Source: Stramenopiles sp. TOSAG23-3
Taxonomy: Eukaryota
DNA: 39,164 bases
Direction: 5' to 3'
Assembly (NCBI GenBank): GCA_900128585.1
Contig: LT642185.1
Coordinates: 1-39,164 of the forward strand
How positions within the stretch are numbered: the first letter of the stretch is position 1; the number at the start of each line of letters is the position of its first letter. The notes below the pieces were generated by a model that searched no databases, was not told where the DNA came from, and saw nothing but the letters and a program-made list of their open reading frames with translations. Both the position numbers and the translations under genes were made by a program. This document shows positions 1 through 39,164 of the stretch, one piece after another.

Positions 1-494
1 CAGCAGCATCGGTTTAGAATGACTCCATGCCAACTAGAAAAAAATCTTCTTTCCTAATATGTGATTTTGTTGTTGTTGTGCATATCTAATTCGTGTGTTT
101 TCCAAGCAGTGTTCATTCGACTGAAAAGAATGGAATAACATATTATGAAAGAAAGACATCTTTTCAAGAAGTTTAAATATTAGATGATTTTTTCGTTCGA
201 ACATTCTTCTTTGGCTTCTTCTTCTTCAACACCACCACCACGACCACGACGACCGCCGGCCGCCTCCGGACGACTCCGGGACGACGTCTTCTTCTTGTTT
301 CTTGTTGTTGTTGTTTGTTTTTTTGTTGTTGTTGTTTTGTTTGTTGACCATCCTCTTCTTTTCTTATTTTTTTTTTGCCTTCTTTGTTGTGGTCTTGTTG
401 TTGTTGTTATTATATTAGACGACTACTACTACTACTATTATTATATATAATAATAAATATAATAAAATAGAGACTATAAATAATATTATCAATA

Positions 495-714
495 TATAAA
501 AAATTCGTTTTATTATGTTGTTTTTATAATTGTTTATTTATTATTGAAGGTGTATTATGTGCATCATGTGTTAATTTGGTTGCCAGAGAGAAGAGAAATT
601 ATAGATTATTATAAAAAATTCGTTTTATTATATATTTGTTTTTAAGTGTTTATTTATTGAAGGTGTATGCATGTGTTAATTTGGTTGCCAGAGAGAAGAG
701 AAATTATAGATTAT
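495..714. repeat. Tandem duplication (about 115 bp + about 105 bp) just upstream of the ankyrin gene
   Basis: Copies 495-609 and 610-714 both start TATAAAAAATTCGTTTTATTAT and end in an identical CATGTGTTAATTTGGTTGCCAGAGAGAAGAGAAATTATAGATTAT. Confidence 0.92.
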
Positions 715-764
715 AATATACGACTATCTAAAAAGCACTCACCCTCGCAGATTTTTATAACATC

Positions 765-1427
765 ATGGCTGCCCACTCTGGTGGTCCGTTTGACATGACG
801 GTTGATCCAGAGGCTCTTATGAAAAGCCTTATCGAACGGCGTGCGGGCAAAGGAAAGTACCGCCAGTCAATCAGTAAATCGCTGTTTGATCTTCTCCCTA
901 AGATGAAGGACGTGCAAGAGTTTCACAATTTTCTTTTGAACCCATTGAACCGGGACGGGATGGACGTGATTCATAGGCAAAATCGAAATGGAGTGACGCC
1001 GCTGATGCTGGCGGCATCGTACGGGCAATTGGAAATTATGGAAAGTTTACTAGAGAAGGGCGCCAAGATAACCGACCGAGATAATGCCGGTCGGACAACG
1101 TTGATGTGGGCTGCACGTTGCAATTGTTACGAAGCTGTCGAAATGATCTTGCAGTTTCAAAAAGGAGAAACCCTCGAGGATAAAAATATGCATGGAATGA
1201 CGGCCTTTGACGAGGCTTTTCACAGGAAACAAGAAGAATGCATGGCACTCCTCATGTTTTATGGGTGTTCGATTACACGGGATCCACGGAACTATTCAAT
1301 TGCATGGAGTATTGAGACGGATGCCCGGGAAATGCTGCTAAAAGCCTCTGGAAATAGACTAGACCCCAACTTGTTGCACGCTGTGGGAAAGATGGTGCTA
1401 ACGCGGTTACCTTTGTTTTCGGGGTAG
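765..1427 (+). CDS. Ankyrin repeat protein (about 3 repeats)
   Basis: Motifs NGVTPLMLAASYGQLEIMESLLEKGA, GRTTLMWAARCNCYEAVEMIL and HGMTAFDEA; start context CATCATG. Confidence 0.9.
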   Translation: MAAHSGGPFDMTVDPEALMKSLIERRAGKGKYRQSISKSLFDLLPKMKDVQEFHNFLLNPLNRDGMDVIHRQNRNGVTPLMLAASYGQLEIMESLLEKGAKITDRDNAGRTTLMWAARCNCYEAVEMILQFQKGETLEDKNMHGMTAFDEAFHRKQEECMALLMFYGCSITRDPRNYSIAWSIETDAREMLLKASGNRLDPNLLHAVGKMVLTRLPLFSG

Positions 1428-1608
1428 ACACGGTTAACATTTGGGGATAGCAAAAACATTTTTTTCCCCCCCGTCTCAAAAGTCAACATGATGACTGTTG
1501 TTCCCTGTTGCGTTTTTTACCGGGTAGAGTGTAGAGTATTAAAAAATATAGAAGAAAATATAAGAGTACTACAGAATTTTTTTTTTAATTTTTTTTTTAG
1601 TCGTCTAG

Positions 1609-1671
1609 AGTATGTTTTAAGACTCTCATTTTAAATCAAATACTACTTCAAATCCAATAATATTAATAAAG
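1609..1671 (+). repeat. Dispersed repeat module A (intron-like copy)
   Basis: AGTATGTTTTAAGACTCTCATTTTAAATC is identical over 29 nt to 19020-19048 and continues AAATACTACTTCAAAT...TAATAAAG. Confidence 0.85.
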
Positions 1672-1680
1672 TATAAATCC

Positions 1681-2871
1681 TTAATTCGGGACAAGATAGC
1701 CATGGTTTAGACTCTCCTCTTCAAGCCGGCTCTCTATTGTACTTCTACGCCATTTCATTTCAACGCCCAGTATACTTACCACTTTCTCTTGCGGCTCTGT
1801 CGGTTGCATAGTGGGTGTTTCTTCTTTCGAGAGAGCAAATGCCAACACCCCCGAAACGACCACCATGCAAGCAAGGCTTCGCATGACCGTGCTGCACTGT
1901 TCACGATGGCTTGAACAGAAGAAGAAAGAGCTGAAGGAGAAAATTACGACCGTAACAAGCGTTCCAATTACCCCGACAAAGGTGGACCCCTTGCTTTCGA
2001 TCGTGCGGAAAAACCCAACATTTTGGGTAAGAGAAAACAATGCAACCAAGGCGTACACGAGAACCGTTTGGGTTGCGCCCGACTCCATCTCGTCCATCCG
2101 ATGAAGGACCAAACTATTCCATTCTGGCAAGACAAAAACCACTATGTACAGTACGGTGTACAATAGGCAAAATGCGGAAACGTAAAATATGAACTGATTC
2201 ATCGGCGGCGGGGGCAACAGCCGCTTGCTTTTTACGTCGTGGACTTGGACGTACGCATGGTTGCTGATAAACATTTCGGTCAGCGCGCCCGTCAGCGCCT
2301 GTGAAACAGCACACATTAATGAGCAAACGACACCGAGGGCAATAGAACCGGCTCCTACAGACGCAGAAGACGTCAGTGCGTCGGCCCCTTCGCTCTGGCC
2401 TTTGGCCGGCAAAGGCCGGCTTGCACTTTCCGCACCGAGCGTTGACGCGTACAGACCAGCAACGATGACCACGAGGGACAGGGTTTGCTGTTTGTTTATG
2501 TTTCTACCAAAGAAAAGTTTTCCCGCCATCGCGGCAAATAAGGGGACACTACTGTACACAAGCTGAAAGATAGAACTTCCGGCGTAGTCTATGGCAATAA
2601 TGGAAAGTGCAGTCCCGGCAAGCCTGAGGGTGGCAAACAGGCCAATGTAATAGAGTTGCTTCGCCGTGAGTGGCACCACTGCGGCAGCGTCTTCCTTACC
2701 CCCACCCTTTGGCCGTACAAACCAACTGCTAAGTAACCACCCAAAATAGAAAAAAAACAGGACCAGCCCTGTCTTTGGATCCCCTACGCCCATGTACACC
2801 GCAAGCTGAGAGCACAGAGTCCCCGTCGCACCACCGACTACGTACATACTCGCAGCCAGGAATACCGACAT
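1681..2871 (-). CDS. Drug/metabolite transporter superfamily (SLC35/EamA-like) membrane protein
   Basis: About 10 hydrophobic segments. GSSIFQLVYSSVPLFAAMAGKLFFGRNINKQQ resembles the SLC35 pattern 'S.F.......FTA......L.R.....QW'. Confidence 0.8.
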   Translation of the reverse strand: MSVFLAASMYVVGGATGTLCSQLAVYMGVGDPKTGLVLFFFYFGWLLSSWFVRPKGGGKEDAAAVVPLTAKQLYYIGLFATLRLAGTALSIIAIDYAGSSIFQLVYSSVPLFAAMAGKLFFGRNINKQQTLSLVVIVAGLYASTLGAESASRPLPAKGQSEGADALTSSASVGAGSIALGVVCSLMCAVSQALTGALTEMFISNHAYVQVHDVKSKRLLPPPPMNQFIFYVSAFCLLYTVLYIVVFVLPEWNSLVLHRMDEMESGATQTVLVYALVALFSLTQNVGFFRTIESKGSTFVGVIGTLVTVVIFSFSSFFFCSSHREQCSTVMRSLACMVVVSGVLAFALSKEETPTMQPTEPQEKVVSILGVEMKWRRSTIESRLEEESLNHGYLVPN

Positions 2872-3497
2872 GGTTGCCTGCCTTTTACTTACTGGGACCC
2901 ACGCCTAACGGTATTCGCGCATACAGTGTAGACACCAACGATTCAAATGCAAAGATAGCAATTTAACGACATCGTAATGGAACTCAAGAATTAACTATTC
3001 TGTTTCATTTCGTTATATTTTTCTATATGTAAATGTTTGTTTAGCTTTTGATTATCGAATATTTGAATTTTGCACGTTTGTTTTATTATTAGTAGTTTTA
3101 TTATTATTTTATACTTGGTAGAATAGTAATCTCTTCTCGCTCCTCTGTGGTGGCCAGAGCAGAGAGGAAGGGAAGAAGAGAAGAAGAAGAAGAAGAAGAA
3201 GAAAAGGAAGAAGAAGAAGAAAAAAAAATAAAAGAAAAAAAAAGAGAAGAAGAAAAATTTTGATGGCCGATGATTGTATGTGATGAAATGAATTTACCAC
3301 ACACCATTTGGTCGCGGTCAGAAATAAATGGTACAGAATAGATCAACAGTAAAGAGTGAGGTGGTATCTATCTCATTTGAATTATTCGGATATTGGTGAA
3401 CTAGAAGTCGTCTATACATAGAGCAGGAAAGGTTTAAGGACCACCTGAGAACAAAAAATTAGAAAACACGGCGATATTGGTATATAGTGTGTGTATT

Positions 3498-4823
3498 ATG
3501 GCGGCTGTTGTAGAAAAACCGGAGCGGAAATTTTTGGTGTCTGTTACTGGCTTTGGGCCGTTTGGGAAAGTCACGTCGAATCCAAGCACTCGTCTCGTCG
3601 AGGGCTTGAAAAAGTTAGAGCACGTTACCAGCACGGTTACTTGGAAATTGAGCAATGCATCGGTCCTAGAAGTGTCAAAAGTTGGGGTAGACTCTGAGCT
3701 AGAGCATATACAGGCCAAAGCGTCGTCGTTGGGGACATATTCTGATCATCGGTTTGTGATCCTACACCTTCACCTTGGCGTGCACGGCGGCGCAACGAAA
3801 ATACACATAGAGCAGCAGGCCTACAACTGCGACGATTTTAGAATTCCCGACCAGCGCGGACTGCAAGTGCGCAACAAAAAAATAGACCCCTCGTTCGGGT
3901 ACGGTGCTTTCCGGACCTCCGTGGACACCCGGAAACTTGTCCGGGATTTAAATCAAGACAGGTATTTTTGTGTCTCGGATGACCCGGGTCGATTTTTGTG
4001 CAACCATGTGTACTTCAAAAGTCTGCAATACTGCGCGGAGAACAAGACCTTCCTGGGGGATGCCAACGAGCACCATAGCCTCTTCGTGCACATTCCCACG
4101 TTTGACGTCATCCCTGAAGAGAAGCAGTTGCAGTTGATCATTACTATGCTCAATCAGGTATCGTCCGATTTTGGAAGGTACAGGAAAACGGGAAGGCCGG
4201 AACCGCTAGCACCTATTGTTGATACCTCTGAATCGGCCTCTTATAAGCCTTCCGTGGCCGTGTTGTCCGGGGCAGAGTTGGTCGAGAATCAAACAGCAAA
4301 TTTTATGAAACTAGGGCTTGGGTACCCAGCGCATTTAGTGCGAGTGGCGGTGCAAATGTTGGTAAACAACAAATACGAGACCGATGCCGACAGTATCGTG
4401 AACTGTTTGTTGAGCTTAGGCGACCATGCCGCGTCAAACATTATCAATTCGAGGGTGAAGAAAAAGATGGTGATTTTGGTCAGACAAGATTTGGCAATGT
4501 CACCTGGAAAAATAGCTGCACAGTGCTGCCATGCGACGCTTGGAAATTACCGAGCACTTCTGCATCAGCACAACCGGACGCTTCGTGGAGACTTGCAGCA
4601 ATGGCAAGCGCAAGGCGAGCCGACTATCATCTTGCAAGTGCCCAGTGCAAACCAATTGACAGCCTTGTGCAGGCAGGCAAATGCCCAACGCATACCCGTC
4701 TATAAGGTGCACGATGCTGGGAAGACGCAAGTCGAAAGCGGTACGTTGACGTGCGCGACTTTGGGACCAGCTGACGACGAGAGCATCGATAAAATTACAG
4801 GTTCGTTGAAATTGTTGCCCTGA
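3498..4823 (+). CDS. PTH2: Pyroglutamyl-peptidase I (C15) + UBA-like linker + peptidyl-tRNA hydrolase type 2 fusion (441 aa from the ATG at 3498)
   Basis: C15 motifs VTGFGPFG..NPS, HLGV, IEQQAYN, DPGRFLCNHVYF and FVHIP. Pth2 motifs KMVILVRQDLAMSPGKIAAQCCHA, DAGKTQV and IDKITGSLKLL. One uninterrupted ORF. Confidence 0.9.
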   Translation: MAAVVEKPERKFLVSVTGFGPFGKVTSNPSTRLVEGLKKLEHVTSTVTWKLSNASVLEVSKVGVDSELEHIQAKASSLGTYSDHRFVILHLHLGVHGGATKIHIEQQAYNCDDFRIPDQRGLQVRNKKIDPSFGYGAFRTSVDTRKLVRDLNQDRYFCVSDDPGRFLCNHVYFKSLQYCAENKTFLGDANEHHSLFVHIPTFDVIPEEKQLQLIITMLNQVSSDFGRYRKTGRPEPLAPIVDTSESASYKPSVAVLSGAELVENQTANFMKLGLGYPAHLVRVAVQMLVNNKYETDADSIVNCLLSLGDHAASNIINSRVKKKMVILVRQDLAMSPGKIAAQCCHATLGNYRALLHQHNRTLRGDLQQWQAQGEPTIILQVPSANQLTALCRQANAQRIPVYKVHDAGKTQVESGTLTCATLGPADDESIDKITGSLKLLP

Positions 4824-4960
4824 AATGAAGAGAGGTGTGCTTTAGACAACTCACATTAACATAAACGCATTAAAAGGTAATAAGAATTCTTAAAAGCTCA
4901 AGGTATTTGTAAGACGTATGGTAGGAAGAGCTCTTACATAGACTGTACACAATATATACG

Positions 4961-5057
4961 TTAAAAAACAAGAAAATTGGCTGTTATTTATAAGTAACTA
5001 AATTTAGCGTCCTCATACCCTAACGTTTTAAATAACAGCCAATTTTCTTGTTTTTAA
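4961..5057. mobile_element. MITE-like element: about 29-bp inverted repeats around a 38-bp core
   Basis: Left arm TTAAAAAACAAGAAAATTGGCTGTTATTTA (4961-4990); right arm TAAATAACAGCCAATTTTCTTGTTTTTAA (5029-5057). Core 4999-5023 recurs exactly, inverted, at 18933-18957. Confidence 0.6.
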
Positions 5058-5150
5058 TCCTAAACTTAACGTAAGTATGATATTTCTTACTTTGTAAATT
5101 GAAAACAGAAATTTTATTGAGACCAACGAGGGAGACATTCTCTATCGCGT

Positions 5151-7997
5151 TTACTTGCCTTGCAAATGTTTCGTTCTTGGATTCCCAGGGCACCCCACTC
5201 CACTCAACAAGTGCCGTCTCCAGCCAGCCTCTCCTGCGGGTTTGACTACAACTTGGCACAGTGGACAGCACCTCTCCATTTGCTTCAACTTTCCTGCGTT
5301 ATCCTTCTTAAACTTATCCCGGTGCTCGCACTCGGTCGTCATATGCTCGTGCAAGCACATGATCTCTACGACTTGCCCACAGAGGCGGCAGCTTGTCAAA
5401 ACAGGGCACTCTTTCCAGTAGTGCATATCTAATAAATCGTCCGTAAAATTGGGGTCGTACCGGTTGCAGAATTGGCAAGTGAAAGGGTCAAGATCAGCCT
5501 CTTCGCTTTCGTCCTGGCCAACGGACATTTCGTTGTTTCGCATCTTACTATTTCCCCCAGCGTTCGAAGGCGACGTGGTTACATTAATATTGATGTTAAT
5601 GTCTCGCCCGTCGGGCCCGGTCACTCGAACTTGCCCCGGCGAACCTCTAACGGGTGAATTGGCCACGTTCCCGCCTCCGCCACCAAGGGCCGTAGCTGCT
5701 TCCCGGTTCACGTTCTCCATCTCTCGGATCTGTTCTCGCCGTTTCTGCTGTTTCCTCTGGCGGTTGTCGTTCTTTGCCTTCGATTTTCCAGGCGGCGCGC
5801 CGCCCGCAGCGGCAAAAGCTGCCCTATACTCCTCTAATTGTTTTTCTCTCAGTCCGCCAAGATACGGCTCTATTTGGTCTCCGCAGGCTTGGTACAGCGC
5901 AACGCACAGCTCTTTTGCGGCAACGCGAACTTCGTTGTTTCCGTGGGCAAACCCGTTGGAGACCTTGATGTGTTCCATAACCGCATCAAGGCTTATCCCC
6001 GACGTTGGCCCGAGACCATACGCCATTACAAGGCTGCGAATCAAACTCAACCTGGCAACTACAGGCTTTTTAGAAGTCATCTGCGACTTCTTCGGTTTCC
6101 GCAATACCATGGACGAAACGTACGGGGGGCCTAGGCATGGGGCCTGCGCCATTACCATAAGCGTGGACGCAGACTCCTGCCGGACGCGAGGGTTTGAATC
6201 ACCAACTTTTTCAACCAACGCAGGCGTAAACATCCCGAGCATGGAGGTAACTTCGCCCCTACGCAGGTCGTGGCAGACCGTTAGGGTCCTTTGCAAGATG
6301 CTAAGGGCGGCGAGGAAGACCTGAGAGACCTTGTCCCTCGCAAACATGTTAAGCATATGCGCGATGGCAGCAAAAATTCCCATGTCTCCTTGCTCGCGGG
6401 CGTGCTTCTCAAGGTCCAAATTGACTTTGTTCATGGCAGCCTCGCGAAGGGCCCATGTCTTGCTGTACAAGCAGGAGGCAACGTACTCTCCAAACAGACG
6501 AATTAAGTCGTCCGCGTCTTTCGTGGCTGCCGCGGACATGGGCTCAGGGTCTGGCAAGTTGTCCGCCCCCGACACACCGCTGAGGGGGTGGGGCCCAGAG
6601 CGCGGGGCCGCCTTGGGCGGCTGCTCGGACATCCCGGCAGCACTCGCTCCGCCAGGCCCCATGGAGCGGGGAGACCTTTCTTTGGGGCGTTGGGCCGGCG
6701 GGCGAGTGGCGCCCTTCACCGGAGACCGGGCAATTAAATCTTTCCCGGGCGGTGGCGCGTTCGGGTCGGCGGGTTTCGCCTGCGGGGCCTCCTGCGCGGG
6801 CTTTGGCCTGCGCTGTTGAATTGGCTGCTGGGGGGATGGCCGCTTCGGTGGTGGCGACTGCGCATGAACGTTGTGAACCTGTGCGCTCGGTCCATTGCTG
6901 CCGCCGCCGATCGGTCGGTCGTCCCGTTGCACCTCGTTCGCACGTCGGTTCTGCAACGGCGTTGGCATGACCACCTGTTGCCCACCCTGAAAACCCTGGG
7001 GGTACTTGTTTGGCGACCCCCCGTTGCCGGTGGCATTGTTGTAGATGGGCTCCATTGGCCTGCGGGCATTGGCTGGCGACGACGCCGCTATCCCGGAGCC
7101 GCGCGGCGGAGGGCCGGCCCCCGCCCCACCAGCGGCTTGGGCCTTCCGCAAGTACTCGTGGAAGGCGGGGATTCTCTGCAACCGATCTTCGATGCCCATC
7201 CTCAGGCGGTCGATCTCCCCTTTGAGCGACTGCGCTACGTCGTAGTCTTCGCGCTGGACGGCAGCGCGCTTCTGGGTGACCATTTTCGCCAGCTGCACGC
7301 CAATGACTTTCAGCTGCTGCTCGACCGCTTTCAGCGATTTTGCCTGCTCGTAGTTTTCTTGGGCAACGCAGTATTGCTTTGCGAGGTTCACTTCACGGAT
7401 CTTTTGCGCGGTGACGTCATCAAAGTTCATGTCAAACGCCAGGTCATCCAAGGCAAGAACCGACTTTTGGCTCATGTGATCCGGCAAGTCTTGCCCCCCG
7501 AGGGCTTTCGGGAGCCGGGTCGTCGGCCCGTCCAAGCCCAGGGCGTGGTCGGCCTCCCCCAACACGTTGATGGCGATCAGGCCGACTTGGTTGTACAGAT
7601 TGTACTTATTGATGTAGCACTTGTGAAGTCGTACCTTGAGAAAGGTGCATTGCGAGTCGACGTAGACGGACTTGAGTTCCCTGGCCCTGTGCCCACTTCG
7701 CTCGTTGTTGTCCAAGGACATGTACCCCAACCGTTTGAACGAGCACTCGGGCAGCGAGTCCGCTTTCCCTACGTATAGCTCCAGCTTGGTCGCAATTTTC
7801 GACTGGTGCGAGAGAAACTGCACCTGCTGAACGCGCACTTTTTTGCCTTTGAAGCTCAAGATAACTTCCTGCGGAAACTCGCAGAACCTCGGCGACAGCC
7901 ACCCTTTTGTGGTCGGCGAGTGAATGTTCAACTCCGCCGCCGGGAACTCTGGGTCTTCCCCAGTACACGAAATGACCGCAAACGTTAGTTTCCCCAT
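5151..7997 (-). CDS. CEP104: Centrosomal/ciliary tip protein CEP104 (FAP256-like)
   Basis: N-terminal jelly-roll (GWLSPRFCEFPQE, LSHQSKI, NERSGHRARELKSV, NLYNQVGLIAINVLG), UVR-like coiled coils, TOG/HEAT region (YSKTWALREAA) and C-terminal Zn fingers (CQFC...LDMHYWKECPVL..C..C). Confidence 0.95.
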   Translation of the reverse strand: MGKLTFAVISCTGEDPEFPAAELNIHSPTTKGWLSPRFCEFPQEVILSFKGKKVRVQQVQFLSHQSKIATKLELYVGKADSLPECSFKRLGYMSLDNNERSGHRARELKSVYVDSQCTFLKVRLHKCYINKYNLYNQVGLIAINVLGEADHALGLDGPTTRLPKALGGQDLPDHMSQKSVLALDDLAFDMNFDDVTAQKIREVNLAKQYCVAQENYEQAKSLKAVEQQLKVIGVQLAKMVTQKRAAVQREDYDVAQSLKGEIDRLRMGIEDRLQRIPAFHEYLRKAQAAGGAGAGPPPRGSGIAASSPANARRPMEPIYNNATGNGGSPNKYPQGFQGGQQVVMPTPLQNRRANEVQRDDRPIGGGSNGPSAQVHNVHAQSPPPKRPSPQQPIQQRRPKPAQEAPQAKPADPNAPPPGKDLIARSPVKGATRPPAQRPKERSPRSMGPGGASAAGMSEQPPKAAPRSGPHPLSGVSGADNLPDPEPMSAAATKDADDLIRLFGEYVASCLYSKTWALREAAMNKVNLDLEKHAREQGDMGIFAAIAHMLNMFARDKVSQVFLAALSILQRTLTVCHDLRRGEVTSMLGMFTPALVEKVGDSNPRVRQESASTLMVMAQAPCLGPPYVSSMVLRKPKKSQMTSKKPVVARLSLIRSLVMAYGLGPTSGISLDAVMEHIKVSNGFAHGNNEVRVAAKELCVALYQACGDQIEPYLGGLREKQLEEYRAAFAAAGGAPPGKSKAKNDNRQRKQQKRREQIREMENVNREAATALGGGGGNVANSPVRGSPGQVRVTGPDGRDINININVTTSPSNAGGNSKMRNNEMSVGQDESEEADLDPFTCQFCNRYDPNFTDDLLDMHYWKECPVLTSCRLCGQVVEIMCLHEHMTTECEHRDKFKKDNAGKLKQMERCCPLCQVVVKPAGEAGWRRHLLSGVGCPGNPRTKHLQGK

Positions 7998-8266
7998 GCT
8001 GCTGCTGCTTTGCTGCTTGCTCTTTTTTTCTGAGAAACAATCAAACGAAAAAAAATCAAACCAAACGATAGTTAAATGCCCAACTAGCCTAAATGAAACA
8101 ATGCTACGTTGAATTTGGATAAGAGTAGAAAATAATCTCTTCTATGTTTTCTTCTGTTTACATATATACTATGTAAACACATAGGAGGGGTAACTTCTTT
8201 TCTTCTTTAACTTAATTATTATTTCTAAATTATAATCACATAACTACTAACAACAACAACACTCTC

Positions 8267-8302
8267 CTCTTCTTCTTCTTCTTCTTCTTCTTCTTCTTCT
8301 TC
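8267..8302. repeat. (CTT)n microsatellite
   Basis: Direct reading of the sequence. Confidence 0.9.
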
Positions 8303-9048
8303 AATTTTGTTTTTGTTGTTCTTTTTACTATCTATCACAGTATACTGTGTCTATGTTATTTAAACAAGAATGGACTACCTCCTTTTTCAAAAATAAAATA
8401 AAAAATGACATTCAAATTCAAATAAATATAAATCTTCTCTTTTTATTTACCTTTGATAATACCGATGGTATTAATATGTACATAGGACTAGTAGTAAATA
8501 GAATTGAAAATATATAAAATATAGAAAAGAAGAAGAAAAGCTATTTAGACTATAGAATATAGAAGCAAAAATGAAGAATAGTATACTTGTAATAACTTCC
8601 TCCTATATAAATTGGTAGAGTGAAAATAAAATAGAACTTTTTTGGTTAAAATAATAAGTTTTTCCGTCAGTTTACCTGTTATTCAATGTTATTTTGTGCA
8701 ACACTAACTCCCTGCTTTCATCCTAATTTATCAAATTAACTCTCTGATGTTATTACATGTACATATACCAAGGTATTCTTCAATAAATAAACATCAAATA
8801 GCATGAAAGGTCACAGGTTAAATAAAAATTATTTTGAGAAGAAAGAAGAAGAAGATTCTAATTCTTCTATTAATTTTTCTAGACATCTTAAACCCTAATA
8901 AATAAAATAATATACGAAAAGAAGGGTAGTACAGCATTGTGAATGAAGCGAACATCTCTGAAATTAAGGGAGAGTCATCCTATTATTACCTATTATCCAT
9001 ATATCATCGTAGAGATATAATAATAAATTTGTTATATAAAATACATGT

Positions 9049-10443
9049 CTAAATGACCAATGAATTTTCATCGACTTGTACAACTTCTTCATCCTCCTTT
9101 TCTTCTTCATCGTCGCTTAGCTCTTCTTTGACTTCCAACATTCTCCCCCCTGAACCACCAGACTCCAGTAACGGGTTCATCGTGCCCGCTTCGCCCAGAC
9201 CGGCAAGGGTATCTTTGCTAGAGCCCCTTGAAATCAATTGTTTCAAGCTACTACCAGTCCTGCTAAGGCTTCTGGAAACCGCCTTCATGGATTTCCGTCG
9301 GATTTTCTTCAAATCCAAACCTGCCAATGGGTTCCTCGATGCCTCCCTGTTCAATTCAACAAGACTCTTCCTTCGAAACTTTTCATCGTCGTTCATGAAC
9401 AACTCTATGTTTTTCTTCCTCAACGTGAAAACTTGCTTTTTCCTCGCTTCGATTGCTTCCGTATCGAGATGGTCGAACTCGTAGTACTTCTGGTACGCGA
9501 TGATCAAGTTGTGTAACTCAATCGAGCGCTCGTATGCTTTCCGCCTGGCGTGAAGGTCGCTCTCCTCCTCTACCGTTTTCAAGAGTTCTTCTTGGGATGC
9601 TAACAGAGCGTACACAAGGTTGGCGTCGAACGGCTGTTCTATCTCGAAAGCTAAGGCATCCCCGTTCTTTTCATCCCCTTCTTTGCCCACTCCCGAATCG
9701 CTCGTAAGTTCCACGTACAGCTCTTCCCACGATTTTTCGACGTCGGCGTCTAAGTCTATGTGCACCAGGGGCTCTAACCAAACCATGTCGTCAAAATGAA
9801 TGTCGTCGCTTGCGAAAGAGTCTGCATTGTACTCTTCCTCGACGATGCTGGCAGTGTCTCCCAACATATGTATCCCCAATGCGTCATACGCCTCCACCAT
9901 GAGGGCGCCCCCGCAAAGCGACTTGGAGGCCACTTGATGGCCGACGGCGAACGTTCCCCCCTCGTTTGTAGGCCCAAGGGGCAAAAGGAGCTCCCGAAGG
10001 TGGGCATACGTTCGGTTACGCTTTGCGCCCACGTACGCGTTTCCCAGCGAGCGCACCGCGGCCTCCTCGTACGCAAGCTCGCCGTGACGACCCGCGGATC
10101 GCTGGAACAAGCGAACCTCGGGGTCGACCAACTGGACGTGCCCGAATCGAGGGCTGCCAGCGGCTTGGTTAAGCTCTAAGAGCTTGAACACCTCTTTATC
10201 GGAGTTTTTGCCCGTCTTCACGACGTCTTGCTTTACGACCATCGCTACGTAGTTCCAGTACTCTGCAATTTTCTCTTCCTTTGATTCAACTTGATCAAAG
10301 TTCTCTTCGAAATCCGCCACCTTTAGGAACAGGAGGTCCCCAGTGTTCAGACATTTTGAGATTTCAGCCCATCTAAAATTGTCTTTCCTTTTCATGTTGG
10401 TATCATCCTCACCCCCCCCATCTTTGCAGCAATGGCACCCCAT
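9049..10443 (-). CDS. Putative N-acylated protein with a degenerate permuted papain-like (YiiX/YebB-type NlpC/P60) domain and an acidic tail
   Basis: MGCHCC start; LNTGDLLF, YWNYVAMVV and LCGGALMVEAYDALGI resemble family motifs (TGD.ll, wsHvgmv, FCSELVa.aY..lG). Confidence 0.6.
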   Translation of the reverse strand: MGCHCCKDGGGEDDTNMKRKDNFRWAEISKCLNTGDLLFLKVADFEENFDQVESKEEKIAEYWNYVAMVVKQDVVKTGKNSDKEVFKLLELNQAAGSPRFGHVQLVDPEVRLFQRSAGRHGELAYEEAAVRSLGNAYVGAKRNRTYAHLRELLLPLGPTNEGGTFAVGHQVASKSLCGGALMVEAYDALGIHMLGDTASIVEEEYNADSFASDDIHFDDMVWLEPLVHIDLDADVEKSWEELYVELTSDSGVGKEGDEKNGDALAFEIEQPFDANLVYALLASQEELLKTVEEESDLHARRKAYERSIELHNLIIAYQKYYEFDHLDTEAIEARKKQVFTLRKKNIELFMNDDEKFRRKSLVELNREASRNPLAGLDLKKIRRKSMKAVSRSLSRTGSSLKQLISRGSSKDTLAGLGEAGTMNPLLESGGSGGRMLEVKEELSDDEEEKEDEEVVQVDENSLVI

Positions 10444-11236
10444 AGAGATGCGAGTATTGAGTGTATCGACAAATGGGCAGACGGACGCCTACGGGGATCC
10501 TTAGTATTATTTAAATATAATATTACATATAAAAAGCAACAACAATTCTATCATAATTATCATCTCAACATTTATTCATAATAAATTTAAAGCGACGTCC
10601 TCGTGTTTAAATACAGGAGGGATGGTGGTGGTGGTGGTGGTGGTGTACAACAAACAATAATATAAAAAATTAAAAAAAGCAAGAAGAATAATTATTAGAA
10701 GAAGAAAGAAATAAAAAAAAAAATTAAAAAAAAAAATCCAAAATTTCGTTATGATTCTAACTCCACCAATGCAGTGGATATATGCTGTGATTATGTATTA
10801 TTAATATATAAAATTCTGGGATAATATATGAATAGAAGACGACTAGCAGATATCAGAGAGTATCTCAGTGTTTAAACTATATAGGTATTTAATAAATATA
10901 AGTATAATAAGTATGTATCCTATTGTATTAAAATATAAACAAACCAAAAAACGTTATTATTTTTTATTATTTATTTTTTTATTTTATTATTATTAGTCTA
11001 TTTCTTTCATATAAAAAAAAGTTATTCGTAAATTAATAACGACGACGCACGACAAAAATGATGATCAGGGAAAGAAAGTGTAGGCAGCCTTTTAATTTCA
11101 ATACTAATTAAAAACAACCAGAACACAAAAACTTCAATTGGAAGAAGGATATTTCTGACATTCGTTTTGTGATAGAAACCAACCCTCTCGTCACCACAGG
11201 CATACACATACACACCGACCGACCGACCGACCGACC

Positions 11237-14050
11237 ATGGCGTTCTTTCCCGTTCAGTTTCTGTGCCTCCTTTTGTGGGCGTTCTCCCTTTCGCACGCGG
11301 GCGCTTCTTCTTGCGAAAGTGCAAACGTTAACGTAACCGTGCTGAAGGGATCTGGCAACGCCATCGACGTGTACTGGGGGGTAAAGAAAAAGGGGGAAAC
11401 GCACGACCAGTTTTACGGCTCGGTAGGATCCAAAGAGATCTGCTTGGCCGGCGGCGTCTACACGATTTTGGGAGAAGCTGGAGGGAATACCCTGGGGTGG
11501 CAGGGGGCAAACCTTTCCATGGTCGACGTGGACGACGGAACAGTTTATTTGAGCGACTGGTTCGGACCTGGCGACGAGAACGATAAGACAACCGAAGTCA
11601 CAATCCCTTGCAGCGTCGGAAAACGGTGGGATTCCGGAAGTGGCGAGTGCGTTGCTTGCAGCGCGGGGAAGTTCGGGATAGGGAAGGGGGACTGCTCGTA
11701 TTCGGTTGCAAACTGCTCTGCGGGGTACTACTGTGGAGGCAGCGGGGGGGCCGCCACGAAATGTCCCTCAGGGAAGTACGGAAATGTGACGGGAAAGTCT
11801 GTCGAGAGTGAGGCTTGCCTGTACAGTTGTGGGGCAAGCACGTATGGGACCGCGGCGGGACAGACGACTGCAAGCGCCGCATGTTCTCCGTGCCCTATCG
11901 GGTTCTTCTGCAGTGGGGGGAGCAATCGTGTTCCATGCCCGGCGGGAAAATGGGGCGCCGTCGCGTCCCAGGCCAGCGAGGCAAATGCGTGCCCAAACGA
12001 TTGCCCTAGCGGAAAGTTCGCGGGCCAGTCGTCCAACAGTGGAAACTCAGCATTGGCAGCGGCGTGCCCTAACGAGTGCCCGAATTCTACGTACGGATCC
12101 GGTGCAGCGAAAGTCAGTCGCCAGGAAGCTTGCACGAGCTGCCCAAGTGGCACGTACGGGTCACTAACTGGGCAATCGAGCGAGGCAAGCGCCTGCACGA
12201 CAGTGTGCCCAAGGGGAAGTTATTGCCCCGGTGGTGGAAAGGTTGTATTTTGCCCTTCGGGCACGTACGGGAATCTATCGAAGGCATCGACGGAACTATC
12301 CGGTTGCCCGGGGAAGTGTCAGGCAGGAAGGTACGGAGCACAGTACACTTTGAGAGTGTCTGGAAAATGCCACAACGCGTTCTCCACAAAGCAAGAGTGC
12401 GGTAGAGTCGCAGTCATCCTGGGCTTGTCAGACACTACTGCCGTTTTTGACGGGATGTCCGGTAGCTCTGATTACCCGACCGGCTGTTACCTAGATGGCA
12501 GCGAGCTGAAGTTCAACGGTGCTGGGAACAACAATGGCGACTGCGCGGACGGCCTTAAGTGCCTTTGCGATGGTTCCGGTGGGAGGACCGTTGAAGAAGC
12601 TTGCAGCGGCCTGTGCCCAGTCGGAAAGTTTGGCTCCGCCACTGGTAAATCGTCCGAAGCGGAGGCGTGCCCAAGTTCGTGCCCCGCGGGGAAAACGGGA
12701 AGGAACAGCACGATTGGGATGCTACGCAGCAATGAAAGCAATGCTTGCGTTTGTAAGTCCCTGGCGTGCAACAACCTTTGCCCTGCTGGGCGGTTTGGTA
12801 CCGGGGTGTTGCCAATGCAGACGAACGGTTGCCCAGGTTGCTCTTCTGGAAAGTATACAATGGCGTATGAAAAGAAAGAGTTCGGATCGTGCAGTCTCCA
12901 GGTGCAATCATTGGAAGAATGCACGCGTGCTGCTCAGTTTGCCGGGTACAGCAGCCACACGGCGGAGGACGACAACCAGCACGATAAGGGGCATATCCCA
13001 ACTGGTTGCTATTTTCTACCTGGCACGAACAAGCTGAAGTTCAACGGGGGCAAGAACAACTGGGGGTACTGCTCGTCGAACGCCGTGTGCATATGCAACG
13101 AAGAGGCGAAATTAGTAAGCTCGGCGTGCCCGAATGTTTGCAGCAGCGGCAAGTACGGCACGTCAAAGGGCCAGGTTTCGGAATCGTCGGCCTGCCCGAA
13201 TGGGTGCCCGTTGGGTCAGACGGCCCGACGATCTAAAACTGGTGCCACGACCGAGACAGCCGCGTGCGTCGTGTGCCCGAGTGGGAAGTACGGCTCAAGC
13301 CCCGGGGAGTGCAGCAACTGCCCCAAGGGATTGGCGTTCCAAGGCAACGCAGGAAAATTTTGCGAAGAGTGCACTGGAGACAAGTACGCAAACATTGCAG
13401 GGATGAGCCGCTGCAAGGTGTGCCCGGAGGGGAAGGTTGCTGTCACGGAGGAATTCGACGTAATCGCTCTTCGTAAGCAGAATTTGACCGTGTCGGGGAA
13501 AGCGTTGCAAACGGGGTGCCGGGACGACCTTGGATATGTCACCTACCTTGCCATAGCAGCTGCCGCTTTGGTTTGTTTCTGTTTGTTTTGTTTCTGCAAA
13601 AGCCAACAGGGCAAGGATGTCAGTACAAGGCTGAGAGATTCGTTTGGTGGAACGATGGAAATGACCAAGCACGTTGCTGGAGCCGACAATTTTTCCGCCG
13701 TGGGAATTGTTTCTACCGAAGACCTGAGGGTGCGCAGTCATACGACCGAAAACCGCGTAAATAAGCTGTCTGGAAACATTCGCCGATTGAAGCAATGGAA
13801 GGAGGTTAAAATTAACTTTGTAGCAAGTACCAACGAGAACGACCTGGTTGTCTCCCTCGACGCATTGCTGGATTTTTTCCTCCAGCATCCTGATTTTCGT
13901 GTCAAGCATGAGGAACTGGATAAAATGAAGGGGCAAAAGGTGACGACCTTGAATCTGCATTCCGTGGCGAGTGATGGTTTGAACCACTGGTCCGGCGCCG
14001 TCGAATCGAAATGGAGGCAGGTCATTGGCAATGCGTGCGTCCTTGCATAA
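11237..14050 (+). CDS. Cysteine-rich type I membrane protein (GCC2/GCC3, ephrin-receptor-like repeats)
   Basis: Signal peptide MAFFPVQFLCLLLWAFSLSHAGA; many C-P-x-G-x-Y/F repeats; TM helix YVTYLAIAAAALVCFCLFCFC; about 150-aa cytoplasmic tail. Confidence 0.88.
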   Translation: MAFFPVQFLCLLLWAFSLSHAGASSCESANVNVTVLKGSGNAIDVYWGVKKKGETHDQFYGSVGSKEICLAGGVYTILGEAGGNTLGWQGANLSMVDVDDGTVYLSDWFGPGDENDKTTEVTIPCSVGKRWDSGSGECVACSAGKFGIGKGDCSYSVANCSAGYYCGGSGGAATKCPSGKYGNVTGKSVESEACLYSCGASTYGTAAGQTTASAACSPCPIGFFCSGGSNRVPCPAGKWGAVASQASEANACPNDCPSGKFAGQSSNSGNSALAAACPNECPNSTYGSGAAKVSRQEACTSCPSGTYGSLTGQSSEASACTTVCPRGSYCPGGGKVVFCPSGTYGNLSKASTELSGCPGKCQAGRYGAQYTLRVSGKCHNAFSTKQECGRVAVILGLSDTTAVFDGMSGSSDYPTGCYLDGSELKFNGAGNNNGDCADGLKCLCDGSGGRTVEEACSGLCPVGKFGSATGKSSEAEACPSSCPAGKTGRNSTIGMLRSNESNACVCKSLACNNLCPAGRFGTGVLPMQTNGCPGCSSGKYTMAYEKKEFGSCSLQVQSLEECTRAAQFAGYSSHTAEDDNQHDKGHIPTGCYFLPGTNKLKFNGGKNNWGYCSSNAVCICNEEAKLVSSACPNVCSSGKYGTSKGQVSESSACPNGCPLGQTARRSKTGATTETAACVVCPSGKYGSSPGECSNCPKGLAFQGNAGKFCEECTGDKYANIAGMSRCKVCPEGKVAVTEEFDVIALRKQNLTVSGKALQTGCRDDLGYVTYLAIAAAALVCFCLFCFCKSQQGKDVSTRLRDSFGGTMEMTKHVAGADNFSAVGIVSTEDLRVRSHTTENRVNKLSGNIRRLKQWKEVKINFVASTNENDLVVSLDALLDFFLQHPDFRVKHEELDKMKGQKVTTLNLHSVASDGLNHWSGAVESKWRQVIGNACVLA

Positions 14051-14372
14051 ATAAAAAAGGAGAGAAATGGTTCATCTTTTAAAAAATAATATAATAATTA
14101 TAAACATGCTGCTGGCGGGCCGCAGGACATCATTTTCACGCAGGTGGTCGGTCTTCTTCTTCTCCTCTGATCTATCATCTTTTTTTTCTTCTTTCTATTA
14201 TTTATTATTATTATTATATTTTTTTAATTAATTGTGTGGTTGTGTTGTGTATGTGTAGTTGGAGTAGTAGAGTATTTAATAAAAATATTTTTTTTTTATA
14301 TAATAATATACTGGTATTATATAATACCAGCAGCAGCAGTAGTATAGATAATAATTATTAATTATATTATTA

Positions 14373-14410
<38 letters not shown>

Positions 14411-14572
14411 AATAATTATTTTATTGCTTCTTTTTTTGATAATAATAAATACAAAACAGGACACAAATATGGAAATAACTATTGTCAAACATCACATGTC
14501 GATGAAGGCAATTTTCCATGCGAAGATCATCTCACACGCGCGATAAAGAGTGGCGGGCACATAGTGACAATA

Positions 14573-15322
14573 ATGGGAAGAAAGTTAGCTATACACTTTT
14601 GCAGAGGGTTTGTGCCGTACCGTAGGGCATTGGCGTGGCAGCGCCGGTTGCAGGAGATTGCTTTTGACCGGGGGAATGCCGCTTCGCAGGACACGTTGCT
14701 GCTAGTTCAACACCCGTCCATCTTTACGCTTGGCAGACGATCGACCCTCGACAATCTACGGTTTGACCATGCTGCTGAACAGGGTATTGATATTATCAGG
14801 GTGGAGCGCGGGGGCGAGGTAACGTGGCACGGGCCAGGGCAGCTGGTGGGGTATCCAATTTTTGATTTAGAGTACCACAAGAAAGACCTGCACTGGTTTC
14901 TACGGGGCATTGAGCAGGTGATCATCGACACACTTGCCGACTACACGCTAACCGCGGAGCGGGATGATGCTGGAACAGGGGTATGGGTTGGTGACTCGAA
15001 AATAGCCGCGATCGGGTTGTCCGCTTCGAAGTGGGTTACGATGCACGGGTTTTCCATAAACGTGAACCCTGACCTCAACGATTTTCAAAGGATTGTGCCG
15101 TGCGGAATCGAGGGTCGTACGGTGACGACGTTGGACAGACTTGTACCTGGCGGCCATAGGGGGAAGGGGGGGTCTCTCTTGGAAGAAGTGGGCATGAATG
15201 TCGGGACCAGGTTTGGTGAGCATTTTGGGATGGAGCTGGACTGGAGTCATGGACCGCCGGAAATTATTGTTCCAGAGGAGGAGGAGATTCACTCGTTCGA
15301 CATTGTCCGGAACAACCGATGA
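14573..15322 (+). CDS. LIPB: Octanoyltransferase (lipoate-protein ligase B)
   Basis: Motifs LLVQHPSIFTLGRR, RGGEVTWHGPGQLVGYPI, KIAAIG, TMHGFSINV and IVPCGI. First ATG is at 14573; the track starts at GTG 14564. Confidence 0.95.
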   Translation: MGRKLAIHFCRGFVPYRRALAWQRRLQEIAFDRGNAASQDTLLLVQHPSIFTLGRRSTLDNLRFDHAAEQGIDIIRVERGGEVTWHGPGQLVGYPIFDLEYHKKDLHWFLRGIEQVIIDTLADYTLTAERDDAGTGVWVGDSKIAAIGLSASKWVTMHGFSINVNPDLNDFQRIVPCGIEGRTVTTLDRLVPGGHRGKGGSLLEEVGMNVGTRFGEHFGMELDWSHGPPEIIVPEEEEIHSFDIVRNNR

Positions 15323-15467
15323 TTGATTTAATATTCGCCTGTCTGCCTGATTTTGCACCTTCATGTGACGTGTGACGGGGAATAACTTTATCGAAGTACT
15401 AATCTCACTACTATTTTGTTTACTATCCAAACTACTAAGCGTCCACCAGCACGTTGTCGAGCAACTC

Positions 15468-16001
15468 TCATGCAAAACGGTATATTATATGAATGCCAGA
15501 CGCCGTAGAAACGGGGACGTCGCTCATCTTCCCAACTTCCAGGGCGAAGGATGCCTTCTCAAATTCTGGCTGCATTTTCCCGCGGCCGAACGGCCCAAGG
15601 TCTCCGTTTCTTTTGTGCGAACTGCAGTCGCTTTCGGTGGAGGCATACTTTCCAAACACATCCCTTAATTTGCTTTCATCGCCCCCGATCTCCCCCAAAA
15701 TGGTCTCCCTGTACGCTTTTACTTCTTCCAAGGCCTCTTCCTTCGTTTTGCTGATCTTTTCCTCCCTCCACGACGACGGCCTTCTAGAACCTTTGTGCTT
15801 TCGTAACAAATGGTATACATGGACTTTCTCCTCGGACTTCGACCGCTTTGTATCGCGCGAACTGTCCCCGGCATCATCCCGGCTACGTTTGGTGGAATCA
15901 GTCGGCTTTTCCCATTGAGTTTTCCCTTCCGGGCTTATGTAATAGAACACCCCCTTCCTGGACTTACTCTCTTTCTTTCTCCAACCTGGCGGTAACGGCA
16001 T
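15468..16001 (-). CDS. PIN1: Peptidyl-prolyl cis-trans isomerase Pin1/Ess1 (WW + parvulin)
   Basis: WW domain LPPGW...YY...TQWEKP; parvulin motifs HLLRKH.GSRRPSSWR, SDCSS, GDLGPFGRGKMQPEFE and SGIHII. Confidence 0.97.
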   Translation of the reverse strand: MPLPPGWRKKESKSRKGVFYYISPEGKTQWEKPTDSTKRSRDDAGDSSRDTKRSKSEEKVHVYHLLRKHKGSRRPSSWREEKISKTKEEALEEVKAYRETILGEIGGDESKLRDVFGKYASTESDCSSHKRNGDLGPFGRGKMQPEFEKASFALEVGKMSDVPVSTASGIHIIYRFA

Positions 16002-16560
16002 GATGATGATTTATGTCAACGGAAGGAAGAAGAAGTGAAGAAAATCAAAGACAGAAAACACAATAGAACAAACAGATAAACAGTACGTTTGAGTTCTTTT
16101 ATATTGAATCCAGAATCCATCTACTTCTTCTGGTGATTGGTTCATTTACTATTTTCAGTATCATCATTTGTTTTTTTTGTTGTACAACAAGATTTGCCAC
16201 AAAACAAGAACTACTCTACTATAATATTATTAATAATAAATAAATAAATAACAACAAACAAAAACTCAAAAAAATGAGAGAAGAAGAATAGAAAGAAGAA
16301 GAAGAAAGAAAAGATGAGATGATGATATTATTGAAAAGAAAAAGAGGTTTTGATAATAATATGTTATTATTTATTATTAGATACATATTATATTATTAGA
16401 ATACGGGGGTGGTCATTTTAAGTACAAAACAAAATTGACCTCCCATATAGTATCCAACTACTCTCTCTTAGATAAATAATATGAAGAAGAAAGAAGAAAG
16501 AAAGAGAAGAAGAACAATAATGGAAAAAAAACATAAAAAAATATTTTTTATAAATAAAAA

Positions 16561-16731
16561 AAGAAGAAGAACAAACAAAAGAAGAAGAAGAAGAAGAAGA
16601 AGAAGAAGAAGAAGAAGAGAGAAGAAGAAGAAGAAGAAGAAGAAGAAGAAGAGAGAAGAAGAAGAAGAAGAAGAAAAAAGAAGAGAGAAGAAGAAGAAGA
16701 AGAAGAAGAAGAAGAGAGAAGAAGAAGAAGA
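16561..16731. repeat. Long (GAA)n purine microsatellite
   Basis: About 170 nt, almost entirely GAA units. Confidence 0.95.
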
Positions 16732-17093
16732 CGACGGCGGCAGTTATAAAATCAATTGAAGGAAATCAATATTAATGTATAATACATATATATAATATAA
16801 TAATAAGATACATAAATAATAAACTTATACGGTAAAACACGTATTTAATAAATATTAAATAATTAATTAAAATCGATCATCATCATATTTTATCATCATA
16901 ATTTTTTTAAAAAATTATTATTATTTATTTACTTTTTGTTACCCCCCTTGTGGAGAAACAAAATGAATGAATGCAAGATGGAAAGACTTCTACAATTTGA
17001 ATGTTGGATGGAAGACATGGTATTTGTTGTTCTTTTTGCCACGGGAAGTTCTGAGACGTGAGTTGTTTCTGCTACTACGGCATTTGAAAAGGA

Positions 17094-18815
17094 ATGAAGA
17101 AGAAAGTCAAAGGGGGCACGAAGGCAAAGGCCCAAAAGGGTAATGGGAAGTCGACGCTGAGAGGGGGGAAGAAAGGTGGGGTCGTCAAGAAGAAAAAGAA
17201 GAAAGGGAAAGCAAAGAGTAAGGGGGGTGCCGACGGGCCAATATACACGCTGAGCGTAGATGCGTTGATAGGGTTGGAGGAAGAATCGCTTCAAGCGAGG
17301 TCGAAAGCCACGTCTAGAGCAAAAGATGCGAACACCAAGTCCAGGCTAGCAGTAGAAGCAGCCACGGAGTCCCTTTTACGGCCTAGCATTGGGAATAGTA
17401 ACGCACTTGATATTTTGGAGGAATCGGACTTTCCGATGGGGAGCGAACCGATGAGCCCCATAATTGAGAGGGGGGTTGTTCAACCGAAGGGGAGTATTGT
17501 AAGATCGTCCATGTCAGGGCTCTCCATGAGCCGTTTGAGTACCAATAAACGGGCGAGCCCGCGGGGGAGACTTCACTCAAGCGCCCAGAGTCGACAAAGC
17601 GTCAGCGATAGCGTAACCAGTAGTACCAGGAACAAATCTAGGAAGAAACACAAGACTCACTTTCATTACTTAGGGGGGAGTGTGAGCTTGCAGGCGGAGA
17701 GGGAACGCCGCGTAGAGTTGGAAGAGCGGCTCTTGGAAGTCCACGAGGCGGTGCAGCGACAAGCGACGCACATACGCCCAACCATGGAAGCGCTGGTCGG
17801 GGCTGTGAACGCCCTGGAGCAAGGCGCGGAGGAACAGGTATCTTTGGAGGAGGAGACCCAGAAGACGCTGGAATTCCTCCAGTCGGAGTTCTCGGCTATT
17901 CGAAGGGAAATGAAGAAAGAAATCCGAAAAGTTAAGGAAACGGGCCAGAAAGAGCTGAAAAAATTGAAAGAGAGCGAGGCCGAGAAGCGTGAAGAGGACC
18001 GCACTGAGTTCAAGAAAGTGATCAATGGGTTGCGGTCGGAATTGGTATTGCTACGCTCTGAGTTTGGCGCGCACAGGGACACCGTGCATGCCCGTTTAGA
18101 GGTTATCCCGGAATCGATGGAAGAGTTGAAAAACCTGTACTCGAGCGGTGTGGCACCTCTGGAAAATGGACTGAAAGCTCTGCGCGAGAAATTCGACAAG
18201 TTAGAGAATAGCATGTACAAGATGGATAAGCAACAGTTGCAAATGAGGTTGGCAATGAGGTCCACCAATGGGCCGGCGGGAGTAGACGAGAAAGGAAATT
18301 TGATTGCGAACGGGAACCCGAGCGCGTCCATGGGGGCTTCCACGGGCACGCAACCGTGGGAGTTGGCGCGGGATGTGAAAGCACTCAGAAAAGAACTGAG
18401 CATTTTAAAAATGTCCGTCAGCGAGGGCAACAGCAGCTTGCGCACTCGTCTGGAGGATGGTGCTTCGCGCATTCGCGCAGCGGTGGAACGGGTCGATGCC
18501 CATAGGGCAGAGTACACTGCTACCATCAGTGAACTTCAGCAAATGTTAAACCGGTCGTGCAGCATTGTCAGGAATGAGGCCAGGGACATGGTCGGAAACA
18601 TGAGAAGTGAGCTGTTGCACATGCTCGACAAAGCTGTGCACCGGGCACAGTACGATAAACTCTACCGGCCCAGCTCCAGCAGGAGCGCAACATCCCAGCC
18701 TTTAAACGTCAGCATGAGGCCTCCACAGCCGCCTCCCGCCCCACCTGCCACCCCGGCAGCACCAGGCGCGTTTTTCCCCCAAGGCCCTGCCGGTGTTGAT
18801 GAGGCGAAGGCTTGA
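17094..18815 (+). CDS. Uncharacterised coiled-coil protein with Lys-rich N-terminus and Pro-rich C-terminus
   Basis: 573-aa ORF with coding-like GC content and long E/K/L/R heptad-like segments; no family recognised. Confidence 0.8.
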   Translation: MKKKVKGGTKAKAQKGNGKSTLRGGKKGGVVKKKKKKGKAKSKGGADGPIYTLSVDALIGLEEESLQARSKATSRAKDANTKSRLAVEAATESLLRPSIGNSNALDILEESDFPMGSEPMSPIIERGVVQPKGSIVRSSMSGLSMSRLSTNKRASPRGRLHSSAQSRQSVSDSVTSSTRNKSRKKHKTHFHYLGGSVSLQAERERRVELEERLLEVHEAVQRQATHIRPTMEALVGAVNALEQGAEEQVSLEEETQKTLEFLQSEFSAIRREMKKEIRKVKETGQKELKKLKESEAEKREEDRTEFKKVINGLRSELVLLRSEFGAHRDTVHARLEVIPESMEELKNLYSSGVAPLENGLKALREKFDKLENSMYKMDKQQLQMRLAMRSTNGPAGVDEKGNLIANGNPSASMGASTGTQPWELARDVKALRKELSILKMSVSEGNSSLRTRLEDGASRIRAAVERVDAHRAEYTATISELQQMLNRSCSIVRNEARDMVGNMRSELLHMLDKAVHRAQYDKLYRPSSSRSATSQPLNVSMRPPQPPPAPPATPAAPGAFFPQGPAGVDEAKA

Positions 18816-18932
18816 AATAATTTCTGCGTTGCAACTCTAAAAATTTTGATTTTCTCATTACGCTTACACTGTTCGAGTTGTATTTATTTTCGCAGTACAT
18901 TAATTTTAATCACTTACAGAACCAAATTAGGA

Positions 18933-19092
18933 TTAGGGTATGAGGACGCTAAATTTAATTATACTTAAAATTGGCTTGGCTGTTATTTAAGTTCTTGTTT
19001 TTAAAAAAACAAAATATATAGTATGTTTTAAGACTCTCATTTTAAATCCAATACTAACTTCAAATATGTTTTTAATAACAGCCAATTTTCTT
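18933..19092. mobile_element. Composite copy of the dispersed repeat family (module C + inverted-repeat arm + intron-like module A + inverted-repeat arm)
   Basis: 18933-18957 is the reverse complement of 4999-5023. AAAATTGGCTTGGCTGTTATTTA (18967-18989) and AATAACAGCCAATTTTCTT (19074-19092) match the arms at 4961-5057. 19020-19065 matches 1609-1653. Confidence 0.65.
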
Positions 19093-19155
19093 CTTGTTCT
19101 CAAAAAAAGATAATTCTGACCATATCAGTATCATAATCATAAGTCTCTTTAATTT

Positions 19156-20430
19156 TTATTTACACAGGAATGTTTTGTAAGGCGAAGTCCGAGAAGGTGA
19201 CTTCTTCGGGGACGCTCCCCCTGCCGTTTGGCCGGTCCATCTACTGTCGAACTTTGCGTCTTTAATCAACTGCAGGCATGCAAAGTTACCATTTTCAGAT
19301 GCATATTTAGCCGCAGTCTTTTTTGTACAGTCTTTCATATGAAAGTTTGCCCCGTGTTTTAAGAGGAACTCGACAGTTTTTGGTTGGTCGAATTCACAAG
19401 CGTACATTAAGGCAGTCTTTTTATGGCAGTCCACCATGTTCAAATTCATGTTGCGCAACGCATCGTTTCTCAAGAAATTCGAAACTCCTTTTAAGTCCCC
19501 GCTTCTCGCTGGTTCCATGACAGTGAGGTACCTTGCGCCAGCACCCTTCAAGATTTTCGCACATTCGTGTCTGTTCTTAGCCTTAATGGCACACTTCAGC
19601 GCAGTGTCGCCATTTTTATCCCTAAGCTCGACGTCGGCGCCGCGATGGAGCAGTCGTTGGAGCACCCGGGGACAGCCGTTAATTGCGGCTCTAATGAGAG
19701 GCGTCGCACCGTCTGAGAGGCCGTGGCTGTTCAATAATCCCGAACCGTGCGGTGCGTTTAAAATGGTATCTACAATTGTTTCATTGTCGTTCTCCTTGCC
19801 GGCATAGTGTAAAGCAGTATATCCATTACCGTCGACCATACCAATGTCTTCTCCTAGGCGTATTAATTCCGCAACGTCTTTCGCGTTGCCCGCTATGGAC
19901 GCGTGGCTCAAAGGACACCGCTTCCACCCATACTTGGCTTTTAGTACATCTAAACTACTGCTTTCGGTGTCCAAAAGTGGTTGCTCCGGCGGCAACGTTT
20001 CTTTTATTTTTGACAACAAATTTACAGGCGTGAGGTCTGCACGCAAATGTTCAGGGCTAGCTATGTACTTTCCACTGGAACGTTCTAGGACGACGTGGTA
20101 TTTGCTAAATTTTCCAAGCGAAGGTGGCGTGGCCAAAACCGCGCATTTTATGGAGGTTTTCAGCCGTTCTAGGGCGGCTGTCAGTCGCAAACGCTTTAAT
20201 TCTGAGGATCCTACTAATTCTAAAAGGGCAGAATCGTTCAGCTGTAACGCAAGACCGCCACTAATTTGATGGTCCACAATCATTCTTAGCACATAACTTT
20301 GGACCGTGCAGAGTTCGGCATACTCTGCAAGTTGAACGTACGATAACTGCCGCACTTGGTGCCCAGAGAGGACTTTCCCCACGTTGTTGCCCATCACAAT
20401 TGGATTCCCTGCAATCCTCCACTCCAACAT
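19156..20430 (-). CDS. SAM-like domain + ankyrin repeat protein
   Basis: SAM-like IVDHQISGGLALQLNDSALLELVGSSELKRLRLTAAL; ankyrin motifs GYTALHYA, GATPLIRAAING, GDTALKCA and KKTALMYACE. An alternative start MGNNVG lies at 20394. Confidence 0.85.
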   Translation of the reverse strand: MLEWRIAGNPIVMGNNVGKVLSGHQVRQLSYVQLAEYAELCTVQSYVLRMIVDHQISGGLALQLNDSALLELVGSSELKRLRLTAALERLKTSIKCAVLATPPSLGKFSKYHVVLERSSGKYIASPEHLRADLTPVNLLSKIKETLPPEQPLLDTESSSLDVLKAKYGWKRCPLSHASIAGNAKDVAELIRLGEDIGMVDGNGYTALHYAGKENDNETIVDTILNAPHGSGLLNSHGLSDGATPLIRAAINGCPRVLQRLLHRGADVELRDKNGDTALKCAIKAKNRHECAKILKGAGARYLTVMEPARSGDLKGVSNFLRNDALRNMNLNMVDCHKKTALMYACEFDQPKTVEFLLKHGANFHMKDCTKKTAAKYASENGNFACLQLIKDAKFDSRWTGQTAGGASPKKSPSRTSPYKTFLCK

Positions 20431-21130
20431 TACACCTCTATAGTGAGAAAAATCGCCATGTTACTTTTGTCTGAGAAAGTTAATGTCATGAAGCGGGGCG
20501 TTTATCCCGGAATTCAAGGCTGAACAACGTACAGCTTTCGCCTAAAAAAGAAGAAGCGCAAAGAAGGAAATAATGATGATGATGATGATGATGATGTGAT
20601 AATAATAAAATATATAGTAGCAGCAGCAAAAAAAAGCAAGAAATAAAGTAAGAAAGAAAGAAAGAAAGAGAAGATGGTGGTGATGTTGCTGCTGCTACTA
20701 CTAGTATCCTCGTCGTAAAGTACCACCGGCGAAGAAGAGTTGCAGTTCGTTTTTATAGAAGAAGAGGATCTCTGTTTTTCTAGTCTGTCTATGTTCTATC
20801 AATAATAAATAATAAATATAATAATTTTTACCTCCTATTAATACTACTACCGGTACAGCATGCAATATGTACCTGGTATTAATACCTGGTACAACCTGTA
20901 CGTACCGAACTAAAAAGAATAATGGAGAATAATATATAAAATAGCCAACATCACCACAACAACAACAATACAACAATAGTTTTGTTGTTCTGTTGTTTTG
21001 TTTTTTTAAAAGTTTATTATAATATATGATGAGAGAATAGATAAAATGTGAACATTATGACATTGTAACGTTACCAGTGTTTCATTTCCCCCAAACATTA
21101 TATGTGTTCATCTCTTCGGATAAGGCAACA

Positions 21131-23971
21131 ATGGGTTTGTGTTCGCGAGGACTGGTATGGAGAGTGACCATGCGCGTTGACCGATTGATTTGTTTTGTCC
21201 TTTTCGGTGAACTTTGTTTTGGGTTTCGTGATGTTTCCGCTGGTGCTCCGACCCTTTGCATGGTCCGCGGTGGGCCAGGGAGAGAGAACACAATTCCTCG
21301 AAAAACTCATTTTGTTGATGCTACAAGAGAAGTTGGGATAGGGGGCGAAAAGCAGTGTGAAGTTAAGACGTCTCCGAACTGTTTGTTTGATTCTTGGGAT
21401 GGCAGCTTGAATCGTTGGTCGAAGGGAACGTTTTGCATGGAGGAGACGCTTAGTGGAGGCGCTTGTGTCGGTGACGTTAATAACGATGACTTCCCCGATA
21501 TCTTATTTCCGAGACTCCACGGGCCTCCTATATTGTACGTAAACCAAAAAGACGGAATGTTTAAAAACTTGACCCCGGAATATTTCCCAGGCTTAAATTA
21601 TCGCGGTGGTAACGGCTGCATGTTTGTAGACGTGAATAATGACGGCTACGACGATGTGTACATTTCTACGTTGGGGGAAAAACAATTTTATTTGTTTGTT
21701 TCTGTCAATGGATCTTCTTTCATCGAAAACAGCAATGCCATGGGATTAGCAAATACAAAACATGGCAGTGGTAACGGCAAAACTGCCGGTTTTTCGCTGG
21801 ATTGCGCGGATACTAATGGAGACGGTTACCTCGATATCATCACCACGGAGTGGCTCCCGTTGTTAGATAAAGATTCCGAGGGGTTAGCATCAGATACTCA
21901 AAATATCGCCACGAACTCAAGATTCTTTTTGAACAATAATGGAGAAGGCTTTTTCGATTTTACGGCCGACGCCAACCTGCAGCCCTCAATAAATGCTCCT
22001 CGGAATGCATATATGATATCCATGTGCGAGCCAATCGACAGAAAGGCGCTGCACAGGACTATGAGCGCGTTAGACGAACCTTTTCAGAAGCGCGAGAAAG
22101 AGCACGTTACTCGGCATCGGCTCAAGGCTGTGATACACAATTTTTTGCACGCGAAATACATTTTTGGACATATGAACTTCACGCGCAATAGTGGAGATAT
22201 CGGACAATACCGATTTTTCAATCTCCCGTACAAACTGTTAAATGCCAACCAAAACGATCGGTTCGTAACGATCGAATGCATTCTGCTTGGTAGTGACCGG
22301 CTTGGAACAATGGACATTTATGCCGATTACCAGCCAACCCCAACGCGAAAACGGTACATGACACGAACAAAGCCAGGCACAAAAGTCACCCTCACGGTAG
22401 AGATAAACCAACGTCAACAGTCCCCGCTGGCGGTCGGGCTGAAGTGCAACTCGGACAGCACTGAAGGGTGCCATTTTGAGTTGTCGTTCTACACTCACAA
22501 ATCAAACCACCACGTGACCAACGAATACCCCGAAGACCCGTGCTCCAACCACGACAACCGTGTAAAAAATGTTGGGAATTTGTTTGACGTAACCTTAACG
22601 ACATCGTGGGTAAGGTCGGAGACGTTCTTGCTCCATGCCGTGGACCAGTTGAAATGGCTCAGATCATCAAAGAAAGACATTCGGAAGCAATTGCGGTCGC
22701 TGTGTCGGCGAGCAAAACAACTGGACGATAGAATCGACTCCCAGTGGTCCCAAACGAAACAGAAGATTGTCGAAGTAATTCAAAACATGAGGGATGGCAC
22801 CGAAAAGTGGATAGGGTGGCAGGACTACCAGAGCGGCGAGCTATTCAACACGGACAGCATAATGCATTTTCAAAACTTCCCGCTTGTCGGCTCGTTTCAA
22901 TTCAGCGCAAAGTTTAGCGACCTTGACAGGGACGGTTTCCCGGATCTTATCATAAGCGGAGACTTCGGGCAAAGCGCCATTTATTGGAACGCTGGAAACG
23001 GGAAATCGCATTTCGTTAAATCGCATTTCGACCTTATTTCGGATGTGTTGGACAATAGCATGGGATGCACGGTAGGAGATTGGGATATGGACGGCTGGCC
23101 AGATGTACTGTTCACAAGCACGTCCATAAACCAACAAGAGCTAAAGAATTTAAACGCTGTAGCCACGACAGCAGGGATGATCTTAAACTTTCAAGGTAAC
23201 CATCTTTATAAAAACCTGGAAGGGTCCCGTAAGTTCGAGGACGTCACAGACCATGCCGGAGTGCGGCAGTCCGGTTGGGGGTGGGGGGCTTTTTTCTTTG
23301 ATTTCGACAATGACGGGGACCTGGACGCGCTGAATGGAAATGGCATGGACGACCCGGAGACTACAGACGACGATTTTGCTGTCAACCAAAAATTAAAATT
23401 GTACGTAAATCTGGGCGTGGAGGAGAATTTCGCAATGAAGGACGAAGCGGAGTTTTATGGGATTGCGTCTACCGAAGAGAATCGTGGAGCAATGAGTCTC
23501 GACTACGATAAGGATGGAGATCTAGATATTTTGATTGTAAACCATGGGGCTCCCCTGGTTCTGTACAAGAACGAAGGCGGAGATTTCAACGATTTTCTTC
23601 GAGTCCGAGTGCATGAAATTTGCGGGCGTGTGTCGATTGGTGCGAAAGTGTTTTTGCACCTTCGAATCGAGGATAGCATTCCCGTGTACAGGGAAATTAC
23701 CAACACTGCTGCTTTCCTCGGCCAAAGCGAGCTGGTGGCACACTTTGGCCTTGGAAAAGTGGAATCGCCAGAAGCCAAAGCGCACAACCTGACCGTACAA
23801 TTCAGTTTGCTTGATGGAATGAGGTTTGCGCTTACTTTTTTGGACATGGTTCCGCTGCGGAGTGAAATTAAAGTGGTTCGACCATTTGACTGGAAACTTC
23901 GTCACAAGCAATCGCCAACTGAGCTGGTGACAGGAGAGACCCTGTCCCCATGTCGAGGAAGAAGGGAGTGA
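21131..23971 (+). CDS. Secreted FG-GAP repeat + ASPIC/UnbV (CRTAC1-like) protein
   Basis: Seven DxD/NxDGxxD loops (e.g. GDVNNDDFPDI, DFDNDGDLD), WGWG, and C-terminal IGAKV...FLGQSELVAHFGLG. A signal-like segment follows the ATG at 21131 or 21170. Confidence 0.88.
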   Translation: MGLCSRGLVWRVTMRVDRLICFVLFGELCFGFRDVSAGAPTLCMVRGGPGRENTIPRKTHFVDATREVGIGGEKQCEVKTSPNCLFDSWDGSLNRWSKGTFCMEETLSGGACVGDVNNDDFPDILFPRLHGPPILYVNQKDGMFKNLTPEYFPGLNYRGGNGCMFVDVNNDGYDDVYISTLGEKQFYLFVSVNGSSFIENSNAMGLANTKHGSGNGKTAGFSLDCADTNGDGYLDIITTEWLPLLDKDSEGLASDTQNIATNSRFFLNNNGEGFFDFTADANLQPSINAPRNAYMISMCEPIDRKALHRTMSALDEPFQKREKEHVTRHRLKAVIHNFLHAKYIFGHMNFTRNSGDIGQYRFFNLPYKLLNANQNDRFVTIECILLGSDRLGTMDIYADYQPTPTRKRYMTRTKPGTKVTLTVEINQRQQSPLAVGLKCNSDSTEGCHFELSFYTHKSNHHVTNEYPEDPCSNHDNRVKNVGNLFDVTLTTSWVRSETFLLHAVDQLKWLRSSKKDIRKQLRSLCRRAKQLDDRIDSQWSQTKQKIVEVIQNMRDGTEKWIGWQDYQSGELFNTDSIMHFQNFPLVGSFQFSAKFSDLDRDGFPDLIISGDFGQSAIYWNAGNGKSHFVKSHFDLISDVLDNSMGCTVGDWDMDGWPDVLFTSTSINQQELKNLNAVATTAGMILNFQGNHLYKNLEGSRKFEDVTDHAGVRQSGWGWGAFFFDFDNDGDLDALNGNGMDDPETTDDDFAVNQKLKLYVNLGVEENFAMKDEAEFYGIASTEENRGAMSLDYDKDGDLDILIVNHGAPLVLYKNEGGDFNDFLRVRVHEICGRVSIGAKVFLHLRIEDSIPVYREITNTAAFLGQSELVAHFGLGKVESPEAKAHNLTVQFSLLDGMRFALTFLDMVPLRSEIKVVRPFDWKLRHKQSPTELVTGETLSPCRGRRE

Positions 23972-24248
23972 AACGGAAAACTATTTTATGAGTAAAATAC
24001 CTAATGCATTTATGATAAATAAACACACGGAGTATCATATAAAAACGCAAGCATCATCTTACTGATTTTAGCAAATTTAAAAAAAGGGTAAGTTCGTATG
24101 AATAAATTAAGACTTTTCTGTTCTTTACTCGCAAAAATTCTTGGACAACAATCGCGTCTCAGTGAGCATTAGCGGTGCGATTCCATTTTTCCCGTCCGTG
24201 GGAGATCTTACAACGCACACCTCACATGATTGATGTTTTGCCACCAGT

Positions 24249-25724
<1,476 letters not shown>

Positions 25725-27795
25725 TTATGTTGTTGAGTTCGTTTCTGTTCGCGTATTCACGTGCGCCTTTATCGTTTCAACTCTAGAATGGATAATGGAT
25801 GGAAGGAATTTTAATAAAATGATGATATTATTAGATGGAGGAGCGAGGAGTGAGATAGAAGAAGAAGAAGTAAAAAAATAAATAATATGAAGAAGAATGG
25901 AAGAATTGTTGAACAATTATTCTATGTTGTGCCTATGTAATACCAATTCTTTTGAAATTATTAAAAAGAAATGATGAAAAAAAAAAAATCTTTTATTTTT
26001 TTATCATTTTTTAAGAAGAAAGAAGAAGAAGAAGAAGAAGAGGGAAGAAAGGAAGGAGGTATTAATTATAAAGGAAATGCTATTTACCTGTATTTAAAAT
26101 AAAAAAGTCTAGAAAAAGATGATATGATAGATAAGCTAATTACAGCATCAAGTAGATGGAATAGAAAAGAACGAAGTTAATTAATTAAGGCACATTATTT
26201 TAAATAGAAGTAACAATTATATAGATAATTATATATAAGAAAAGTAATTGTATATTTAGCCTTAATATAGGATACGATTTTAAAGACCACTCACTCTTGA
26301 ATTCTTACTACAATATTAGAATATGATTTGTGTATACTTGTTATAGTATTCTACCTATTTGAAATACTCATTTATGCTCTGATTTGAATTAATTTTGAAT
26401 ACGGAAATAACATAAAAACAGCATAAAAACGAGAATTTTACTGGATTCTAATTTTTTTATTCCTTCTGGAAGGAAGAAGAAGGAAGGAATATAGGAAGTA
26501 AATAGTAGCGCGGCAAAAATGGGATGGGAGCCTACGCCTACATGAAAAGCTTTTCTTGATCTGAAATAAAACAGCAATTCCAACCTATTTAAATTGCCGT
26601 CTCCGATACTTGAATTCAATCTACTATACTTAAGTTTCGATTATAATAGTATGAATGTAGATAATCTAGTCGACGAATATACGTACTTAAAATAGTTAAA
26701 TTGGACAAAAAAGGAATTTAATTTTCTTTATTTTGCTTTTTTCTTGAAAGTATTCCTTACTATTTCTATGTTAATATTAATTAATGGTCCATCAGTAGTC
26801 TCGTTTCAATTCTCAAGAAAGAAATAGAGAAAATAAAAATCTCAATTCCCTATATTAAATTGTTTTATTGTTTTATATAAAAAACCTGCCCTCTGTTTAA
26901 TATAATACCGTACTTCCTCCAGCAGAAAGAAGCAAGCAATGAAAGAAAAAGCGAGGCTTTTTTTAATTAATATTTTTTTATTTATTAACTATATTTACGC
27001 GTATTATTCGTATGGCTTGGCTTGTATATGCTATGCTATGTGTGTGTATGTGTGTGTCTGGTCTGTGTCTTATTAGTAGGTATTTTATATATTTGTAGTT
27101 CTATGATGGGATGTATTGGTAGTAGACTATAATAAATGGAATACAGTACAGTTCTTCTTAGAACTCTCCCCTACTGTATTATACCATATGAATACCCTAT
27201 TGTGATTCTATTTGTTATTTAGTTATAGATTATTTCTTCATTTTAGTTTCGAGAGGTGGGTATAAAAAGTAATAACATAAAGATAAGGAAGAAAACCATG
27301 TTGTTGGATTTCGCTAAAAAATAATATATTTATATAATTATAAATAAAAAATAAAAAAGAATTCGTAGTAGTACGGTAGTAGTGTAGATTGTTGTTGGAA
27401 TAATAAGAGCCATTAAAAATTAATTTATATAGAAATAGCATAGAATACACAAGAAACAAAAAAGAAAAAAAAGAAAGAAATTGATCAAGTAGAGAGTATT
27501 AAAATTAATATTATTTATTTCAATAACATAGAAATACCATAGGAAAACAGAAGGAATGGCGGCGGTGGCGGCGGCGGCGAGGACGACAATAATAATAAAA
27601 AAAATGGAATAAATAATCAAAATAAATTAAAAGTAAATATATAGATGCGATTTAGACGATCGATTATCGTCTTGTACCATGAACGACGTGGGTCAGTTAG
27701 GTCACAGTTTTAAACTTACAGGCACAACGTATGTTTTTTTAATCCTATTGTTGAAAGAAAACGTCGTGTTGCCGTGGTGCCCACAGGTGGAAACT

Positions 27796-28649
27796 ATGCC
27801 ATCCTCCAAGCGCCCAGCCCCAAAGGGGAAGAAGTAAGTGTCCACCCTCCTCCCGCCGCCCCCCTGTTCGCAAAGCATTCGTAGTGCCGTTTTCCGTCCT
27901 TGGCTACCGCTGCGGACCCCCTCTCCCGCTCTGCAAACTCAGGGGTTGAGAACCTGCCCACGCCCAAGGATCGCTTACTAACATCAATTTTTTAATATTT
28001 CAGCTCAAAAAGTAAAAAGTCGAAAACCAATAGTAGGAAGAGGAACGCGCCTATTTATTGGGGAAAACCAGCAAGTGTCTTTGTCGGTGCCGCCTCTTCG
28101 TCGTTAGAGAGCATCAAACCGCCGGAATCGGCAACCGTAGACATTCCAGATTTTGATGGAGCATGGAAGCTAGATTCAGGCAGTTCGGAAACGTTAGAAG
28201 CGTATTTAAAAACGATGGGGGTGACCGAAATAGCCTGCGAAGCTGCCATGAAAGCTGAAAAGCAATACGCTACATTTCACATAATTGATATTAACGGGGA
28301 GGACTACAAGGTCAGCCGGAAGTCCCGAATGGCAAATAGAACTAGCGAGTTTGCATTTGGTAAGGAACACGTAGAGACCAGGAAAAGCGGGCGCGAGTTC
28401 AAAATTACCGTGAAGAAGGTAGAGGGCCCCAGGATTGTGGAAGAAACGTGCATTGATGGAAAGCAAAGGTTTGCGCTGACGAGGACCTTGATTACGAAAG
28501 ATCGAATGCATTGCATGCAAGTGTTGAAGATTCCCTCCAAGGCTGTCGTAACCCAGCGGTACTTCGATAGGCAAAAATTTTCAAAGGACTTTGAAATTGA
28601 TGAAGACTTTATGCGACTGGACAAAGGAATCCTGCCAGGGAAAAAGTAG
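27796..28649 (+). CDS. Spliced gene (exons 27796-27833 and 28004-28649, 227 aa): FABP/iLBP-like calycin protein with a basic N-terminal extension
   Basis: Splicing gives an in-frame MPSSKRPAPKGKNSKSKK...PDFDGAWKLDSGSSETLEAYLKTMGV...EFAFGKEHVET..GR...TRTL...VTQRYFDR, which follows the FABP pattern FxGxWKL..S..F..Y.K.MGV...F.LG.EF.E...DGR...R.Y. Confidence 0.75.
27834..28003 (+). other. Spliceosomal (U2-type) intron, 170 nt
   Basis: Donor GTAAGT at 27834, branch point TACTAAC at 27976-27982, acceptor TTTCAG ending at 28003. Removal joins the two exons in frame. Confidence 0.85.
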
Positions 28650-28851
28650 GGGGTGAACGTTGCCCGCCGTCTTATTGGCCACCCTCTTCGGAACACAGAC
28701 CATCTCACTTGGAGAAATAGTCAGGTAGTGCACGGTCCAGGGCGGGGCGGGGGGGGGCACCACTGGTGCGAGGCCTTTTTTGCCAGAAAAAGAGCCTCAT
28801 CAATGTCCTTATCGTTAATCCTTAACCTGTGGTATCCTACCTAAGACATTC

Positions 28852-28900
28852 TAAAAAACAATTTATATAGTATGCTTTAAGACTATCATTTTATATCAAT
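28852..28900 (+). repeat. Diverged copy of dispersed repeat module A
   Basis: TAAAAAACAATTTATATAGTATGCTTTAAGACTATCATTTTATATCAAT aligns to about 19002-19052, with 3 mismatches in the 29-nt core. Confidence 0.75.
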
Positions 28901-29027
28901 TCCATCCCTCTAGTCCTATCTTGATGGTTTAATTTTGATTTTTTAATTTCGTTTCGCATTCTATAGTCGTATTTGTACATTCTTTTTACGCAATGGCAAT
29001 ACACGCACACAGTTCAGTTCTTAAGCC

Positions 29028-31583
29028 TCAGGTGTAGCCGTGGTCGTGATGAAAGTCTTCTTCTTCTTCGTCCATAAAATGGTTGTTATTAAATGTCACG
29101 TCTTTTGGCATAATGTAGTGCGTCACTTGCCTCTTCAAGAGAATAGCCTGGACATCATCAAGCGTACCGTGTTCCACCATGCTTCGTAGTTTTATAGCCC
29201 GCATTGCCCTTGGAGATGCAACGCTCCCGGACGGTATACAATGCACACGCACTGATAGTGGCGGGCGCTTTGGTTTGCGCCGCAACCTGTCGGTTTTTGT
29301 TTTCAAAACTAACATACGTTTGTTGTTATTTATGCCAAATGACTGCCTTACACGGGTATTTTCTGCGATATTATGCACATCCAGCTTTTCCAACTCTAAT
29401 TGCTCTCGTTCATATTTCGACAAGGACCGCGATCCTCCCACTGTGACGCCTGCTTTCGGGGAAGGGGCATTCGTCTTCGCAGGCGCTGATGTGGACATTT
29501 TATCAAGAAAATAGGCAAACCTGTCCACGGAACCTTGCTTTCCAGCCCATTGCCGCTTCTCTGTCCGCGATTCTGTTTTCGTTCGACTGTACGATGGGGC
29601 CCCCGGCGAACGCTTCTTCCAATTGATTGTTCGCACTGTCGGCCGAGCAACGCCCTTCTTGGTAGCCACGGGTTTGCTGCCTTTTTTTTTAACGTCCATG
29701 TTCATCAACGGGCAAACGTGCTTGCCAAATAAGTCAAGTTCACCGAAGGAGTGGTGCAATTTCCCGCATCTCCCACACCGGTTGTGCCTTCGCTGCATTT
29801 CTTTGGTGCACGGTGTAATGAGCCCGTCGCTGTCAACTGCCGCCTTGACCCTTTGAATTCGGAATTCGTCGAACCTCTCTGTTGTGGCTTTCAAGTATTC
29901 CAAGGTGTTGAGGGCGTACTCTTGCGGTTCCAGCGCGTTGGACAACGAATCCATGTGGTGCAAGAGCGACTTTTGGTTGCCTTTGCCCTTGACGCCGTAG
30001 CTGGAAATATGGCTTGCAACGGCACTGGCTGAACTCAGGCCAGTGTGCATGAGAAAGTGGTAAAAATTACGCATGCAAATTTTTATTGCGACGACGTTTG
30101 TCAAGGCCTTCACATCTTTCAGGTAATACGGTACCTTCTTGACCATGGGCAGCTGGCCTACTAGATCAAACGTTCCCTTTAGCCCAACCCCAACGTTCAT
30201 TTTTTCCATTTGCCAAGACGTATCGGAAGGCTTAATCTTTGTTTTCAACACCTCCCAGTCCCATGGAAAAATCACCCGGCGCTCAGAGGATGTGACGCGC
30301 CGACGATTTCTCATGCCGGCGGGTTGCTGCCTCCGACCATTCCCGGGCCAGGGACGCTGAAAGCCTGGTTTCGCAGCCGCCCCCCTCATGTAAATAGGCT
30401 GTAATTCTTTGACCTCACCACTGGCTATCAGGTACATGTGCTCTGCTTCTTGCCCACTCCTGAGAAAGTATTCGTGTTTCTTAATTCTTACGATTTCGCA
30501 GTTGATAGCGAACTGGACAATTTGCGACCTAGGCCACCAGCTGAACATGAACGAATCCATTAGAACTTGTACTTTCTCTGAAATGTCAGACGAAGTGTTT
30601 TGGGCCTTGAAGAGCCGCTGGTAAACGGAGCGAGTCAGTGTAAAAAACAGCGTCGGCTCACCATTGTGTTTCCGAGGCCGCGGGAGGCCTTCTATGTGCT
30701 CTTGCCATTTCTCTGGCACAATTACGCTCGCGGTGCGCCGAGTCCCGATTGTGCTCAAAAGCGCAATTTCCCCAAAACCATCTCCCTCGTACAGTTCCCG
30801 CACCTGCATCCCCAACCGCCCCGTGTGCTTTAGTTCCATTGCGTTCCGGTGTTCCCCGAGCTCGTGCATCGACATTTCTAAATCCTGGTCCTTTGGGCTG
30901 CGAACAAAGATTTCCACGCAGCCTTTCATTATGACGTAGTAGTGGGGCCCTAAATCGCCCTGTTCAAAAACGAACTCCCCCGCGGAAACTTCATGAAATT
31001 GTGCCTGGCGTATGACCTCATGCAAAATATCCTCCGGGACTTTTTGTTTTAGAAAAAACTTCTGCGTGCTCGGGTTTGCCATGATCCAAGACGTGAGCTC
31101 CTCTATGACATGTTCTCCCCTTCCCACAGGGTCGATTTTTAATATTTCTATCGCACGTTCTATCGACACGTCCGTTTTTCTGTGAAGTTGCGCATAGTTG
31201 TGTATCACGTTCATGCAAAATTGGCGGAATTCGTAAAACGATATCATGCCGTCCATGTCAATTTTCTTGTGCTGATTTCCCTCTTCTTCGTCCTCTGAGG
31301 AGGACTCGTGTTCGCCAACGTCCATCTTTTTGAATGTTTCTTCTACTTCCGCTGGGTGGAGAAGAAATTTCAAAGGCTCAAATTTCTGTATCATTTCAAC
31401 GACTTTTGGGCCAGACAGTCCGGTCACCAACTCACGGAGGGAAATCCCACCTGAGCGGTCGATGTCCAAAAGATGAAAAAGTTCCGCAATGTGCTTATCA
31501 TTTTCCTCTCGCCTGCGCTTTTGAGTCTTCGGGGGCGCCGCTGCATGCTTTTGCGCTTCCGTGCCTTGCTCCGTCTCCGCCAT
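29028..31583 (-). CDS. EF-hand + two cyclic-nucleotide-binding domains + putative Zn knuckle protein
   Basis: EF-hand DIDRSGGISLRE; cNMP-1 VFEQGDLG..YVIMKGCV...GFGEIALL...RRTASV; cNMP-2 (SGQEAEHMYLIASGEV) is degenerate; CGRCGKLHH...CP. The likely start is MAETEQ at 31583, because the upstream in-frame sequence to 31733 is AT-rich. Confidence 0.85.
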   Translation of the reverse strand: MAETEQGTEAQKHAAAPPKTQKRRREENDKHIAELFHLLDIDRSGGISLRELVTGLSGPKVVEMIQKFEPLKFLLHPAEVEETFKKMDVGEHESSSEDEEEGNQHKKIDMDGMISFYEFRQFCMNVIHNYAQLHRKTDVSIERAIEILKIDPVGRGEHVIEELTSWIMANPSTQKFFLKQKVPEDILHEVIRQAQFHEVSAGEFVFEQGDLGPHYYVIMKGCVEIFVRSPKDQDLEMSMHELGEHRNAMELKHTGRLGMQVRELYEGDGFGEIALLSTIGTRRTASVIVPEKWQEHIEGLPRPRKHNGEPTLFFTLTRSVYQRLFKAQNTSSDISEKVQVLMDSFMFSWWPRSQIVQFAINCEIVRIKKHEYFLRSGQEAEHMYLIASGEVKELQPIYMRGAAAKPGFQRPWPGNGRRQQPAGMRNRRRVTSSERRVIFPWDWEVLKTKIKPSDTSWQMEKMNVGVGLKGTFDLVGQLPMVKKVPYYLKDVKALTNVVAIKICMRNFYHFLMHTGLSSASAVASHISSYGVKGKGNQKSLLHHMDSLSNALEPQEYALNTLEYLKATTERFDEFRIQRVKAAVDSDGLITPCTKEMQRRHNRCGRCGKLHHSFGELDLFGKHVCPLMNMDVKKKGSKPVATKKGVARPTVRTINWKKRSPGAPSYSRTKTESRTEKRQWAGKQGSVDRFAYFLDKMSTSAPAKTNAPSPKAGVTVGGSRSLSKYEREQLELEKLDVHNIAENTRVRQSFGINNNKRMLVLKTKTDRLRRKPKRPPLSVRVHCIPSGSVASPRAMRAIKLRSMVEHGTLDDVQAILLKRQVTHYIMPKDVTFNNNHFMDEEEEDFHHDHGYT

Positions 31584-31822
31584 CACAGTTTCTCCTAAGC
31601 CCAGTTTCAAATATGTACACAAAAACACAACCTTCCCGTTTCCTCGTCCATTCCATTTTTGGCCTTCGTGTATGCTTAAATGCAATGAAAACATTTTGTT
31701 GTTCACATTTGTATATACACATTTAATGAACATATAGTTAAAAAGTAATATATTTTGATTATTATTAATTAATTAATAATATTATATCAAGGTATAAGAT
31801 GAGAGAGCTGCTGCTGCTTCTG

Positions 31823-31845
31823 NNNNNNNNNNNNNNNNNNNNNNN
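31823..31845. other. Assembly gap (23 N)
   Basis: Run of N. Confidence 1.
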
Positions 31846-32552
31846 TTTATACCAAGTATTATTTTATAAAATTGTTGTTTGTTGTTTTGAAACGGTTCTT
31901 CTTCTTCTTCTCTTTTTCTTCGTCTTCGTCTCTTTGTGCTCTCTCTCTATCTTGTACTTCTTCTTGTTGACTTGTGCTTGTCTAACTAACTCAGAATTAG
32001 TTATTATTATTATTTAATTGTAGACTCTATAGATAAGGTAAATTAAACAAATGGTTCAACATCCCATCATTAAAGAAACATCTTTTGAATTCACAAATGT
32101 TAATTTAACATAGACATACTATAGATTACAGTTATAAAAACGGGTAATTTTCAAATCCTTTCGTCTTTCCATTTTCCTTCTTTGCTCTACTGGTATTATA
32201 TATAAATACTATCAGATTAAGGTTGAAGTTATATTTACAATTATTGTTGGTTTTTCTATTCTTTTCATGTTGTGTCGTCCTGCAAAAGTAAGAAGTATGG
32301 ATTTTACCATCTCGATTCATGAGCAACCAAGAAGAAATTGAATGAATGTAGGTCTTCGTGGGTCGCGATTCAAATTAGGTACAGGATGATTAAATCAATC
32401 TATTTTCGCCCCTGTTCATAGGTCCGTATCATAAATATTTTACGTTGCATTGTGCGCGCAGGTAATCGGGAAGTTTAACAGCGGACTTGCGTTAGCCTTT
32501 CTGGTTTTTGTTTCTGTACTGGAAAGGGAATTAAAGGAGCACGGAGCAAGAA

Positions 32553-34499
32553 ATGGCTACTTTGGCGTCTCCAGAGAAAAACGGCGACGCGTTGCCGTTA
32601 TACGTGTCGCCTGCGGCGATTAAATTTAAGGCGAGCACGTTAGCGGTTATGAAAGGAACGTACAAGCGGCGTGCGATCGTTCGATGCATCGAGCATTTGC
32701 CTGTGCCGTACGTTGTAGAAATTCCTCCTAGCTCCAGGTTCACGATTACGACAACGAACAGAAAGGAGGGGGACCCGGACGAGTGGCGGCGGGGGATAAT
32801 TGATTGTGGCATGGACGGGATCCCTCTCGTGATTTCTTACGAGCACCCGACGTCGGGCGAAGGGGACTACATATACGACAATTTTCAAACCGTCGTGTAC
32901 ATTCACACCCCAAACCACACCCTTCCAGTTTTTATAAAAGCGGTACGGAACGACCAGGAAGAGGCCTTTTGCCCCAGCAGACTCCCGACGCCTGTGCGGC
33001 CAGCGCACTCCGACTTTCCGCAAGTGCGCTTAGTGTCTGCGACTACCTCTCTGATCGCCGGGTTCCACGACGAAGACTCGATTGAATTTTCCCCAACTAG
33101 CAAGGCACGCACGTGGCTCGAAGGGAAGCATGGTGAGGGAGACTTTGAGACGGATTTGCCGGAATACCCAACCTCTCCCGTCGAATCCCCGGGCCGGAGG
33201 GAAGAGAACGAGGCCAGCAAGTTTGACAACGACGAGCTGGAATTTTACAGCAAATTGATGGGGGGGGAGAAAGACGATGGAGACAGCACTGGTCAGAACC
33301 AGGCGTTCCCGAACATTCAAGGGCCGCGGAAGAAGAAAAGCGTGGCCAACGTCCCGACGGAGGAGAAGACGGTAGAAACCTTTGAGGACGCTAAGGAGAT
33401 GATAAAGCGGATGCGCATGGGCCGAACGTCAAGTGTGCGACCGTTGCAGTCCACGCTTGCGGGGACTGGGAGTAGCATTGTTGCCCGGGCCGGGGAATCG
33501 TCCCGGCTCTTGCCCTCTCGCGGAGTAGGGGATAGAAAATTGGGCTCCGGAAACGAGAAGCATACGAAGGACGAAATAAATTTTTACAAGAACTACATCG
33601 TCCGGAAGGAGCAGGAGGTAGAGAGAAAGAAACTGTTCAGCAACCCGTACGACGCGTCCTCGCAGCGGGAGAGGGCCAAAAAGATAGACGCTAAGATTGC
33701 GAAAGATTACCCGCAACTGGCGAAAACGAAGCGATGGAACGATGGCATGAACGGAAAGATAAAGCCAAAGGCCCAGAAGCGCTTCACCCATACCCGCATT
33801 GTTTTGAGTAGTTCGTCCGACGAAGGCGAGGCGTCCCAGGAGGAGGAAGACGAGGAGGGGGAGGAGGCCGATTCCAGCAGAGGGGACTTGAACAGCAGCG
33901 TCGACTCCAGGGTTTCTGACCAGCAACTGTCGACCGCCATGTCGGCCACGAACGGGCTTCCGGGAAGGGAAACGGGGGATGTGTTGTTCTCCGAACACTA
34001 CGCCGAGGAGCACAAGAAGCGGCTCCTAACATGGTCCAGCGATGACGACAGCGACGACGACATTGTTGGAGGGGGCAGTGTCGTGAGGGGGGGTGGGACA
34101 CGGGATGGGCCTACGCAGAGGGTGAACATGAGCGCGGACGAACACCAGTTTTACAAAACCATTACATCCATGAGCGACGTGCTGTCGCCTAGGAGTGCGT
34201 ACGAGAACTCACCAAGGCACGACGACGCCAGCCGGTTCAGCCAGACCGTTGGCGGCGGTGCGATAACCGGGGAGGAGGACGATGCTGCCGAGAAGGAGCT
34301 CGATCAGGCCAGCCAGGCCGAGTACGAAGAGAGGTTGCGCGCCGCACTCTCCGACGTGACCCTCGGCCAAGCGTCCCGTACTCGTGGGCCGAAAAGGGGG
34401 TCTTCCCGGCCACGATTGAAGTCGGAGGGAAGAAAGCGAAAGCCTCGGAGGCATGTCCCGAAAACCGAAAACATTCTGAACGTGAAGGACTGGTTGTAG
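32553..34499 (+). CDS. Protein with an N-terminal ASH/PapD-like Ig domain and a long disordered tail
   Basis: LYVSPAAIKF...VEIPPSSRFTI...IDCGM...ISYEHP...VYIHT...LPVFIKA resembles ASH domains of ciliary proteins. The rest is low-complexity and acidic/basic. Confidence 0.7.
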   Translation: MATLASPEKNGDALPLYVSPAAIKFKASTLAVMKGTYKRRAIVRCIEHLPVPYVVEIPPSSRFTITTTNRKEGDPDEWRRGIIDCGMDGIPLVISYEHPTSGEGDYIYDNFQTVVYIHTPNHTLPVFIKAVRNDQEEAFCPSRLPTPVRPAHSDFPQVRLVSATTSLIAGFHDEDSIEFSPTSKARTWLEGKHGEGDFETDLPEYPTSPVESPGRREENEASKFDNDELEFYSKLMGGEKDDGDSTGQNQAFPNIQGPRKKKSVANVPTEEKTVETFEDAKEMIKRMRMGRTSSVRPLQSTLAGTGSSIVARAGESSRLLPSRGVGDRKLGSGNEKHTKDEINFYKNYIVRKEQEVERKKLFSNPYDASSQRERAKKIDAKIAKDYPQLAKTKRWNDGMNGKIKPKAQKRFTHTRIVLSSSSDEGEASQEEEDEEGEEADSSRGDLNSSVDSRVSDQQLSTAMSATNGLPGRETGDVLFSEHYAEEHKKRLLTWSSDDDSDDDIVGGGSVVRGGGTRDGPTQRVNMSADEHQFYKTITSMSDVLSPRSAYENSPRHDDASRFSQTVGGGAITGEEDDAAEKELDQASQAEYEERLRAALSDVTLGQASRTRGPKRGSSRPRLKSEGRKRKPRRHVPKTENILNVKDWL

Positions 34500-34768
34500 A
34501 CGACCGTGACGATAGAAGTTGGCGCCACAAGTAAAATATTAATTTTAATAAAGTGTATCGTACGTACGAAGTAGAGGTTTTTGGCTTTAAATCTATACAG
34601 AAAGGCATATTATCCATTGAAAGGCTTGTTGTCAAACTAGCGTGCGCACACAAAAGCTTGCTTCGGCGACCCGTCGGTCTAGCGGTTCCCTGCGTGCATA
34701 ACATAGCACACACGAACCAATGGTATAACCTGCCAGGAGGGGGCGAGCCACTCGCTCCCATCGTGCGC

Positions 34769-34996
34769 CTAATAGTGAAGGACGGCGCGTTTCAAGGCTA
34801 GGCATTTCTCCTGGGAAAAAAGGGTGACGGCGTCACGAGCTTCGTCTCGGCTATTGAACGTTCCTAGAAATTTATTGTTGGCGTGTGCAAAGAACCGGTT
34901 ATTGTTTGTGGCAAAGATGGCACGGTCTACGTTGCCTACTTCGCAGGTCACTGGGGCAGTTGCGAGAACCTTGAAGTTGTTTTGTGCGGAACTCAT
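34769..34996 (-). CDS. 75-aa microprotein with an AP2-like DNA-binding motif
   Basis: RAIFATNNNRFFAHANNKFLGTFNSRDEARDAV resembles the AP2 motif 'W.A......LGTF.T.EEAA.AY'. Start context AACCATG resembles other starts in the window, and GC content is coding-like. Confidence 0.6.
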   Translation of the reverse strand: MSSAQNNFKVLATAPVTCEVGNVDRAIFATNNNRFFAHANNKFLGTFNSRDEARDAVTLFSQEKCLALKRAVLHY

Positions 34997-36232
34997 GGTT
35001 TATATAAATATTTACGAGGGTTGTTTTGTTCGTTTGGGGTGTTGTTTGGCTCTTTGTAAAGATGATTGTTTGCACTTTCTCTGTTTAAAGTTAGTTTTTT
35101 ACTCTGCACACATCCAGTACCATCATTTCCGAGTTATCTTACCCTAACAGTTTGCATGTACAAATGGAGAAATGTGTGGTCAATACAAAAACTACATCCC
35201 CCCTACTCTGTATATATATTGTGTTCATGTTTATTTTGTTGTTTGGTTTTTTTTTTGTGGGCGACGGGCGACGACCGACGGTGGATGATTGTTGAAGATG
35301 TTGAAGGACTAGAATTCCCTGATGCTGTGTATATGTTATTCGAATCCCTCTCTTCTTAGAACAATAGAAAAAAAATTGAGAAAAGTGCTAAATTCTATGC
35401 TATACCTATGTAAAACGTTCATCCACACGCACAATTGTTCTTTTTCCTATTTATACAATGAATGTTATACTTATGTATATTAGTATATAATTACATGACA
35501 TATTTAGAATACAAAATTATTGTACTTTCATAGCATATATACTCTATCTATTCCTTGGATTATTTTACCAGTTTCGTTCAGCAATGGTTCTATGCTATTC
35601 CTATATGGTCATTCTTTCCGTAAAAAATGCTCTGAACCCAAGAAATCAGAAATGATGATGACGAACCAAGTTCACCTTGATCCTATTAAAATAATATTAG
35701 TCTACCATATATCGTACTAGTATGTATCATAATATTGTAATACATTGAATAGCATTAATATTTATCGCACGTCATCAACAAAAAAAGCTGAAATTTGCAA
35801 TGTGGAGTTGTTTGTGTTCCAATGCTATTTATATATTTCAATATGTATTAATTAAGTACATGTTTGTTGTATTCTTATTTTCTTACTACATTTTCAGTGT
35901 ATTCTTGTATATATTAATAGGAATATATAAATGTTCCTATCAACTATGTACTTGTTCATATTACAATACCAACATTCGTTTTGTATTTGTTGTATTCTAA
36001 TAGGAGTTGATAGGTTATGTTTAGCAAAGAAGTACAATTAAAATCGTTTGAACGGCGACATTATTATTAATGCATGTGGATATAATATTTACTGTACACG
36101 GTTACACACATCTTTATCTTTTTTTTTTGTACTCGATGATAGAAAAAACTTAAATAACAAACCAGCTGCTACGAACAGGTCAACAAAGTCCTTGCTTGGA
36201 TGCCTTCCTCGAAATTGCATTGGAGGATGATT

Positions 36233-36382
36233 CCTTGGTTCCCTTGTGTGAAGGGTTGGTTCCCTTGGTTCCGTTCCCTTGTAAGGGTTGGTTCCCTTGG
36301 TTCCGTTCCCTTGTAAGGGTTGGTTCCCTGGATGGTTTATCAGTTTTCTTGTTAGTTAGTTCCCTTGAAGGGTTGGTTCCCT
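36233..36382. repeat. 32-bp minisatellite with a palindromic core
   Basis: Unit AAGGGTTGGTTCCCTTGGTTCCGTTCCCTTGT at 36251 and 36283; the core AAGGGTTGGTTCCCT recurs at 36315 and 36368. Confidence 0.9.
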
Positions 36383-36450
36383 GCATGCATGCATGGTATT
36401 ACGGAGGATTGGTTACAAATTAGATTTTAGATTTTAGATTTAACAACAAC

Positions 36451-36587
36451 GGGAAGGGGGAAGGAAGGAACGAAGGAAGGAAGGAAGGAAGAAAGGAAGA
36501 AAGGAAAAAAGGAAGAAAGGAAAAAAGGAAGGAAGGAAGGAAAAAAGGAACGAAGGAAGGAAGGAAGGAACGAAGGAACGAAGGAAG
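36451..36587. repeat. (GGAA)n-like purine microsatellite
   Basis: Direct reading of the sequence. Confidence 0.9.
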
Positions 36588-37384
36588 TTAATCGATACCG
36601 GGGAGTAAGTAAGTAATTATCAAACTTGGTAGCCATCCTAATACCTTTTAATTGCTACGTACCACCTATAATTCTATAAATAGCAAACTTTTTTTTCTTT
36701 TTCGCTCGCTTTTCTACCCTACATTATACAGCATCTCCTACACCACTTTACTGGCTATGGTCAGAGGATAGGAGGACGGAGGAGAGACTCTTTATTTATA
36801 GAGTACCGTACAGGGTACAGGACACTTAAAACTTCTGCAAAGCAACCACACCACCCACATAGCATGGATTTCTCCACGGTATATTTTTAAAATTCCTGAA
36901 GAGCGATAAATTTGGATTTAAAAAAAGATTAAGTACAATAACTTCCTATCGGAATTTGTGGTTATATATATACTACCACCTTCTTTTTTTTTCTTTCTTT
37001 TTGTTGTTGTTTGTTGTTTGATAGTAGAGGAGAAGAACTTTCCTTCTTACCTTCGACCCTCCCCGCGTATAATAAGACAATGAACGTTCCTTTGTTGCAT
37101 TGCACTTTTAGAAGGGGAAAAATCGCCAAGAAGATTTCCAAAAGATAACCATATCGAACGAACTTGAAAAACGAGGCGCTGCCGATAGTATCCCTCTCAG
37201 GATACTTCCTGCCTTCCAACTCGCACCCGCTACCTCCAACCCCCTTCTCGGGAAGAGAGCACAGCTGCGCTTACCCTTCCATAAAAAAAAGTAGAAGAAA
37301 GCTTGCGCCCCGGGAAGGTCCTGTGCTCGGCGAACTTCGGTTGTATTGAACTATCGTCTCATAATAGTATTAGAGTAGAGCACT

Positions 37385-38269
37385 ATGGCTAGTCGGCGAG
37401 CCAAGAGAAGGCGGTTGAGCGGAAACGACCAGAAGTCACCCGCGTCGGGGCGTAGTGCACGTGCCGGGCGAGGTGTGACGACAAAGAAAGCAAGCGAAAC
37501 AAGCGGGGGGGGGGGAGCCTCCTCGTCCAAAGACGGCCTTTTGACATTGGCAGAAGCCGTTGGGCAAGACCCTACGTTGGCGAAGCTGGGCAAGCGTAAG
37601 ACGAGAGACGGCCCCGCCGGAGAACGGCAGACTACGGTCGCCGCCCCCCGCACCAACGGTACGAAAAAGCGAAAGGTCAGCCCAGCCAAACCTCGGAGGG
37701 GAAGGCCCCCCAAGAAGCGAGCCGGGGGACTTCCTGGTTCCTCGAAACAATCCGCATTCTGGAGTGCGGCTCCGTCGACGACATGGACTGCTGAAGACGA
37801 CAAGCTCTTAGGAAAATTAGCGAAACACAACAACTTCAAGAATTGGAAACGGGTGGCACAGCACTTTCCCGGCCGTACCTCGACGCAGTGCTCCCAGCAC
37901 TGGAGAAAATGTGCGGACCCCAGCGTGAAAAAGAATAAGAAATGGGACCAGGAAGAAGATGCAGCCTTGCTGAGACTTCGTATCCAAGAGAGCCCACTCT
38001 CGTTCGGTGAGATAGCGTTGACGATACCCGGCCGAACAAACATTCAGTGCCGAAACCGATGGGACAACGTGGTGAACCCGGCCATTCGCAACGGCGGATT
38101 TTCGGCCGACGAGGACATGGTAATCTTGGAGTTGCGGGGCAAAAACGAACGCTGGGTAGACATGACCCAGAATGCCACGTTAAAAGGCAGGTCGTCTATA
38201 TCTCTTAAGAACCGTCACCGCCGATTGCTGACCACCAAAGGCCGGAACGGCCAGAAACGGAAATCGTAG
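37385..38269 (+). CDS. AT-hook + three-repeat Myb transcription factor
   Basis: AT-hook PRRGRPPKK; Myb repeats WTAEDDKLL..W..VA..FPGRT..QC..HW, WDQEED...IPGRTNIQCRNRW and FSADED...GRS..SLKNR. Confidence 0.9.
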   Translation: MASRRAKRRRLSGNDQKSPASGRSARAGRGVTTKKASETSGGGGASSSKDGLLTLAEAVGQDPTLAKLGKRKTRDGPAGERQTTVAAPRTNGTKKRKVSPAKPRRGRPPKKRAGGLPGSSKQSAFWSAAPSTTWTAEDDKLLGKLAKHNNFKNWKRVAQHFPGRTSTQCSQHWRKCADPSVKKNKKWDQEEDAALLRLRIQESPLSFGEIALTIPGRTNIQCRNRWDNVVNPAIRNGGFSADEDMVILELRGKNERWVDMTQNATLKGRSSISLKNRHRRLLTTKGRNGQKRKS

Positions 38270-39087
38270 TCTTGCGTGCACGAAGCGACCAAACCAAAAC
38301 GGCGCTTCGTTCTTGTCCAATCGTCAGACTTAAAACAAGGGTATCATTTCAAGTACCATTGTTCATAGGTAAATATAATTCACAATACGTCCCCTACGGA
38401 CCATTTATGTAATATATAAATAGCATTGTAACGAAGAATCGCGAGGGGTTACGTCATGCTGTTCCCATCTACAATCCTCCGTCCAGCAAAGAGAGTCCGA
38501 GAAAATACGAAAATGAGTTACAACAAATAATACCCACTATTGGCCTGCGATGTATTTTTTGACATACATCGATGGAGTATAAAAGATATAAAAACGCTAC
38601 ATGTTTGTATTCATTTAAATGATAAGTATAACTGATTAACCCCTTTCATAGGTAATATTTACGTTACATTTCTTCTTCTCATCTATTCCAATCAAACTGA
38701 CGCTGTATCACCTTATTTTAAAAATTTAATTACTGTTCGTCGTTTTTCTTCTTCTTAAAATTATAAAAACACTGAAGAAAGAAAAACCGTCAGTCGATTT
38801 AGAAGGAATTAGAAGGATAATTATATTTATACATAAGTATAGTATTGGTTATCTCAATCCCCAGCTAACAGAAAGACCCAACTCAACAAACAGCAGCAAA
38901 ACCCTGACAAAGGCAAGGCAAGGCAAAGAAAGGCAAGGAAAGGCCACCAAATAAGAAGGAGAGGAGAGAAAGAGAGAGGACGGACTGAAGCGGACTGATG
39001 ATAAAGAATCCTTCCTTTTCTTATATAGGTACGTACATATATTATAATATATTAATAAGTACGTACCGTTGGTGTGCGTGATGATGA

Positions 39088-39090
39088 TGA

Positions 39091-39162
<72 letters not shown>

Positions 39163-39164
39163 AA
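39088..39164. repeat. (GAAA)n microsatellite running off the window end
   Basis: Direct reading of the sequence. Confidence 0.95.

Follow-up and report, generated by a model that had tools for sequence, protein, structure and literature searches.

The window analysed in this study, a stretch of 39,164 nucleotides from contig LT642185.1 of Stramenopiles sp. TOSAG23-3, contains on its forward strand an open reading frame (ORF) that starts with the ATG at 3498, ends with the TGA at 4821-4823 and remains in a continuous frame with no internal stops. The initial annotation had described a single intron-free ORF here, and this was borne out over its uninterrupted 441 codons. A marine flagellated protist carries 3498-4823 as one genuine gene, the product of which is predicted to be a soluble three-part enzyme. 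The following features were delimited:

3410-3497, + strand: minimum 5' UTR, from a contig of run X2 (3410-3806), for which the RNA status is a guess
3498-4823, + strand: CDS, intron-free and complete, 441 codons plus TGA (ORF list and translation)
3528-4181, + strand: pyroglutamyl peptidase I (PGP-I; Peptidase_C15) domain, residues 11-228 (Pfam, alignment and AF2 model)
4182-4268, + strand: low-confidence spacer, residues 229-257 (AF2 pLDDT <50 at residues 242-256)
4269-4415, + strand: diverged UBA-like three-helix bundle, residues 258-306 (AF2 and family linker profile)
4461-4820, + strand: peptidyl-tRNA hydrolase PTH2 domain, residues 322-441 (Pfam, alignment and AF2 model)
4824-4889, + strand: minimum 3' UTR, from a metatranscriptome contig of run X8 (4451-4889) and an oligo-dT contig of run X10 (4700-4850)

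On reading the sequence, 3410-3497 was found to be without ATG, so that 3498 is the first ATG in the contig-covered stretch. No tRNA genes or Rfam families were detected within the whole window, and a search of the ESM Atlas with the 441-aa protein gave no usable match and no model on record. For the neighbouring RuvBL1 gene, the named best matches, at 79-81%, were those of oomycetes, Tribonema and haptophytes, and a EukProt entry reached 95%; the organism is probably to be placed in the stramenopiles or in a group next to them.

The contigs of four runs were colinear with the locus over 3410-4889 and showed no joints, leaving 3807-3853 uncovered; they did not extend before 3410 or after 4889 either, and no weight is given to these gaps. 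Among them, a metatranscriptome contig of 427 nt from run X6 (4126-4552) spans the end of the C15 domain, the linker and the start of PTH2. Runs X6, X8 and X10 are recorded as RNA. The longest support by RNA contigs was piecewise, the whole ORF being spanned by no one contig of the four runs. A transcript reaching across both domains had been suggested as a check of the gene, and it was obtained in part: the X6 contig bridges the two domains colinearly, but contigs from metatranscriptome libraries may include DNA and are no proof of one continuous transcript. These data also bear on the possibility that two adjoining genes were merged through misassembly or through read-through caused by a sequencing error. 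Such an artefact has no positive support and could appeal to the missing whole-ORF RNA contig and the gap at 3807-3853; against it, the frame is unbroken, the identical 441-aa protein is recorded on five contigs from four source collections, an RNA-library contig crosses the domain junction, and the architecture is shared with 53 distant representatives. An artefact is hardly credible on these grounds and is close to refuted already.

The peptidase and hydrolase domains

Residues 14-201 matched the Pfam profile PF01470 with 66.2 bits (cut-off 22.7; E = 5.4e-18). In the AF2 model, the C15 domain had pLDDT values mostly >90 and matched more than 25 PGP-I chains in Foldseek (E from 1e-15 to 5e-12; TMt 0.71-0.80). 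Glu105 in the motif IEQQAYN (residues 104-110; codon 3810-3812) and Cys168 in GRFLCN (residues 164-169; codon 3999-4001) aligned to Glu79 and Cys142 of P. furiosus PCP (1iof), and the motif FVHIP (residues 196-200), which contains His198 (codon 4089-4091), aligned to FVHLP of 6ltq. We take the equivalents of Glu105, Cys168 and His198 to be the C15 catalytic triad; the Glu-Cys-His triad was unchanged in all 51 aligned members of the fusion family. Judged from alignment and model, the domain is a PGP-I fold with an intact triad and a predicted pyroglutamyl peptidase.

The C-terminal part, residues 323-440, matched PF01981 over positions 2-115 of the 115 in the profile, with 129.6 bits (cut-off 23; E = 8.5e-38). 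Neither this match nor the one to PF01470 is due to chance. In S. solfataricus Pth2 (1xty), the aligned counterparts of Lys338 in GKIAAQ (residues 337-342; codon 4509-4511) and Asp406 in DAGKTQV (residues 406-412; codon 4713-4715) are Lys18 and Asp86, respectively, which are reportedly catalytic. A literature search for the numbers of the catalytic residues of Pth2 and PGP-I gave no printed confirmation. The modelled domain superimposed on 1xty with TMt 0.98 and an rmsd of 0.7 A, and on 1q7s with TMt 0.96. It is a Pth2 fold with the conserved Lys and Asp, and hydrolase activity is predicted from the model and the aligned residues. Nothing resembling a membrane anchor was found in the whole window protein, where the highest Kyte-Doolittle mean over 19 residues was 1.02, and the N-terminus leads directly into the C15 domain. 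What had been claimed at first about an intact C15 triad, intact Pth2 motifs and the absence of an N-terminal membrane anchor is in agreement with all of these results.

Across the family, ten PTH2 positions (R329, D331, G337, K338, Q342, H345, D406, A407, G408 and T410) were canonical or nearly so in the window protein and 40 of the 51 aligned members, and Lys and Asp were both retained in 40/51. The lysine, present as Lys338 in the window protein, was absent in 11/51 members, where A, T, Q or E stood instead, and in the same 11 the DAG.T motif was degenerate or unaligned. These 11 are the long brown-alga-type forms together with P0125 and P0126, the named brown-alga proteins among them being only P0127 and P0128. 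Since the lysine is missing in the 11 members, PTH2 catalysis is not essential to the retention of the fusion.

The same pattern, with the C15 triad kept in 51/51 members and the PTH2 motifs altered in 11/51, would be expected if the peptidase were the conserved activity and the UBA and the PTH2 fold were mainly targeting modules with dispensable PTH2 catalysis. The UBA would then serve for ubiquitin and the PTH2 fold for UBL domains of the Rad23/Dsk2 type, as in yeast Pth2, and PGP-I would be placed at the proteasome, where it would deblock peptides beginning with cyclised Gln or Glu. Yeast Pth2 has been described as a binding partner of the Rad23 and Dsk2 UBL domains, and as docking Dsk2 so that ubiquitylated precursors are handed over to the proteasome (PMC4092868; bioRxiv 10.64898/2026.09.28.754956; PMC13328587). 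However, the PTH2 motif residues are canonical or nearly so in the window protein and 40 of the 51 members, which argues for selection on catalysis in most lineages, and a mainly targeting function of the UBA and the PTH2 fold around a conserved peptidase is considered unlikely.

The linker and its relation to UBA

The two enzymatic domains are separated by a spacer that differs in sequence and length among the members of the fusion family, and by a segment for which AF2 predicted three helices (residues 258-270, 278-290 and 297-306) with an LGY loop at 274-276. The pLDDT of residues 258-306 was 80-86 in the full model, which had a mean pLDDT of 88.3 and a pTM of 0.64; the linker modelled alone gave 85.6, again with three helices. 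The two stretches by which the linker had been called UBA-like in the initial annotation, FMKLGLGYPAHLVRVAV and DSIVNCLL, correspond to residues 269-285 and 298-305, respectively.

At the level of the family, a profile built from 31 linkers matched solved UBA domains (USP5 at 3.1e-19, USP13 at 1.7e-15 and RAD23 at about 1e-8), and Pfam matches at E<=0.01 were obtained to UBA_7 in 18/51 members and to UBA in 7/51. The derivation of the family linker from UBA is supported by these matches. The linker of the window protein itself had no Pfam match to UBA or UBA_7 at E<=1. Against a family profile that excluded its own copy it scored 7.4 bits, the maximum of 1000 shuffles being 6.6, and it was unmatched when its three closest relatives were also left out of the profile. 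L274-G275-Y276 falls in the column of the MGF/LGF loop of the family, and the position of G275 is Gly in 49 of the 51 members. In Foldseek, the best match of the linker-only model was the UBA of EDD, with a nonsignificant E of 2.2. VIA-align gave Z values of 6.0 for UBAP1, 5.7 for cIAP1, 5.0 for USP5 and 4.3 for the UBA of Dsk2, all mixed with unrelated helical folds at Z 4.3-6.5, which is the range of helical-bundle noise.

By its own sequence, the window linker thus appears weakly UBA-like, and the label is based on family homology, the predicted three-helix bundle, the position between the two domains and the weak score taken together. The original description of the linker stands for the family and for the three predicted helices, but not as a recognisable UBA in the window sequence. 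The segment is strongly diverged, and its binding of ubiquitin may therefore be lost.

Distribution of the fusion

Both C15 and PTH2 were present in 53 of the best 150 representatives at 50% identity, with the C15 domain first in 53/53 and 25-42% identity to the window protein. The fusion is carried by at least 53 clusters (50% identity) among these best 150 listed, and the 51 aligned members were taken from this family. C15-UBA-PTH2 is a conserved, uncharacterised protist family with a fixed domain order. C15, UBA and PTH2 are each well known; no paper describing their combination was found in the literature search. The named members are brown-alga proteins in NCBI and are unannotated. The architecture had been said to be unfamiliar from characterised proteins, which agrees with the literature search, but it is not unique to the window in view of the at least 53 clusters.

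Other arrangements of the same domains were also found. UBA followed by PTH2 without C15 occurs in P0028 (UIM+UBA+PTH2), P0212 and P0216 from metagenome and transcriptome collections, with UBA_7 matches from 1.2e-12 to 2.1e-05; all three are uncharacterised, and P0212 and P0216 are short, with 201 and 174 aa, so that each could be part of a longer gene. One related C15 protein had a weak PUB match. Moreover, C15 was fused to an amidohydrolase (P0007), to isochorismatase and a 2OG oxygenase (P0030 and P0035-P0038), to malic enzyme (P0043) and to SET plus zf-MYND (P0137), and was present as three tandem copies in P0084. Because C15 is joined to so many unrelated partners, a fusion by itself is weak evidence for a shared pathway.

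In a tree of 197 C15 domains (62 fused and 135 unfused), the fused state required 19 changes as compared with 52.6 after shuffling, and none of 500 shuffles was as low. The fused state was thus clustered but did not form one clade, and the starred branches require at least six changes. The near-identical cluster members and fragments P0050-P0083, as well as P0002 and rows with <80% profile coverage, had been left out of this tree. It was calculated with FastTree and contains long branches, and many of the rows with C15 only may be fragments; for these reasons, neither a single nor a multiple origin of the fusion is claimed.

The variety of partners of the same C15 subfamily would also be consistent with a fusion that has no mechanistic coupling. 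A cytosolic PGP-I and a UBA-PTH2 protein could have been joined in a protist ancestor and kept since the fusion was harmless or allowed co-expression, each domain acting independently on its usual substrates; the gene would then be an ordinary protist gene fusion. The disordered and variable spacer fits this possibility, as does the pTM of 0.64, which beside a pLDDT of 88 suggests domains with no fixed arrangement. On the other hand, the order is constant in all 53 fused representatives, whose identity to the window protein is 25-42%, and none of the 51 aligned members has lost the C15 triad; both observations speak for selection that has acted over a long time to keep the combination of C15 and PTH2. 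Independent action of the domains is doubtful on balance, with an appreciable chance of being correct.

Possible role in protein and peptide quality control

Based on the domain content, the protein is tentatively proposed, with a probability of roughly 0.4, to be a ubiquitin-associated Pth2 in soluble form, to which a pyroglutamyl peptidase is tethered and which acts in cytosolic protein and peptide quality control. The UBA-PTH2 module, which exists also alone, would be the ubiquitin-associated cytosolic form of Pth2. Its UBA could recruit the protein to ubiquitylated clients or to ubiquitin-shuttle complexes, PTH2 would free the tRNA from aborted or stalled peptidyl-tRNA, and the tethered C15 domain would clear N-terminal pyroglutamate (pGlu) caps within the same peptide pool, so that both termini of a doomed chain could become accessible for further degradation. 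C15 and PTH2 would share a pathway and not one chemical substrate.

The function suggested in the initial annotation was of a different kind, namely a coupling of tRNA recycling to pyroglutamate chemistry, by which pGlu-tRNA(Gln) or pGlu-capped peptidyl-tRNA would be salvaged through the action of C15 and PTH2 on one adduct. N-terminal Gln cyclises spontaneously, Pth enzymes accept N-blocked aminoacyl-tRNA, and both catalytic centres are intact in the window protein. However, the Pth2 domain alone should hydrolyse N-blocked aminoacyl-tRNA and release pGlu from the tRNA, and C15 enzymes require a pGlu-X bond. The conserved UBA would indicate ubiquitylated proteins as clients, and the 11 members lacking the PTH2 lysine are still fused and keep the C15 triad. 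The absence of tRNA genes and Rfam elements from the window also speaks against it, with little weight in a eukaryote. Salvage of pGlu-tRNA is less favoured because Pth2 alone would be sufficient, because of the clients suggested by the UBA and because of the lysine loss in 11/51 members, and it is regarded as very improbable.

In a further reading, C15-UBA-PTH2 could be an enzyme dedicated to the deblocking of chain ends under the guidance of ubiquitin, within ribosome-associated or co-translational quality control. A stalled nascent chain would be recognised by the UBA through its ubiquitin and separated from the tRNA by PTH2, and its pyroglutamate cap, or that of pGlu-tRNA itself, would be taken off by C15. 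If this were true, cytosolic PGP-I would gain a defined place in proteostasis, and protists a Vms1-independent release of ubiquitylated peptidyl-tRNA. It is a speculative proposal with a rather small chance of being right.

To our knowledge, neither the physiological role of cytosolic PGP-I nor the reason for the contact of yeast Pth2 with the ubiquitin-proteasome system is well defined. In the fusion, which many protists have conserved, PGP-I is linked covalently with a UBA-Pth2 module. The two activities may meet in a ubiquitin-linked clean-up of proteins and peptides, which provides a testable lead.

Compared with the PGP-I enzymes of MEROPS C15, for example 6ltq of Fervidobacterium, 1iof of Pyrococcus furiosus and 1aug of Bacillus amyloliquefaciens, the window protein has the same fold (Foldseek E from 1e-15 to 1e-13), the triad at the aligned positions and the GFxPFG, NPS and GRFLCN-type motifs. 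In its C15 domain, however, the identity to the PGP-I structures is only 17-26%. This domain has insertions at residues 41-49 and 78-85 and makes up the N-terminal part of a longer chain of 441 aa, whereas the free enzymes are of about 210 aa. The brown-alga proteins of Ectocarpus spp. and Pylaiella littoralis (each an 'unnamed protein product' of about 950-1015 aa) have the domain order and C15 triad of the window protein, but differ from it by long low-complexity inserts, and their best local BLASTP matches show 24-36% identity over 21-33% of the window protein. Thr or Ala stands in place of their PTH2 lysine and their DAG.T motif is degenerate, while both are kept in the window protein; for this reason, the PTH2 domain of the brown-alga proteins is probably not a hydrolase. 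These variants, in which the peptidase is kept and the hydrolase lysine lost, offer a natural experiment on catalysis versus scaffolding by the Pth2 fold.

P0028, P0212 and P0216 share the order of UBA and PTH2 with the window protein and differ in the missing C15. Over the whole domain, the window PTH2 shares 42% identity with 1xty and 37% with human PTRH2/Bit1 (1q7s), with an rmsd of 0.7-1.4 A to the two structures. Yeast and human Pth2 have an N-terminal membrane anchor, as described for yeast in PMC13328587, whereas the window protein has a UBA-type domain and a peptidase instead. The binding of yeast Pth2 to the Rad23 and Dsk2 UBL domains may, by analogy, be a parallel to the link with the ubiquitin system that is proposed here for the window protein.

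The fusion gene and its surroundings

The initial annotation had described one intron-free ORF carrying both a pyroglutamyl peptidase I (PGP-I; C15) domain and a Pth2-type peptidyl-tRNA hydrolase (PTH2) domain, and this was borne out: its 441 codons are free of stops and both Pfam families were matched above their cut-offs. Contigs of four public sequencing runs (X2, X6, X8, and X10) were mapped onto positions 3300-5000.

Genes, long ORFs and mapped contigs in the window
3498-4823, + strand: fusion ORF, ATG at 3498, TGA at 4821-4823, no stop in between, 441 residues
1681-2871, - strand: EamA-type transporter gene, neighbour of the fusion gene
5151-7997, - strand: CEP104 homologue, a single 948-codon ORF, full (N-terminal domain, TOG domain, zinc finger)
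Other neighbour genes in the window: ankyrin-repeat proteins, LipB-type lipoyl transferase, Pin1-type prolyl isomerase, RuvBL1
9049-10443, - strand: long ORF of 464 codons, no Pfam family at E<=0.001
11237-14050, + strand: long ORF of 937 codons, no Pfam family at E<=0.001
32553-34499, + strand: long ORF of 648 codons, no Pfam family at E<=0.001
3410-3806, 3854-4004, 4025-4259: X2 contigs
4126-4552: X6 contig (metatranscriptome)
4451-4889: X8 contig
4153-4303, 4512-4662, 4700-4850: X10 contigs (oligo-dT)

Runs X6, X8, and X10 are recorded as RNA, and X2 is an RNA-Seq library of metagenomic source whose RNA status was guessed. The mapped pieces from all four runs, which are contigs from RNA libraries that may contain DNA, were colinear with the fusion gene, with no joints and no indels. 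As for a transcript across both domains, the X6 contig runs from the end of C15 through the entire linker and 30 residues into PTH2, but no single contig extends over the whole ORF. These contigs are consistent with an intron-free single message, short of proof. The identical 441-aa protein is recorded on five contigs from four source collections, and it is extremely improbable that the fusion is an artefact rather than a real single gene. Antisense to the fusion ORF lie short reading frames of 94, 66, and 76 codons that do not look like genes. T>C differences in low-depth RNA-library contigs from different studies, at 4289 (X6 and X10) and 4795 (X8), are probably strain variation.

The DNA of the window is eukaryotic, with long intron-free ORFs at 45-60% G+C and spacers between them at 25-35% G+C. 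The presence of the CEP104 homologue points to a flagellated cell, i.e., an organism that builds cilia or flagella. The fusion gene and the transporter gene diverge from a 626-bp spacer, in which a microsatellite of purine-rich (GAA)n/(A)n type occurs (3150-3260). In the spacer of the convergent fusion and CEP104 genes there is a 37-nt inverted repeat (arms 4957-4993 and 5026-5062, 89% complementary), a related copy of which lies in reversed orientation at about 18930-19095 within another convergent-gene spacer (18816-19155). In RNA-library contigs the summed depth over its arms was very high (up to 1709, X6), with loose ends entering other sequence; the appearance is that of a dispersed MITE-like repeat or of a shared 3'-end element.

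Domains of the fusion protein

Peptidase_C15 was matched at residues 14-201 (66.2 bits vs. a cut-off of 22.7) and PTH2 at residues 323-440 (129.6 bits vs. 23), and each motif quoted in the initial annotation was found in its place. In alignments with solved structures, Glu105 and Cys168 of C15 corresponded to Glu79 and Cys142 of the Pyrococcus furiosus enzyme and His198 to the histidine in the FVHLP motif of 6ltq; similarly, Lys338 and Asp406 of PTH2 corresponded to Lys18 and Asp86 of Sulfolobus solfataricus Pth2. Following the structure papers, we take these positions to be catalytic; among the papers searched, none was found that confirms the residue numbers. The AlphaFold2 model, for which the 51-sequence family alignment was the input, had a mean pLDDT of 88.3. 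Its N-terminal domain matched more than 25 PGP-I chains (Foldseek E 1e-15 to 5e-12, TMt 0.71-0.80) and its C-terminal domain matched 1xty (TMt 0.98, rmsd 0.7 Å). Tests of sequence, motifs and fold place the protein in both the C15 and the PTH2 family. By hydropathy no membrane anchor was found (top 19-residue mean, 1.02), in agreement with the earlier reading that the yeast-type Pth2 anchor is absent.

The linker had been called UBA-like, which held at the family level but not for the window's own copy in Pfam. In the family, UBA_7 was matched by 18 of the 51 members (best 1.7e-13) and UBA by seven, and a profile of 31 family linkers matched solved UBA domains (USP5 at 3.1e-19, USP13 at 1.7e-15, RAD23, and others); judged by these profiles, the family linker is a UBA domain. 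The window linker itself gave no UBA match in Pfam at E<=1. With its own sequence left out of the family profile, it scored 7.4 bits, barely more than the top score among 1000 shuffles (6.6), and had no match when its three closest relatives were also left out. This copy is much more diverged than the family level. In the full model residues 258-306 form three helices (258-270, 278-290, and 297-306; pLDDT 80-86) between disordered flanks (242-256 and 310-316), and three helices were again obtained when the linker alone was modelled on the 31 family linkers (pLDDT 85.6). The hydrophobic-Gly-aromatic loop is retained as L274-G275-Y276, with Gly at position 275 in 49 of 51 members. The top Foldseek match of the small linker model was the EDD UBA (E 2.2), and VIA-align returned UBA regions of UBAP1, cIAP1, USP5, Dsk2, and Ube2K together with CUE domains at Z 4.3-6.0, amid unrelated helical matches of equal Z. 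It is concluded that segment 258-306 is UBA-derived; it may or may not have kept ubiquitin binding. The fusion protein is soluble and three-domained, with two intact predicted hydrolase centres and a UBA-derived middle domain.

Family and conservation pattern

A word-indexed search found 48 relatives, and on scanning both domains were present in ten, one being the window's own cluster. When 1.84 billion cluster representatives were searched with the profile of these ten, 18,756 matches were obtained at E<=0.001. Among the best 150 of these, 53 had both domains, with C15 preceding PTH2 in every case, while 91 had C15 only and six PTH2 only. The family alignment comprised 51 of 80 two-domain proteins, most near-identical cluster members and fragments being left out; all 51 match both Pfam families, at 25-42% identity to the window protein. 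The fusion is kept as one unit across many protists. Names of organisms are attached only to some "unnamed protein product" entries, about 950-1015 residues long, that come from Pylaiella littoralis and species of Ectocarpus, so the architecture is already present, unannotated, in public protein databases. The initial annotation knew of no characterised protein of this kind. The architecture is not unique, but no description of the C15 and PTH2 combination was found in the literature searched by enzyme and Pfam names, a coverage outside which most subscription journals lie. C15, UBA, and PTH2 are each textbook families, and their combination is new and uncharacterised, widespread in protist data and, as far as searched, without printed description.

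The C15 triad is invariant in 51/51 members, whereas the PTH2 lysine is Lys in 40/51 and the aspartate Asp in 43/51. The 11 PTH2-variant rows, all with the C15 triad kept, are nine brown-alga-type long forms (P0127, P0128, P0132, P0133, P0135, P0140, P0145, P0146, and P0152, including two named brown-alga proteins) plus P0125 and P0126. These rows have Ala, Thr, Gln, or Glu in place of the lysine and a DAG.T motif that is degenerate or outside the alignment, and introns may have caused a miscalled C-terminal part in some of them. The PTH2 motifs of the window protein are fully canonical. This pattern indicates that the peptidase is the family's constant part and that at least one lineage can do without PTH2 catalysis; in variant members PTH2 may be a pseudo-enzyme. 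The brown-alga variants favour a model in which PTH2 is chiefly an adaptor that targets the peptidase, which we regard as unlikely.

Among the related proteins from the searches, UBA and PTH2 also occur without C15 (P0028, with an additional UIM, P0212, and P0216), and C15 occurs with a weak PUB match and a zf-CW domain (P0110), with an amidohydrolase (P0007, 45% identical to the window C15 domain and sharing a short motif after it), or as three tandem copies (P0084, 512 aa). The same C15 subfamily is also joined to oxygenase and isochorismatase domains, or to SET and zf-MYND. In a FastTree analysis of 197 C15 domains the fused state was clustered but not in one clade; given the method and the fragmentary rows, the fusion may have had one origin or several.

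Proposed role

The fusion protein may be a cytosolic form of Pth2, associated with ubiquitin, to which a pyroglutamyl peptidase is tethered, a reading to which we assign a probability of about 0.4. Its recruitment to ubiquitylated clients or to shuttle complexes would fall to the UBA and perhaps also to the PTH2 fold, PTH2 would free tRNA from aborted chains, and C15 would take off N-terminal pyroglutamate caps, after which exopeptidases could finish degradation. Protists often carry domain fusions, and the functional coupling in this one is putative. A fusion without coupling between the domains seems rather unlikely. The chemistry would allow the salvage of pGlu-tRNA, as first proposed, but such salvage has no need of the C15 domain and leaves both the UBA and the loss of the PTH2 lysine (11/51) unexplained, and it is very improbable.

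What cytosolic PGP-I does in the cell and how Pth2 is linked to ubiquitin are both poorly understood, and for both the fusion offers a concrete starting point. In yeast, the UBL domains of Rad23 and Dsk2 are bound by Pth2, which also docks Dsk2 and in this way lets ubiquitylated precursors get to the proteasome (PMC4092868; bioRxiv 10.64898/2026.09.28.754956; PMC13328587). Yeast-type Pth2 is held by a membrane anchor, whereas the fusion protein of the window is anchor-free.
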